64,000 nucleotides of DNA from an uncultured Thermoplasmata archaeon (GCA_963719945.1 CAVRDX010000001.1:76358-140357), one strand, 5' to 3'. Counted from the stretch's first letter, positions 1 to 64,000 are shown. Made by a program: numbers and translations. The notes: generated from the sequence alone by a model not told the origin.

Positions 1-1
1 C

Positions 2-166
2 ATCAACTTCATAGATGAGCACGATGAGGTGCTGGTCGAGGGCATCGGGGGCAGGATGGGTAGGTCCTACGGTGACATCCCCGGTGTCAGATACAAGGTG
101 ATCAAAGTCAACAACGTCTCTCTAAACGAGCTGGTGAGGGGCAGAAAGGAGAAACCTGTGAGGTGA
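2..166 (+). CDS. rps12: 30S ribosomal protein S12 (uS12), C-terminal fragment; 5' end lies outside the window
   Basis: Frame 2 reads ...[41 protein letters not shown], the conserved uS12 C-terminus. Stop TGA at 164-166. S7 follows 4 nt later, as in archaeal str operons. Confidence 0.9.
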
Positions 167-170
167 TCAT

Positions 171-899
171 ATGGCAGAAGAAAAGGTACCAGAACAGGCA
201 ACCCAAGCCCCGGAGCCTACTGCATCCCCTGAGGCAGCTGCTGCACCGCTTACTCAACCGCAGAAAGCCGAACAGAAACCAGCAGATAACAAGGCCGTAG
301 AGGCTGATGTGGCCGCGGAGCCGGCGAAACCGATGGCCAGCGTACTCCTCTTCGGCAAGTACGACGCTTCGGTCGTAACCATAAGTGACCCGGGTATGGC
401 GAGGTACATGGATATCTCGCCAATATCCGTGCCACACACTGGTGGAAAGCACACGGCCAAGGCGTTCGGGAAGGCCAAGATGAGCATAGTGGAGCGCCTC
501 ATCAACAACATGATGAGGACCGAGGATTTCACGGGCAAGAAGATGGGGTCCTACAAGGCGGTCGAGGATGCCTTCGCGTCGATCCATGCCAAGACGGGCC
601 AGAACCCGCTCCAGGTACTGGTCGATGCGCTGCTCAACACCGCTCCCAGGGAAGAGGTCACGAGGCTACGGTACGGAGGCATATCAGTTCCGAAGGCCGT
701 CGATGTCGCTCCTGCAAGGAGGGTCGACCTCGCTCTGAGGTATGTGTGTCAGGCTACACTGGAATCCTCGCACGGGAGCAAGACCCCGATAGGTGATTGT
801 CTCGCCAACCAACTACTGCTCGCAGCCAAGAACGACATGAACAGCAGTGCGGTGGCCAAGAAGGAAGAAATCGAAAGGGTGGCTTCGTCCGCTCGCTGA
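171..899 (+). CDS. rps7: 30S ribosomal protein S7 (uS7) with a 54-aa A/P/E/Q-rich N-terminal extension
   Basis: Residues 55-242 (MASVLLFGKYD...SVPHTGGKH...) look like archaeal uS7. GGTGATC Shine-Dalgarno at 162-168 supports ATG 171. Alternative internal start at ATG 333. Confidence 0.9.
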   Translation: MAEEKVPEQATQAPEPTASPEAAAAPLTQPQKAEQKPADNKAVEADVAAEPAKPMASVLLFGKYDASVVTISDPGMARYMDISPISVPHTGGKHTAKAFGKAKMSIVERLINNMMRTEDFTGKKMGSYKAVEDAFASIHAKTGQNPLQVLVDALLNTAPREEVTRLRYGGISVPKAVDVAPARRVDLALRYVCQATLESSHGSKTPIGDCLANQLLLAAKNDMNSSAVAKKEEIERVASSAR

Positions 900-984
900 G
901 TTTGTTTGACAAACCTCTTATCATGCTTTCATGTTCGACGCTTTACTGTCGCATATGAACTAGAACTAGACCCATGGTGATCTT

Positions 985-3183
985 ATGGGAAGAAAAGAAG
1001 ACAATATCCGCAAGGCGCAAGCCCTGATGAGGCAGACCAAATTCATCCGTAACATCGGAACCGCTGCCCACATCGACCACGGAAAGACGACGCTCTCCGA
1101 CAACCTGATCGCTGGATCGGGCATGATGTCCGGGGATCTTGCTGGCAAGCAGCTGCTCCTCGACTTCGATGAGCAGGAGCAGGCCAGAGGGATCACGATC
1201 AACGCCGCGAGCGCGTCGATGGTTTATGATTACAAGGGTCAGGAATACCTGATCAATCTCATCGACACACCTGGTCACGTCGACTTCGGCGGCGATGTCA
1301 CGAGGGCCATGAGGGCCATCGACGGTGTCATCATCCTCGCTTGCGCGGTCGAAGGTGTGATGCCTCAGACGGAGACCGTCATAAGACAGGCAATCAAGGA
1401 GAGGGTTCACCCGATCCTGTTCATCAACAAGGTCGACAGACTGATAAACGAGCTTCAGGTGACGCCCGAGCAGATGCAGGCGCGTCTCGCTGGTATCGTC
1501 AACGAGGTCAACGAGAAGATCAAGAAGCTGTTGCCGCCCGAGCTGAAGGACAAGTGGGCGTTGAAGGTCGAGACTGGCAACGTCATATTCGGCTCCGCTT
1601 ACAACAACTGGGCTATATCCGTGCCCTACATGAAGGCCACTGGTATCAATTTCAAGCAGGTGTACGAGTTCTGCAAGAATGGCGACCAGAAGACCCTTGC
1701 GAAGAAGGCTCCTCTCCATGAGGTCCTGCTCGAGATGGTCATCATACACCTTCCAAACCCCGATGAGGCCCAGAAACTCAGGATACCCATCATTTGGCAC
1801 GGGGACCCAGAGTCTAATTTCGGCAAGGGGATGTTGAACTGCGATCCAGAAGGTCCGGTGGCTCTCATGGTCACAAAGATCATAGTGGATCAGCATGCTG
1901 GTGAGGTCGCAGTCGGCCGTCTCTTCAGTGGGAAGATCCGAAAGGGCCAGGAGCTGCATGTCATAGGCATGCCAGACCCCAACAGGGCCCAGATGGTCTC
2001 GCTCACAGTCGGCGCGGACAGGATCCCTGTCGACGAGCTGGATGCGGGCAACGTCGTCGCGGTATCCGGACTCAAGGATGCGATCGCTGGTTCCACTGTC
2101 TCCAGTGACCCTGAGATGGCGTCTTTCGAGAAGATCGTTCACTACAGCGACCCTGTCGTCACCGTGGCCATAGAGGCCAAGCACACGAAGGATCTGCCTA
2201 AGCTGGTGGATGTACTTCGCACAGTCGCGAAGGCAGACCCGTCGATCCAGGTCGAGATCAACCAGGAGACGGGCGAGCATCTGATGTCTGGCATGGGCGA
2301 ACTGCATCTTGAGATCACTCAGTACAGGATAGTCAACGAGCACAAGGTCGAGATCAAGACCTCACCGCCAATCGTCGTGTTCAGGGAGTGCGTGCTTGGA
2401 ATGGGCGGTCCGTTCGAGGGCAAGTCCCCGAACAAGCACAACAAGTTCTACATCGAGGTCGAACCGCTCTCAGCAGATATCGTCCAGGCCATGCGTTCCG
2501 GCGTCATCGATGTCGAGGGCAAGGTCAAGGACTCGAAGGCGGTCGCGAGGCAGCTCCAGGATCTGGGCATGGATAGGGACGAGGCGAGAGGCATCGTGGC
2601 CTTCCATGGCACCAACATGCTCCTAGACATGACCAAAGGTATCCAGTACCTGCACGAGACGATGGAACTGATAAAAGAAGCGTACATAGAGGCCATGAAC
2701 CGAGGCCCGCTGGCCAACGAGAAGTGCATGGCTGTCAAGATCAAGCTCGTCGATGCCAAGATGCATGAGGACAGCATACACAGGGGCCCGGCCCAGGTCA
2801 TTCCAGCTGCAAGATCCGCTATCTACGGTGCGATGTGCCAGGCTGGCCGTACCCTTTACGAGCCCATGCAGAAGGTCTTCATCAATGTGCCCCAGGACGT
2901 CATGGGTGACGCGATCCGTGAGGTCCAGCAGAGGCGCGGAGTGATTGAGGACATGAAGCAAGAGGGCGAGATGACGATCGTAGCTTCCAAGTGCCCAGTC
3001 TCCGAGATGTTCGGCTTCGCAGCATCCATCAGGGGTGCCACGAGTGGAAGGGCGCTCTGGTCGACTGAGAACGCTGGCTTCGAGCCGATGCCCAAGGACC
3101 CCTTGGACAAGGCCGTGCTGCAGATAAGGCAGAGGAAGGGACTCAAGCCTGAGCCGTACGACGCTGCGTACTACTCGAGCTGA
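985..3183 (+). CDS. fusA: translation elongation factor aEF-2
   Basis: 732 aa. GTPase motifs [21 protein letters not shown]. Diphthamide-site context [11 protein letters not shown]. Sits in the str-operon position after S7. Confidence 0.97.
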
Positions 3184-3271
3184 TGGAAGAGCCACAGTCC
3201 AGATTCCCTTTGCAAAAAGACTAATATACCAAGAGCATCATGCTCGAAAAGAAGACAATGGAGGCCATGAT

Positions 3272-4543
3272 ATGGCAGAGAAACCACATATGAACTTGGT
3301 GTTCATCGGACATGTTGACCACGGTAAGTCGACCAGTGTCGGTCGCTTGCTCCTCGACACGGGCCACGTTGAGGCCCACATCATCGAGAAGTACAGGAAG
3401 GAGGCCGAGACGAAGGGCAAGGCGACTTTCGAGTTCGCATGGGTCATGGATGGACTGAAGGAAGAGCGAGAGAGAGGTCTCACCATCGATGTTGCACACA
3501 AGAGGTTCAACACCTCGAAGTACTACTTCACCATAATCGACGCACCTGGACACAGGGACTTCGTGAAGAACATGATCACTGGTACCAGCCAAGCTGACGC
3601 AGCGGTCATCGTCGTGTCGTCGATCGAGGGTCCCCAGGCCCAGACGAAGGAGCACATCTTCCTGGCAAGGACGCTCGGTGTGAACCAGATCGTTATCGAT
3701 ATCAACAAGATGGACGCGGTCAAGTACGATCAGGCGAAGTACGAGGAGACCAAGAAGGCAGTGACCGAGCTTTTGAAGACGGTCGGGTACAAGACGGACG
3801 AGATTCCGTTCATCCCGTGCTCTGGATTCAAGGGCGACAACATTGCATCCGTCTCTGCGAACACTCCTTGGTACAAGGGCCCGACACTCGTTCAGGCACT
3901 CGATGGTCTGAAGCCCCCGGCACAGATGACCGACAAGGCACTCAGACTCCCAGTGCAGGATGTCTACAGCATCACTGGTGTAGGAACCGTTCCAGTGGGC
4001 AGGGTCGAGACCGGCGTGCTCAAGCCAGACATGAAGATCATCTTCATGCCATCGAACAAGGTCGGAGAAGTCAAGTCGATCGAGATGCACCATGAGATGC
4101 TCACACAGGCTTTGCCTGGTGACAATGTCGGATTCAACTGCAGAGGCATCGCCAAGACCGATATCAAGAGGGGAGATGTCGCTGGTCCAGTAGACAACCC
4201 ACCGACGGTCGCGAAGACCTTCACCGCGCAGATAATGGTCCTGAACCACCCGAGCGTGATCACTGTCGGATACACACCAGTGTTCCACATGCACACAGCT
4301 CAGGTAGCGTGCACATTCCTTGAGCTCCAGAAGAAGCTCGACCCGAGGACGGGCGCTGTCAAGGAAGAGAACCCGCAGTTCCTCAAGACCGGTGACGCGG
4401 CGATCGTGAAGATCCAGCCGTCCAAGCCACTGGCGATTGAGAAGGCGAAGGACTTCCCGCAGCTCGGCAGGTTCGCGGTCAGAGACATGGGCCAGACCGT
4501 CGCGGCTGGCATGGTCGTGGATGTCGAAAAGAAGGAGATGTAA
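3272..4543 (+). CDS. tuf: translation elongation factor aEF-1alpha
   Basis: 423 aa. [21 protein letters not shown] motifs. Follows EF-2. Confidence 0.97.
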
Positions 4544-4594
4544 AACCCTTAAAACCCCCTTTCTCTTATGTTTTTCATGTGAGGTTTTGTTGAT

Positions 4595-4906
4595 ATGTCT
4601 CAAAGAGCCCGGATTTCTCTTAGCGGAACAGACCCCAAGAAGGTCGATAGCGTCTGTAAGCAGATCAAGATGATAAGCGAAAAGACAGGCGTGGACATAT
4701 CCGGACCTATACCTCTCCCGACAAAGAGGTTGCTCGTGCCCGTGCGCAAGAGCCCCGATGGTGAGGGTTCCGAGACATGGGACCGATGGGAGATGCGCGT
4801 ACACAAGCGCCTGATCGATCTTGACGCGGACGAGCGTGCCCTCAGGCAGCTCATGAGGATACAGGTTCCAGACGGCGTCAACATCGAGATAGTGCTGCGC
4901 TCCTGA
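4595..4906 (+). CDS. rps10: 30S ribosomal protein S10 (uS10)
   Basis: 103 aa, [24 protein letters not shown]...HKRLIDL... is typical of uS10. Conserved position after EF-1alpha. Confidence 0.93.
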
Positions 4907-5207
4907 ATTCTCTGTGCGTGATTTAAGCGCATATTGAATCAACAAATTCTTCGATTTGAATTGTTTCAGGGCATATCTTGAATCGCTCGCGACATCCTAT
5001 TCGCGCGCTCTTTTCTATCGTTTTCCTTTGATGCAGTTGTCTCGGATGATTTTCAGGCACGAGACTCAACGGACAACTTATTTGACATCGTCGTTGACAT
5101 AACAAGTCGTTCACGCGTTTATCCGGACCGAGGGTGGTTCGAGAAGGGGTTCTGAGATCCCGCGATGCATTCCGGAAGCTGCGTGGTCAAGACGAAGGAG
5201 TACTACC

Positions 5208-7241
5208 ATGGGGGCAGAACGAGCAGAGGATGGGGCCGGGTCTCACAACCATCCGTCAGGGGACCATCATGCGACGTTTCGATTCTTGGTGGAGAATTCC
5301 AGGGATGTCATATTCAGGCATCTGGCGGTCCCCGAACCCCGGACGATATACATCAACCCTTCATGCCAAACGTTGCTAGGCCATTCCCCGAAGGATTTCC
5401 ATGCCAACCCGAACCTTCTTCCGAGCCTGTTTCATCCCGATGACTTGCCGATATTCCATGGCCTCCTCGATGGCAGTGTGCCGCATACCGAGCCCGCTGT
5501 TGCCCGTATGATGCGAAAAGACGGTTCCGTCCTATGGACGGAGCATAGCGCAATCCCTCTGAGGTCCGAAGACGGTCAGATCGTGGGGATCGACAGCTTC
5601 TGCCGTGATATCTCTGAGCGGATGCGTTCGTCGCAGGAAGTGATCGCACGCGGTAGGATGATCGAGGATCTTCTCCAGAGGACCAAGAATCTGATTGAGA
5701 GCGCTCCCATGGCCATAATCGAGCTGGATTCGGATCTTAGGATAATCAACCATAATTCACACCTTTTACAGTATATGTCTCCAGGGGGACCTGATAGTGG
5801 CGTCATAGGAAAGCCGTTCATGGATGTCTTCCAGGCCGCGGATACTGGGTCATTGATGGATATGGTCGAATCGTGCCGTGTCACGAAGGGATCCACACAC
5901 AACAGGTTCCTTCCGATCAGAATAGTTGCCGATGACCAACCCGCAAAGGCTATGGTGTATGATGTCAGCATAGCACCCCTGATTGCTCCGGACCGCTCTG
6001 TCTCAAGCATCTTGGTGATGATGAGGGACATGTCCGAACTGGGGGAACTCGATAGGGAACGCTCATCGATGACCGACCTGCTATGGGTGATGTCCTCCGT
6101 GGAGAACATGCAGGAACTCCTGGACAATGCCATCCGCGTGCTGACGACCTCGTTCGGTGCCGATGCCGGCATGATATTCTTGATGGACTCCGACTTTGGC
6201 AGGTTGTTCCTCGAATCCAAGTTCGGTCCGCTCGAAGGCATACCAATATCTCTGGATGATTCCCGCGGAATCGAGTCGACCTCGCTATTTCACTCTCCAG
6301 ACTCTTCTGGTTTTGAATCCGTGGGGTGTGCTGGGTCGCCTCTCGTGTCGGAGGTCATACAGTCCTCAGGCATGTCCTCTGGGATATGGGCGCGAATGAC
6401 TTCAGGGCCACATGTGCTTGGATATGTTCTGCTGTTGTCCCAGGACCACTCACCGTTCGACGACCAAGCTAAGATATTCTTCAAGATACAGGTGAACACG
6501 CTAGCATATGCTGTCCAGAGGATGCAGATGCTGGGCGAGGCGGAACGAGCAACGGGAGAATCGGCGACCTACCTCGATCTATTGTGCCACGATATAGCAA
6601 ACTACTCCTCGGCATTGATGTCCTTCAGTGAGCTCATCGAGGATAGTGCCGAAGCACCAGATGTAGTCCGGCAGCACGCACAGGATATGAGGAAACAGGT
6701 ACGAGTCATATCCACGATGATTGAGAGGCTGCGCAAGCTGACCGGGGTTAGCCATCAGCCCACTGCTATGGTCGAGGTCGATCTCGCGCAGTCAATCATC
6801 GATCTCATCGCAAGGCAGATGGATGGCGCGGAGGATGACCAAGCGATCTCCATCGATTTCGATCCCGCCACGCCGCATGCCATCGCACTGGCTGATTCAA
6901 AGATTGAGGTGGCCATTGAGAACATACTGGTGAACTCCATCGAGAACACCATCACCGAATCCATAGATGTGACCATATCTTTGACAGAATCTCCTGATCG
7001 ACATGGCTATTTGGAGGTTGTCATAGAGGACAGGGGGACCGGCATTCCAGACGATATCAAGTCAAACCTGCTCAAGCCGTCAAAGGATTACTGGGAGATC
7101 AAGCGCGGTTTTGGCATGGGCCTCTTCATCTCGAAGATGATCATCGAGCGTTCGCGCGGCCAGATATCCATATCCGATCGCGTGCCGGGCGATTGGACAC
7201 AAGGCACAAAGGTTTCGATATTGCTTCTAAGAGGTGGCTAG
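5208..7241 (+). CDS. multi-domain sensor histidine kinase (two PAS-like regions, GAF-like region, HisKA, HATPase_c)
   Basis: 677 aa. PAS-like FRFLVENSRDVIFR... and IESAPMAIIELDSDLRIINHN.... H-box LCHDIANY. ATP-binding G-boxes DRGTGIPDD and GFGMGLFISKMIIE. The response regulator starts at the very next base. Confidence 0.85.
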   Translation: MGAERAEDGAGSHNHPSGDHHATFRFLVENSRDVIFRHLAVPEPRTIYINPSCQTLLGHSPKDFHANPNLLPSLFHPDDLPIFHGLLDGSVPHTEPAVARMMRKDGSVLWTEHSAIPLRSEDGQIVGIDSFCRDISERMRSSQEVIARGRMIEDLLQRTKNLIESAPMAIIELDSDLRIINHNSHLLQYMSPGGPDSGVIGKPFMDVFQAADTGSLMDMVESCRVTKGSTHNRFLPIRIVADDQPAKAMVYDVSIAPLIAPDRSVSSILVMMRDMSELGELDRERSSMTDLLWVMSSVENMQELLDNAIRVLTTSFGADAGMIFLMDSDFGRLFLESKFGPLEGIPISLDDSRGIESTSLFHSPDSSGFESVGCAGSPLVSEVIQSSGMSSGIWARMTSGPHVLGYVLLLSQDHSPFDDQAKIFFKIQVNTLAYAVQRMQMLGEAERATGESATYLDLLCHDIANYSSALMSFSELIEDSAEAPDVVRQHAQDMRKQVRVISTMIERLRKLTGVSHQPTAMVEVDLAQSIIDLIARQMDGAEDDQAISIDFDPATPHAIALADSKIEVAIENILVNSIENTITESIDVTISLTESPDRHGYLEVVIEDRGTGIPDDIKSNLLKPSKDYWEIKRGFGMGLFISKMIIERSRGQISISDRVPGDWTQGTKVSILLLRGG

Positions 7242-8408
7242 TTGCCACCGAGGATACTCATAGTCGATGACGAGAAGCTTATAGTCCAGATACTCAAGGA
7301 CACACTCTCTTTGAAGGGTTTCGACGTGGTGGGGTTCGCTTTCGACGGGGACTCTGCGGTCAAGAAATATTTTGAACTCTCACCCAGACCTGACCTGATC
7401 ATAATGGACCACAGGATGCCGGTCAAGAGTGGCATCGAAGCGATGGATGAGATACTCGCCACTGACCCGTCGGCGAGGGTACTGTTCCTTAGCGCAGATG
7501 CGAGGATTCGCGACATCGCATTGGCCAGGGGTGCCATCGGATTCATCTCGAAACCCTTCGAAGGCTTGGACCTATTACGTGCAATCAAGAACGCTCTCGC
7601 GGAACAGAGGGACAAATCTCTCTCAGGATTCTCTATTCCAAAGGCCGTCAGTTCCTTATTCAAGCAGGGATACGAGTTGGGCGTGGAGGTCGGCTATTAT
7701 GGACACATGGAAACGGTCGGATGGGTCAGCTCAAAACGAAAGGAACTGCTTTCTCTCGCCCAAGGATTGGAGGTCCTGCGAGAATACAATTCGGAATACG
7801 ATAGAGGCAAGGAGGATGGGCGACACAGACGCGTGAAGCCCGAAGTATTGCGCAGAGAGGATCGCGGTGACGGCCACGCGATGTCTGGGGGAGGTGGTGG
7901 CATGGGCACGCGGGCAGAGGCCACCTCTTTCGTTGGGGTAGGCTCGATCTCTGATCCGTCATCTGCTCGACAATTGATATCGGAAGCTCCACTTCTTGTT
8001 CAGGCGGATATTCAAGGACTAGCTTCAATGTTCGTCAGATATCATGATTCGTCTGTCGGGAGCGTGCAGGAACTCTATGCAATGCTCGAATCGATGGTCC
8101 CATTGAGACCGAATGACATCTCTGGAAATGGCAGGGAAATCATTGATCGTGGTCTACAAGCTTTGGTCAGAAGTGGGTGGGCGACTTTCTACTCGGTGGA
8201 CCTGATCGACATGGCTAGCGGAGAGGCCACCATTAGCATCGAATCTGTGTTCGCAAGATGCTGTGGCCGTTTCGACCATACAATATGTAGGTTTCTTGAG
8301 CCGATATTAGGTGAGATGCTTACACGAGCAGTTGGTCGCAAGGCAACTGTTAGGGAGATATCTTGCATTGCTACTGGGTCGAATGCATGCGTATTCTCAA
8401 CCGTATGA
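7242..8408 (+). CDS. response regulator: CheY-like receiver domain plus C-terminal V4R-like domain
   Basis: TTG start directly after the kinase TAG, with GAGGTGG at 7231-7237. REC motifs ILIVDDE, IIMDHRMP, FISKPF. C-terminus ...CCGRFDHTICRFLEPILGEML...VREISCIATGSNACVFS resembles V4R (4-vinyl reductase) domains. Confidence 0.8.
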   Translation: MPPRILIVDDEKLIVQILKDTLSLKGFDVVGFAFDGDSAVKKYFELSPRPDLIIMDHRMPVKSGIEAMDEILATDPSARVLFLSADARIRDIALARGAIGFISKPFEGLDLLRAIKNALAEQRDKSLSGFSIPKAVSSLFKQGYELGVEVGYYGHMETVGWVSSKRKELLSLAQGLEVLREYNSEYDRGKEDGRHRRVKPEVLRREDRGDGHAMSGGGGGMGTRAEATSFVGVGSISDPSSARQLISEAPLLVQADIQGLASMFVRYHDSSVGSVQELYAMLESMVPLRPNDISGNGREIIDRGLQALVRSGWATFYSVDLIDMASGEATISIESVFARCCGRFDHTICRFLEPILGEMLTRAVGRKATVREISCIATGSNACVFSTV

Positions 8409-8474
8409 TTAGACTCCAGTTTTGGTCCGGAAAGGTTTTTAACCAGCATGGTTGATGGGCCCTCCTCTCAGCAA

Positions 8475-8546
8475 GGGCCGATAGATCAGCGGAAGATCGC
8501 CTGCTTTGCAAGCAGGAGGTCAGGGGTTCAAATCCCCTTCGGTCCA
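8475..8546 (+). tRNA. tRNA-Ala (anticodon UGC), CCA not encoded
   Basis: Cloverleaf folded by hand: acceptor GGGCCGA/TCGGTCC with the G3:U70 alanine identity pair, anticodon loop TTTGCAA, T-loop GGTTCAAATCC, discriminator A. Confidence 0.93.
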
Positions 8547-8683
8547 CACCTACGCATAGCCAGACAAATATTCTTTTTTCAACCAGAAGTTTCTGCTCCG
8601 ATTGCGGTTTTGAATGTGCCAGGGAATCCGGATCCCTGAAAAGGTCATTCGACCCATCAATCGCTGCCTGCTCTTTTGCTCGG

Positions 8684-8974
8684 CTAGTATTTCTCCGTGG
8701 TATTCGTGCTATTGTGGTCCATGCCTTTCGATACTAGAGGCGTTGCTGACGCATCCCTATAAATGCATCTCTGTCCAAATGTGCTCCTGAAGTGTTTTGC
8801 TGTGAAGGATATGCCAGATATCGTCCAGCACACCCGTCCGCCGTTCTTGCCTCCATTCATATCGTCAGCAATGCGATAGGTTGATGCAGGACACGCTGCC
8901 CGGCATCCTACCTTCGTACCGCCAGGCTCCTTCCCACAGCTCATGAATTCCCAGCAATTCGACACTGTATCCAT
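8684..8974 (-). CDS. small Cys-rich protein with a two-CW-like N-terminal motif (second half degenerate)
   Basis: 96 aa. NCWEFMSCGKEPGG...CPAS...NGGKNGGRVCW matches my recollection of the two-CW domain signature. The later conserved Cys positions are replaced (GISFTAKHFRSTFGQRCIYRD). Confidence 0.5.
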   Translation of the reverse strand: MDTVSNCWEFMSCGKEPGGTKVGCRAACPASTYRIADDMNGGKNGGRVCWTISGISFTAKHFRSTFGQRCIYRDASATPLVSKGMDHNSTNTTEKY

Positions 8975-9109
8975 GAGGAAAAATGGAAATGAAGAGGTTT
9001 CCTTCGCCGTCTACGAGATTATCCACATTCGGTACATCATGTGATTCAATGGTTCCACATAGTGATGTCGTAGAGGTATCCATAGTCGCCGCCTGCAATG
9101 TCATTGTGG

Positions 9110-9763
9110 CTATGAGCCGCGAGGCTGCCGACAGCAGAGTACGTAGCCATGAGTCATTACATAAGTGTAGAACTCGTACGTATGGCCAGCTATCAGTGTC
9201 ACCGTGAACTTGACTTCTCCATACTTGTATGTGTCTTGATAGAAGCAGATACCCATGGTAACTGACGAGCCATAGATCTTGGTACCCTGATCGCCGTTTA
9301 ATTTCCACGCATCGGCTGTTTTGTCATAGAGATTTCCATAAACATAACACGAATAGTCTGCTCTCGAACTTCCTACTCCAAATGTCGTTTCAGCATCCAC
9401 AACGTAGTTGACAAGCCAGTGATACGCTATGGTCCTTGTTCCACCAGTAGCTTCGGTATAGGTAATCCCCCTGAAGCCGGCCTTCGCATCTACTTGGGAA
9501 ATTCCTGCAAATGCGGTAACTGCACTAGTGTCAACATACGCGTAGCCAGTGCTCGGTACAGCATACGGATTAGTGTAAACATCAACATGGCCGGCTAAAC
9601 TCGAGGATTGCACAAGACTAGCAATCTGCACGCCATTATAGTACGATGGCCTCCAATACTTGGGCCATGGTAATGGCACACCTGCAATCACTGGCGCGGA
9701 TATAGACACAACAAATAGCAGAACGACCACACAGCTCATTGCAGCTAGAACTCTCCTTTGCAT
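9110..9763 (-). CDS. secreted hypothetical protein (signal peptide, beta-rich)
   Basis: ATG 9763 is preceded by GAGGAGGAGGTGA. N-terminus MQRRVLAAMSCVVVLLFVVSISAPVIAG looks like a signal peptide. No recognisable family. Confidence 0.6.
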   Translation of the reverse strand: MQRRVLAAMSCVVVLLFVVSISAPVIAGVPLPWPKYWRPSYYNGVQIASLVQSSSLAGHVDVYTNPYAVPSTGYAYVDTSAVTAFAGISQVDAKAGFRGITYTEATGGTRTIAYHWLVNYVVDAETTFGVGSSRADYSCYVYGNLYDKTADAWKLNGDQGTKIYGSSVTMGICFYQDTYKYGEVKFTVTLIAGHTYEFYTYVMTHGYVLCCRQPRGS

Positions 9764-9916
9764 TATTTCACCTCCTCCTCGAACCACTTTTGAGGCACGT
9801 ATATAATGCGCTTGATGCGCTATTTATTCGTTTCTGGAGCACCTCCCCTGTGAGTGAATCTACATTTTACTGGAGGAAAAAGGTTCGGAGAGGAGCGATG
9901 ATCCCTCCAAAAGAAT

Positions 9917-9999
9917 AACGGATTTGCTTTTTTTCAATCCGTCTCCTCGGCGAAGATGTCCTAACAATGGCATCTTGGGGTGCGAGCCCTCACAGGGTC
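9917..9999 (+). repeat. copy 1 of a structured intergenic repeat family (hairpin AAGATGTC/GGCATCTT at 9953-9976)
   Basis: Aligns with 10905-11012 and 14503-14567 through shared blocks ATTTGC, CTCGGCGAAG and GGTGCGA, plus the ending CACAGGGTC, which only copy 2 also has. Looks like copy 2 with an internal deletion. Confidence 0.7.
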
Positions 10000-10076
10000 A
10001 TCAATGACGAGAATAGGCTCATAATCAATAGAAAGGTCCTTAACCTCGTTATGCTGATTTGGGTATGGAGGAAACA

Positions 10077-10868
10077 ATGGCTGAAGTGGGTAAGTTATAT
10101 GCGAAGGGACTTCACAAGCGATTCTCATATTTGGCTACCTGGCTGCCCAACACCAATTTGATGCTGGGCGACGTGGGACGATTGCACGGAGAAATCTTCA
10201 CAATAGAAACGACTCTTAAGGAACTCGGCGTGCCATTCCATGTTAGGAAAGGCAAGAAGCCAGTCAAGTTCAACTACACATCACAGTCCGGGATTTCGGT
10301 GAACGCCAAGGCGGCGGGGCAGGTGGCCACCGGAACGACTCTGCCTCAGGCTCAGGCAGGTGTTTCTATCAAATTCAGCAAGGAAGGGGCATTCTTGTTC
10401 CAAGCGACCGAGTGCAAGGTGGATGAGATTGAAGACAAGGCAGAGCTTGGCACAGCAATTATCGCACTGCTGATTAACAAGAAGTGGAATCCTGATTGGG
10501 TCGTTGTTGACACTCTAGTTAGGGCAGGCTCTGCGACAATTGCCGTATCAAACTCCCGTAACGCTGCTCTTGACCTTACCGCAAAGACGGATGTTAAGAT
10601 AGCTAACCTCGCCAATCTCGATGCAGGATTAAACATGAGCCACCAAAGCGGTGATGTCATTCAATTCATAGCTGAGAAGGGTTTGTCTCCGTTATACAAG
10701 CTCTCTCGCGTGAAGCAATCGTGGATTCAGAAACTGCTAAACCAACCCGGTGAATTCGACCGTTACGCGCTCATTGGAACCTACAAGAATAAATCGATAG
10801 AATCTCCGGATAAGAAAATTCCCAAGGGAAAACCACTTGAGACAGTTACACCGCGCTGGGATCAGTGA
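10077..10868 (+). CDS. hypothetical soluble beta-rich protein, possibly a gasdermin-like pore-forming domain (speculative)
   Basis: 263 aa from ATG 10077 (GGAG at 10067-10070). No signal peptide or TM segment. N-terminal WLPNTNLMLGDVG motif and long amphipathic beta-type stretches (GVSIKFSKEGAFLFQA, SATIAVSNSRNAALDLTA), then a roughly 50-aa polar tail. Confidence 0.55.
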   Translation: MAEVGKLYAKGLHKRFSYLATWLPNTNLMLGDVGRLHGEIFTIETTLKELGVPFHVRKGKKPVKFNYTSQSGISVNAKAAGQVATGTTLPQAQAGVSIKFSKEGAFLFQATECKVDEIEDKAELGTAIIALLINKKWNPDWVVVDTLVRAGSATIAVSNSRNAALDLTAKTDVKIANLANLDAGLNMSHQSGDVIQFIAEKGLSPLYKLSRVKQSWIQKLLNQPGEFDRYALIGTYKNKSIESPDKKIPKGKPLETVTPRWDQ

Positions 10869-10904
10869 AGAGATTTGCGAGGGGCTACAAACCCCTGCAA
10901 AAGA

Positions 10905-11012
10905 ACAATGGGTTTGCTATCTCTCAATGCGTCTCCTCGGCGAAGATGCCCTGAAAAGGGTATTTTGTGGTGCGAACCAGTCAGGTTCGTGCTCTCTTTT
11001 CCCACAGGGTCC
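10905..11012 (+). repeat. copy 2 (longest) of the structured repeat family; hairpin AAGATGCCCT-GAAA-AGGGTATTTT at 10943-10966
   Basis: Same orientation and block order as copies 1 and 3. Also carries a second hairpin CGAACC-AGTCA-GGTTCG. Confidence 0.7.
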
Positions 11013-11086
11013 ACTATTTTGCTGGAAATTGGCAAAGCAGTAATTCTCCTTACCACCAGACCTTGAAAAGATACTCATTGAATTGT

Positions 11087-11656
11087 TCAGATTCGTTTCA
11101 GGAATCGAAAGTAATCATGTTCCACAGATTCGACCCTGGATCCGCGCTTCCTCTTGAATATGCACCGTACGATGATCTGGCAACCAACAATCACCGCAAT
11201 GAATACAATGCCCCAGAGGACAAGTGGATTGCGTTCGAGAAAGGTTAGTGGCTCTGCGAAATTCACATCACTCTTTGAAATCAGGCATAGCGAATAGAAC
11301 TCGCTACGTTCATCCCCGTAGTGAATCAGCGTAGCGTTGAACGTGTCACCTATTCTCCAGCCCTGAGAACTCGCAATTGAATCATAAGAGTCATCTGATT
11401 CGTTTAAGAACTTCGCTTCTGCATTAATTGTTTGGTCTAGAAGAATGGAGGATTCGCTCCAGGAGATATGAATCTTGAAGTAGCAGGCCCCAGAATCCAG
11501 CCACATATCGTCTACGGCCCCGAGGACCACTGCATCCGAATAAAATGGTGATGCATAGACTCTTTGAGAAAATGGAATCGTCAATACCATGAACGACATC
11601 GTGCATATAATCAATGCAGCCGCTATGCGGGCAAGAAATCGCATGTTTCTCATCAA
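11087..11656 (-). CDS. hypothetical membrane-anchored protein (N-terminal signal/TM, C-terminal TM)
   Basis: 189 aa. MMRNMRFLARIAAALIICTMSFMVLTIPF at the N-terminus and LVLWGIVFIAVIVGCQIIV near the C-terminus. No family recognised. Confidence 0.6.
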   Translation of the reverse strand: MMRNMRFLARIAAALIICTMSFMVLTIPFSQRVYASPFYSDAVVLGAVDDMWLDSGACYFKIHISWSESSILLDQTINAEAKFLNESDDSYDSIASSQGWRIGDTFNATLIHYGDERSEFYSLCLISKSDVNFAEPLTFLERNPLVLWGIVFIAVIVGCQIIVRCIFKRKRGSRVESVEHDYFRFLKRI

Positions 11657-11917
11657 GATGGAGGCCTCTATTCCCTGTTGCCATTCCCGCTAAATAAATC
11701 TTCAGTCAATCACGAGTAGGTTTGGATGACGAGTCGATTGACTTCGATCAATTCCCCGTTGATTGAAATCAGAAAAAGGGAGTCTAGCTTAAGTAGGGTT
11801 CATGGCCCGGCGGCCGCACACTCAGAGAAAATGCCATAGGAGTGGAAGGGGAGAGAAACTCGCTAACAGAGTAAGGGCGGAAAGTTTCAAGCCAAGAGAC
11901 TTCAATGACCGCCAACT

Positions 11918-12364
11918 GTGCTGGCGACATCTCTGATCGGGTCTCGACAATCCTCGAAGGCCGGAGGCACCCATCCCTATGCCGTATCCGTGATTCTTGT
12001 GACACTCATTCTTGGAATCATGATGACTGCAGCAGGGATTGCTCTGATGATTTCTGACTTCGGGCTGATATTATTCGCTCTTGGAGTGGTATTCCTAGCT
12101 GTGTCATTTGCGGCTAGTCGACAACTTAGCGTATTCTTGTATCTGCCCGGGGAATCGACAGTGATGGCGTTGTATGTTGCAGTAGAGGCCTTGGCAGGTG
12201 CAGCTCTGGGATTCGTGGGGGTTGGCAATGTTGTTTTCGATTCCGAAGCTTTTGATTGGAGTCTTGTGGCAATCGCCATGTTTGGGTTATTGCTCGTTGC
12301 CGACTCTTTGCTCCTCCATCGCAGAGGCTTCAAGCAAGGTTTGGGAAAAGAGAAGAAGGTTTAG
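11918..12364 (+). CDS. hypothetical polytopic membrane protein (start codon uncertain, GTG)
   Basis: 148 aa with about four hydrophobic helices (VILVTLILGIMMTAAGIALMI, LILFALGVVFLAVSF, ...). Confidence 0.5.
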   Translation: MLATSLIGSRQSSKAGGTHPYAVSVILVTLILGIMMTAAGIALMISDFGLILFALGVVFLAVSFAASRQLSVFLYLPGESTVMALYVAVEALAGAALGFVGVGNVVFDSEAFDWSLVAIAMFGLLLVADSLLLHRRGFKQGLGKEKKV

Positions 12365-12538
12365 ATTCGAGCCCAATTTCCCGCTGATTGAATTCGAGTC
12401 GTGACATACTGGCTCGATAGGGGTTCATATCCAGACGACCGCGCTGGCATTCTTCTGAGAAGAGATTTCAAGAGAGGCCAGAGTGCAAGAAACAAGATAT
12501 AGACGAGATACGTTCATGAACGAAGGGGGAATGAGACA

Positions 12539-13288
12539 GTGACTGGAGGTAAGTGGGCCTTATGGTCTTTTGTGGCATTGATTGCACTGTGCTTCGTCCT
12601 TGTAGGAGTATCGGAACTCCATTGGAAGGTTGACCCCAGCTCGGGTGAACTCGGTGAGACGGTCGACTATGCGTTCACACTCAGATCGTATGACCTGCAC
12701 GCAGGCGACACAATCTACTATGAGTATGAATCCAGCGTGATGTGCCTGTTCATCATCACGACCGACCCGGTCAATCCTGAGGTTGGCGAGAAGCTCAACT
12801 TATCGGGCCCTCGGAACAGCGGTTCATTTGAGTGTCTGACGGACGGGCTGTACTATCTGCGGGTGGATTTCTTCGAGACACCAGCGACAATCAACTACGA
12901 ACTATACGCCTTCGATCAGTCCTCTGTCCTGGTGATGACAGTGAAACCCATTGTATTGACTGTGTCGACAGTCTTGCTTGCATTCTTGCTCTATAGGGCT
13001 TTCAGAGATGATCGCTTGACTGATCCTGAGAAGGAGCAGGCAAAACTCGAGAGATACTGGGCATGCTTCACATCAAGGGTCTTCCACTGGGTTGTGATTG
13101 TCGCGGGGGCGGTCATGCTCACGGTGGCTTCGTTCATCGACTATCTCAATTGGACGATCGACCGCCCTGAACTCGTCCCGGTTTGGCCGCTTCAGATACT
13201 TCAGATAGGAGGAATGGCTGTATACTTTGGGCTGTTGCTTGGCCTGTTCAACACATGGGCCATGTGCAGAGGCCAGATGTCCGGATGA
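12539..13288 (+). CDS. hypothetical membrane protein with an N-terminal ectodomain
   Basis: 249 aa, GTG start. Signal-anchor WALWSFVALIALCFVLVGV, a beta-rich domain, then 3-4 TM helices. Confidence 0.6.
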   Translation: MTGGKWALWSFVALIALCFVLVGVSELHWKVDPSSGELGETVDYAFTLRSYDLHAGDTIYYEYESSVMCLFIITTDPVNPEVGEKLNLSGPRNSGSFECLTDGLYYLRVDFFETPATINYELYAFDQSSVLVMTVKPIVLTVSTVLLAFLLYRAFRDDRLTDPEKEQAKLERYWACFTSRVFHWVVIVAGAVMLTVASFIDYLNWTIDRPELVPVWPLQILQIGGMAVYFGLLLGLFNTWAMCRGQMSG

Positions 13289-13293
13289 TGGCT

Positions 13294-13782
13294 TCAGAAC
13301 GAGCCGAGGATGGTGGTGGCGAACTCATCTACATCTCCCTGCCAGCCTTCCTTCAGCGGCCCCTTCATCGTCTCCGCTGATACTAAGAATATCTTGTCGG
13401 CAACTTTCACCAGCCCCTTCTCCTTCAAAATCTCATCCAGAACCGGTACGGTCTTCCTCCATCGATTGAGCTCTTCCTCTGTCGGCATCCGTCCGGTCTT
13501 CTTATCTGGTGCTGCGTCTCCGTGGGTCGCGAATATGGCATACTTTGTTCCCGACGCAAGTGAGACCTTTTTGATGAAACGTCTCATGCTCCCTAGTGGC
13601 CCGCCGAATCGCGTAGGTGACCCAAAGATGTACAGGTCTGCGAGAGCCAGCTCCTTAGGTTTCGATTCTCTGATATGATGCACGTTCACCTGATGGCCTT
13701 TTGTCTCCATGACCCGTCGCAACTCATCAGCGACCTTCGCTCCGTTCCCAAACTTCGAGGCGTGATATAGCTCAATCTTCAT
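13294..13782 (-). CDS. flavodoxin-fold protein
   Basis: From ATG 13782: MKIELYHASKFGNGAKVADELRRV...LYIFGSPTRFGGP...YAIFATHG, the typical flavodoxin-like layout. Confidence 0.7.
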   Translation of the reverse strand: MKIELYHASKFGNGAKVADELRRVMETKGHQVNVHHIRESKPKELALADLYIFGSPTRFGGPLGSMRRFIKKVSLASGTKYAIFATHGDAAPDKKTGRMPTEEELNRWRKTVPVLDEILKEKGLVKVADKIFLVSAETMKGPLKEGWQGDVDEFATTILGSF

Positions 13783-13955
13783 GAGAAATCCCTTCCTAAA
13801 TATCGAATGCAACTAATCACTCATAATGATATCTTGCAGGCCCCCTGATCGGAAAACAGCCAGGTGGCATGAGTGAGATTCCTTTCGATCCAACCCATGA
13901 GCGAAGCCATTAAGTCATCCAGAACGATTCAGAGTTCTGGTTTGGGGAATTGGCG

Positions 13956-14429
13956 ATGAAATGTCCAAAATGTGGGACAGATGTGCTTGATCTGGAATTG
14001 CGGAATGAATTAAGACTCAACAGAATCATCCTGATTGCTGCAACAGTTGTGATTGCCATCACGATAATAGCAGCTGCCATCTATGCGGTTGGCGCGCTAA
14101 AACCAAAACCTGAATTGGTGGGGGTTATTGAGGTAGGTTCCCTTTCATACTATGATGATGGTAGCGATGGTTGGTACTCCAAGTCGTGTTCAGGACATAT
14201 CTTCAATGTCGGCTCCATAGGTTGTGTTGCCGAAGTAACCGTTAATCTGTCAGATGCACGAGGATGGAGTTATGAAACCACTATAGTCACGGGATGGATG
14301 CCTGCTGGAGATACTGCAAGTGTCTATTTCTGGTTCGACGTACCCAAAATATTCAACGCACAGGAAGCGGACATCGACGGAGTGAAACTAAACGTGGATT
14401 TCAGATATCTAGACTCTGGTGAGTGGTAG
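13956..14429 (+). CDS. hypothetical zinc-ribbon / single-TM / ectodomain protein
   Basis: MKCPKCGTD... followed by TM IILIAATVVIAITIIAAAIYAV and a roughly 100-aa beta-rich domain. Confidence 0.6.
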   Translation: MKCPKCGTDVLDLELRNELRLNRIILIAATVVIAITIIAAAIYAVGALKPKPELVGVIEVGSLSYYDDGSDGWYSKSCSGHIFNVGSIGCVAEVTVNLSDARGWSYETTIVTGWMPAGDTASVYFWFDVPKIFNAQEADIDGVKLNVDFRYLDSGEW

Positions 14430-14502
14430 GGCGCGGTCGATAATTGGAGACTTCCTTGATTGAAATTGGAGAAATGGGACGGGGTCTACTCTAACTCTTA
14501 AT

Positions 14503-14567
14503 CATTTGCCTTGGCGAAGTGCTCTGACAAGGGCATTTTGAGGCGCTGGCCTGCAGTTTCGTGCTCC
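14503..14567 (+). repeat. copy 3 of the structured repeat family; hairpin AAGTGCTCT-GACA-AGGGCATTT at 14517-14538
   Basis: Shares ATTTGCC, TTGGCGAAG, the GNRA-capped hairpin and GTTTCGTGCTC with copy 2. Confidence 0.65.
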
Positions 14568-14747
14568 ACAATCTCATAGGGCCCAATAAGCGGTCATATC
14601 CGTTCTAGAGGGCGCAGATGCTTCTCATGGATACAGCACTAAATTGTGATTAAGAACACGAATTCTGAGACGGCCAATGGTATCCATATTCCCTCATTTG
14701 CCTTCCTTTGTATACGAATAGCTTAAATCTTCAAAGACGATTATTAT

Positions 14748-14948
14748 TTGGAGGATGGCGATGCTATGAACATTCGGTGGTCATTGTCACGTCAATCGTG
14801 GATTATGCTTGTTGCCATCGATGCATGTGGGTTCATCACCATTGGCAAAGGTATAATTATTCTTGGACAAGAGTGGTATTATGGCGTTGCGGCAATAGTG
14901 ACAGGCATTGCCCTGCTTTGGTACAATACACCGCCGAGCAAGAATTAG
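14748..14948 (+). CDS. possible small two-TM membrane protein
   Basis: 66-aa ORF with two hydrophobic stretches (WIMLVAIDACGFITIG, YYGVAAIVTGIALLWY). No other support. Confidence 0.3.
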   Translation: MEDGDAMNIRWSLSRQSWIMLVAIDACGFITIGKGIIILGQEWYYGVAAIVTGIALLWYNTPPSKN

Positions 14949-15003
14949 AGGAACCGGTTCAACAGATCTCTCCAAGATTCATAGGGTGAGTAGGCATGAA
15001 GCG

Positions 15004-15495
15004 ATGATTTCCCCACGATTTATTGATGTTCTGAGAAAGTTGAGCGGTCAACTGGAGGACCAGGGTGTGGTCTGGGCGGTCGGTGGTAGCTTGGGACTCG
15101 CGCTCAGAGGTGCTAGTGTTGATCCACGTGACATTGACATAATTACAGACAGGGTTGGCGCATACCACATTGAGCGCATCTTCTCAGATGCAGTGATTTC
15201 TCCAGTCTCGCTCAAGACCAGCAACAAGATTCAATCACACTTTGGTGCATTGAACATAGATGATGTCAAGGTCGAGATCATGGGCGATTTTCAGATTCGC
15301 CTGGAAGACGGGACTTGGCAACCCCCTCCCGATTTCACGAGGCTGAAACAGTTGGTCCTGCTCGAAGGGATGTCAATTCCAGTCCTCTCGCTGATATGGG
15401 AGTATGATTCATATTCGAAACTAGGCAGGACCGATAGAGCAGAATCCGTGATGGCAATCATTGGACGCCAAGCCGTTATGGAACGTCTATTGTGA
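15004..15495 (+). CDS. nucleotidyltransferase-fold (Pol-beta superfamily) protein
   Basis: From ATG 15004: MISPRFIDVLRKL...VVWAVGGSLGLALRG...PRDIDIITD, the G-S ... D-x-D signature of minimal nucleotidyltransferases. Confidence 0.6.
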   Translation: MISPRFIDVLRKLSGQLEDQGVVWAVGGSLGLALRGASVDPRDIDIITDRVGAYHIERIFSDAVISPVSLKTSNKIQSHFGALNIDDVKVEIMGDFQIRLEDGTWQPPPDFTRLKQLVLLEGMSIPVLSLIWEYDSYSKLGRTDRAESVMAIIGRQAVMERLL

Positions 15496-15596
15496 CGGAA
15501 GGCGATTCGGATGCAAATGGGCTGCCAACCGCCGAGTCCATGACTTCGTCGAAGTCATGCGAAACTGAATTAGGCGATGAATGATGATATGGTTAC

Positions 15597-15860
15597 ATGA
15601 ACCTCGAAGAGACAATGGATCCCATTGAACCGAGGGGAAGCCTTAGAGTGATTTTCATCGTATTGGTGATGCTTGCCGTGATTGATTTCTGCATCTTAAT
15701 TTGGGTAGTTCCTTGGGCGGATGAGGCTTATCGTTCCCTATCCGGATCTATGGGCTATGTGATCACGTTTCTGACGGTGTTCGTGAACTTGCTCATCGGT
15801 CTAGCCTTGGTCGCTTACTACTTCAAGAGCCAATCATATCCTTCGGATAGATGGCAATGA
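15597..15860 (+). CDS. hypothetical small membrane protein
   Basis: 87 aa with two clear TM helices (VIFIVLVMLAVIDFCILIWVV, VITFLTVFVNLLIGLALVAYYF). Confidence 0.5.
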   Translation: MNLEETMDPIEPRGSLRVIFIVLVMLAVIDFCILIWVVPWADEAYRSLSGSMGYVITFLTVFVNLLIGLALVAYYFKSQSYPSDRWQ

Positions 15861-15978
15861 GCGTCAGACTTCTGATCATCGAGGACAATATCAAGGGATT
15901 CTTGTTTCGAGAATTCTGATCGGACAGACATGAATGAAAATTTAAGAGGTTTATGGGTTTGTATTCTGAGGCAGACTT

Positions 15979-18900
15979 TCAGAGCATCTTTCCGTTTACT
16001 TGCAGGGAATCATACTCGCAGCCCGTCACGAGGTCGTACGCTAGTATCATACCCTTGCAGTTGCCCATTGTAGCCGTGAGTGTCAGCGTGACTGGCACAC
16101 TCTCTCCGGGCTGCAGCCAGATCGCATACGAGCTCAGCGTAAGAGCTGTCCATGGCTGATATGCGGTCGTGGTGATCGTAAGTGTGTAGCTCACATGGTT
16201 CGCGCTGTTCTTCAGAGCTACCACGAACTCCCATTCGCCCGGGACTGGGTCATCCACAACTATGCTGTCCCCGCTCTCCCACAATATGCCTCGGTTGCTC
16301 CAATCGGCAGCATATATGACGACATCGAGGTCGGCATTCTCGTCGGTCCATTCGATAGATGCTGTCATCGAGAGTGTGCCTGGTTGCACAGTGAACAGCT
16401 CGGAACTTGCTCCCTTACCGTGCTGGTCTATCGACGATACCCAATCCACGAATGTGTATGTCGCGCTGACGACGGTGTCCATGACTGGCATCAGTCCAAC
16501 GCCTACAGCATACTCCATGTTGTTCAGCAGGTTCGTTGTCATCGATGTGCCTGGTTTCACACAGATTCTGTCTGCCTCGAACTGTGCAGCGGTCATGGGC
16601 GTGACCGTTACGGTGTACGGTTCCTCGAGCACTCTATCCATCATCACTACGTGGAACGCGAGCATCCACATGCCTGGTTCAGGATCTAGCACTGTCAATA
16701 TGTCCGCGGTGTCTCCCGTGGAAGTCTCCCAAGGCCCGAAAATGCCGTCCTTGATGTAATTCGTTATGGACGCATCCACTACTTCCCTATCTGGGTTTAT
16801 CCAGTATGTGTCGATGTCCGTATTCCAGCTCGACCAGTCTATCACTGAAGTCAAGGCGGTGGGTGTCTCGTCCTCTGGCACTTCGACAAAATAGTACTTC
16901 CAGTCTCCCTCATTGAATCCCCAGACCTCGTGATTCACATCAATGACATCCTCGAACGCTGCCCCTATCTTGATCGGAACTGATATCGCCACCGGGACCA
17001 GCGAGTCGACCCCATCATAGCTCGCCTGGATGAATCCAGTGTGTACTCCCGGGGTCGCGTCTGATGGGACTTCTATGGTCGCGATGGAATCAGCTGTGCT
17101 GAACCAGTCCCATGTTGTCAACGAGAAGAACCTGATGCCTACATCGAACGGCACTGAAAGGGTCCTGTACATCACAGGAGAGACTCTCAATTCGTAGTCG
17201 CCTGGTGTGACCCTTGCGTTCAGTTCCTGCGTGTTCGTGTGGGCGTATGCATAGTTGATCATGGTCCTCTCACCGTTCTCATCGAGTCTGTAGAGGATGA
17301 TGTTGATGTGAGTATCGGTGTATCCACCTGAGCTGGTCAACTCGTGCACGTCCCTTGTGAACACATACTCCTGATCGAACGCTAGGTCGATGGTGATGTA
17401 GTCCTCCCCATCTTCAACAGGGAACTCGTAGAACAGATCCTCTCCATCCAGGCTCGTGCCTGAGAAAGTCATGTCCTCTCGTCCGCTCGGGACATATGTC
17501 TTGGAGCCGAGCACGGTTCCATCAGCGAACTCCGTGTTGGCGTATGAACCTGCATCAATGGTCAATGCAACCGATGACGGTCCTGGAGCTTGCCAGTCGT
17601 TCTCTACAGCGCTGTATGCTGCGAGCGCATCGATCCTGCCTGGACCCTGTTCGTTCGGCTCATAACCCATGTCCAACGCGGTGCCCATGATGATCTCCCT
17701 TAGCTGATCCGGCGTCGGTGCGATCCCGTGCTTCACGAGATACGCCTCATAGATGAGCGCACCAACTCCAGCAGCGACAGGTGCCGCCATGCTGGTTCCT
17801 CCGAACTGCATCTCGATCGTATCTCCGGGCTGAGTGGACGGTCCCCACGCTCCCGCTGCACAGATATCAGGGTCTATCCTTCCATCAGCAGAGGGTCCTC
17901 GGCTGCTGAACCAGATCATATGGTCATTCTCGTACCCTTTCTCGCCTTCCTTCACGATAAGGTATTGTTCATAGTAATCTGACAATGGCCAATACTTCAG
18001 TAGCTGGCATTCAGCGTTGAGTGTGGATGCACCTACAGTCATCGTATTCTTCGAAACTCCCGAACAGCCGACGGTGCTCTGTCCTGTCCCCTCGTTACCT
18101 GCGGAGAGGAAGCTCGCGATGCCGTACTCATCCGCGGCTATGTCCAATGCGTAGGAGGTCGGGTCGTTGCCATCGTTGGGGACCTCCATTCCTCCCAGGC
18201 TCATGCTGATTATCTGAGCGTCATCGGCAGTGCCAGCAACGCCATCGTCACCAGTAATCGCCCATTCTATGCCGCCGATGATCCAAGTGTCCCAGCCGTA
18301 CCCTGTATCGTCCAGGACCTTCCCGGTCATCAGCTTTGCCGCAGGAGCCATGCCCATCATCTTGACTACGCCATCATATACGGAGACCACGTAGTCATTG
18401 AGACCTCTCGAAGCAACCAGTCCTGCAGTTGCGGTGCCGTGTCCATCCACGTCATGGAACTCCTCGCTCGTGAATGATCTGTACGATTTGATAGCATCCT
18501 TGAGGTCATTCTGTGTTATATCACAGCCCGTATCCAGGACCGCGACAGTCACACCATAGCCTTTGATCCCCTTTTCCCAGACATCCTCTGCCCCCATCTC
18601 CGCAGATGTAGATGCCCACCATGTGTTCGTGGCCTCAGTCGCGTCTAATTTCCCGATGCCAAGGGTAGCATATGTGTAGGCTTGCTCGTTCTTGTCATCC
18701 AGGAGCCGGTATTTCTTCTCATCAAGGAATATCTTCTCTACCTGATCCAGTGCGGCAACGCCCATCGCGGATCTCGAATCCATCTCAACAGCGAGCGCAC
18801 CAAGGGCCGAAAATCTCTCCTTGACCGATGCTCCTGCCTTAACCATAGCTCGTCCAACCGAATCGATGTCAGCATCGTCCGTGATGAAGACCACTGTTGT

Positions 18901-19173
18901 GAAAGAGGCGGTCTGTCCAGATTTCATCGCCCCCAACAATTGCGTTCGTAATTCTGGCTCGAACTTATCCATGGCGTTGGCGCCGACCGCTCCAGACGGT
19001 GGGGACAATGCCACCGCTGCCATACTCGCAGTCATCGCGAATGCCATCAGAATGCATGCTAGTCTCGTGCTCGCTCTCAACCTATCTTCCCCCCTGAATC
19101 CGTTGATATTCTGGGAGGCACCTGCATCCATGTATGTTGAGCTAGATGCAGAATCCCTTTGTTCATGTGCCAC
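15979..19173 (-). CDS. secreted subtilisin-like serine protease (peptidase S8) with a roughly 600-aa C-terminal extension
   Basis: Catalytic triad contexts VAVLDTGCD (Asp), DGHGTATAG (His), GGTSMAAPVAAG (Ser). N-terminal hydrophobic segment ACILMAFAMTASMAAVALS. Exact start uncertain. Confidence 0.9.
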   Translation of the reverse strand: MAHEQRDSASSSTYMDAGASQNINGFRGEDRLRASTRLACILMAFAMTASMAAVALSPPSGAVGANAMDKFEPELRTQLLGAMKSGQTASFTTVVFITDDADIDSVGRAMVKAGASVKERFSALGALAVEMDSRSAMGVAALDQVEKIFLDEKKYRLLDDKNEQAYTYATLGIGKLDATEATNTWWASTSAEMGAEDVWEKGIKGYGVTVAVLDTGCDITQNDLKDAIKSYRSFTSEEFHDVDGHGTATAGLVASRGLNDYVVSVYDGVVKMMGMAPAAKLMTGKVLDDTGYGWDTWIIGGIEWAITGDDGVAGTADDAQIISMSLGGMEVPNDGNDPTSYALDIAADEYGIASFLSAGNEGTGQSTVGCSGVSKNTMTVGASTLNAECQLLKYWPLSDYYEQYLIVKEGEKGYENDHMIWFSSRGPSADGRIDPDICAAGAWGPSTQPGDTIEMQFGGTSMAAPVAAGVGALIYEAYLVKHGIAPTPDQLREIIMGTALDMGYEPNEQGPGRIDALAAYSAVENDWQAPGPSSVALTIDAGSYANTEFADGTVLGSKTYVPSGREDMTFSGTSLDGEDLFYEFPVEDGEDYITIDLAFDQEYVFTRDVHELTSSGGYTDTHINIILYRLDENGERTMINYAYAHTNTQELNARVTPGDYELRVSPVMYRTLSVPFDVGIRFFSLTTWDWFSTADSIATIEVPSDATPGVHTGFIQASYDGVDSLVPVAISVPIKIGAAFEDVIDVNHEVWGFNEGDWKYYFVEVPEDETPTALTSVIDWSSWNTDIDTYWINPDREVVDASITNYIKDGIFGPWETSTGDTADILTVLDPEPGMWMLAFHVVMMDRVLEEPYTVTVTPMTAAQFEADRICVKPGTSMTTNLLNNMEYAVGVGLMPVMDTVVSATYTFVDWVSSIDQHGKGASSELFTVQPGTLSMTASIEWTDENADLDVVIYAADWSNRGILWESGDSIVVDDPVPGEWEFVVALKNSANHVSYTLTITTTAYQPWTALTLSSYAIWLQPGESVPVTLTLTATMGNCKGMILAYDLVTGCEYDSLQVNGKML

Positions 19174-19285
19174 CCAAGCATGGGATTCCTATGGTGCTCT
19201 CCCCGTGCCCCAATGAACAATATTGTGCTATACTAAAGTTGCGGAGAATCTCTCCTTATGAGGGCAAATTCAGGCTGAACAATGC

Positions 19286-20542
19286 CTATATCTCGCAGGT
19301 CTCCCCAACCTGTGATGCATTGGTCCTTGGGAGCTTCTTCATGATCCTTCTGAGCAAGGTAGGCGCGATGAGCACGCTTATGACTCCCATGAGCACGATA
19401 ACCGAATAGATCGTATTGTCTATGATGCCCTCGTTCAAGCCGTACAACGCTATGATCATCGCCACTTCCAGTCTGGCCGCCATGCCAAGACCTATCGCCA
19501 CGGACTCGATATTCGTCATGCCGAATATCCTGGCGGGGATCGCACTTCCAACGACTTTGGTGAGGATCGCCACTCCCGCTAAGGCGATTGCGAACATCCA
19601 GATGTCTAATGGCAATCTGATGTCAACAAGCACTCCGAGCGATATGAAGAAGATCGGCGCGAATGCCCATTCCAAGAAGATGATTCCTTCTCGGAATTGT
19701 TTCCTATATTCGCATCTCGAGAAACTCGTGCCTGCGACAAATGCTCCAACGATTGCTGAGATGCCTATCTGGTTGGATACAAAGGCGTAAAGGAACGCGA
19801 ACGAGAGCGCTAGGATGAATCCGCTCTCGGGTATGCCATGTTTCAATCCCTTTCGCTCGGTCATGCCGATTATCTTCACTATTATCCTCGAACCGACAAA
19901 CGTGCCACCTACGACGAACAAGATCGCCGCTATGGATATCAGTGCGACATCCGAGAAGTCGATGCCACTGCCGGTCCCAACCCCGATGGAGATGGCGAGT
20001 ACAATCATCCCCAGCACGTCATCGACGACCGCAGCTCCGAGAATGGTCTTGGCCATACTAGATGATATGATTCCCATCTCCCTCAGGACGCCTCCCGTGA
20101 TTGCGACGCTTGTCGCGACGAGGGCGGTTCCGACGAAGATGGATTGTGCGAAGCTCGTTCCGGGGAGGAGTGTGGATGCAAGCGCGAACCCTCCTATCCA
20201 AGGGAGGGTTATGCCACCTATCGCGATGAAGATGTTCTTCTTCGTGTAGATTTCCTTGAAGTCGCACTCCAATCCTATGACGAAGAGCATGATGGTCGCG
20301 CCGAAGGTTGCCAATAGTGTGATTATGTCGGTAGTGCCTGCTCCCTCCGTCCCGTTCCCGGACGTAATCGTGATAAGATTGAGAACGCTGGGACCGATTA
20401 TGATTCCGATCACTATCTGTCCCACGGTCTTCGGAAGCCCCACCCTGACGAATATCATGCTGGATGCGATTGCGATCGCTAGCAGCATCGCAACCTGGAA
20501 CCACAGGTCGTTGGATATCTCGGCCCAGATCTCAGATAGCAT
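19286..20542 (-). CDS. cation:proton antiporter (CPA2 / Kef-NapA type)
   Basis: 418 aa, about 12 TM helices. The start LLAIAIASSMIFVRVGLPKTVGQIVIGIIIGPSVL is typical of the Na_H_exchanger family. Confidence 0.85.
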   Translation of the reverse strand: MLSEIWAEISNDLWFQVAMLLAIAIASSMIFVRVGLPKTVGQIVIGIIIGPSVLNLITITSGNGTEGAGTTDIITLLATFGATIMLFVIGLECDFKEIYTKKNIFIAIGGITLPWIGGFALASTLLPGTSFAQSIFVGTALVATSVAITGGVLREMGIISSSMAKTILGAAVVDDVLGMIVLAISIGVGTGSGIDFSDVALISIAAILFVVGGTFVGSRIIVKIIGMTERKGLKHGIPESGFILALSFAFLYAFVSNQIGISAIVGAFVAGTSFSRCEYRKQFREGIIFLEWAFAPIFFISLGVLVDIRLPLDIWMFAIALAGVAILTKVVGSAIPARIFGMTNIESVAIGLGMAARLEVAMIIALYGLNEGIIDNTIYSVIVLMGVISVLIAPTLLRRIMKKLPRTNASQVGETCEI

Positions 20543-20596
20543 GACTTCGTCTTGATGACGTAGTCATCTGATAAAGCTTTTCAACCTGGCGGCAGG

Positions 20597-21874
20597 CTAT
20601 CTCTTCAGTAGTTGCATGATCGGTGACTTACGGAAATCCCTCTTTCTGCTTCCTGTCAACAATCTATCCGTTCTGAATATCCAGACCGCGATCGCTATCA
20701 TCACCACCGCGAATATCGTGACATAGATGATGCCTGATATCACGAGGATGTAGTCGTCGAACATCAAGCTCCTCATTGCCATCATCGGATGGGAGAAAGG
20801 TATCGCGAACAGGAGGACCTGAGCGGCCAATGGCAGTGTGTTGTAGTCCTTGAACATCGTGATGAACATGGGGATCATTGCGAGTATGGCCACCGGGCCG
20901 GTCAACGTCTGCGCTGATTTGTAATCTCTGGTGAACGTGCCAAGCACCATGCACAATGACAGTGCTGCCAACAGGCTTACGAAGAGGGATACACCCACGA
21001 GAACGAAGTCCAGGGTATTCAGAGCGAGCCCATATTCGGCGAGGTCGATGTCCACACCCGCGGAGAACGAGGTCATGTAATAGTTGAATCCTAGCATGTA
21101 TATTCCTGCCATCAGGAGCCCGATGATTGCGCTGGCCACCAGCTTTCCTGTGACTATAGAACTGCGCTTGACTGGCAGGGTCAGTAGAGTCTCAAGCGTC
21201 TTGCTCTCCTTCTCCATGCCCATGGAGCTGATGACCGTTCCTCCGGCCATCATAATGATCATCATGATTATGATCGGGACGGTCATTGATTGAGATGAGA
21301 TTATTGTTTCAAGAGTGCCAGGTGAGATGCCTTCCATCTCCTTGTCTTTGAATAATGTGGTATCCGTCGTGGTAGTTGGATTAAGCACCAATGAAGGGTC
21401 GCTTGACGATCCCGTCTCGATCATGTATGCCGATATGCCAGATTCGACGCTGTATATCAGATTCTGCACCGAAACAGATGATATGGAGTCCAGAAGTCCC
21501 GCGCCTTTCATTATCCAGAATATCTGGATCGTCCCAACGGTTTCGTTGGATATGTTCTCTGTATAATTCGAAGGGATCACCAAGAGCGCGGTGGCGCCTT
21601 CTTCCTTGGCTATAATCAAACCTTCATCGATATCCGTCCCATTGTAGACGATCTCTGCTCCTTGGGATAACACGTACATTGTGATATCTGAAAACACGCC
21701 ATCATCCAGGTCCACCACACCGATGACCGGCTCTGAGGTAGCTTCCTCCTGGACACCGCTCATCATGTTCCCAAGATAGCCGAATAGAATCGCGATCACG
21801 ATGATCGGGAGTATAGTCGATTTGGTGAGCATTTCCTTGATTTCCTTCCTGATTATGTTTGTAATAGCCTTCAT
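20597..21874 (-). CDS. ABC-2 type transporter permease (NatB-like)
   Basis: 425 aa: N-terminal TM, a large extracytoplasmic loop, then 5 C-terminal TMs. Overlaps the upstream ATPase gene by 4 nt. Confidence 0.8.
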   Translation of the reverse strand: MKAITNIIRKEIKEMLTKSTILPIIVIAILFGYLGNMMSGVQEEATSEPVIGVVDLDDGVFSDITMYVLSQGAEIVYNGTDIDEGLIIAKEEGATALLVIPSNYTENISNETVGTIQIFWIMKGAGLLDSISSVSVQNLIYSVESGISAYMIETGSSSDPSLVLNPTTTTDTTLFKDKEMEGISPGTLETIISSQSMTVPIIIMMIIMMAGGTVISSMGMEKESKTLETLLTLPVKRSSIVTGKLVASAIIGLLMAGIYMLGFNYYMTSFSAGVDIDLAEYGLALNTLDFVLVGVSLFVSLLAALSLCMVLGTFTRDYKSAQTLTGPVAILAMIPMFITMFKDYNTLPLAAQVLLFAIPFSHPMMAMRSLMFDDYILVISGIIYVTIFAVVMIAIAVWIFRTDRLLTGSRKRDFRKSPIMQLLKR

Positions 21875-22593
21875 GTGACCACCCTCATGAAGACATCCTC
21901 GATGTTGGCTGCATCATACTTCTTCTTCAGATCGGCTGGAGTGCCCAACTCGACTATGACGCCGTCGTTGATCAGGGCAATCCGATCGCACATGTACTCG
22001 ACCTCGAGCATATTATGGGATGATAGGAGCACAGTTGTGCCCTTCCTCGCGATGTCCTTTACTATCTTCCTTATCTCCTGCGCATTGACGACATCCAGGC
22101 CAGATGTGAGCTCGTCCAGTATCGCAAGTCTCGGATTCGTCATGAGTGCTCTTCCCACGAGCAATCTCCTGGTCATGCCCTTGCTGTAGGTATTCACCTT
22201 GTCGTCGATACGGTCCCCTAGGTCGGCTATCTCGATTCCTCTAGCGACGATATCCTTGGCAGCCTTGCCGCTCGCGAAGAAGTTCGCGATGAATCTGAGG
22301 TAGTCCCTACCAGTGAGGTTCTTGTAGGCGCCAGCATCCTCTGGCAGATAGCTCAATATCTTGCGCACCTCATGAGGCTCTTTTGCCAGATCGTGCCCGA
22401 ACACGTTCACGGAGCCTCCGGAGATCTCCAGAAGCGTGGCGATCACTCTCAATGTGGTCGTCTTCCCAGCCCCGTTGGGACCGATGAGTCCGAAGACCTC
22501 CCGGTCTTCTACTTCGAAGGAGATACCTTTGACTCCCTTGAATGAACCGTAGTTCTTATCCAGGTTCTTCACCTCTACAGCGGGCATTGTCAT
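21871..22593 (-). CDS. ABC transporter ATP-binding protein (NatA-like)
   Basis: Walker A GPNGAGKTT, signature YSKGMTRR, Walker B AILDELTSGLD. Confidence 0.93.
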   Translation of the reverse strand: MTMPAVEVKNLDKNYGSFKGVKGISFEVEDREVFGLIGPNGAGKTTTLRVIATLLEISGGSVNVFGHDLAKEPHEVRKILSYLPEDAGAYKNLTGRDYLRFIANFFASGKAAKDIVARGIEIADLGDRIDDKVNTYSKGMTRRLLVGRALMTNPRLAILDELTSGLDVVNAQEIRKIVKDIARKGTTVLLSSHNMLEVEYMCDRIALINDGVIVELGTPADLKKKYDAANIEDVFMRVVT

Positions 22594-22705
22594 TCACCTT
22601 CTTTCAAGTCGATTATAGGTTACCCATACTTACAGTTGGCGGAGGACGACCACGGGGATATCCAATGAAAAATAGGAATTACCGCTTCCGCCCTTCACCG
22701 GTATC

Positions 22706-22981
22706 ATGGAAGCTTGGACGGTTCTCGGTATTCTCGCTGGCGCTATGACCTCATCGGGCTATGTCCCTCAGATCGTGAAGGGCTGGCGTTCCAGGAGGAT
22801 GGATGACCTCTCATTGCTGATGCCTGCGATACTCGGTATAGGCATGTTCCTTTGGTTGCTCTACGGCATACATATGCAGGACATCGCAATCATCGTAGCC
22901 AATATAACTGGCTGCGCGCTCACTGCCACCATCGTCGCTATGAAACTCTATTTCGATGCCAGGTCAAGATCCGCATCGTGA
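22706..22981 (+). CDS. SemiSWEET / PQ-loop family small transporter
   Basis: 91 aa, three TM helices, PQ motif in SSGYVPQIVKGW. Confidence 0.75.
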   Translation: MEAWTVLGILAGAMTSSGYVPQIVKGWRSRRMDDLSLLMPAILGIGMFLWLLYGIHMQDIAIIVANITGCALTATIVAMKLYFDARSRSAS

Positions 22982-22998
22982 ACCCTCATCGCATGGAA

Positions 22999-23886
22999 TC
23001 ATTTGAAAAGGAATGGTCGGATCTTCTCGACGATCTCTTCCGAGGGCTCGTCGGCCGGCACTAGTTCTATGTCGTCCGGGTTCGTCACTCCAAGGCCGAG
23101 CTCGACCGCCCTCTTGATCTGATCCTGCTCGAAAACCGCCCTGTTCTCTATCTTCCTCGTAGTGCCATGCATCTTCAGGGCCGCTACCCCGACTGCGTCC
23201 ATCGCTATCCTGTCCGTCGATGCGAATGTGAGGTTGGCGGACCACTTCTTGCCTTTCATCGGCCCACCCTCATAGAATGCATCGACTCCATCCATCACAA
23301 GCAACGCAGGCGTGTACGCCACATTCATCTCGGCTATCATGTTCCGTTGGTTGATCAGAGCGGTATGAAGCTCGGTCATGTTACTTGCGTGCACCATACC
23401 TGTAGTGAGCTTGAGTGACATCGTGAAGTGACCGCCATACTGATGCGTCTTCAGACAGCACAGGCCTATCACCGCATCGGCTTCTAGGACTGGCTTGGCA
23501 AAGAGGAAGCCGTTCCTCCAGTGACTGCCCGGAGGTTTTATCTTCACCCATCTGTCCTTTGACATCTTATCGAATATGGTGCACTCAAAACCCATCTTCT
23601 TCCCAAGGTCGAAGACGCCCTTCTCCTGGAACACCTTCGTGGTGTCTGCAGGCCCGCTCCTATCACCTACGCTCAATCCTGATGGGCTTCGTTCCTTCAC
23701 CAGCTCCACCATCGACATGAGCGTGTCGTTGTGGGTCGACCCGGGTGTGGGATCGGCTGTGTTGAAGTTGGGCTTTATAAGGACCCGCTTCCCCTCGATA
23801 TCGGGCATGCCTATGATCTCCACGGCCTTCTTCAGAGCGATACTCCTGTCAGGATTATGGACCACGGATACGATCGATGTGGGCAT
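22999..23886 (-). CDS. DUF362 domain protein
   Basis: KRVLIKPNFNTADPTPGSTHNDTL... and CLKTHQYGGHFTMSLKLTTG match the DUF362 pattern as I remember it. Confidence 0.7.
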   Translation of the reverse strand: MPTSIVSVVHNPDRSIALKKAVEIIGMPDIEGKRVLIKPNFNTADPTPGSTHNDTLMSMVELVKERSPSGLSVGDRSGPADTTKVFQEKGVFDLGKKMGFECTIFDKMSKDRWVKIKPPGSHWRNGFLFAKPVLEADAVIGLCCLKTHQYGGHFTMSLKLTTGMVHASNMTELHTALINQRNMIAEMNVAYTPALLVMDGVDAFYEGGPMKGKKWSANLTFASTDRIAMDAVGVAALKMHGTTRKIENRAVFEQDQIKRAVELGLGVTNPDDIELVPADEPSEEIVEKIRPFLFK

Positions 23887-23933
23887 GTAGAATACACCTC
23901 CTCGGTGCTGATAATATGCCTGCGTGATTTACA

Positions 23934-24419
23934 TTACTCTTTCGGAGAGATCGCATCCATCGCTAGCGCGACTGCGTGTTCTGGCGTTTCGGCTTCGACC
24001 AGATGGGGTATCTTTTTGTGATATGCTCTTTCAAGCTTCCATGTTCCGAGACCTATCACGGTCTTGCCTAGGTTCAGTGCATGGCCGATCTCCGAGAGCG
24101 TACCGAACTCCCCTCCGACAGCGATCACTATGTCTGCAGTCTTCACGAGCATGACGTTCCTGCCGACCCCCATCCCTGTGACGATCGGTATCTGGACATA
24201 TGGGTTCGCATCGTTCCGGTCGTCAGAGGGTATTATGCCGATCGTGAGACCTCCTTCATTCCTCGCGCCCTTGCACACGGCCTCCATCACGCCTCCCAAT
24301 CCCCCACAGACCACAGCTGCGCCGTGTTTCGCGATTTCGGACCCCAGCTTCTCGGCCTGACGGTATGTCTCCTCGTCCGGCCTGTTCGCCCCTATAACCC
24401 CTATGATCTTGAACGCCAT
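23934..24419 (-). CDS. TIGR00725 / LOG-like Rossmann-fold protein
   Basis: IIGVIGANRPDEETYRQAEKLGSEIAKHG..VVCGGLGGVMEAVCKGA...GGLTIGIIP...GGEFGTLSEIG is the typical family layout. Confidence 0.75.
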   Translation of the reverse strand: MAFKIIGVIGANRPDEETYRQAEKLGSEIAKHGAAVVCGGLGGVMEAVCKGARNEGGLTIGIIPSDDRNDANPYVQIPIVTGMGVGRNVMLVKTADIVIAVGGEFGTLSEIGHALNLGKTVIGLGTWKLERAYHKKIPHLVEAETPEHAVALAMDAISPKE

Positions 24420-24533
24420 TTCATTACTACATGGTGCTCTTCCGACTTAAATTCAATCCAGGGCACTGGCCATCCATCGACATGTTTATTAGGTAACCGA
24501 CCCGATATTGACGCAAGTATTGGAGGCTCCCCC

Positions 24534-25064
24534 ATGCCAGATATTAGGGATAGGATTGAGGAAGACAGGGGTATTCTGAAGAAGATCCAAAATTATGTTC
24601 CTGGATTCAGAGGATACAGGCGCAGAGAGGATCTTCGTGACGCGGACCGCATGCTCAGGGCTCAATTGGCACAGAAACTCAGCGATGAGAGGAGAGGTCT
24701 TGAGGAGTGCAGAGGCCTGCTGGTGCAGAGCTATGGCTCAAAGGAGCGGGAACTGATTGGCGGCCTAATCAATCAATTCAAGAAGACCGAAGGATTGGTC
24801 CTTCATGCTGAGACGGGCTATTCTGGATTCGTGGCAGATATCCAGATCAAGGAGGAGCAGCTCGACAAGCTGTACGAGTACGATGCGAGCATGCTCGACC
24901 ATCTCACATCGATCACTGCGAGCATAGAGTCACTCAAGAATTCCCTGATGGCGGCTGATGAGACTACGAGCCACAGGGATATCATGAACATCAGGGCTAG
25001 GATCACCGATTTCGAGGACAAGTTCAATCGCAGAATGCGCGTGATAGAAGGCACGGAGGTGTGA
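24534..25064 (+). CDS. helical / coiled-coil protein of unknown family; first gene of the SPFH zinc-ribbon operon
   Basis: ATG 24534 is preceded by GGAGG (24522-24526). 176 aa, rich in heptad-like charged helices (MPDIRDRIEEDRGILKKIQNYVPGFRGYRRREDLRDADRMLRAQLAQKL...). The ORF upstream of this ATG is antisense overlap with 23934-24419. Confidence 0.7.
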   Translation: MPDIRDRIEEDRGILKKIQNYVPGFRGYRRREDLRDADRMLRAQLAQKLSDERRGLEECRGLLVQSYGSKERELIGGLINQFKKTEGLVLHAETGYSGFVADIQIKEEQLDKLYEYDASMLDHLTSITASIESLKNSLMAADETTSHRDIMNIRARITDFEDKFNRRMRVIEGTEV

Positions 25065-25068
25065 TGTA

Positions 25069-26187
25069 ATGAGTGTCATAGGGGCAGCAACTTTCAAGTG
25101 GGAAGATGTGGACAAGCGCACGAACATAATGTACCGCATGCCTCGAAACATCCGATTCAACGACAACATAGTCGTTCGTGAAGACGAGGTGGCGGTGTTC
25201 TACAGGGACGGAAAGGCGCTGGCCTACATAGATAGACCAGACAGATACGCCCTTTCCTCGCTTAACGCGCCGATTGTCGGAGCCATCGTGAAATTCCTTT
25301 CAGGCGTCCAGCAGCAGGCTGAAGTCATATATCTTCAGAAGCGTGCGATCGATGGCAAGTTCGGCAGCAAGCAGCCATACCAGTTCCGGGACAAGGAGTT
25401 CGGAATGGTCAATCTGCGCGTGTTCGGGGAGTTCCGATACAAGGTCGCGTCACCAGCCAACTTCGTGAACGAGTTCGTCGGAACGCTCAACTATTCTGCG
25501 AGCGCGGAGATAGAGGAGAGGATCAAGGAACAGATGGTCATACTGATCTACGACTCCATCGGCGACATGAAGAACGAGGGTATGGGTGTCGCTGACATGG
25601 CGAGCAACCTGACCAGCATCGAGCAGGTCGTCCTGTCACGGACAAAGGATCATTTCGACCTCTATGGTATCTCGATCGACAAGATATCTGGATTGTACAT
25701 TTCATTGCCTGAAGAAGTCCAGAAGGCGGTTGATACGCGTGCATCGATGCAGATACTCGGTACCAACTATGTCCAGTACCAATCCGGACAGGCCATGCGC
25801 GAGGCAGCTGCGAATCCTGCCGGCGGTGCTGCTGCGGCAGGTGTTGGCGTCGGGGCTGGGATCGGCATGGGATGGACCATGATGGATTCTATGCGACAAC
25901 CATCACCTGTGCCTGGGCAGCCGGCTCAGCCACAGTCGATGCCTGGGGTTGCATGTCCGAAATGTGGCACTCAGAACCCGCCCACGGGCAAGTTCTGCTC
26001 ATCGTGTGGCGCGAAGCTCGGGGCTGTCACGGTCGAATGTCCGAAATGCAAGGCGGCTGTTCCAGAGACCTCCAAGTTCTGCCCGGAATGCGGTGGTCCG
26101 ATCGGAGGGAACAAGAAATGTGCTTCCTGCGGCGCTGAGGTGCCTGTGAGCGTGAAGTTCTGCCCTGAGTGTGGGAAGACACCTTGA
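25069..26187 (+). CDS. SPFH/Band-7-like protein of the YdjI/COG4260 ('virion core protein-like') type with three C-terminal zinc ribbons
   Basis: The N-terminal roughly 250 aa follow the YdjI-type pattern (VVREDEVAVFYRDGKA..., NLRVFGEFRYKV..P.NFV, ISLPEEVQKAVD, YQSGQAMREAA). The C-terminus has three CxxC-x(9-11)-CxxC units (CPKCG..CSSCG, CPKCK..CPECG, CASCG..CPECG). Confidence 0.85.
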   Translation: MSVIGAATFKWEDVDKRTNIMYRMPRNIRFNDNIVVREDEVAVFYRDGKALAYIDRPDRYALSSLNAPIVGAIVKFLSGVQQQAEVIYLQKRAIDGKFGSKQPYQFRDKEFGMVNLRVFGEFRYKVASPANFVNEFVGTLNYSASAEIEERIKEQMVILIYDSIGDMKNEGMGVADMASNLTSIEQVVLSRTKDHFDLYGISIDKISGLYISLPEEVQKAVDTRASMQILGTNYVQYQSGQAMREAAANPAGGAAAAGVGVGAGIGMGWTMMDSMRQPSPVPGQPAQPQSMPGVACPKCGTQNPPTGKFCSSCGAKLGAVTVECPKCKAAVPETSKFCPECGGPIGGNKKCASCGAEVPVSVKFCPECGKTP

Positions 26188-26219
26188 ATCCAATGGCATG
26201 ATTGAGGTCTGGTTGATGG

Positions 26220-26975
26220 TTGGGTGGGAAATTGGCATCAATAAAATGTCCGAAGTGCGCAGCGCCTGTGACGTTCGACGCTGAATCCAAGTTCGTGAAA
26301 TGTTCGTACTGCACATCGCAGATATTCATCGACAGGAGTGGAGCGGGTTTCTACTACGCCCTTCCATATGCAGTCAGCGAAACGAGCGCCATCGGCACGT
26401 TCCGACGCTGGGCGGCCGGGTCGACCAAGGCAAAAGACCTTGACAAGGCTGCTCAGATCGCAGGTGTGAAGAAGCAGTATTTCCCAGTCTACATGTTCAA
26501 GCGAGATGTCAATGGCAAGGAGCAGGTCCTGATAGAACCAGCTGGCTCGACCACACTGCCTGGCCTGCACAGCCTGAAGGTGCCAGCGGGGGATCTCAAG
26601 ATATACGACGATTCTTTCGATGTCGGTGGCGCCGAGTTGATCAAACCCGACATCGAGATGCTCTCCTACATGGACAATCTTCCAGGAAAGCCCAAGGAGC
26701 AGGCCCTGGTGTTCTTCCCGATCTGGAAACTCGATTACGTGTTCAATCAGAAGAGGTACGAAGTCATCATCGATGGCTCTGCAGGTGAGGTCTTCTCAGC
26801 CGAGTTCCCGACACGGAGCTCGAGCGCCTATGTGGCCGTCGCTGGGATAGGATTCGTCGCATTCGTTGTCGAAGGTCTCATCGCAGCGTCCTCTCTTCCC
26901 CTCGCGCTGGGATTGATGGCGTTGACCGTTGCTGGTGTCTTCGCAAGTGCTTTGTTCGTCGCAAGGAGGATGTGA
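26220..26975 (+). CDS. zinc-ribbon protein paralog 1 (N-terminal Zn ribbon, duplicated Y-x-P-x-W beta module, two C-terminal TM helices)
   Basis: TTG start. CPKC...CSYC ribbon. The LPYAVSETSAIGTFRRW...YFPVYMF and FFPIWKLDY motifs are shared with the next two genes. C-terminal TM hairpin AYVAVAGIGFVAFVV / LALGLMALTVAGVFASALFV. Confidence 0.7.
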   Translation: MGGKLASIKCPKCAAPVTFDAESKFVKCSYCTSQIFIDRSGAGFYYALPYAVSETSAIGTFRRWAAGSTKAKDLDKAAQIAGVKKQYFPVYMFKRDVNGKEQVLIEPAGSTTLPGLHSLKVPAGDLKIYDDSFDVGGAELIKPDIEMLSYMDNLPGKPKEQALVFFPIWKLDYVFNQKRYEVIIDGSAGEVFSAEFPTRSSSAYVAVAGIGFVAFVVEGLIAASSLPLALGLMALTVAGVFASALFVARRM

Positions 26976-26979
26976 TGAT

Positions 26980-27981
26980 ATGGCCGGCATATCAGTAGGA
27001 CTCAACTGCCCCGCATGTGGTGGAGCCATATCTGTCGAAGAGGGAGAGAACACCGTCATCTGCCAATACTGCGATTCCACTCTCTTCATCGAGGGGGACA
27101 AGGGCGTCTCCACGATCGCATTCAGTAACAGGGTCGCGAAGGATTCTGCCATGAAGGCGACTCAGACATGGTGGACCCGAGGTTTCAAGGCAAGGGACCT
27201 CAAGCACACTGGGCAGGTCACCGAGATCTATCCGATATATCTGCCGTTCTGGAGGGCATTGACCCGGGTGGCAGGCTGGATATGTGGATACGAGGAACGG
27301 AGACACACCGATCAGAAGGGGAATGTCCGGGTCGAGAAGATACCGAAGGAAGTGATGGTGCTCCAGGATTACACGTTCTCTGAGATCGCATGCGATCCAG
27401 GCGATCTCGGCATCCGGACTCTGAAGAACTTCTCGGGCGCTACTGGGTTCGCAGATTTCGATATGATCCCCACATTCGAAGCGACCACGAGCAGGGACGA
27501 TGCCGTCGTCCGCGCGAAGAACGATGCCCTGGCAAGGGCGAAGGCTAGCGTGCGAGTACCTCATGTGACCTTCCAGAAACTGCATGTCCTTCCGAAGCGT
27601 CTGTCGATGGTCTACTATCCCGTATGGGTCGTCAGATACAACTACAGGAACAGGATGTACATGTCCACGGTCGATGGCGTAACTGGCCAGATCATGTCCG
27701 GACGCGCTCCTGGCGATCCCATGTTCCAGAGCCTCGCGGTCACAGCGGGGACATCCTTGGGCGGGATAATCGCTGCTCTCGGAATCATCTTCGCCGGCGG
27801 GAGCGCAGAGATAGCGATTGGCGGGCTCGCCATAGGTATCGGTCTCCTCTATGTCACATACAGATTCTTCCGACACGGGTCTGAGATAATCGAAGGCGAG
27901 TTCAAGGAGAAGAAAGCTTCATCGAAGCAGGCTCTCAGGGAGATCCAGGGCATCGCCAAACAGCTACAGGGGAGGTACTGA
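26980..27981 (+). CDS. zinc-ribbon protein paralog 2 (Zn ribbon, larger duplicated module, two TM helices, C-terminal charged helix)
   Basis: ATG 26980 after AGGAGGA (26964-26970). CPAC...CQYC ribbon. IYLPFWRAL and VYYPVWVVRYNY motifs, then STVDGVTGQIMSG. TM hairpin near residues 270-315. Confidence 0.75.
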   Translation: MAGISVGLNCPACGGAISVEEGENTVICQYCDSTLFIEGDKGVSTIAFSNRVAKDSAMKATQTWWTRGFKARDLKHTGQVTEIYPIYLPFWRALTRVAGWICGYEERRHTDQKGNVRVEKIPKEVMVLQDYTFSEIACDPGDLGIRTLKNFSGATGFADFDMIPTFEATTSRDDAVVRAKNDALARAKASVRVPHVTFQKLHVLPKRLSMVYYPVWVVRYNYRNRMYMSTVDGVTGQIMSGRAPGDPMFQSLAVTAGTSLGGIIAALGIIFAGGSAEIAIGGLAIGIGLLYVTYRFFRHGSEIIEGEFKEKKASSKQALREIQGIAKQLQGRY

Positions 27982-27982
27982 G

Positions 27983-28570
27983 ATGAATGTGATCCAAGTG
28001 ACATGTCCGTCCTGCAACACGCCGATATACTCCAAGGTGCGGGATCGGCTTTTCTACTGCAACAGATGCAATACCATGCACGTCCGGGACGGAGGGGTCG
28101 AGAAACTGGATTTCGAGATCGCTGAGTTCAATCCATCCGCTCAGGGAGAGAAGGTGTACCTGCCGTTCTGGAGGATGTATTGCTCATTCACCATACATTC
28201 GAAGAGTGTCGAAGGTGGCACTATCTCCCGGCTTGCTTCATGGCTACGCGGAGGTGGGAATAGCGGAAGCCTCTTCATCTATGTGCCCGCAACGGAGATG
28301 GACACGGCCACTTTCAAATATTATTCGACTTTGCTCACCGCGAACCCTCCGAGATACAACACGAGGTTGAACTTCGGGGACGTACGGCGGATGCCTGCGG
28401 TGATGAAAAGAGATGAAGCTGTTGAGTTGGCTGATTTCGTGGTCGTCACCATGGAGGCTGAGAAACCAGGCATACTCCAGAAGCTGGATTACTCGCTGAC
28501 CGTGAACGATTCGAAGGTCGTCTACCTGCCATTCGTACTCTCACAGTCCGGCATGGCACCAGCATTCTGA
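27983..28570 (+). CDS. zinc-ribbon protein paralog 3 (soluble, no TM)
   Basis: ATG lies 1 nt after the preceding stop, with GGAGGT upstream. CPSC...CNRC ribbon. VYLPFWRMY and VVYLPFVLS motifs. Confidence 0.75.
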   Translation: MNVIQVTCPSCNTPIYSKVRDRLFYCNRCNTMHVRDGGVEKLDFEIAEFNPSAQGEKVYLPFWRMYCSFTIHSKSVEGGTISRLASWLRGGGNSGSLFIYVPATEMDTATFKYYSTLLTANPPRYNTRLNFGDVRRMPAVMKRDEAVELADFVVVTMEAEKPGILQKLDYSLTVNDSKVVYLPFVLSQSGMAPAF

Positions 28571-28575
28571 ATGGC

Positions 28576-29304
28576 TCAATCACTGGGTTTCCGCGGACGC
28601 TTCGTGAGGAAATCTCTGATAATATCCGCGTGATCGAAGGCCATCTCTGGCAGCTGGTCGATGTCTACCCACTCAGCAGCGCTGGCATCGTCTCCGGCTC
28701 TGACGGTCCCCTTCTTCCCGCGAAGATGGTAGACTGCTGTCACGAAATGCCCTCTAGGGTCCCTATCCGGCGAGGAATAGACACCGACAAGGTCCATGAT
28801 CTCAGTCACAAGTCCCGTCTCCTCCTGCACTTCACGGACCACGCAATCCTCCAGTCTCTCCCCGTGATTCAAGAAACCACCGGGGAGCGCATGGTATCCC
28901 ATGAATGGGTCGTTCTTTCGCCTGATCAGCAGGATCTTGTCATCCCGCATCACGATCCCGTCCGCGGTCACGGAGGGCTTCTTCCAGTTGTTCTCGAACT
29001 GACTTCTCAGGTGGACGGACTTGTTCTCGTATTCTCTGAGCACCGTCTCGCCGAGTTCAGTGAGTTCCGTCTCGCCCCCATGGCTACCTCCGCGGGTCGA
29101 AGCCACGACATCTCCTCCGGCGTTCTCGGATATTCTGTGTATTATGCCCCATGCATGACGATACGACATCTCCATTTCCTTGGCGGCTTTCGAGAGTGAT
29201 TTTGTATCCTTGATGATCCTCAGGAGTTTTGCTCGGCCATCGCTGATTATGAACCTGTCATCACGAACCAGCCAGAACTTCAATCGAAGGTCGTACACGA
29301 TCAT
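28576..29304 (-). CDS. fusion protein: ModE-N/LysR-type winged HTH plus NUDIX hydrolase domain
   Basis: N-terminus LLRIIKDTKSLSKAAKEMEMSYRHAWGIIHRISENAGGDVV..TRGGSHGGETELTELG is ModE-N-like. Intact Nudix box GFLNHGERLEDCVVREVQEETGL. Lies 13 nt downstream of hutU on the same strand. Confidence 0.8.
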   Translation of the reverse strand: MIVYDLRLKFWLVRDDRFIISDGRAKLLRIIKDTKSLSKAAKEMEMSYRHAWGIIHRISENAGGDVVASTRGGSHGGETELTELGETVLREYENKSVHLRSQFENNWKKPSVTADGIVMRDDKILLIRRKNDPFMGYHALPGGFLNHGERLEDCVVREVQEETGLVTEIMDLVGVYSSPDRDPRGHFVTAVYHLRGKKGTVRAGDDASAAEWVDIDQLPEMAFDHADIIRDFLTKRPRKPSD

Positions 29305-29317
29305 ACCTCTCCGGACA

Positions 29318-30967
29318 TCACTTCATCATGGGTATCTTGACTTTGCACTTCTTTGCGACCCTGATTGCCTCTGGGTATCCTGCATCCGCGTGTCTGATGA
29401 CTCCCATGCCAGGGTCGGCTGTCAACACCCGCTCGATCTTCTCCTCAGCCTCTTTGGTCCCGTCAGCTATCACGAGCAACCCTGCGTGTGTGGAGTAGCC
29501 GATCCCCACACCACCTCCGTTGTGTATGGCGATCAGGTCGGCACCAGCGGAGGCGTTCACGAGGGCGTTCAGGAACGGCCAATCGGCAATCGCGTCGCTA
29601 CCGTCCTTCATGCCTTCGGTCTCTCTGTTCGGGGATGCGACAGAGCCGCAGTCAAGGTGGTCTCTGGTTATGACGATCGGTCCGGACAGCTCCCCGGAGC
29701 CAACCATCCTGTTTATTATCTTGCCGAACCGCGCCCTCTCCCCATATCCGAGCCAGCAGACTCTTGCAGGCAATCCCTCGAAGGGCACCTTGTCCTCCGC
29801 GAGCTTTATCCAGTTGACGAGCTGCTTGTTCTCCTTGAACTCCCTCATGACGACCTTGTCCGTCTTGAGTATGTCCTCAGGGTCTCCACTCACCGCGATC
29901 CATCTGAACGGTCCTCTGCCCTCGCAGAACATGGGTCGTATGTAAAGAGGGACGAATCCTTTGAAATCAAAGGCGTTCTCAACGCCTGCTCTCTTGGCCT
30001 GAGCCCGGATATTGTTACCGTAATCGAATACTATCGCCCCTTTCTGCATGAATCCGAGCATCGCTCTGACATGGACTCCCATGCTGTCCAGGGCCCGTTT
30101 GATATACTCCTCGGGGTCGCTCTTCCTAAGCTTAGTGGCCTGCTGTACGCTCAGCCCGCTCGGTATGTAGCCCCCAAGTTCGTCATGTGCGGAGGTCTGG
30201 TCCGTCACGACATCGGGGATGATCCCCTTCTCCAGCAAGGCTGGGTGGGTCTCGGCGCAGTTGCCCAGGAGCCCGATCGAAAGAGGTTTCTTCCGCTTCT
30301 TCGCATCGAGAGCCATTTTGACCGCATCGTCCAACCCCTCGACCAGCGTGTCGCAATATCCGATCTTGACCCTCCGCTCTATCCTCTTGCGGTCGCACTC
30401 GACCGCGATGCACACTCCGCCGTTCATGGTGACGGCGAGAGGTTGTGCGCCTCCCATCCCGCCAAGGCCGCCTGTAAGGACTAGCCGTCCCTTCAGGTCA
30501 TCTCTGAAATTCTTCTTGGCACATTCAGCGAATGTCTCGTATGTGCCTTGGAGTATGCCCTGCGTACCGATGTACGCCCATCCTCCAGCGGTCATCTGGC
30601 CATACATGATGAGTCCCTTCGCCTCCAGCTTGTGGAACTCCTCCCAAGTGGACCATCGGGGTACTAGATGGGCGTTTGCGATGAGCACTCTGGGAGCCAG
30701 CTTATGCGTCCTGAAGACGCCGACAGGCTTCCCTGACTGGACTAGCATTGTCTCGTCGTCTTCCAGTTCCTTCAAGGTGCGGACTATGGCGTCGTAGCAA
30801 TTCCAGTTCCGGGCGGCCTTCCCGGTGCCTCCGTATATTATGAGGTCCTCAGGCTTCTCGGCGTTCTCCAGGTTGTTCTGGAGCATCCGGAGTATGGCCT
30901 CCTGCCTCCACCCCTTGCAGACCCTGCTATTCCCCCTTCTAGCCTTCACCTTGGTCATTCGACTCAT
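29318..30967 (-). CDS. hutU: urocanate hydratase
   Basis: 549 aa. [54 protein letters not shown] are hallmark urocanase blocks. Confidence 0.95.
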
Positions 30968-31049
30968 CTACTACAGACCTTTTCATCGATAATAGGCTTT
31001 TCTTGACTTCCATGGCAGGCTTTATCATAGAGGCCGTGTATGCGAGCGG

Positions 31050-32063
31050 TTGAAGATGTTCAAAATACCCACGGTCCTCACGGCGGACGAGATACTGGAT
31101 AAGGCCTTCAAGAAGGCCTCCAAAGTCGATCTCAGCAGCGTAACCAAGTTGGAGACTGTGAGGGAGATCAACATTGCCAAGCTCAAGAGCTCCAGTGACA
31201 CCATTGTGAGCACGATGGGGAAGTACGTCAAGGCGTTCCCCAGCATCGAGCAGCTGAGCCCGTTCTATAACCAGTTGATAGATGTGACGATCGGCAAGGA
31301 CCAGCTCAGGAAATCATTGGGCGCGATTGACTGGAGCAGGGGCCAGGTGGCTAGGGTATCCAAGGACGCGGTCCGAAGAGTGGCAGTCGCGAGGAAGATG
31401 GGTGAGATCGACGAGATCCGAAGGGGCGCATATGGCCGGATATCATCGGTCGTGAAGCAGGTCGGCAAGGATCTGAAGTTCCTCGCCAATGCCAGGAACA
31501 TCATACGAAAGTTCCCGACGATCGAGCCCGCGGTGCCGACCATCGTGATCGCAGGCGCTCCGAATGTGGGGAAGAGTCAACTCATAGGCAGGATATCGAC
31601 CGCCAAGCCGAGGGTGGCTGTGTATCCGTTCACTACACAGGAGGTGTCCGTCGGCGCCTTCGAGAAACGGTATATCCGATATCAGGTGATAGACACCCCA
31701 GGTCTGCTCGACCGTCCTCTCAACGAGAGGAATCCGATAGAGCTCAGGGCTGTGCTCGCGCTGAAGTATCTTGCAGATGTGATAGTCTTCATAATGGACC
31801 CTTCTGAGACATGTGGATACCGTGTCGATGAGCAGGAGCGCATACTTGAGACCATCAGATCGGAGTTCGGTGACATACCGATCATTATTGCGGAAAACAA
31901 ATCCGATGTCCTTGTGACCGAGACCGATCGTCCAAAGATATCTGCCGAAACAGGCGAGGGTGTGCCAGAGCTCGTCGATTCGGTTGTGGATGAATTAAAG
32001 AAGAGAAGTGGTTTGGAGGGGCCCTTGACAGGGCACCTCGGTTCTAAAGGACTTTCATCCTAG
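31050..32063 (+). CDS. NOG1-family GTP-binding protein
   Basis: N-terminal NOG1-type helical region, then G motifs GAPNVGKS, DTPGLLD, ENKSD. Confidence 0.85.
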   Translation: MKMFKIPTVLTADEILDKAFKKASKVDLSSVTKLETVREINIAKLKSSSDTIVSTMGKYVKAFPSIEQLSPFYNQLIDVTIGKDQLRKSLGAIDWSRGQVARVSKDAVRRVAVARKMGEIDEIRRGAYGRISSVVKQVGKDLKFLANARNIIRKFPTIEPAVPTIVIAGAPNVGKSQLIGRISTAKPRVAVYPFTTQEVSVGAFEKRYIRYQVIDTPGLLDRPLNERNPIELRAVLALKYLADVIVFIMDPSETCGYRVDEQERILETIRSEFGDIPIIIAENKSDVLVTETDRPKISAETGEGVPELVDSVVDELKKRSGLEGPLTGHLGSKGLSS

Positions 32064-32066
32064 CGC

Positions 32067-32537
32067 TCATCTGGCGGAGAATCTCACATTTACTCGGGAT
32101 CCTTCAGAGACACCGAGCTTCTCTAGATCCGCATGCGACACGTGGATTTCTTCACGGTCTGCAGACTTCGCTGGCTCGACGCGGACTTCTGTCTTCATGT
32201 CTTTGTTTATCAGATGTGCGTGTTGTCCAGATTGGAGACCGTGCATCTTCAGGAGTTCTTCGTGCAATCGCACGACTCCCGATGAGAGATCCTTTGCTTC
32301 TTTTGCACGCAGTCTCCTCGTTGCCATGTAAGCTCCGGAGAGCGATTCGTTCTCCCTCTTCAGCTCTTGGGAGACCAATCTCCGGAGTTCCTCTGTGGAG
32401 AGCCCTTCCGAGGGTGTTATCCTCTCAGTTACCCTGCGGGCAACCTCCTCGCTCGCGCCTGCTCTCCTCACGGATTGCTCCAGCTTCCGCTTGTCAAATT
32501 CCTGCATCTCGCCAGAACGCTTCCTTATCTTTGCCAA
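32067..32537 (-). CDS. ATP-cone domain protein with a C-terminal Cdc48-N/double-psi-barrel-like region
   Basis: The N-terminus KIRKRSGEMQEFDKRKLEQSVRRAGASEEVARRV is ATP-cone-like. The C-terminus VRLHEELLKMHGLQSGQHAHL...IHVSHADLEKLGVSEGSRVNVR resembles VAT-N type barrels; that part is weak. Confidence 0.6.
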   Translation of the reverse strand: MAKIRKRSGEMQEFDKRKLEQSVRRAGASEEVARRVTERITPSEGLSTEELRRLVSQELKRENESLSGAYMATRRLRAKEAKDLSSGVVRLHEELLKMHGLQSGQHAHLINKDMKTEVRVEPAKSADREEIHVSHADLEKLGVSEGSRVNVRFSAR

Positions 32538-32753
32538 TTTCTCACCTCCCCATCGTTCTATGCTGCCTCATCTGTATTAATTATTATGACGTTCGGAGGC
32601 GTTTCTCGTCAGCAAGGCTTATAGTCAGATGCAATGATTATCGTCTGGGATCGCACCTAGCCATCCATTCTGCGGAGATGGTTCTTCCAAGCTCCGCACC
32701 AGTCATTCAGTAAGGGGGAGCAGCACACGGCTGGAGTCATATGCAGCGAATCA

Positions 32754-35700
32754 ATGGAGGAGTACTTCTCATCGCTTCAGAAGGCGGTAGACCATTGCTA
32801 CGACGTCGCTAGGCGCGCGAGGATGAAGGCTTTCGACCCCGAGCTCGATGTCGAGATACCGCAGGCCTCGGACCTTGCTGCTCGTGTCGAGAAACTCTTA
32901 TCCGACTGGGATGTCGAAGGAGTCGCCGACCGTATCAGGGAGCTGGCGAGAGACCACAACAGGGAGGAGATATCCCTCATCATCGCGAAAGAATACGCGA
33001 AGATGCCTGCGAAGACGGCCGAGTTCGCGATAGAACGCGCGATCAGGGTGGGGTTGGCCGTCCTCACTGAAGGTATACTTGTCGCCCCTCTCGAAGGCAT
33101 AGCCGAGGTCTCCATAAACAAGAACGCCGACGGGTCGGATTATCTGACGGTATTCTTCGCTGGCCCTATCCGATCTGCAGGTGGGACCGGTCAGGCCATG
33201 AGCGTTCTCATTGCAGATGTCGTCCGTCGCGAGCTAGGGATCGGCAGATACCTGCCGACCAACGGTGAAGTCCAGAGGCTAAAGGAGGAGATTCCTCTCT
33301 ACAAGTCCTGCCAGCATCTCCAATACACCCCTTCCAACGAGGAGATCGACATCATAACCAAGAACATACCGATCTGCGTCGACGGTGAAGGGACGGAGGA
33401 CGAGGAGATACAGGGCTTCAGGGACCAACCCCGCATAGCCACCAACCGGGTTAGGGGCGGAGCGTGTCTCGTCATCGCCGAGGGGATGTGTCTCAAGGCG
33501 CCGAAGATCCAGAAACACGTCAAGCGTCTGGCCATCGACGGATGGGAGTTCATCGATGAATACGTGAACTTGAGGAAGAAAGGCCAAGAGACCGATGGCT
33601 CCGGGATCTCGCCGAGCGTGAAGTTCCTGAAGGACCTCATCGCCGGGAGGCCGGTCCTGTCATATCCGTCCCGGGTCGGTGGTTTCAGGCTGCGATACGG
33701 TCGAACGAGGGCGACGGGGTTGGCCGCAATCGCCATGAATCCTGCTACCATGATAATGCTGGATGAATTCGTTGCCATAGGCACTCAGATCAAGATCGAA
33801 CGGCCAGGCAAAGCAGGCGCGATCACCCCATGTTCGGCGATCGATGGACCGATAGTCCTGTTATACAATGGTGATGTCGTGTATGTCCCGACCGTCTCCA
33901 AAGCCCGCTCCCTGATGGGCCAGGTGAAGGAGATAATCGATGTTGGGGAGATACTGATACCTTTCGGGGAGTTCGTCGAGAACAACCATCTTCTCATGCC
34001 TTCGGGGTACACGATCGATTGGCACGGGGAGGAACTGCGGGAGAAATGCGGCAAACTCCCGATTGGATGGGAGGTGTTTTCTCTGGATGAGGCCATGCGC
34101 ATGTGCAGGGAATACAAGGTCCCTCTACATCCCAATTACAACCTGTTCTGGTATGATCTCCCTCCAACGGACGTGCTCTTCCTTCGCAATCATCTGATGC
34201 AGAATTCTGAGTTCACGGATGGAGCGTTGTTCGTGAAGGATGGGGAGCGGGTGAAGAGCCTCCTCGAGAGCCTGGGCGTGCTCCACAAGGTTGTCGCCGG
34301 CGGATACAAGGTGGAGGAATCCACCGGTTCATTGATGCTCGGTCTCGGACTGGAGGACAAAGGCGGACGATTGGTCGGAAATGGCAATGAAGTGCCATCG
34401 AGCGAGAAAACGATGGAGATCGTGTCAGCTCTGGCAGGGGTGGAGATACGCCCGAAGGCTGTGACACGGATAGGTGCTCGGGTGGCTAGACCTGAGAAGG
34501 CGAGGGAGAGACGGATGAAACCGCCACCCCATTGTCTATTCCCTGTGGGCATAGCTGGCGGCCAGCAACGGATGATAAACGATGCTGCGCAGGCGGGTGA
34601 GCTCAGGGTGGAGCTGGGTGAGCGGATCTGTGCCACATGTGGGGCGAAGGGGTTCATGTCCAAATGCAGGTGTGGGGCCCACACGACCCAGACTGGAGAG
34701 ACCTCGCTGCAGTCGGTGCCTCTCGCGGATATGCTTCAGAGGGCCTTCGACGCGGTTCAGATGAAGCGTCCGGTGGATGTGAAAGGCGTCCAAGGCATGA
34801 TATCGAAGTGCAAGACGCCTGAGTGTCTGGAGAAAGGAGTCCTGAGGGCAAAGCACGACCTCTTCGTGTTCAAGGACGGAACCATCAGGGTGGATGCCAC
34901 GGATGTTCCGATCACTCATTTCAGGCTATCTGAGATAGCGCTCAGCGTGGAAGCGGCCCATATGCTGGGATATGTTAAAGACATCTCAGGGAACGAGATC
35001 AAGAGCCCGGACCAGCTGGTCGAGATAAAGGTCCAGGACGTCATCATACCCAACTCGTGCGTGGACTACATGATGGCGACAGCACGATTCATAGACGATC
35101 TACTGGATCGATTCTACGGCATCGAGCCGTTCTACAGGATATTCAGGAAGCAGGACATGATAGGCCATCTCGTGGTCGGACTTGCCCCACACACATCTGG
35201 TGGAGTCCTGTCCAGGATCATAGGATTCACGGATGCGCACGTAGGGTACGCGCACCCATTCTTCCATGCTGCCAAGAGGCGCAACTGCGACGGGGACGAG
35301 GACTCAATCATCATGCTGATGGATTGCCTCCTCAACTTCTCCCGCGCCTTCCTTCCGGAGCGACGCGGCGGGCTGATGGATGCCCCGTTGGTCCTTACGA
35401 CCAAGCTGGACCCGAACGAGATCGACAAGGAGGCCCACAACATCGACGTGTCCTCCAGATACCCGCTGGAATTCTTCAGGGCCACTCAGAGATATGCCCA
35501 CCCGAAGGAGGTGGAGTCCTTCATGGATCTGGTTGGCAGCAGGATCGGAACAGTCCTTCAGTACGAGGGCTTGGGGTTCACGCATGATGTCGACGACATC
35601 TCCGAAGGGCCGGTCACATCGGCCTATACCTCCTTGGAGACCATGGACGAGAAGCTCGATGCCCAGATGGCCCTTGGCGTGAGGATACGCGCAGTCGATG

Positions 35701-36035
35701 TGAACGATGTGGCTCACAGGGTGATCACACGACATCTCCTGCCGGACATACAGGGCAGCTTGAAGAGGTTCACGGGACAGACCCTTCGATGCCCAAAGTG
35801 CCATGCCAAGTATCGACGGATACCTTTGAAGGGCACATGCTACTGCGGTCACAAACTGACTCTCACGGTCTACGAGGCCGGCGTGAGCAAGTACCTGGAA
35901 AAGGCCAAATCGATGGGGGCGACCTTCAATATCCCGCCCTACACGCTCCAGAGGATAACCTTGCTGGAGAGCGCGATAAATTCGTTGTTCCAATCAGATA
36001 AGGTGAAAAACGCGAAGCTGGACGAGTTCCTGTAG
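32754..36035 (+). CDS. polC: DNA polymerase II (PolD) large subunit DP2
   Basis: 1093 aa. Its size and conserved blocks (FAGPIRSAGGTGQA, GRPVLSYPSRVGGFRLRYGR, HTSGGVLSRIIGF, KRRNCDGDEDSIIML, C-terminal Zn motifs CPKC...CYCGH) identify DP2. No intein-sized insertion. Confidence 0.95.
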   Translation: MEEYFSSLQKAVDHCYDVARRARMKAFDPELDVEIPQASDLAARVEKLLSDWDVEGVADRIRELARDHNREEISLIIAKEYAKMPAKTAEFAIERAIRVGLAVLTEGILVAPLEGIAEVSINKNADGSDYLTVFFAGPIRSAGGTGQAMSVLIADVVRRELGIGRYLPTNGEVQRLKEEIPLYKSCQHLQYTPSNEEIDIITKNIPICVDGEGTEDEEIQGFRDQPRIATNRVRGGACLVIAEGMCLKAPKIQKHVKRLAIDGWEFIDEYVNLRKKGQETDGSGISPSVKFLKDLIAGRPVLSYPSRVGGFRLRYGRTRATGLAAIAMNPATMIMLDEFVAIGTQIKIERPGKAGAITPCSAIDGPIVLLYNGDVVYVPTVSKARSLMGQVKEIIDVGEILIPFGEFVENNHLLMPSGYTIDWHGEELREKCGKLPIGWEVFSLDEAMRMCREYKVPLHPNYNLFWYDLPPTDVLFLRNHLMQNSEFTDGALFVKDGERVKSLLESLGVLHKVVAGGYKVEESTGSLMLGLGLEDKGGRLVGNGNEVPSSEKTMEIVSALAGVEIRPKAVTRIGARVARPEKARERRMKPPPHCLFPVGIAGGQQRMINDAAQAGELRVELGERICATCGAKGFMSKCRCGAHTTQTGETSLQSVPLADMLQRAFDAVQMKRPVDVKGVQGMISKCKTPECLEKGVLRAKHDLFVFKDGTIRVDATDVPITHFRLSEIALSVEAAHMLGYVKDISGNEIKSPDQLVEIKVQDVIIPNSCVDYMMATARFIDDLLDRFYGIEPFYRIFRKQDMIGHLVVGLAPHTSGGVLSRIIGFTDAHVGYAHPFFHAAKRRNCDGDEDSIIMLMDCLLNFSRAFLPERRGGLMDAPLVLTTKLDPNEIDKEAHNIDVSSRYPLEFFRATQRYAHPKEVESFMDLVGSRIGTVLQYEGLGFTHDVDDISEGPVTSAYTSLETMDEKLDAQMALGVRIRAVDVNDVAHRVITRHLLPDIQGSLKRFTGQTLRCPKCHAKYRRIPLKGTCYCGHKLTLTVYEAGVSKYLEKAKSMGATFNIPPYTLQRITLLESAINSLFQSDKVKNAKLDEFL

Positions 36036-36043
36036 GCAGGATC

Positions 36044-36886
36044 TCATTCTTCCAGCTTGGCTATCTGTTCTCTGAGGGTTTCGAAGCGCTCCTCGAGGAT
36101 CTTCAGACCCTTTATGAGCACTTCCTTCGCGAGAAGCGAACCGTCCGTCTCGAACCTGAAGATTATCTTGCTGGGATCGCCGGAGACCTTGATAACGCCT
36201 GTGTCGCAGACCTCTGTGCATGCGTTGCACAGGTTGCAGTTCTCCGGGTTCTTGATGACGATCTTCTTGTCCTCCTTCACGAGCACGCCTCTGGGGCATA
36301 CACTCACGCAAGACATCCCGGTGTCGCACTTCGAGTGGTCTATCTCGATCTTAGCGTAATATCTGTAACCAGCACCGAGGGCAGCCTGCCACCTGGCGTG
36401 CTGTCTACCGGTCCCGAGCTCAGCCGTTGCGTATATCAGCAAGGCCTGGTCGTCTGCGAGCTTGACGATCGGTATGAGGTCGTCCTTTACTCTGTACTTC
36501 TCGCTGCCTATCGGCTCAAGGTCGCCACTGTACACGGTGCATGGCCCCTTCTTGTTCAGGGAGTACATTACCGTGCAGCTCGGACAGCCTTCTCCGTTGC
36601 AGCTGCACTTGGACCTGTATATGAACATATCCAGATCGGTCGGTACCGGTACGAGGGACAACCTGTGTGCCAATATCTCATCGAAAAGCGGGGATATGCT
36701 CTCGTAAGCCGTCCCACCCTCGTCCATGATCGGTCCAAGGTGGAATTCGACATTGTCTATCGCCATCTTGGGGACATCGGATACGATCGTCCTTCTGAGC
36801 GCGTTCACGAACATCGGGTTCGTGTCGCTTATCACGAGTTGCGCCTTTGTCGGCGTCATCTCAAGTATATCGATCTTCATCTGCAA
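36044..36886 (-). CDS. rpoD: DNA-directed RNA polymerase subunit D (Rpo3) with ferredoxin-like 4Fe-4S domain
   Basis: 280 aa. FVNALRRTI..DVP motif. Cys clusters CDTGMSCVSVCP and CNLCNACTEVC. Follows S11, as in archaeal alpha operons. Confidence 0.9.
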   Translation of the reverse strand: MQMKIDILEMTPTKAQLVISDTNPMFVNALRRTIVSDVPKMAIDNVEFHLGPIMDEGGTAYESISPLFDEILAHRLSLVPVPTDLDMFIYRSKCSCNGEGCPSCTVMYSLNKKGPCTVYSGDLEPIGSEKYRVKDDLIPIVKLADDQALLIYATAELGTGRQHARWQAALGAGYRYYAKIEIDHSKCDTGMSCVSVCPRGVLVKEDKKIVIKNPENCNLCNACTEVCDTGVIKVSGDPSKIIFRFETDGSLLAKEVLIKGLKILEERFETLREQIAKLEE

Positions 36887-36889
36887 CCA

Positions 36890-37273
36890 CTATACCCTTC
36901 GGCCCCTTCTTCCGCCTTTCTTCTTGGTTCCATCGTGCGGAACGGGTGTGACATCCTCTATCCTGCCTATGCGCAGGCCGGCCCTCGCTAGCCCTCTTAT
37001 CGCCGCCTGTGCGCCAGGTCCAGGGGAAGTCGATCTGTTCCCTCCAGGTGCCCTGACTTTGACATGGATGCTATCGATGCCCTTCTCCTTGGCTATGTCG
37101 GCCACCTTCTCGGCTGCCTTCATGGCGGCGTATGGTGACGCTTCATCCTTTGCGGCCTTGACGACCATTCCTCCGGTCGCCTTGGTTATGGTCTCGGCAC
37201 CGGTGATGTCCGTGACCGTGATTATGATGTTATTGTAGCTCGCATAGACATGAGCTATTCCCCATTTGCCCAT
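36890..37273 (-). CDS. rps11: 30S ribosomal protein S11 (uS11)
   Basis: From ATG 37273: [25 protein letters not shown].... Choosing this start removes the overlap with S4, whose stop is at 37278-37280. Confidence 0.92.
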
Positions 37274-37277
37274 CGAT

Positions 37278-37982
37278 TCACTTCTCCTCTTCTGCGGGTT
37301 CATCGGCCTCAACGGCATCGATGTCCGCGCCTTCCTTCTCCTTCTCCTCCTTCAGCTCTTCCTTGAGGATCTTCTTGAGCTTAGGCTTGGCTACCTTGAT
37401 CTCGTCCTTCGCCTCTTCCCTCTTGGCCATGGCGGCCTCTCTGATCCTCGGGAGGTCTTCCTCCTTTGGTCTGACGGGGTGAAGTTCGTTGGCGATCGGG
37501 GAGGTTTCATGATATGTCATCTGGTCCTCCTCGTTCCTCTTGACCATGTATCCTGGTATGGTGACCTTCCTGCCGGCGATGGACGCGTGCCCGTGCACGA
37601 TGAACTGCCTCGCCTGCTTGGGGGTGTACGCCAGCCCCTTCCTGTATATCAGGGTCTGGAAGCGCCTCGAAAGCACTTCCTCGGTGTTGAGCGCAAGAAC
37701 GTCATTGAGTGTGGCCTCGGGTGGAAGCAACGCCAACCTCGCGCATCGCGCAAGCAGCTGCTTCGTCTCTATCTCGGCCTGTTTGTCCCCGGTCCTCAGC
37801 CTCGCCTGGAGATCCCTGCTCTGAGTCCTGAGCCTCCTCACGAGTGACTGGGCACGCCAGAGCTCCCTCTTGTTTTTGAGGCCGTACTTCATGATCAAGT
37901 CGTTTTCCGCCTTGATCCGCTCCCCTTCCCATGGATGGGATGGGGTTTCATACTTCTTCTTTGAAAATTTAGGATCGCCCAT
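37278..37982 (-). CDS. rps4: 30S ribosomal protein S4 (uS4) with a roughly 55-aa K/E-rich C-terminal extension
   Basis: The [23 protein letters not shown]... core is typical archaeal uS4. The tail reads ...[45 protein letters not shown]. Confidence 0.92.
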
Positions 37983-37990
37983 CAGTCACA

Positions 37991-38567
37991 CTACTCCTTA
38001 GCTGGAGCCGCGGCGGGGCTCTCCTTCTTTCTCATGACACCCATGGTCATTCCGGTCCTGCCATTCGCTCTCGACCTCTGGCCCCGGACTTTCTGACCCT
38101 GTTCATGTCTTATGCCCTTGTAGCATCTGATCATTCTCATGACATTGATGTCGTCCCTTCTGTAGAGGTCGACGTCGATTCCAACCAGGTGTAGGTCCGC
38201 GCCCGAGGACCAGTCGTTCTGTCTGTTGGTCATCCAGTGCGGTACCTTCTCCGAGTATTCGGTTATGAGCTTCTCGAGTTCGGCCGTCTTCTCCTCTGGG
38301 AGATCGCCGATCTTGACAGTTCTTCGGTATGCCTGCCATCCTGGCGATGATCTCAGCCGTTCTAAGGCCAATGCCCTTGACGGCTGTCAGCGCGATGACG
38401 ATGTCCTTCCTGCCATCCGCGTCGGTGTTCACCAGTCTAACTATGTACCTGAAATTCTCGTCCCTCTTCTCCTTGTCAACTGAGGGCTTCTTTTCGGCCT
38501 TAGACTCGGCCTGCTTACTCTTCTCCTTCTTTTCACCCTTCTGCTTGGGTTCTTTCTGTTCTGGCAA
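37991..38567 (-). CDS. rps13: 30S ribosomal protein S13 (uS13), interrupted by an apparent 1-nt insertion near 38318; K/E-rich N-terminal extension
   Basis: The N-terminal half (ENFRYIVRLVNTDADGRKDIVIALTAVKGIGLRTAEIIARMAGIPKN) is in one frame. The C-terminal half (VKIGDLPEEKTAELEKLI...CYKGIRHEQGQKVRGQRSRANGR) is in the +1 frame. TTG start 38567 follows GGAGGT. Confidence 0.85.
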
Positions 38568-38741
38568 ACAGCGACCTCCACGGTAGCATGGCTCTAAACC
38601 GGCTGTTCCGGTCCCCAGACCAATCAATATGCATAGTCTGGAGAGCAAATCCCCCACACACTAAGGTGTATAAAACATTTATGCTCGCGCACTCTGGCCG
38701 GTTAGGTACTTGCGCAGACATGCCAGCATATCCTTGACGGG

Positions 38742-39576
38742 TCATCGTTCCTGCCTTTTCCTTCCCGCTTCGTCGATGGCCCTCGCCGCCTCCGATGTCG
38801 CATGGTCCAAACTGACTGGTATGGATCGGAAGTCATAGCCCATGCCCTTTAGCCTGGAGAACAGTTTCGAGAGTGGCGGCAACTCTATGCCTGCATGCTC
38901 GAGCATGTCCTTCCTGTGTGCCAGGTCTGTCAAGGTCCCATCGAACATGACCGATCTATTTATGACTATCACACGGTCCGCGAGGTCCGCCACAGCTTCC
39001 AGGTCGTGTGTGGCCATCAGCATCGTTCTCTTCATGCCCTTCAGGAGACCTATCAGGTCAGATCTGGCTTTTGGGTCCAATCCCGAGGTGGGCTCGTCCA
39101 GGAGGAGTATGGCCGGCTCCATCGCCAATACCCCGGCGATCGCCACCCTCTTCTTCATGCCATGGCTGAGCCTGTGTGGCACCCGCTTCCCTAGGTCCTC
39201 TGTGCCAGTGCTCCTAAGAGCCTTCGTCACTCTTCCTTGTATATCGCCGAGGCCCAGGTTCTGGGGACCGAAAGCGACGTCTTCCTCGACCGTGGGCATG
39301 AATATCTGATCATCTGGATCCTGGAACAGCATGCCTAAATGCCTTCTCACTCTGTCCTCGTTTCTATCCTCCAGAACATCACCGTTCACGACGACCTTTC
39401 CTGTGAACGGGGTTCTGAAGCCTGCAATCAGGCTGAACAGCGTCGATTTCCCCGCACCGTTGGGGCCTATTATTGCCACCTTCTCGCCGGGCTCGACCTT
39501 GAATGATATCTCCTTCAATCGCCGGGGTTCCGTCCTCGTATGAGAACGACAGTCCGTCTATCTCAAGTATGTTCAT
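38742..39576 (-). CDS. cbiO: ECF transporter ATP-binding protein (CbiO/NikO type), interrupted by an apparent 1-nt frameshift near 39516-39519
   Basis: The first 20 codons (MNILEIDGLSFSYEDGTPAI) start at ATG 39576, which overlaps the cbiQ stop as ATGA. The rest (KEISFKVEPGEKVAIIGPNGAGKST..., LSHGMKKRV, LLLDEPTSGLD) is in another frame. Confidence 0.85.
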
Positions 39577-40328
39577 GTGAACGCCCCCAGCTGGAATGTC
39601 ATTAGAAGGCCGGAAACGACCGCGAACCATGCGATGAATGCGAGGTCTGCCGCTGCGAGCCTGGTCCGCTTCCATGTCTTCAGATCGAAATTAAAGCCCC
39701 TCATCTTCAATCCTTCATATCCCTTCTCTGCCCTGTCGGATGCCCTGACGAACACCATCCCTGCGGTGTAGCCGATTATCTTCAGGCCTCTCAGGTCGAA
39801 TAGGCTCTTTCCGCCCGAGAAACCCCTCGCCTTCCTGGCCGTCTTCATCCTGCCGAGCTCATCGGCCATCAGCACTATGTACTTGTATGTCAGCATCAAC
39901 AGGGTCGAGATGATCTTCGGAACACCCAGCCTCCTCAGCCCCGCGAACAGTTGGAGGCTCTCGGTGGCGCTGGCAAGCACCAGGAGCGCGATGACGCAGG
40001 CGCTCGTCCTCGCCCACATGCCTATTCCACGGTCGATCCCGGCAAATAGGAATACGGATACTGAAGCTATCAGGATGAACGGCAAGGCTCCGGCATATGC
40101 TTTGATCAGGTGTCTGGCGGGGACCTGGCTGAATGCTGCGAATATGATCGAGAGCGCAAGAGCTGCGAATATCAGCTCCGTGACTGTCAGCATAGCTGAG
40201 ACCGTCACGAACACGACTACGCCGATTATCTTCGCGCGCGCATCGAGTTTCCCCATCCAGCTGGCTCTCGCATGCTCGTCGAGCTCATCGGTCCGTGTAT
40301 GGTGTCCTCGAACATGCCCTACGATCAT
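39573..40328 (-). CDS. cbiQ: ECF transporter transmembrane (T) component CbiQ
   Basis: 251 aa, about 5 TM helices. ARKARGF motif typical of CbiQ/EcfT. Flanked by cbiM and cbiO. Confidence 0.85.
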   Translation of the reverse strand: MIVGHVRGHHTRTDELDEHARASWMGKLDARAKIIGVVVFVTVSAMLTVTELIFAALALSIIFAAFSQVPARHLIKAYAGALPFILIASVSVFLFAGIDRGIGMWARTSACVIALLVLASATESLQLFAGLRRLGVPKIISTLLMLTYKYIVLMADELGRMKTARKARGFSGGKSLFDLRGLKIIGYTAGMVFVRASDRAEKGYEGLKMRGFNFDLKTWKRTRLAAADLAFIAWFAVVSGLLMTFQLGAFT

Positions 40329-40334
40329 CTGTGC

Positions 40335-41330
40335 TCATTCCGCCGCTCTGCCGATTTTGAATATGTTCAGCAATCCTAAGCCGACCAATGCTGTCGCCAC
40401 GAAGCCCAGGATGCCTGCGAACAGGGCAGCGAAATAGGTCTCGCCGTATTCGAAAGGTGAGGTCAGCACGGCATCTCCCTCGTCCACGCCCGCGTCCTCC
40501 ATCGTCTTCTCGAGCCCATCCGCACCCTCGCTCGAGTACATGAAGTACAGTGGGAGTGCCAGAGCGAACACTATCAGCACCGCTACGGTCGCTTGGGCTA
40601 TCTTGGATGTCATGATGCCTTTGAGTCCGGGTACAGCCACCTTCTTTTCAGATAATGATCTGAACGCGTTGGGGGATACGCTGAGCACATAGGCCGCGAC
40701 AGCTACGGTTATTATTGCCTCGCCTATCGCTATTATCACATGGTAGCCGAGCATCGCGGGGATGGAAACAGTCGCGGCTATGCCGTATGCGCCATCGGAT
40801 ATCGCATAGCTGACTGCCAGCTCAGCAGCGCAGGCAGATGCGGAGACAAATACGGACGCCCATGCGCCCACGCCTATAGCGATGGCTGTGCCGAGGTTCA
40901 TCTTTCCATGTTTGGTAGCGCCCTTGAGACCGGCCAGGAATGGCTGGACAAGTGTGTAGACTCCCCATCCCGTCAATGGAGCTATGATGGCCATATTGGT
41001 GGCGTTGAGCCCGAAAGCAGTGATGCCTCCATCTCCGAACATCAGAGCCTGTATCAACAGGATGACCGTCATGCCGACCATCGCGATGACTGGTCCTGCC
41101 AGGATCGCGAACAGAGCAGCGCCCACCAAGTGGCCGGTTGTGCCGCCACCTATCGGGAAGTTGAGCATCTGAGCCACGAATATCCCTGCCGAGAGGACTG
41201 CTATCCTCGGGAGGTCCTTCTCTTTGAATTTCTTCCCGGATATCAGTAGTGCGACTGCGATCACGACCATGAATTCAATCCAGCCGATGGCTGAAACCAT
41301 CGGATCCATCAAACCGTCTGGTATGTGCAT
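40335..41330 (-). CDS. cbiM: CbiM/NikM substrate-capture component fused to a PDGLE-type domain
   Basis: From ATG 41330: MHIPDGLMDP..., the canonical CbiM N-terminus. The C-terminal part SSEGADGLEKTMEDAG...FEYGETY plus a final TM resembles the PDGLE domain. Confidence 0.85.
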   Translation of the reverse strand: MHIPDGLMDPMVSAIGWIEFMVVIAVALLISGKKFKEKDLPRIAVLSAGIFVAQMLNFPIGGGTTGHLVGAALFAILAGPVIAMVGMTVILLIQALMFGDGGITAFGLNATNMAIIAPLTGWGVYTLVQPFLAGLKGATKHGKMNLGTAIAIGVGAWASVFVSASACAAELAVSYAISDGAYGIAATVSIPAMLGYHVIIAIGEAIITVAVAAYVLSVSPNAFRSLSEKKVAVPGLKGIMTSKIAQATVAVLIVFALALPLYFMYSSEGADGLEKTMEDAGVDEGDAVLTSPFEYGETYFAALFAGILGFVATALVGLGLLNIFKIGRAAE

Positions 41331-41342
41331 CTCATCTTCTCC

Positions 41343-41390
41343 CGTAATACATTTTGTTAATTTCGTAATACCGAATTGCGACGAAGTATT
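41343..41390. promoter_or_regulatory. candidate NikR operator in the cbiM / nikR divergent intergenic region
   Basis: CGTAATAC occurs at 41343-41350 and 41364-41371, 21 bp apart. TAATAC-N14-GTATTT imperfect inverted repeat at 41366-41391. The half-site resembles the TCATAC half-site of the E. coli NikR operator. Confidence 0.3.
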
Positions 41391-41431
41391 TATCTGTTCG
41401 CAAGCGCGCGCATCCACGCAGGCGAATCATT

Positions 41432-41872
41432 ATGTCGCACCTTCCCAATCCAAGGGCGATGGCCAGGAAGGAAAGGGTGTCTCTCAGCATAGAAAGCGAT
41501 CTGATCAAGGAGTTCGATTCGATAGCCAACGGTCTGGGCCATCCGACGCGCTCAAAAGCCGTTGGCGAAGCCATGAGGGAGTTCGTCGCAAAGAAGAAGT
41601 GGGACATGGCTGGGAAAGGCATCGTGCCAGGGGTCATACTGGTGACATACGATCATCACTCTCGAGGAGTCAACAACGCCCTGACCGAACTCCAGCACGA
41701 CTATCCTGATGTCGTAAACGCGACGATGCACGTCCACCTGTCGAAGCACACATGCCTCGAGGTGATAGCCTTCAAGGGGGAGGCCGACCGTGTCCGGTCT
41801 TTGGCGAGGACTCTGCAGTCTCAGAAGGGTGTCCTCGATCTCAAATTGATTTCCGCCCCATCATCTAGATGA
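41432..41872 (+). CDS. nikR: nickel-responsive transcriptional regulator NikR (RHH plus metal-binding domain)
   Basis: RHH region ERVSLSIESDLIKEFDS. C-domain with the His/Cys pattern VTYDHH...TMHVHL..HTCLEVIAFKGE. Alternative start ATG 41459. Confidence 0.88.
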   Translation: MSHLPNPRAMARKERVSLSIESDLIKEFDSIANGLGHPTRSKAVGEAMREFVAKKKWDMAGKGIVPGVILVTYDHHSRGVNNALTELQHDYPDVVNATMHVHLSKHTCLEVIAFKGEADRVRSLARTLQSQKGVLDLKLISAPSSR

Positions 41873-41967
41873 ATTACATGGGTTGAACTAAAACGGTGCA
41901 ACTGATTGCATACTGACCATGTTCTGTTCAATCATCGTTGAATCAAATAGTGGATGGGCTTCGGTCC

Positions 41968-42561
41968 TCAATGGCCCCCTATGAGTATGAGTACGATAGC
42001 CGTCCCAAGCCCTGCTATCACGAACCTCAAGCCTGTGTAGACAATCATCTCTTTGATCAGGCTGCCGAGGTATGCGCCGAGGAAGAACAGGAAGCAGAGC
42101 GTGACGATCGTTCCGGTCACGACCGCTTCATCGAGGGTCATGAAGAAGAACGGAATCAGAGGGACGAAAGCGGCCAAGAGCGGGGCGATCCCATGCACCA
42201 ACGCGCTCACGGCTATGCTCACGTTCATCGCATCCTTCCTCGTGCCCTCCACATTGCTGAGCATGGCCTTCTCAAGGTTCTTGTGGCTGAGCATATGCTC
42301 GACCCTCTCAGCCTCATAGGCCCCCACCGCGCTTGACACGGCAAGCGCGACACCGGCCGCCAGGCCAGTGGCCAATATCAGTTGCTGCGCGATCTCCGGA
42401 TGCACGCCTGTCTCAGCAGCATACGCCCCCAAGATGACCCCTAGAATAGTCAAAGCGCCATCGAACGCACCTATGACGAAGTATCTCCTGGCGATAGAGC
42501 CTGACTTCGTCAGCTCGAAATGGAACCTCATCCTTTTCAGCGATTCAGAGAATCTTGACAT
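41968..42561 (-). CDS. VIT1/CCC1-family iron/manganese transporter
   Basis: 197 aa. IARRYFVIGAFDGALTILGVILG and 4-5 TM helices, typical of the VIT family. Confidence 0.75.
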   Translation of the reverse strand: MSRFSESLKRMRFHFELTKSGSIARRYFVIGAFDGALTILGVILGAYAAETGVHPEIAQQLILATGLAAGVALAVSSAVGAYEAERVEHMLSHKNLEKAMLSNVEGTRKDAMNVSIAVSALVHGIAPLLAAFVPLIPFFFMTLDEAVVTGTIVTLCFLFFLGAYLGSLIKEMIVYTGLRFVIAGLGTAIVLILIGGH

Positions 42562-42568
42562 CTGTCAC

Positions 42569-45265
42569 TCACTCTTTCTCCAGGGCTTCCTTGGCCGAAG
42601 CGACCGCAGAATCGAGCGCCTCCTCGATCCTGGTCGTCTCAGGTCCACCACCCTGGGCGAAATCTGGTTTGCCCCCTCCGGAGCCGCCGACCATCTCCAT
42701 GGTCTTCTTTATCAGAGGTCTGCAGTCCATGGCCACGTCCTCGCTCCTGGCTATCACGATCTTCGCGCCACCCTGGTCCGATCCCAACACAGCAACCGTC
42801 TTGGGTTGTGCGATCAACTGCTTCGCCAGACTGACCAGGTGCTTCATGTCCTCCGACTGCAGGTGTCTGATGATCCTGATCCCATTGACCTGTAATGCCT
42901 TCTTGACAAGGTCCTCGACCGTCTCGCCGACGAGCCCCTTCTTTACGGAATCCAACTCCTTCCTCAGCTCCTTCCAATCGGCTACGAGCTTGTCTACCGC
43001 CTCGGACATGTTCTCTGGGCTGGAGTTGAGTTTGACGCTGACATCTCTGACCTCGTTCCAGACGGACATCATCTTCTCGATCGATGCCATGCCCGCAGTG
43101 AACTCCACCCTCACGACGCCATCCTGGATGCGTTTCGTGCCCAGGATCTTGATCGCTCCTACCTCGAGCGTATTCTTGCAGTGTATGCCGCCGCACGCCT
43201 CGACGTCGAAGTCTCCGATCTTCACAACTCTGAGCTCCTTGCCGGGAACAGCACCTCCCTGGTACAGCCTGAACCCGTGCCTCTTCTCCGCAAGCGTCCT
43301 TTCCATGAACGAGCTCTGGACCTTGGTCCCCGATAGGACGGTCTCGTTGGCTATCGTCTCGATCTTCTCGAGCTCATCCTTTGTAAGGTCGGCGTAGTGT
43401 GTGATGTCCAGTCTGGCTGCGTCAGAAGCTTTGTGCGCTCCTGTCTGCCATATATGGTTGCCGAGAACGCTCCTCGCTGCACCGTTTATTATGTGCGTGG
43501 CGGTGTGATGGCGCTGGAGTCGTCTCCTCCTTTTCTCGTCTATCGTGCATGTGATCAGCTTGCCTACCTTGGCCTGCATCTCGCCTTCGACCTTGTGGAC
43601 GACTACGTTGCCTATCTTGTCGACATGGACGACCTTCATGTCCTTCATGGTGCCAGTATCGCTTTCCTGGCCCCCGCTCTCCGCGTAGAAACAGGTCTTG
43701 TCGAGTACGACGAGATCGTTCACTATCGCGAGGACCTTCGCCCTGAACTTGTATTTGTACGGATCCTTGAAGAACAGCTGCTTGGTTGCAGGAAGGTCCT
43801 TGGGAAGCTGCACCCCGGCAATTACCTCCTCAATATCCTTCGTCTTGGCGTGTCTAGCTGCCACACGCTTGTAGAAGTCGTCTGGGACGTCCACCTTGGA
43901 GTTGGCAAATTCTGCCACCACCTCGGGATTGAGTCCATGTGAGTCGTATAGCTCGATCAGTTCCGCATCGGAGATCCCTTTGCCTTCCTTATGGAGCGAT
44001 TCCTCGAGCCGTTTGACGATGCTCTTCCCCTTGACCAGCGTCTCATGATACTTGTCTTGCTCGACATCCACCAACTTCAGTATCTCGTCCTTGTTCTCCT
44101 TGAGGTCTGGGAAGTCCTTGGAGAAATAATCCACTTGTAGTGCCACTATCTCGGACAGCTTCTCCTCGATGCCCAGCTGAGACATCTCACGGAGCGCGCG
44201 TCTCACGAGCAACCGTCCGAAGTATCCCTGCCTAACATTCGAGGGCACGACGCCGTCGCTGAGCATGAACATGAGCGCCCTGGTATGGTCGCATATCACG
44301 TACATGCTCTCGAAGGGTTTGATGAACCTCATGAAATCGTCAACGTTCATACCTAGTCTGGCCGCGGTGTCAGCTCTGAGTTCCCTCACATCGGCTGCGG
44401 TCTCGATCTTCAGAGATCCCGCGACCTTCGAGTACTCGGCCAATGCCTTGTCATCCACTTTTGTGCCAGAGAGTTCCTTGAGCTTGCCGAGCACGGATCC
44501 GAAAACGGCCTCGTACGCGGATGGTGTACCCTGGGACATCCAGGTGAGTCTCTCAAGACCGTATCCTGTGTCTACCACTTGCATGTCGAGTGGTTTCAGA
44601 TTACCGTTCTCTGTGGCGTAAGCCATGAACACGAGCGTGGCGACCTCCACTCCGCCGAGAAGGACTTCAAGGCATGGTCCGGCATTGCCTCCTCCCTCCC
44701 ACCAGGCCTCAGAATAGTTGACCGCCTTGGGATCGAGTCCCTGGACCTTTGTGAGGAACTCGTGGCAGAGCTCCGTCGTACGGTCCTTCCAGTAGACTTC
44801 TTTCCCCTTCTTGTTGAAGACGTGGTGTGCCATCATCTCGAACATGGTGAGATGAGAGCCCGTCTTGCCCACATTGTCGATATCGTTGAATCTGACGCAG
44901 GTCTGTGATATGCCCAAGGGGTTCGCTGGCGGCTCGACCACTCCCTGTATGACCCACGGCTGGAACCCATAGATGCTCGCCTGTGTGAAGAATACATCAT
45001 CTCTCCATCTGGCAGTGATCGGATACCTGCCGATTCTCGTGTGCCCCTCCTTCTCTAGGAAAGACAGGAAGCTCTCCCGCATCTCATGGACGCTGAGCTT
45101 CTCCTTGAAGAGAGGTTTGCCGATGAATGTGTATTCGACGCAAGGCGCCTCGCCGCATGTCTCGCTGTCCCCCAGGGTCCAGTAGAACTTGCCACACTTC
45201 TTGCATTGCTTCCGCTGGAAGCCGTTGCTCTTGAAGAACTCGAGCTCGTAATCCTTGGGTTCCAT
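42569..45265 (-). CDS. alaS: alanine--tRNA ligase
   Basis: 898 aa. Archaeal AlaRS N-terminus with a CKKCGKFYW Zn motif, editing-domain HHTATH ... CGGIH, and a C-terminal DHHA1-like region. Confidence 0.96.
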   Translation of the reverse strand: MEPKDYELEFFKSNGFQRKQCKKCGKFYWTLGDSETCGEAPCVEYTFIGKPLFKEKLSVHEMRESFLSFLEKEGHTRIGRYPITARWRDDVFFTQASIYGFQPWVIQGVVEPPANPLGISQTCVRFNDIDNVGKTGSHLTMFEMMAHHVFNKKGKEVYWKDRTTELCHEFLTKVQGLDPKAVNYSEAWWEGGGNAGPCLEVLLGGVEVATLVFMAYATENGNLKPLDMQVVDTGYGLERLTWMSQGTPSAYEAVFGSVLGKLKELSGTKVDDKALAEYSKVAGSLKIETAADVRELRADTAARLGMNVDDFMRFIKPFESMYVICDHTRALMFMLSDGVVPSNVRQGYFGRLLVRRALREMSQLGIEEKLSEIVALQVDYFSKDFPDLKENKDEILKLVDVEQDKYHETLVKGKSIVKRLEESLHKEGKGISDAELIELYDSHGLNPEVVAEFANSKVDVPDDFYKRVAARHAKTKDIEEVIAGVQLPKDLPATKQLFFKDPYKYKFRAKVLAIVNDLVVLDKTCFYAESGGQESDTGTMKDMKVVHVDKIGNVVVHKVEGEMQAKVGKLITCTIDEKRRRRLQRHHTATHIINGAARSVLGNHIWQTGAHKASDAARLDITHYADLTKDELEKIETIANETVLSGTKVQSSFMERTLAEKRHGFRLYQGGAVPGKELRVVKIGDFDVEACGGIHCKNTLEVGAIKILGTKRIQDGVVRVEFTAGMASIEKMMSVWNEVRDVSVKLNSSPENMSEAVDKLVADWKELRKELDSVKKGLVGETVEDLVKKALQVNGIRIIRHLQSEDMKHLVSLAKQLIAQPKTVAVLGSDQGGAKIVIARSEDVAMDCRPLIKKTMEMVGGSGGGKPDFAQGGGPETTRIEEALDSAVASAKEALEKE

Positions 45266-45396
45266 CCAGGTTCTGGATGAGTCTTCAGAATATAACGGTT
45301 TTCGTCCTGGGATGCGCAGGGGGGCCTTCGATCAATTATTGGGCAACCCAGACGGGGTTATATAGCGATGAGTTGTTCGATTCGATTGGTTTGTGG

Positions 45397-47379
45397 ATGG
45401 AGTCGAAATCTGTTCGTATTGAGGTGCTCCCAATTCTGGGAGCTACATTATGTCTGGTCGCACTCGCATTCTTCAAATGGGAGGAGCGAGGGGAATTCTA
45501 TGACGGAACGGGTTTCTCCGTACTTTACTCGGATTTCCTCCCTTCAATCGTATTGATTGTGCTTGCTGGAGCCGTGATTTCGTATGTCAATTCCGTCGGC
45601 TGGATAGCGATATGCGGCGGCGTTTCGATCTATTACATCCACGCGACATCGGTTTCCGATTGGCTGATCACAAACTCTTATGAAAATCACATGTCTCCAA
45701 CGAGCCTCGGCCCTCTTCTGGCGACATTGGCTGGATTCACCGTGCTGATAGGGTTTTTCAGGCCAGTATCACTGTGTCTGCCTATTCGCTACCATGAGAT
45801 TCGCTTCAGGATCCTTTCAATCATTCCACATGATACCCATCGAGATACGTCTCGAGGCCCAGGTAGCCATAGGTTTCATCATCTCGTCGAAAGGGTGAAC
45901 CTCCTTAGCATTGCTGGCGCCTTCATTGGATTGCTATCACTGACGTTCATATGGGCCAGATATCGCATAATTGAAGATGGGAGGGATATGACACAATGGT
46001 TTGTCTTGAAGTCAGATACTGACCTATACTCGTCTTTGGGCAATCTATTATTCAATTCAATGGGCTCGTATGATTCGATTTGGTTGCATGTCAGTGGATG
46101 GTGTGTTCTGGTTGGGTCGTTGATGGCACTATTCACAATCATTGGTGGAACCGTTCAGCTGCTCGGAGCATCGATATTTGCATTGGATTTTGCGAATTCT
46201 CAATCCATTTATCCTATCCCAGACAGCACTCGCTATGTTGGTGATCCCGCATTCGGCCTGGGGCTGTATCTCTGCTACATCGGAGGCATACTCGTGATAT
46301 CTTCCGCCGTGCTAATGTGGGTTGGTCGATCTCACAACCAGTCTCTCTCACGCAGTCCTTTGACCTTTGCCATCATCCCTAGAAACGAACCTTCTCAATT
46401 ACAGACAGGACCCTCTATCCGTGGAGTGCGTGCCCCTGTGAATGTCAATATTCTATGTCTTCTTGGGGCCGCCCTGGCCATCTCGTCCTTGTTTCAGGCA
46501 TGGATTGTGCGAAACGACATTTCATACATCCCACTTTCTATCTTCCATCTACCACTTGTTCTATTTGGCCTGGATTTTCTCATACCATTTGTGATACTCT
46601 TCATGATCGGTGCAGCATTCTCCTTGCTTTCTCCTATCGGAGGTTTCGTGCAATTAATTGGGTTGATCGGATTCGCGATGATGATGTCTTCTGGATACGA
46701 TGACGCTGATTTGCACATCGGATATGGCTTCCTGATCGCGATATTCGCCTGCGCATTCACCATAATGAGCGGGTTCGTTGTCCTCGAGAAACAGATTCCA
46801 AATTCGAAGATCCCGTTGTTGTCATCTCTTGCCACTGTAGGCGCGTCCGACCTCAAATCTGAGGCTGGAAGGACTGTATCGAGGGTGAAGTTGCATATGT
46901 CCAGATACTCTATGAGAGGTCTAAGAGTCAATGCCCTCTGTCTCATTGGTGCAATCATCGGTCTTCTCGCGCTCTCTCTGGATTGGTCATCCCTGTCCCT
47001 TGGCAACGTTGGATTCAGCGATAGCCCACTTTGGGTGTTTGAAAGCTCACTACGCTCGTATTCGATTACCGTATTCTTATCCCATTTCTGGTTCGCAATA
47101 CCATTTGCCATGGGCGTGTTGATCGCATTCTACTCTCCTATCGGAGGACTTTTGGAGGGAGCAGGATTGCTTCTATTCCTTGAAGAATTCCGATTTCATT
47201 CATATGCATATTCAGGTATACCGACCTACACTACATTCTCCATCGGGTTCACACTTGCTGTGATGTCATTCATACTAGTGATATCCTCAATCGTGTTCCC
47301 GTACGGCCTAGCCAAGAAGGATACTCATCCATGGTTCCTTGACCGATTATTCGTGTGGAGGATTTCGAATGTGGGATGA
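45397..47379 (+). CDS. large polytopic membrane protein built from about four internal repeat modules (unknown family)
   Basis: The ORF is open from 45277, but that lies only 11 nt from the divergent alaS start, so ATG 45397 is more plausible. The helix motif VN.L.L.GA.IGLL.L...W recurs four times and F.SPIGG..QL.G three times. Confidence 0.65.
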   Translation: MESKSVRIEVLPILGATLCLVALAFFKWEERGEFYDGTGFSVLYSDFLPSIVLIVLAGAVISYVNSVGWIAICGGVSIYYIHATSVSDWLITNSYENHMSPTSLGPLLATLAGFTVLIGFFRPVSLCLPIRYHEIRFRILSIIPHDTHRDTSRGPGSHRFHHLVERVNLLSIAGAFIGLLSLTFIWARYRIIEDGRDMTQWFVLKSDTDLYSSLGNLLFNSMGSYDSIWLHVSGWCVLVGSLMALFTIIGGTVQLLGASIFALDFANSQSIYPIPDSTRYVGDPAFGLGLYLCYIGGILVISSAVLMWVGRSHNQSLSRSPLTFAIIPRNEPSQLQTGPSIRGVRAPVNVNILCLLGAALAISSLFQAWIVRNDISYIPLSIFHLPLVLFGLDFLIPFVILFMIGAAFSLLSPIGGFVQLIGLIGFAMMMSSGYDDADLHIGYGFLIAIFACAFTIMSGFVVLEKQIPNSKIPLLSSLATVGASDLKSEAGRTVSRVKLHMSRYSMRGLRVNALCLIGAIIGLLALSLDWSSLSLGNVGFSDSPLWVFESSLRSYSITVFLSHFWFAIPFAMGVLIAFYSPIGGLLEGAGLLLFLEEFRFHSYAYSGIPTYTTFSIGFTLAVMSFILVISSIVFPYGLAKKDTHPWFLDRLFVWRISNVG

Positions 47380-47407
47380 TTGCCGCCTTATCTCGCCAGG
47401 GGGACCG

Positions 47408-48091
47408 ATGATGCCACGATTCGTGTCGCTTCTTGCTATATGGCTGACGTCGACACTCCTCCTCATCGCCACTCCGTCGCTTGGGAATCCCGGTGTCCCT
47501 TCGATCAATCCCCCAGATGATGGATTCCTGCTCCTAGTCAATCCGAGCGCGACCGCAATCCTTGCACTCATCAATTTCTCAACGGACTTGCTCTGGTTCT
47601 CTTCCCTGCTGTTGCTTGCTGGTTATTTCTTCGGTCAAGGTATCGGACGGGTGAACAGGGATACTAGGTCATTCGGAGCACTAGTATTGCTTGGCGCATT
47701 CATCATCTGCATTGCTGGCGCAATAATCGATGTCTACTTGCTGATGGACACGGTCGAAGATCCCTATACCTCGTCAATCAGATACTATGTCCTAACTGAG
47801 AATTTGATGTCGTGGGCCATCTCATCGATCCTGATATTTGCCAGCGTCTATGTGGTGTCAGTATTGATGCTCAAGATCGACTTTCTTTGTGCGCTTGTTC
47901 CCTCAGTCGGAATCGGTGTTTTGAATCTGTGTTGGTGGTTCTTGTGCATGCAGTATCATTTGTCAATCGTGCAGATAACGGTTATAGTTTCGATGATTCT
48001 CTGCCCAATCGTGTTGATCCTGCTCTCTCTATGGCACCGAAAGACATTCCCTACGAATGATATTGAACGACCCGTCAACATGTCAGAATGA
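47408..48091 (+). CDS. hypothetical polytopic membrane protein
   Basis: MMPRFVSLLAIWLTSTLLLIATPSLG signal-like start, followed by about 6 TM helices. Confidence 0.6.
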   Translation: MMPRFVSLLAIWLTSTLLLIATPSLGNPGVPSINPPDDGFLLLVNPSATAILALINFSTDLLWFSSLLLLAGYFFGQGIGRVNRDTRSFGALVLLGAFIICIAGAIIDVYLLMDTVEDPYTSSIRYYVLTENLMSWAISSILIFASVYVVSVLMLKIDFLCALVPSVGIGVLNLCWWFLCMQYHLSIVQITVIVSMILCPIVLILLSLWHRKTFPTNDIERPVNMSE

Positions 48092-48107
48092 TGGATGCTA
48101 TGAGTGA

Positions 48108-49319
48108 TTATGGGCTAAATTCAGGGCCCTTCAGCCTATCCTTCATGTCAATGACGGAAGTCCCCTCTTTGATCATCTTGGATATCTTCGGCACCCCTTG
48201 CTTCGTGCCCAGGATGATAGCGCCAATGATCTTTCCGTCCTGGATGACATACTTCTTGTAGATGCTCCCGTCCTCGGTCTGAGCCCTGATCTCTTCAAAT
48301 CCAGACTCGGGTGTTTCATGCTCGCTCCTCACCTTTCCTATCGAGGTGAGGTCTAGTCCCATGACCTTGAGCGTGTTGGACGGGACAGTTCCTGTATAAT
48401 CCGGTGCATTCTGGCCACTTATCTTTCTAGCGGCTATTCGGGCCTCCTCAAGAGCAGGCGGTATTATCCCCCATACCTTGCCATCGAACTCAGCGACATC
48501 CCCGATCGCGTAGATATCTGGATCCGAGGTCCTCAGCGAAGAATCCACGACGATCCCTCTGTTGATATCAAGGCCTGCATCTTTCGCGAGTTCGAGGTTC
48601 GGTCTCGCTCCTGCGGATACAACGACCATATCACAATCGATGATCCTTCCATCCTTGAGTCTCACACCAGTCACCGTCTCTTCACCGAGTATCTCTTCCG
48701 TCTCGGCTTTCGTCAGCACGGTCGTACCGAGTTTCTCGATCCATCTCTGGAGTATCTGCGCACCTTCGTGGTCCAACTGTCTCATCAACAGATGCTCCGC
48801 ATACTCAAGTACCGTTATCTTCAATCCAGGAAATCCTGTTGCCAGAGCCCTTGCTCCCTCCAGACCGAGCAGGCCACCTCCGATCATCACTGCGTTCTTG
48901 GAAGTCGCTGCGGCTTCTCTTATCATTATCGCATCGTCCAATGTCCTCAGAGAGAACACTCTCTTCTTAGGGAGGCCTTTGAATGGTGGAACGAAAGCGC
49001 TGGAACCATTTGCAAGTACGAGTTTGTCATAATCGATCCATTCGTCGTTGACCAAGATCTTCTTGGCTCCTCGATCGATCTTGTCCACCTTCGAATCCAG
49101 GATGAGTGTGATGCGGTTCTTGTCATACCATTCGAGTGGATAGAATTGCATCGCATCTTCGTTCACCTCTCCCGCTACGAAGTCTATCAGTTTCGGGCGA
49201 GGATAGTACGACCTACTCTCCTCGGTGAATATTCTGATATCTGCTTCTTGATCTGCATCACGCAGGGTCTTTGCGAAGTTGGTCCCCGCGACATTGTTCC
49301 CTACAACCAGTATCCTCAT
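48108..49319 (-). CDS. FAD/NAD(P)-dependent pyridine nucleotide-disulfide family oxidoreductase
   Basis: ILVVGNNVAGTN (FAD GxGxxG), VMIGGGLLGLEGA (NAD GxGxxG), AIGDVAEF motif. Confidence 0.85.
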   Translation of the reverse strand: MRILVVGNNVAGTNFAKTLRDADQEADIRIFTEESRSYYPRPKLIDFVAGEVNEDAMQFYPLEWYDKNRITLILDSKVDKIDRGAKKILVNDEWIDYDKLVLANGSSAFVPPFKGLPKKRVFSLRTLDDAIMIREAAATSKNAVMIGGGLLGLEGARALATGFPGLKITVLEYAEHLLMRQLDHEGAQILQRWIEKLGTTVLTKAETEEILGEETVTGVRLKDGRIIDCDMVVVSAGARPNLELAKDAGLDINRGIVVDSSLRTSDPDIYAIGDVAEFDGKVWGIIPPALEEARIAARKISGQNAPDYTGTVPSNTLKVMGLDLTSIGKVRSEHETPESGFEEIRAQTEDGSIYKKYVIQDGKIIGAIILGTKQGVPKISKMIKEGTSVIDMKDRLKGPEFSP

Positions 49320-49480
49320 GCAACCACTACCTCTGGCATCTTGTCTGCATTTATGGTATTCTCATCCATTAATCTTGTGCCGGCTTGAAAACGGATGATT
49401 ATTTGTGTTGTCAATCGCCCTGGAAATTCTCAATAAGATTATTATTCATGCAATTCTATTCCTGCCCAGAGGAATTGGGC

Positions 49481-50125
49481 ATGAAGTGTGCGAAGTGCGG
49501 GTCCGACAATCCAGATTATGCGGTCTTCTGTGGAAAATGCGGAAATGATTTGCCCAAGGCATCACCGAGCGTGTCCCGTCCACAAGGGACTGATTCAGCG
49601 TCCGCGGCGGAACCTCGAGCAGTAGCTCAGTGGGCGAAGACCGAGACGAAGTTCTGCAGCAAATGCGGGAAGGAGATAAGCGCAAGTTCGTACACCTGCG
49701 AATTCTGTGGCCAGCGTCCATGGAGTGATATTGCGACCAAGTGGGAGCAAGTGTACGACTCACAGTATACATATTCAGACTCAGAATCGTCTTCATCCAG
49801 ATCTGACTCCAATGGCCCTGTGATCGGTGGGATAATGGCGATACTTGCGGGGCTTTTCGCAATAGGTCAGGGATTGCTCTATATTGCTGGCGCTACGATG
49901 ATTGATGTTCCAGGAGTCGGGTCGCTCTGCTTCTGTGGCGGTGTCGATTTCGTGTTCGGAATTGCATCAACCATTGGCGGAGCCTTGGCCCTAAAGCGAA
50001 GTAATTTCGGGATTGCCATGCTTGGAGCAGTCCTGGGAATGCTGGGCGTGGGTTTCATAATCGGGTTCTTGTTCGGATTGATTGCGGTGATACTCTTGGC
50101 AACATCACACAATGATTTCGATTGA
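49481..50125 (+). CDS. double zinc-ribbon membrane protein (paralog A)
   Basis: MKCAKCGSDNPDYAVFCGKCG and CSKCG...CEFCG ribbons, then three C-terminal TM helices. Confidence 0.7.
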   Translation: MKCAKCGSDNPDYAVFCGKCGNDLPKASPSVSRPQGTDSASAAEPRAVAQWAKTETKFCSKCGKEISASSYTCEFCGQRPWSDIATKWEQVYDSQYTYSDSESSSSRSDSNGPVIGGIMAILAGLFAIGQGLLYIAGATMIDVPGVGSLCFCGGVDFVFGIASTIGGALALKRSNFGIAMLGAVLGMLGVGFIIGFLFGLIAVILLATSHNDFD

Positions 50126-50129
50126 CGCA

Positions 50130-50831
50130 ATGATCCATGAGGGTTTGTGTAGAGGCATGATAATCTGTGGCAAATGCGGCAAGAATAACCCCGAGGATTC
50201 GAGGTTCTGCAACTCGTGTGGTTCCCGGTTTGAGCTACATGAAGTGCGTCCGGCTATCGAGATGATTCCGGGGGAACAGCCGTGCCCACGATGCGGTAGT
50301 GGTGTACCTCCGTACATGGATTTCTGTCCCAAATGCGCTACATCATTGACACCGCTGAGACAGCTGCATGAACCAGAACGCAGATGCTCTAAATGCGGAA
50401 GAATCCTTGAGCTTGGATCGGATGGATCGACGGTATGCCCCGTATGCATATGGGATCGTGCAGATTCGGAAAACGTTACCCAAGAACCAAAGAGCGGCGA
50501 CAGGCCAATAATCGTTGGGGTCCTGCTTTCAGCGGTGTTCATCCTGTCGATGATTTCCAGCATCCCCCTGCTACTGGTTTCAGGGAATTTGGAGGATACA
50601 TCTCCTATCGATGTCTCTGGTTTCGTGACTTGTTGTCTCGTGATCATCTGGTTCGCATCGATATCCGCCCTGCTTGGCGCCATACTGTCCTTCAGACGGT
50701 CGAATTATACTCTCGTGGTCTTGGCAGCGGCCTTCGGCATGCTGAGCATCGGTCCGTTCTATCTCGCGTCGTTGTTGAGTCTGATAGCGATGATCATCGC
50801 GGCCCTCTCGAAGGATGATTACAGGTCCTGA
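50130..50831 (+). CDS. multi zinc-ribbon membrane protein (paralog B)
   Basis: CGKCG..CNSCG, CPRCG..CPKC, CSKCG..CPVC ribbons, then three TM helices. Start is either ATG 50130 (4 nt after the previous stop) or ATG 50157. Confidence 0.7.
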   Translation: MIHEGLCRGMIICGKCGKNNPEDSRFCNSCGSRFELHEVRPAIEMIPGEQPCPRCGSGVPPYMDFCPKCATSLTPLRQLHEPERRCSKCGRILELGSDGSTVCPVCIWDRADSENVTQEPKSGDRPIIVGVLLSAVFILSMISSIPLLLVSGNLEDTSPIDVSGFVTCCLVIIWFASISALLGAILSFRRSNYTLVVLAAAFGMLSIGPFYLASLLSLIAMIIAALSKDDYRS

Positions 50832-50968
50832 AGAACGCGGAGCCATTCACTCGCTGGCATGGCTCACGCTAACTCATAAAAAATGAGAAGCTTGGAAGGA
50901 AACAGCAGATATCTCATGTGCAATCCGTATAACGGCTGAGCCGAAATTGCTAAACCAACATGCGTATA

Positions 50969-53891
<2,923 letters not shown>

Positions 53892-54246
53892 ATGCTTGTC
53901 GGCTCAGCACACGTCCGGATTGCACATGATCGGTATTCACCGGGGCCCGCAGGTCCTTCCGTCCCGTTGCCCCTCAACCATCTTCCCCGGTCCATAAATG
54001 GCCGAGTGCACGATTCCCCATCCTTATACAAGACGACGATTCCATACATAGGAATTGTGCCTCGCCATAGGCTGGGGTATCCCGCTATGTTTGGTCCTGT
54101 ATAAAAGCGTTGCCGTGCCTGTTTGAAACCCCATAATCGACGATGGCAAACGGGTCGGCATCGCTATCGTTTATCGACATCGACCGAAACACCGAAATGT
54201 TGATTTGTCCAGTCGTTCATGGCGCATTAGGATGGGGTGAGATTTA

Positions 54247-54987
54247 TTGACTTCTGAACAACCAGAGACCCGCGCAGATGAAGTGGTAGAAGCTTCCGAA
54301 GGGCCCAAGGCTTCTGAGCCCGCACCTTCGCCTCCCACGGATGCTGGCATCAGCCAAACCGACCCTACATCGACCCATGGTGAGGAATGGATGGAGGAAT
54401 ATGAGGCCGAGAAGAAGCCGCGGAGGAAGATACCTCATCTCCTTGGCATCAGCATCGCTGTGGCAATCGTGCTCATGCTGGTCATCTGGACGTTGCTCAG
54501 TCCTCAGGTCCTCCCCGTTTCCGGAGAGACCTACCTGCGCTCTTCCACGTACGCAAGCCTTGGGAACTACAGCGGGGACCTGGATATCAAATGGTTGTTG
54601 AACGCGGTCCATGTCGCCGACACCACTTGGGGCGTTTCGATAGCTGGTGATCCACAAGCCGCATCAGGGGCTGTCGTGACGTTCAATGTGCTCATCACCA
54701 AGGTGAGCGAGGAGATGAAGAACCCGTGGTTCGTCGGGACTTCCATAAAGCTCAAGGATGCTGCACTCTTCACGGAGGACGGAACAGAGGTCGGGACCAT
54801 GGTCAGCCGGTCGAGCGAAAGGTTCGGGACCATCGCGGAGATTGAGGCGACATTCGATTCGCCCGGGAATTACACCTGTTACGTATACACGGAGATCACA
54901 ATATACGGCAAGATGCTGGTCGGTTACGTCCCGGTGAAGGTTCTGCGCATGACCGCATATCTTGACGCGGATATGATCGTCACATAG
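54247..54987 (+). CDS. hypothetical type-II membrane protein (acidic N-terminus, one TM, beta-rich ectodomain)
   Basis: 246 aa, TTG start. TM LLGISIAVAIVLMLVIWTLL. No family recognised. Confidence 0.55.
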   Translation: MTSEQPETRADEVVEASEGPKASEPAPSPPTDAGISQTDPTSTHGEEWMEEYEAEKKPRRKIPHLLGISIAVAIVLMLVIWTLLSPQVLPVSGETYLRSSTYASLGNYSGDLDIKWLLNAVHVADTTWGVSIAGDPQAASGAVVTFNVLITKVSEEMKNPWFVGTSIKLKDAALFTEDGTEVGTMVSRSSERFGTIAEIEATFDSPGNYTCYVYTEITIYGKMLVGYVPVKVLRMTAYLDADMIVT

Positions 54988-55054
54988 GCGTGCGTCGCGC
55001 TCATCCTACGTTAATAGTTGATATATAGTGTAGCGGGCATCGGAGCTGATAGCC

Positions 55055-55696
55055 ATGACTATGGAACTGATACTCATCCGACACGGCGAGACCGAATGGA
55101 ACAAGGATAAGGTCTTCCGAGGTCAGATGGACATGCGATTGAACGCTACAGGCATCGTCCAGGCGGATGCGGTCGCAGACCTGTTGAAAGACAGGGTTTT
55201 CGATGCGATATACACGAGCCCGTTGAAACGCGCCGTCGTGACTGCTCGCAGGATTGCAAAACCCCATGGCATCGAGGCCCGGGAGGCACCGGGTCTGACC
55301 GACATGCACTTCGGTAGGTGGCAGGGGCTCACCGAGACCCAGGTGAACGAGAAATTTTCCTCGGCCTACAGGAAATGGAACACCAACCCTGCCTGGATGA
55401 AAGTTCCTGGAGGGGAGAGCACCAGGAGAGCCTGGAAGAGGATAAACAGCCAGCTGAGGGAGATCCTGTTCATGCACGGTACTGGGACCGTGGTCATCGT
55501 GTCCCACAGGGTACCTCTGAAGATGATGACCGCTTACCTCCTCAAGATGAAGAGAGGTGAGATAACGAAGATAAAGCACGACCCTTGTGCGATATCGGTC
55601 TTCGATGTGCCCGACCGATACAGTGTCAAGGCGGTGACTCTCAACGAATCTAGCCACCTGAAGAAATTGGAGCTGCCACCAGCCGAAGACTTCTGA
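55055..55696 (+). CDS. histidine phosphatase family protein (phosphoglycerate mutase-like)
   Basis: LILIRHGETEWN catalytic RHG motif and a later VIVSHRVPL (H) motif. Confidence 0.88.
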   Translation: MTMELILIRHGETEWNKDKVFRGQMDMRLNATGIVQADAVADLLKDRVFDAIYTSPLKRAVVTARRIAKPHGIEAREAPGLTDMHFGRWQGLTETQVNEKFSSAYRKWNTNPAWMKVPGGESTRRAWKRINSQLREILFMHGTGTVVIVSHRVPLKMMTAYLLKMKRGEITKIKHDPCAISVFDVPDRYSVKAVTLNESSHLKKLELPPAEDF

Positions 55697-55704
55697 AGGA
55701 CATC

Positions 55705-56403
55705 TCAGAGATATCTCGCAAGTGAATCCAAGTTCGTTATGCGCTGGTATTGCGAATCGGGGAACGCCTCGTTCCTATCGACCAGGATTGCCTTCATGCC
55801 TGCGCCAATCGCACCCACTATGTCGATGGACGGCTTGTCGCCCAGGAAGAGCGACCTGTGCGCCTTGGTCCCCGCCATCTCGAGCGCGATCTCGAATATC
55901 CTTTTGTCCGGTTTCCTCACACCGACCTCGTCGGATATCACGATGAAATCGAAGTACTTCTCCATGTCCAGGTTCGCGAGAACCCTTCTTGCGAGCTCGG
56001 TCGCGTTGGACACGAGGCCGACCATGAGTCCCCTCTTCTTCGTTGCGATGAGCGTCGGTATCGCGTCTGGGTATGGCACCCAGCTCTCTACTTTCATCGC
56101 GTGGGTCCTGAACTCCTTGGATATGTCCTTCGAGAAAGTCTCCAGGTCGATGGCCGACCCTATCTCATCCAGCACTATCCTGTCGTAATCGTTCCAGAAT
56201 GATGTTTCATCCTTTCCATGGAGCTTGGAGAAAGCCAGGTCAGTAACTCTTTCGGCCTTGCGCATGGCAAGAATCAGTCTGGTATCATCGATGTCTTCGC
56301 CATTGGATGAGAGCACTGTTGAGATCAGATCCTTATGTGTGGGGTTGAGGTCCCAGAGGACTCCCCCCGCATCGAACATGACTGCATCGTACTCTTCAGT
56401 CAT
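55705..56403 (-). CDS. HAD-superfamily hydrolase
   Basis: Motif I AVMFDAGGVLWD, motif II GLVSNA, motif IV LFLGDKPSIDIVGA. Confidence 0.85.
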   Translation of the reverse strand: MTEEYDAVMFDAGGVLWDLNPTHKDLISTVLSSNGEDIDDTRLILAMRKAERVTDLAFSKLHGKDETSFWNDYDRIVLDEIGSAIDLETFSKDISKEFRTHAMKVESWVPYPDAIPTLIATKKRGLMVGLVSNATELARRVLANLDMEKYFDFIVISDEVGVRKPDKRIFEIALEMAGTKAHRSLFLGDKPSIDIVGAIGAGMKAILVDRNEAFPDSQYQRITNLDSLARYL

Positions 56404-56458
56404 GGCTATCTCGAGGGTATCTCATCGTATGTAATGGTGTTGCCCTCTTGACCCAAGT

Positions 56459-57316
56459 TCATCTGATCAGTTCTGGCACATCCGTCGGGATCCTGGCGAC
56501 TTTCACTCCAGCGGCTTCGAGTGCGGTGATCTTGCTCTCCGCGGTCCCTCTGCCTCTGGCGATTATTGCGCCTGCATGTCCCATCCTCTTGCCTGGAGGC
56601 GCAGTCCTTCCGGCGATGTATGCGACTACGGGCTTGGTCACGTTCTTCTTGATGAACTCCGCGGCCTCCTCCTCGGCGGTGCCTCCGATCTCGCCGACCA
56701 TCACGATCTTCTTGGTCAACGGATCGTTCTGGAACTTTGCCAGCACATCCACGAAGTTCGTTCCCGGGACCCTGTCCCCTCCTATGCCGACACAGGTCGA
56801 TTGTCCGATGCCTTGCTCGGTCATCGCGTTGACGATCTCGTATGTCAAGGTGCCTGATCTGGAGACCACGCCCACGTCGCCTTTCATGAATATCTTGCTG
56901 GGCAGGATGCCTACTTTCCCAAGTCCAGGCGATGCCAAGCCTGGACAGTTGGGTCCTATCAGCACGACCCCTCTGCTTCTGGCCACTGCGACGAAATGTA
57001 TCGCATCATGGACCGGTACATGTTCGGTGACCGCGACGATGGTCTTGATGCCAGCGTCAATCGCTTCCATCACGGAATCGCGTGTGAAAGGCGCGGGGAC
57101 GAATATGCAGGAAGTATTGGCTCCAGTCTTGGCGACTGCATCGGCGACCGAGTCGAAGACCGGTATGTCATTGACCATCTGGCCTGCCTTCCCTGGGGTG
57201 ACCCCAGCGACCACCTTCGTTCCGAAATCCTTCATCGCTTTCGAGTGATATGTTCCCTGGTAGCCAGTTATGCCCTGGACTACCACCTTGGTGTTGGAAT
57301 CTACAATGACTGCCAT
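56459..57316 (-). CDS. sucD: succinate--CoA ligase (ADP-forming) alpha subunit
   Basis: VVVQGITGYQGTYH, GPNCPGL, SRSGTLTYE, MGHAGAI (catalytic His) motifs. Confidence 0.96.
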   Translation of the reverse strand: MAVIVDSNTKVVVQGITGYQGTYHSKAMKDFGTKVVAGVTPGKAGQMVNDIPVFDSVADAVAKTGANTSCIFVPAPFTRDSVMEAIDAGIKTIVAVTEHVPVHDAIHFVAVARSRGVVLIGPNCPGLASPGLGKVGILPSKIFMKGDVGVVSRSGTLTYEIVNAMTEQGIGQSTCVGIGGDRVPGTNFVDVLAKFQNDPLTKKIVMVGEIGGTAEEEAAEFIKKNVTKPVVAYIAGRTAPPGKRMGHAGAIIARGRGTAESKITALEAAGVKVARIPTDVPELIR

Positions 57317-57320
57317 AGTA

Positions 57321-58424
57321 TCACCTCAGTGACTCCTTCGAGGCCTTCTCAGCGGCCTCGCTCAGCCCAGATGCAGGTATCATCCCAGCGTTCCTGAGCA
57401 TATCTCGCGCCAGCTCCTCGTTCACTCCCTTGATACGCGCGACTATGGGTACCTTGGTCTTGATGTCCTTGATAGCTTCAAGCACACCTTTGGCGACCGT
57501 GTCGCACTTCGTGATCCCGCCGAATATGTTCAGCAGGATGACCTTCGGCTTCGCCTCTCCCATGAGCTGCATGGCCTCCCTGACCTTCTCTGGGTCGTCG
57601 GTGCCTCCGAGGTCAAGGAACACGCCTGCCTTGCCCCCGAACATATTGATGCTGTCCAATGTGGCCATCGTGAGTCCAGCACCGTTGGCGATAACACCTA
57701 TGTTTCCGTCCAATTGCACGAATGCGATGTCGAGCTTCTTCGCCTTCGCTTCCAAAGGCGTGAGGTCTTCCTCCAGCTCGTCATATTCCTTGTGCCTGAA
57801 CATGGCATCGGAATCGATGGTTATCTTGGCGTCACCGGCGACGACCTTGCCGTCCTTCGTGATAACGAGCGGATTGATCTCGACCAACTCCGCATCCTCG
57901 CTCTCGGCCAGCTCATAGATCTTGGATACGATGCCCATAACCTGGACTCCCTGCTCTTTTGGCAGTCCAAGGAAGCTGGCGACCCGTCTGCCGATGAATT
58001 GCTGATATCCCATCAGCGGGTCGATCGGAAGCATCAGCAGCTTGTCATCGGGAACGGATTCGATATCCATCCCTCCACTTGCGGATGCCATCAGAAGCAT
58101 GCCACGGCGGCTTCTATCAATTGTCATTCCCAGATACAGCTCTTTGTCGACATCGAGCCGCTGCTCCAGGAGCACCTGCTTCGTGATGTATCCCTTGATG
58201 TTCATGCCTAGGATTGCGGAGGCGACCTTCTTCGCTTCGGCGACGGTCTTCGCGGGCTTTATGCCGCCCGCCTTGCCTCTTCCTCCTATCAATACCTGAG
58301 CCTTCACCATGACGGGACCTGGCAATGCCTTGATCTCGTCCGGCGAGGACACGACCTGTCCGATCGGGATCGGTATGCCGTGCTTCCTCATCAGCTCCTT
58401 GGCTTTGAACTCATACAGTTTCAT
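57321..58424 (-). CDS. sucC: succinate--CoA ligase (ADP-forming) beta subunit
   Basis: From ATG 58424: MKLYEFKAKELMRKHGIPIP..., VMVKAQVLIGGRGKAGGIK, NIFGGITKCD. Confidence 0.95.
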   Translation of the reverse strand: MKLYEFKAKELMRKHGIPIPIGQVVSSPDEIKALPGPVMVKAQVLIGGRGKAGGIKPAKTVAEAKKVASAILGMNIKGYITKQVLLEQRLDVDKELYLGMTIDRSRRGMLLMASASGGMDIESVPDDKLLMLPIDPLMGYQQFIGRRVASFLGLPKEQGVQVMGIVSKIYELAESEDAELVEINPLVITKDGKVVAGDAKITIDSDAMFRHKEYDELEEDLTPLEAKAKKLDIAFVQLDGNIGVIANGAGLTMATLDSINMFGGKAGVFLDLGGTDDPEKVREAMQLMGEAKPKVILLNIFGGITKCDTVAKGVLEAIKDIKTKVPIVARIKGVNEELARDMLRNAGMIPASGLSEAAEKASKESLR

Positions 58425-58498
58425 CTCAGATTCGCCTTCGCTCGTAAGCGGGAACAACTGTATTTAGCAATTATCACGAGACAGATATTCATGTTCCT

Positions 58499-59152
58499 AT
58501 GGCCATGATTGTGCAACCTCGTCGAAAGGCTTATCAGACATCCATCCAATCAACCAGCCCTATGCAGCGAGATGTGAAGATTGAAACTTTGATCGTGTTG
58601 TCTGCGTTGGTGTTCGCCACTCTCGCTGTGACCATGTTCCTCGTGCCTTTCGAGGACAATAATACCAGGATATTCTTCGTGAGCCTCGCCGCGATCCTCG
58701 TTTCGATTAACATAGCCGGGTTCTTCATGGTCTGGAGCTCCTCCCCAACCATAGTGGACGAGATATTCCTGATGACGCCTGACGGACGTCTTTTGAAGCA
58801 TTACACCCGCCGGCTGAGGCCCGACCAGGATGAGGACATCCTCGCAGGTATGCTCACAGCCGTGCAGAACTTCATACGTGAGAGTTTCGATGAGAGCGGC
58901 GGGCGGCTGAAGGAAATACGTTTCGAACACTACGATATCGTGATATCCCACTCGAAGAACGTCGTCATCGCAGCGATAATATCCACCAAGAAGCCAGAGA
59001 AGCTCAGGCTGCAGCTGACCATGGTCACGGACGACCTCGAGAAGCACTTCGGAAGCAAGCTCAAGAACTGGGGAGGCGACAAGGCGGATCTGACCGGTGT
59101 GGATATCATAATGAAGAAGCTTCTGAGTGGGAAGTATCGAAAGCCCCTCTGA
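58499..59152 (+). CDS. membrane-anchored alpha/beta-domain protein, putative partner of the adjacent small GTPase (Roadblock/longin-like is a guess)
   Basis: Two N-terminal TM helices, then IFLMTPDGRLLKHY....DEDILAGMLTAVQNFIRESF....LKEIRFEHYDIVISHSKNVVIAAII. This beta-alpha-beta-beta-alpha pattern resembles small regulatory domains found next to prokaryotic Ras-like GTPases. Confidence 0.55.
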   Translation: MAMIVQPRRKAYQTSIQSTSPMQRDVKIETLIVLSALVFATLAVTMFLVPFEDNNTRIFFVSLAAILVSINIAGFFMVWSSSPTIVDEIFLMTPDGRLLKHYTRRLRPDQDEDILAGMLTAVQNFIRESFDESGGRLKEIRFEHYDIVISHSKNVVIAAIISTKKPEKLRLQLTMVTDDLEKHFGSKLKNWGGDKADLTGVDIIMKKLLSGKYRKPL

Positions 59153-59217
59153 TGATAAAAAGCTTTTAAGCCATCCACTGCCTATTGCGCTCCTGGATGG
59201 AGCTTAAGGAGCTTCTG

Positions 59218-60013
59218 ATGAAAGTCGTCCTCCTGGGCGACGGCGCAGTAGGCAAGACATCCCTTATAGCCAGGTATGTCGTCAACAAGTTCGATGACAA
59301 GTACATCGCTACAATTGGTACCAAAGTGTCCAAGAAGGACATGCAGCTGACGAAGCCCAACCTTATAATCAACCTCAGATTGATGATATGGGACATCCTG
59401 GGTCAGAAGGAATATGCCAAGATCCGGAGTGCGAGCTTGAGCGGTGCCCAGGGAGTCATCGTCGTGGGAGACCTCACTCGGCCCGAGACCGTCCAGGCGA
59501 TCGAGACTTTTTGGCTCCGAGAGGTCGGGAGCATCGTGGGCAAGGTTCCGACCATACTCCTCGGGAACAAGGCGGACATTGCGGACATGACATCGATGTC
59601 CATCACCACCCTCGAGTCTATGGGGCAGAAGCTCGGATGCCCGATATTCCTCACGAGCGCCAGGACTGGCGAGAACTGTCGAGGCTGCGTTCGACGCGCT
59701 TGCGCAGATGTTGGTCGAGGACGTGGTGGCCCGCAGGATGAAGGCTGAAGAGGACGCACCCCAATCGCTCGCAGAGGTTGTGGATTTTATCATTCAGGAT
59801 TTTTGTGCCCAATACGGTGATCTCGAGAAGGCTATGCTGATAGTCCAACACCAGTTCGAGGAGGCGGAAGTGGACATAAGGAAGCCGAACAAGGATGCGG
59901 TCCTCCAGGCGCTGGAAGGCCTTGCGAAGGCAGAGGAGCTCTCGCTCACCAAGACCGTCGCCCTCGTGAACCTGGAAGAGCGCCAGAAGCTCGTAGTGCT
60001 GGCGAAAGGCTAG
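59218..60013 (+). CDS. Ras/Rab-like small GTPase with a roughly 100-aa helical C-terminal extension; interrupted by an apparent 1-nt insertion at 59677
   Basis: G1 GDGAVGKTS, G3 WDILGQ, G4 GNKAD, G5 TSAR. Skipping T59677 restores TGENVEAAFDALAQMLVEDV, the canonical Ras-family continuation, and joins ORFs 59185-59748 and 59708-60013. ATG 59218 follows AAGGAG. Confidence 0.8.
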
Positions 60014-60099
60014 GATATCTGGATTCGCTGTCGAAAATAGGAAGCCCAACCAAGTCGGAGGCCAAGGTTTTATAAGGCTCGAGCCATCCGGATTCTGGA

Positions 60100-60747
60100 A
60101 TGAAGGTCCACTACATAGCAGGGGTGGCGTACGACAGCAACGTGTACCTTCTGGAAGATGACGACCCGATCCTCGTGGATGCGGGCACCGGCATGAATGT
60201 CGATACGACTCTGGAGGAGGTGTCTAGGATAGTTCCTCTGAAGGATATCGGCCGTGTGGTGCTCACGCACAGTCACTACGACCATATGGGCGGGGCCGAG
60301 GCGATCCAGAAGGCGACGGGCGCGAAGCTATACCTGCACGAGATAGAATCGGATCTGATATCGGCTGGAGATACCTCTCTGACCGTGTCACAGATGTTCG
60401 GCATGAAATTCGCCAATCTAGATGTCGAGCCGCTCAAGACCGGCCAGAAACTCAAGTGCGGTTCTGCTGAGCTGGAGGTCCTTCACACCCCTGGTCATTC
60501 GCCAGGTTCCATAACGCTCCTTGACCGGACAGGCATGTCTGCGATCGTGGGTGACACCGTGTTCTGCGACGGAGGAGTCGGTCGGTGGGACCTTCCGGGC
60601 GGGGACCTGTCTGAGCTCAGATCTTCCCTGATTCGATTGAAAGGGCTGGGACTGAAGAACATGTACCCTGGTCATGGGTCATACGCCGAGGGTGATGCGC
60701 AATATCATCTCAAGCTCTCGACGGAGTACATATCGGAGGCATACTGA
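60100..60747 (+). CDS. MBL-fold metallo-hydrolase
   Basis: THSHYDHMGG metal-binding motif and later HTPGHSPGS. Confidence 0.88.
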   Translation: MKVHYIAGVAYDSNVYLLEDDDPILVDAGTGMNVDTTLEEVSRIVPLKDIGRVVLTHSHYDHMGGAEAIQKATGAKLYLHEIESDLISAGDTSLTVSQMFGMKFANLDVEPLKTGQKLKCGSAELEVLHTPGHSPGSITLLDRTGMSAIVGDTVFCDGGVGRWDLPGGDLSELRSSLIRLKGLGLKNMYPGHGSYAEGDAQYHLKLSTEYISEAY

Positions 60748-61391
60748 TGAAAGTGCTGAAGTGCACGGGGCACAAGGAAGTCTGCAAGAAGTGCGATCTG
60801 CCAGAGAAGGATGTGGACGAGCTCATAGCGGTGCTCAAAGCCGGTGAGCTGATCGTCTTCCCGACGGACACCCTATATGGCATAGGTGCTGATCCGTTCA
60901 AGGAATCTTCCGTGAAGAAGGTCTTCATCGCGAAGAACAGGCCTTTCGACATGCCTCTTTCCATCGCTGTGAGCAACGAGAAGATGATGGAGAGCGTCGC
61001 CGTTCTGAACGAGAAGGCGAGGGCTGTCATCAGGAAGTACATGCCCGGACCGATCACTATAATGCTTGCGAAGAAACCCAGCATACCGGATATCCTTACA
61101 TCAGGTTCGAACCTCGTGGGTATCAGGATACCGGATCATCCCTTGGCAATCCGTCTGATAGACAGGTTCGGTCCGATCACCGCGACCAGCGCCAACCTCC
61201 ACTCTCAGAAGGACCCGGTGGACGCTTCGATATCGAAGAAGGATCTGAAGGACCATATCAAGATCTGCGTCGATTGCGGCAAGACCAAGTACGCCGCCCC
61301 ATCTACCATCGTAGACGTATCGGATGGCGAGGTGGACGTCATCCGGAAGGGCGTAATACCTCAGGAGGAGATTGAGAACGCCCTCCGTTAA
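60747..61391 (+). CDS. L-threonylcarbamoyladenylate synthase (Sua5/YrdC/TsaC family, YrdC domain only)
   Basis: GELIVFPTDTLYGIGADPF, IFIAKNRPFDMPLSI, SANLHSQKDP motifs. Confidence 0.9.
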   Translation: MKVLKCTGHKEVCKKCDLPEKDVDELIAVLKAGELIVFPTDTLYGIGADPFKESSVKKVFIAKNRPFDMPLSIAVSNEKMMESVAVLNEKARAVIRKYMPGPITIMLAKKPSIPDILTSGSNLVGIRIPDHPLAIRLIDRFGPITATSANLHSQKDPVDASISKKDLKDHIKICVDCGKTKYAAPSTIVDVSDGEVDVIRKGVIPQEEIENALR

Positions 61392-61398
61392 TGACGAT

Positions 61399-62271
61399 AT
61401 GCTGAAGAAATACAAGCTCGCCGGGGCCATCGCCCGCGAGGCGAGGGAGTTCGGTGTTTCCCACGCCAAGGCTGGAGTCAGCGCACTGGAGCTTGCCAAC
61501 GCAATGGAATCATTGATTCGCTCTAAAGGTGGCGAGTGTGCATTCCCTGTCAATATCGGGATCAACGAGGTAGCTGCGCATTATACCCCTTCCAAAGCAG
61601 ACGATGTCCTACTCAAGATCGGAGACGTCGTCAAGCTCGATGTGGGCTCCCACATAGACGGTTATCCCGCGGATACATCCGCAACCGTGGAGATCGGCAC
61701 CAGGAACAACCAGTCACTCATCACGTCAGCCGAGGACGCTCTCAAGATGTGCGTGGAGATGATCGCACCTGGAACCACTCTATCTGCCATCGGAGAGGCG
61801 GTGGACCGAGCGATATCATCTGCAGGGTTCAAACCGATCGAGAACCTCACAGGTCATAGCATGGAACGTTTCAATCTCCACGCGGGCCTGAGCATTCCGA
61901 ATGTAAAGACAAAGGACAGGGCTTTTGTCGAAGAAGGCATGATCCTTGCGATCGAGCCGTTCTCAACGACGGGTTCCGGAAGGGTGAAGGGTGCGTGCAG
62001 GGGGAACATCTACAGGATAATGAGGGACCGCCGCGCACCCGCGGAGATATCCACGATGTTCTCACGGATGCAGAGCAAATTCGGATCGTTCCCTTTCGCG
62101 TCCAGGTGGTGTGACGATCTTCATCCGAACGCCCAGACTCTTCTTCCAAAGATGTTGCGTATGGGCATGGTGATGAACTACCCCGTGCTGTCCGAGGTTC
62201 GCGGAGGCGTAGTCGCCCAGGCGGAACACTCGGTGCTGGTCACCAAGAATAGCTGCATTGTTTTGACTTGA
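61399..62271 (+). CDS. map: type II methionine aminopeptidase
   Basis: From ATG 61399: MLKKYKLAGAIAREA.... FPVNIGINEVAAHYTP, KLDVGSHIDGY, LTGHSM, ILAIEPF, and a C-terminal winged-helix insert typical of archaeal MetAP2. Confidence 0.93.
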   Translation: MLKKYKLAGAIAREAREFGVSHAKAGVSALELANAMESLIRSKGGECAFPVNIGINEVAAHYTPSKADDVLLKIGDVVKLDVGSHIDGYPADTSATVEIGTRNNQSLITSAEDALKMCVEMIAPGTTLSAIGEAVDRAISSAGFKPIENLTGHSMERFNLHAGLSIPNVKTKDRAFVEEGMILAIEPFSTTGSGRVKGACRGNIYRIMRDRRAPAEISTMFSRMQSKFGSFPFASRWCDDLHPNAQTLLPKMLRMGMVMNYPVLSEVRGGVVAQAEHSVLVTKNSCIVLT

Positions 62272-62752
62272 CGGAAGAAATTCTGAGCAAGCCTATCGTT
62301 GCATCGTCTACCCAAAATCGATTCTTTTCAAGCTGATGCAAATGACGCTTGTTCCTCGCCGATGCCTCCCCACCCAGGCCCTTAAAGGGCACAGGTGGAG
62401 AGGCATGACGAACACCTCTTTTGTGAAAAAGTTGTGGGTGGTTCGAAATTCTGGAGGAAATGGCGAGGTGTGTTGGTGATGCCTCTCCTTTTTGGAGTTT
62501 TGCAGACTTCCTCCGAGTCTGTCAGAGGTTAATAAGTTCCCATTATTTTAATCCTTTTCGCTTTCACCACATGTCGTTGGTTCATTTCTAGAAGGGGTTT
62601 TGGTCGATTGAATACATGATTGTGCCAGAACGCACCCCTTTGAGTAGGTGGTTTCCCATTTTGCTAGCATCTCCATTGTTGATATGCTAATCCGAATCGT
62701 GCTCGCGGACTGCGAATCTTTAATAGATATGTGACGCTAACCGTTGAGCTAA

Positions 62753-62837
62753 GCGAGGGTAGCCAAGCCCGGTCAAAGGCGACAGACTCAAGATCTGTTC
62801 TCGCAGGGGTTCCCCGGTTCAAATCCGGGCCCTCGCA
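62753..62837 (+). tRNA. tRNA-Leu (anticodon CAA), long variable arm, CCA not encoded
   Basis: Acceptor GCGAGGG/CCCTCGC, anticodon loop CTCAAGA, 14-nt variable arm, T-arm CCCGG-TTCAAAT-CCGGG, discriminator A. Confidence 0.92.
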
Positions 62838-62871
62838 CATTATTATTCTAAATGCGTAAATTATATTGTGT

Positions 62872-62893
62872 CACAGTTCAAATCAGGATCATG
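62872..62893 (+). promoter_or_regulatory. 22-nt repeated upstream element, copy A (CACAGTTCAAATCAGGATCATG)
   Basis: Repeated with one mismatch at 63503-63524. Each copy begins 54-55 nt upstream of the next ORF start. The TTCAAATC core could act as a TATA-like box. Confidence 0.35.
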
Positions 62894-62926
62894 TAATGGT
62901 CCCGAACTCTGCAGCAGAAGTTCTAA

Positions 62927-63475
62927 GTGATGGCGATTCAATTCCCTGTTTGGTCGGGTGGCTGCCTGCGCATTGGGCATTTGGATGGTAAGAACAGGAT
63001 ATACGATTCTGATGGAGAGCTGATTCTCAAGGAGAGCGAGAGGCTTCTTGGCAGATATGTCAAAGTGGAATTAGACATCAAGAAAGGGTGGCGCATGTGG
63101 ATGGTGGAGAGTGTCTTCACGAGAGAAGCAGGCGCCGTTACTTGCTACATTACAGACCGGAGAATTGTGTGCATAAGGCGTCCGGATGTCCACAAGGCCG
63201 GCGCCTATCTGATGACTCCCTATGGCGCTGCGGAAGGGATCGCAGATATGTACAAGGCTCGCAAGATTCTCGAAGCAGGCGGATTTGAGTTCTGTGAGTT
63301 CATGCCGGATGAGATTCGATTCTACAAGAAGTATCCTGCGGTGATGAGTCTCAGGATGATGGATGGTGGAAAGAAATACAGTGCAGACTTCACGATAAAG
63401 GGCAAAGCCTTGTCACCTCATTTCCGTCCCGCTCTGATGTCTTGGGTGGAGAGTAAAGGGATTTCACCAGCGTGA
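62927..63475 (+). CDS. hypothetical protein (ORFan)
   Basis: 182-aa ORF (GTG 62927 or ATG 62930) in an AT-richer stretch just after tRNA-Leu. No recognisable motifs. Confidence 0.5.
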   Translation: MMAIQFPVWSGGCLRIGHLDGKNRIYDSDGELILKESERLLGRYVKVELDIKKGWRMWMVESVFTREAGAVTCYITDRRIVCIRRPDVHKAGAYLMTPYGAAEGIADMYKARKILEAGGFEFCEFMPDEIRFYKKYPAVMSLRMMDGGKKYSADFTIKGKALSPHFRPALMSWVESKGISPA

Positions 63476-63502
63476 TGCTTCAATCTCCTATGGCCTTCTC
63501 TC

Positions 63503-63524
63503 CACAGTTCAAATCAGCATCATG
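63503..63524 (+). promoter_or_regulatory. 22-nt repeated upstream element, copy B (CACAGTTCAAATCAGCATCATG)
   Basis: See copy A. Weaker similarity continues for about 20 nt downstream of both copies. Confidence 0.35.
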
Positions 63525-63556
63525 CGTAACCACTCGATTCATAAGGACTGAGTTCA

Positions 63557-64000
63557 ATGCGCCTGCGATGTCTGACTCGGAGGAGAATGCATGTGTCTTT
63601 CGCAGGAGGTGAGACTCTGAGTTTGCTCGCGGAGAGATTTGCTAGATGGGAAGAAAAGCAAAAGAAATCCAACAGACAGTTGAGATCTGTTCCAGGCCTT
63701 AGGAATATCTTCCTTTTCCTGTCATTTGGCTTGATTCCAGCATTCTTGCTCTATGCGTGGTTCGATTCCAATGCAAACAATCTGCAATATACATGGTTGT
63801 CAGTTGCCGCATTCGTGTGTATGTATTCCTATGGGATGATAGCTATACTTGACCTTGGCTATCGACGCGACGCTGCTTATCTTGCGTCGGGTTTTCTCAT
63901 TATTGCATTTGCCAATAAACTCATTGGAAATAATTTCGAGCATAGCCTGATTATATGGGGGATGCTGATTGGTTGGTTTAGCGGCGTTGCTTCCATATCA
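63557..64000 (+). CDS. hypothetical membrane protein, 3' end outside the window
   Basis: The frame stays open from ATG 63557 (alternative ATG 63587) to the window edge. It contains hydrophobic helices IFLFLSFGLIPAFLLYAW, WLSVAAFVCMYSYGMIAIL, LASGFLIIAF. Absent from the ORF track because it has no stop codon. Confidence 0.5.
   Translation, partial: MRLRCLTRRRMHVSFAGGETLSLLAERFARWEEKQKKSNRQLRSVPGLRNIFLFLSFGLIPAFLLYAWFDSNANNLQYTWLSVAAFVCMYSYGMIAILDLGYRRDAAYLASGFLIIAFANKLIGNNFEHSLIIWGMLIGWFSGVASIS

Follow-up and report, generated by a model that had tools for sequence, protein, structure and literature searches.

Five closely packed genes of an uncultured Thermoplasmata archaeon, lying in a window of 64,000 nucleotides (the whole stretch of DNA that was analysed), appear on balance to form one membrane-associated SPFH scaffold system, a relative of PspA-YdjGHI (SamGHI) that has neither PspA nor a TPM-domain protein. 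The computations establish how the genes are arranged, which families they belong to, how the parts are related and how far gene order is conserved across phyla; contacts between the proteins, their topology, their oligomerisation and their role in the cell we infer. Gene 1, which heads the cluster, is best read from sequence and gene order as a new conserved partner of Band_7_1 SPFH proteins. If this is true, its partnership with a cytosolic Band_7_1 SPFH protein is common to archaea and bacteria and was previously unrecognised; a literature search found no paper describing the five-gene composition.

Results

Five plus-strand open reading frames occupy positions 24534-28570 of the window (Table 1). 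The junctions, read directly, confirm the layout given in the initial annotation: the intergenic gaps are 4, 32, 4 and 1 nt, and GGAGG-type Shine-Dalgarno sequences lie 6-12 nt 5' of genes 1, 2, 4 and 5. The gaps of 1-4 nt suggest translational coupling. The 5' neighbour (23934-24419, minus strand) is divergent and the 3' neighbour (28576-29304, minus strand) is convergent, and the five genes therefore constitute a self-contained unit. The promoter-prediction tool used does not cover archaeal promoters, and the candidate TATA-like box in Table 1 was identified by inspection. Since every homolog of gene 1 starts at MPDIR, the start at 24534 is correct, and a 327-aa reading frame drawn from 24081 was rejected as an artefact. 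For gene 3, a TTG at 26232 (247 aa, 'M-ASIKCPKC') is more likely to be the start than 26220 (251 aa), because the orthologs are 247 aa long and begin there and because GGTGG precedes the TTG. Housekeeping genes surround the locus (those for urocanase, NOG1 GTPase, the large subunit of DNA polymerase II and an ABC transporter), and a related genome shows matching synteny. In close relatives the entire surrounding region is syntenic, and conservation within Thermoplasmatota alone therefore proves little. Mean column identity in the sampled alignments is 75-76%, and the locus is evidently under strong purifying selection.

Table 1. Features of the five-gene cluster (positions counted from the first nucleotide of the window unless given as aa)
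Feature	Position	Strand	Basis or remark
Candidate archaeal TATA-like box, TTTATTAGG	24484..24492	+	about 45 nt 5' of gene 1 start; read by eye
Gene 1, 176-aa soluble four-helix-bundle protein	24534..25064	+	AF2 model, family search
Gene 1 motif PGFxGY	24600-24617	+	family-wide
Gene 1 motif GYSG	24816-24827	+	family-wide
Gene 1 C-terminal IEGTEV	25044-25061	+	invariant in close orthologs
Gene 2, 372-aa soluble Band_7_1 SPFH protein	25069..26187	+	Pfam, hydrophobicity
Gene 2 SPFH domain	aa 24-228	+	Pfam PF13421; followed by Ala/Gly/Pro-rich linker
Gene 2 zinc ribbons (three)	25954-26007, 26038-26091, 26119-26172	+	CxxC-x10-CxxC; aa 296-313, 324-341, 351-368
Gene 3, 251 aa (247 aa from 26232)	26220..26975	+	ORF, motif and hydrophobicity scan
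Gene 3 N-terminal zinc ribbon	26247-26312	+	CxxC-x14-CxxC
Gene 3 alpha/beta region motifs YFPVY, FFPIW	26478-26492, 26712-26726	+	motif scan
Gene 3 C-terminal membrane hairpin	26832-26888, 26904-26960	+	hydrophobicity; loop of ~5 residues
Gene 4, 333 aa	26980..27981	+	ORF, AF2 model (pLDDT 72)
Gene 4 zinc ribbon	27007-27072	+	CxxC-x14-CxxC
Gene 4 alpha/beta region motifs YLPFW, YYPVW	27238-27252, 27613-27627	+	motif scan
Gene 4 membrane hairpin	about 27733-27867	+	hydrophobicity, AF2 model; gene 4 also has a C-terminal helix
Gene 4 juxtamembrane motif, YRFFRHGSEIIEGEF	27859-27903	+	largely invariant among orthologs
Gene 5, 195-aa soluble protein	27983..28570	+	ORF, motif and hydrophobicity scan
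Gene 5 zinc ribbon	28004-28069	+	CxxC-x14-CxxC
Gene 5 motifs YLPFW, YLPFV	28157-28171, 28523-28537	+	motif scan

Gene 2 was initially described as an SPFH protein with three zinc ribbons, and this is what the searches returned: it scores 118.8 bits on Band_7_1 (PF13421), where the cutoff is 24, with an E-value of 3.2e-34 over profile positions 7-210 of 211, matches DZR (E 2.1e-21) and Zn_Ribbon_1 in Pfam, and has three CxxC-x10-CxxC ribbons. Following the initial annotation, we take the Band_7_1 family to be the one labelled COG4260 or YdjI-type (YdjI/SamI), whose members were presumably those historically called 'virion core protein-like'. The gene 2 sequence contains no hydrophobic or membrane segment. 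Anchorless, with a low-complexity linker and C-terminal zinc fingers, the protein has the architecture described for YdjI (PMC8581546).

Genes 3-5 each start with a ribbon and carry two aromatic-x-P-[FVI]-[WYV] motifs exactly as first quoted, and the count of two hairpin proteins and one soluble protein also stands, with two C-terminal hydrophobic segments in each of genes 3 and 4 and none in gene 5. That all three are paralogs is true in part. Genes 3 and 4 are clearly paralogous (BLASTP E 2e-16; family profiles HHalign 99.6%, E 2e-23), but for gene 5 the alignment with gene 4 is limited to the ribbon and the first YLPFW strand (HHalign 96%, E 4.5e-9, 67 columns). Lacking both the whole-domain homology and the membrane segment of YdjG/SamG-like proteins, gene 5 is a soluble relative that has been truncated or has diverged. 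Its orthologs likewise stand last in 10 loci, one of them of Methanocellaceae (L018).

The orthologs of gene 4 are 64-95% identical. Gene 4 has no Pfam or PDB match beyond its ribbon, nor does the alpha/beta region of gene 3 match Pfam, and Foldseek found no structural match for the alpha/beta domain of genes 3-5 with the full-length model, which is of moderate confidence (pLDDT 72). Profile comparison related gene 4 (HHalign 99.4%, E 4e-21) and gene 3 (98.8%) to a family of more than 3,800 members with two ribbons, the domain and a membrane segment. In five of the seven contigs sampled, the gene of this family lies directly 3' of a Band_7_1 gene; the other two members have no Band_7_1 neighbour. 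Zinc ribbons, domain and membrane segment are the architecture of YdjG in Ravi et al. 2024 (PMC11237479), and genes 3 and 4 share it, though YdjG is described with two ribbons and a TM segment where they have a single ribbon and a hairpin. Homologs of genes 3 and 4 are linked to a Band_7_1 SPFH gene in 23 of the 28 archaeal loci with enough room. By architecture and gene linkage, genes 3 and 4 can thus be classed as YdjG-like. The parallel with YdjG is thus closer than the initial annotation could show, but it does not reach YdjH/SamH, for which a counterpart was sought: TPM had no match in the five proteins or the flanking genes. The triplication of the zinc-ribbon partner is lineage-specific, many Thermoplasmata having one soluble version and Thermoproteota two. 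None of 19 diverse members of the zinc-ribbon family matched PepSY in Pfam; the helix-plus-sheet modules and the 'DGxTGxV' ending are, in our own reading, compatible with a YpeB/PepSY- or NTF2-like fold.

The AF2 model of gene 1 (pLDDT 84, pTM 0.82) is a compact bundle with predicted helices at aa 4-21, 31-63, 69-90, 107-139 and 143-172, about 30 residues long; the N-terminal helix is charged and not amphipathic. The protein belongs to no Pfam family. It aligns over its full length with NCBIfam NF047596, the 'LIMLP_15305 family' (E 3.8e-11, residues 6-170 to 9-172 of 175), with 43.2 bits against a curated equivalog cutoff of 210, and is therefore a distant relative in the same superfamily rather than an equivalog member. 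The gene 1 family is wide and unstudied (1,185 cluster representatives at E<=1e-3). Some homologs carry a DZR-type ribbon and a low-complexity linker, as gene 2 does, and others are fusions with DUF4178, a domain that occurs beside Band_7_1 and in PspA operons.

The initial annotation had seen gene 1 as a protein that takes the place of PspA; gene order gives it more weight than that. In 89 of the 107 loci that were informative (44/48 archaeal, 45/59 bacterial; median gap 15 nt), gene 1 is directly followed by an SPFH gene, and the pair occurs in Thermoplasmatota, methanogens, Thermoproteota, Chloroflexota, Myxococcota and other phyla, including many bacteria without genes 3-5. Among the genes of the cluster, gene 1 is, on this evidence, the one most tightly linked to this SPFH clade. 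The SPFH gene is missing from the 8-kb block in 8 of the 59 bacterial gene 1 loci; together with the YdjG-like members that have no Band_7_1 neighbour (2/7), these loci indicate that the parts can also work apart. The full five-gene order recurs at the Methanocellaceae locus, Thermoproteota carry a four-gene form, and both the gene 1-SPFH pair and the SPFH-zinc-ribbon-protein pair reappear in distant phyla among unrelated neighbours. The cluster is thus co-conserved across phyla, and the proposal of a common complex, which a failure of the genes to travel with the SPFH gene would have undermined, was not refuted. In Chloroflexota, the gene just 5' of gene 1 encodes a protein in which a winged-helix/PCI-like region is combined with a ribbon and two membrane segments.

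Discussion

The following picture would account for the five genes as one scaffold system. The SPFH protein encoded by gene 2 would be cytosolic and anchorless, and presumably forms large oligomers like other SPFH proteins. In the products of genes 3 and 4, the ribbon and the alpha/beta domain are predicted to lie on the cytoplasmic side, held to the membrane by the C-terminal hairpin with almost no external loop, and these proteins most likely serve as receptors by which the SPFH oligomer is recruited to the membrane. Gene 5, a soluble truncated relative, could cap or modulate the receptor-SPFH interaction. Gene 1, whose four-helix bundle carries two conserved Gly/aromatic loops, is most likely a direct binding partner of the SPFH protein, which it may regulate or serve as an adaptor or a client. 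The system would probably organise or protect a patch of the cytoplasmic membrane under envelope stress, and we infer by analogy a membrane-stress or remodelling role for the cluster. Since gene 1-SPFH pairs occur in bacteria without genes 3-5, anchoring by genes 3 and 4 would not be universal to the system. A bolder proposal, which we regard as rather doubtful, is that the gene 1 family is an ancient obligate partner of Band_7_1, acting as effector or gatekeeper of an SPFH cage at the inner membrane face, and that with the hairpin zinc-ribbon proteins it makes up an archaeal membrane maintenance machine independent of ESCRT-III and PspA.

The system might instead serve mainly in signalling, with the zinc-ribbon proteins or gene 1 relaying the state of the membrane to gene expression. 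A SamG/SamH relay has been proposed in B. subtilis, where loss of SamI is reported to bring global transcription changes, with unbalanced SamG-SamH activity (bioRxiv 10.64898/2026.02.06.704340). The ribbons of genes 3-5 resemble TFIIB, RpoP and S27e types, and the winged-helix/PCI-like region encoded 5' of gene 1 in Chloroflexota, accompanied by a ribbon and two membrane segments, would fit such a role. However, profile searches found no DNA-binding domain in genes 1-5 apart from generic ribbons; hardly any part of the gene 3 and gene 4 proteins is exposed outside the membrane, and they would therefore be poor sensors of external signals; and across the loci compared the cluster has no conserved kinase, response regulator or sigma factor. 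We consider a mainly signalling role unlikely.

Quite unlikely, too, is that gene 1 replaces PspA/ESCRT-III functionally, perhaps as a very divergent form, and that it polymerises on the membrane and remodels or seals it after recruitment by the SPFH and zinc-ribbon proteins. Gene 1 does head its operon, as pspA heads pspA-ydjGHI, its model is all-helical, and links between SPFH proteins and ESCRT-III/PspA are recurrent in bacteria and archaea (PMC11237479, PMC11188069). The kinship with PspA, Vipp1 or ESCRT-III for which gene 1 was tested nevertheless found no support: PspA_IM30 and Snf7 were absent from its Pfam matches at E<=1, the family profile matched none of these proteins across all PDB sequences and gave an HHalign probability of 1% with E. 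coli PspA (validated sequence), and none was among the top 50 Foldseek matches of the model in the PDB. The best of those matches was IncA, a generic four-helix bundle (TM 0.5), and a BFVD search reached phage PspA/IM30 only at TM 0.23. The compact model has no long ESCRT-III-type hairpin (alpha1-alpha2, with further helices packed on), and its N-terminal helix is charged rather than amphipathic. By all four tests, gene 1 is neither PspA nor ESCRT-III.

An antiviral defence or abortive-infection module built around the SPFH protein is very improbable. Genes 3-5 have weak PADLOC matches to HEC-08 and PDC-S64, two candidate defence families (E 0.001-0.05), and the 'virion core protein-like' label that COG4260 presumably once bore points the same way, but the PADLOC and PHROG matches are confined to the zinc ribbons, the surroundings are housekeeping genes in the same order in a related genome, the sequences are far more conserved than a conflict system would lead one to expect, and no nuclease, protease, NTPase or other effector is found among the five genes. 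That the genes are neighbours by descent only, with no joint function, is scarcely credible: the region is indeed syntenic as a whole in close relatives, but the recurrence of both pairs among unrelated flanks, the gaps of 1-4 nt, suggestive of translational coupling, and the fusions that tie gene 1 to ribbon and DUF4178 modules of the same network all argue against it.

Comparison with known systems

Among the closest known systems to the scaffold that we propose is B. subtilis pspA-ydjGHI (= pspA-samGHI), in which the soluble YdjI forms membrane foci only together with YdjG and YdjH (PMC8581546; bioRxiv 10.64898/2026.02.06.704340). Each is a single operon whose first gene encodes a helical protein. 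Each includes a soluble SPFH protein of the Band_7 type, equipped with a low-complexity linker and one or more zinc fingers at the C-terminus (YdjI/SamI), and a membrane protein (YdjG/SamG) that starts with one or more ribbons and also contains a membrane segment and an alpha/beta domain of uncharacterised kind. Unlike its bacterial relative, the archaeal cluster lacks both PspA and a TPM-domain protein (YdjH/SamH); the four-helix bundle of gene 1 is unrelated to PspA. Its SPFH protein bears three ribbons and its host is an archaeon. In place of YdjG it has three zinc-ribbon partners, one of them soluble, each with one ribbon instead of two, and a membrane hairpin in two copies where a TM segment is described for YdjG.

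Two further systems share some of these features. The 'Meth_adaptin' ESCRT loci of Methanobacteriales, with their SPFH + coiled-coil + zinc-ribbon protein, also belong to archaea and also put a ribbon-bearing SPFH protein into a conserved membrane-related cluster (PMC11188069), but they contain Vps4, ESCRT-III and adaptin-appendage proteins, none of which is in the five-gene operon, and neither gene 1 nor genes 3-5 are reported there (Makarova et al. 2024, PMC11188069). The Band_7_1-DUF4178-DUF350-polyamine operons (Ravi et al. 2024; also a plasmid locus, L002) share the order of a Band_7_1 SPFH gene followed by proteins in which a ribbon of the same kind comes first and a beta-rich domain next, and some gene 1 homologs are fused to DUF4178. 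They differ in their polyamine genes, absent from the five-gene operon, and DUF4178 has no detectable kinship with the domain of genes 3-5 (HHalign about 0.1-0.2%).

The individual pairs have bacterial counterparts. Two-gene modules of Band_7_1 (+SHOCT) and a two-ribbon protein with the domain and a membrane segment (for example L124, L126, L128, L129) hold both families in identical order, but with one partner gene, without genes 1 and 5, and with a SHOCT tail on the SPFH protein where gene 2 has zinc ribbons; no characterisation of them was found in the literature. They are often misnamed 'primosomal protein N''. In the gene 1-Band_7_1 dyads (Chloroflexota, Myxococcota, Armatimonadota, Vulcanimicrobiota; L005-L122), homologs of genes 3-5 are absent, and those of Chloroflexota have DUF2207 and a different membrane protein (two segments, winged-helix-like region, ribbon) upstream. 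As in the archaeal operon, the gene 1 family stands directly 5' of the SPFH gene.

Organization of the operon

The initial annotation described five same-strand open reading frames, here called g1 to g5. All are present on the plus strand, with the claimed intergenic gaps of 4, 32, 4 and 1 nt, and inspection of the junctions in the sequence placed GGAGG-type ribosome-binding sites 5' of g1, g2, g4 and g5. Since the upstream neighbour, a SLOG/LDcluster4-family gene, is divergent and the downstream neighbour, a NUDIX gene, is convergent, the five genes form a closed unit. The sequence TTTATTAGG, about 45 nt 5' of g1, could be an archaeal TATA box. Translation of g3 probably begins at a TTG with GGTGG in front of it, at 26232, and not at the first in-frame TTG (26220), because its orthologs are 247 aa long and begin M-A-S/Q-I-K/R-C-P-K-C; this start would widen the g2-g3 gap from 32 to 44 nt. 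A 327-aa reading frame (24081-25064), in which g1 is prolonged upstream through the divergent SLOG gene, is not real, because all homologs among the matches listed (at least 120) begin MPDIR or MADIR. The window is of archaeal origin. Genes for the DNA polymerase II large subunit and a NOG1 GTPase lie near the operon, and the nearest homologs come from Thermoplasmata and Thermoplasmatota MAGs. The NUDIX hydrolase (domain at aa 114-232) begins with about 110 additional residues that match no Pfam family at E<=1e-5. In L001, from a related genome, the cluster is followed by the same gene.

Features of the operon, its flanking genes and the AF2 model of g4
Feature	Position	Strand	Length	Description
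g1	24534-25064	+	176 aa	four-helix protein
g2	25069-26187	+	372 aa	Band_7_1 SPFH protein
g3	26220-26975	+	251 aa	zinc-ribbon protein
g4	26980-27981	+	333 aa	zinc-ribbon protein
g5	27983-28570	+	195 aa	zinc-ribbon protein
SLOG/LDcluster4-family gene (PF18306)	23934-24419	-		upstream of g1, divergent
NUDIX gene	28576-29304	-		downstream of g5, convergent
g4 ribbon	aa 5-36			AF2 model
g4 helix	aa 54-67			AF2 model
g4 long beta-hairpins	aa 79-136			AF2 model
g4 disordered stretch	between beta-hairpins (79-136) and helix 172-190			AF2 model
g4 helix	aa 172-190			AF2 model
g4 strands	aa 195-242			AF2 model
g4 two membrane helices	aa 247-299			AF2 model
g4 C-terminal helix	after membrane helices			AF2 model

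SPFH proteins (flotillins, stomatins, prohibitins and HflK/C) are present in all domains of life. The identification of g2 as an SPFH protein with three C-terminal ribbons holds: it matches Pfam Band_7_1 over the full domain (E 3.2e-34) as well as DZR/Zn_Ribbon_1, and its three CxxC-x10-CxxC ribbons (aa 296-368) follow an Ala/Gly/Pro-rich linker. A scan of its sequence found no hydrophobic segment.

Gene linkage across phyla

A search with a degenerate DNA pattern of PG[FY]xGY...RxADxxLR, a motif of g1, returned at least 120 genome blocks. The g1-bearing archaea listed are Thermoplasmata/Thermoplasmatota, Methanomassiliicoccales, Methanocellaceae, Methanomicrobiales, Methanocorpusculum, Thermoproteota and a Micrarchaeota MAG; the bacteria are Chloroflexota (many), Myxococcota, Armatimonadota, Vulcanimicrobiota/Eremiobacterota, Binatus and a proteobacterium. 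Ribbons were taken out for local profile searches of these loci, since unrestricted iteration drifted through them into SPFH proteins, and neighbour families were restricted to the same strand, antisense shadow ORFs dominating the clustering in high-GC loci. Among the matches listed, a Band_7_1-type SPFH gene lies directly 3' of g1 in 44 of the 48 archaeal loci with room (three more have overlapping ORF calls) and in 45 of 59 bacterial loci with room (six more have it one gene away), the median gap being 15 nt. A g3/g4-type protein is encoded further downstream in 23 of the 28 archaeal loci that leave 2.5 kb or more of room, and in 0 of 39 such bacterial loci, again among the matches listed.

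The five genes had tentatively been read as one system, and their neighbourhoods agree with this: the g1-SPFH pair and the g3/g4-type genes co-occur across the listed archaeal loci, where the complete order recurs in L018 (Methanocellaceae), L028, L109 and L001. Another Methanocellaceae block, L059, starts with the same gene order and ends before the rest. Two Thermoproteota loci (L021, L107) have g1, the SPFH gene and two g3/g4-like genes, and in many Thermoplasmata g1 and the SPFH gene are followed by one soluble protein of about 325-340 aa with two DZR ribbons, one further ribbon and the domain. The protein families, their homologies and the cross-phylum linkage are computational results. 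The theme that recurs is a soluble Band_7_1 protein with ribbon-first, often membrane-anchored partners, joined by g1 in a large subset.

Chloroflexota have a different gene on the other side of g1. In 23 loci among the matches listed, a 173-aa protein is encoded 5' of g1 on the same strand (in L094, at 7161-7682 on the minus strand, directly upstream and 12 nt away); it combines two membrane segments with a winged-helix/PCI-like region and, C-terminally, a ribbon of the same CPxCG...CPYCG type. A DUF2207 membrane protein is encoded further upstream in 19 of the listed loci (e.g. L055 1175-3058). This may be the bacterial equivalent of the archaeal anchor proteins.

The SLOG/LDcluster4 neighbour was considered as a conserved partner and rejected; it occurs in only 5 loci of the roughly 100 listed with upstream room, plus one bacterial contig, and is probably not a general partner. 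On that unrelated contig (L128), a SLOG-family gene (3025-3615) and a small zinc-ribbon gene lie divergently 5' of a Band_7_1 and YdjG-like pair.

The g1 family

The g1 protein belongs to no Pfam family. Among named families only NCBIfam NF047596 ("LIMLP_15305 family") is related to it; the match spans the full length but falls far short of the cutoff, at 43 bits against 210, and the one paper that mentions the LIMLP_15305 locus tag is silent on function. Thermoplasmatota orthologs are 66-95% identical to g1, and its profile found 1,185 relatives (E<=1e-3) among 1.84 billion cluster representatives, nearly all of them 165-185 aa long. Close to the N-terminus they have in common IPG[FY]xGYxxxExxRxADxxLR, followed by a central GYxG loop and then ExxLxxxYxxD. 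The confident AF2 model (pLDDT 84, pTM 0.82) shows an N-terminal helix ahead of four others, these about 30 residues long. Judging by their order, the bundle should carry both conserved loops at one end.

The initial annotation had placed g1 at the position of PspA but could not assign it to PspA/ESCRT-III, and the searches speak against such an identity. No Pfam PspA_IM30 or Snf7 match was found; the g1 family profile matched neither PspA nor ESCRT-III among PDB sequences, and HHalign gave a probability of 1% against E. coli PspA (sequence validated against 4whe at E 4e-82). Foldseek of the g1 model against the PDB returned only generic helical bundles, the best being IncA (6e7e, E 0.02, TM 0.5), and against BFVD nothing. 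By these tests g1 is not PspA or ESCRT-III. Two homologs are fused to a C-terminal DUF4178 (P0325, P0356), and three carry an N-terminal DZR-type ribbon (P0256, P0264 and P0265, the first with a Pro/Ala-rich linker before its g1 part), the kind of module found at the C-terminus of g2. One further protein, P0283, couples the first half of g1 with the final two-thirds of an SPFH domain; it looks like a deletion, or like a chimera of adjacent genes or of the assembly, and is not counted as evidence.

The zinc-ribbon partners

The proposal that g3, g4 and g5 are paralogs stands in full for g3 and g4, which align across their whole cytoplasmic part (BLASTP E 2e-16; family alignments, HHalign 99.6%, E 2e-23). 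For g5 it stands only over the ribbon and first YLPFW strand (HHalign 96% against g4, E 4.5e-9, 67 columns); g5 is a diverged, shortened, soluble relative. All of the aromatic-x-P motifs first quoted for the three proteins are present. In the AF2 model of g4 (pLDDT 72, pTM 0.55) each motif opens a sheet after a helix, in keeping with an internal duplication. A link of about 5 residues joins the two hydrophobic helices, and therefore almost nothing would be exposed outside; given a cytoplasmic zinc ribbon, the anchor protein should face the cytoplasm entirely, held in the membrane by its hairpin. A cytosolic motif that follows the g4 hairpin, YRFFRHGSEIIEGEF (27859-27903), is largely invariant. 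The C-terminus of g1 (25044-25061), R-V-IEGTEV, is likewise conserved among orthologs, with G173, E175 and V176 invariant and I171 and T174 at least 90% conserved. The two have a common [VI]-IEG-x-E core, which could be a short docking motif or a coincidence.

Outside the ribbon, g3-g5 match nothing in Pfam, NCBIfam or PDB sequences. Pfam matches of 19 diverse relatives were confined to zinc-ribbon models, a PDB profile search with the family matched ribbons alone, and Foldseek with the g4 model found no similar solved structure, only meaningless pore-toxin matches (TM about 0.1). A PepSY/YpeB-like domain found no confirmation in the Pfam, PDB profile and Foldseek searches, and identity with DUF4178 is rejected (HHalign 0.1-0.2%).

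Some related archaeal loci encode a version with two ribbons, the g3/g4 domain and one membrane segment, such as P0391 of locus L032, which has 3,803 homologs (E<=1e-3) in archaea and bacteria. It aligns with the g4 family over 230 columns spanning the ribbon and the whole domain (HHalign 99.4%, E 4e-21) and with g3 at 98.8%. On 5 of 7 contigs examined (L124, L126, L128, L129, L131) a gene of this family lies directly 3' of a Band_7_1 gene with a SHOCT or DZR tail; those of L127 and L130 are not directly downstream of one. The family thus resembles YdjG of Bacillus subtilis in the architecture described by Ravi et al. (PMC11237479) and in Band_7_1 linkage, the two features on which the likeness is drawn. 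Public labels for such zinc-ribbon partners, "DNA-directed RNA polymerase subunit RPC12/RpoP", "primosomal protein N' (replication factor Y)" and "LSD1 subclass zinc finger protein" (P0006, P0008, P0408, P0487 and many others), are drawn from the ribbon alone and almost certainly wrong; the common RpoP and primosomal protein N' misannotations are hereby corrected.

Discussion

To our knowledge, the soluble Band_7_1 branch has been studied solely in B. subtilis, with PspA as the known partner. At this locus and at least 120 related loci, a large part of the branch is paired instead with a g1-type four-helix protein, and in archaea additionally with one to three YdjG-like anchor proteins. The function of the operon is inferred by analogy. 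The g3 and g4 hairpins would sit in the membrane, where their cytoplasmic ribbon and alpha/beta domains would recruit oligomeric g2; g5, which has no anchor, might modulate or cap this recruitment, and g1, in the role of regulator, adaptor or client, would bind directly to g2. We lean slightly towards this overall picture, with a core role in membrane maintenance, and hold any specific role for g1 with far less confidence. Defence and phage profile libraries gave only ribbon-level matches to the operon proteins, and the high conservation and the housekeeping context favour the core role over a conflict system. Five small, strongly conserved proteins offer a compact set for direct tests of SPFH recruitment and partner binding, in a system that is well defined, widespread and testable.

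Searches of the literature on LIMLP_15305, DUF4178, COG4260/Band_7_1 and SPFH with zinc ribbons found no description of g1 or of the archaeal cluster. In B. subtilis, membrane foci of the soluble YdjI/SamI depend on two membrane proteins, YdjG and YdjH, and YdjI/SamI in turn directs the localisation of PspA (PMC8581546; bioRxiv 10.64898/2026.02.06.704340). Unlike the pspA-ydjGHI system, the present operon has neither PspA nor a TPM protein. A polyamine-linked variant of the SPFH theme is seen on the Novosphingobium plasmid NZ_CP063446 (5962-12811), where Band_7_1 is followed by two ribbon-DUF4178 proteins and then by DUF350, a polyamine aminopropyltransferase, an FAD oxidoreductase and SpeD. 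Ravi et al. (PMC11237479) present this arrangement as a variant with a band-7 protein in place of the CesT/Tir-PspA pair. DUF4178 is unrelated to the g3-g5 domain. The nearest archaeal report, an SPFH+CC+ZnR protein of Methanobacteriales, concerns a different context, that of ESCRT loci (PMC11188069). The SPFH and YdjG-like components are of kinds already known; what is new is the g1 family, tightly paired with Band_7_1, together with the lack of both PspA and TPM and an anchor expanded to three paralogs, two of them held by hairpins and one soluble.
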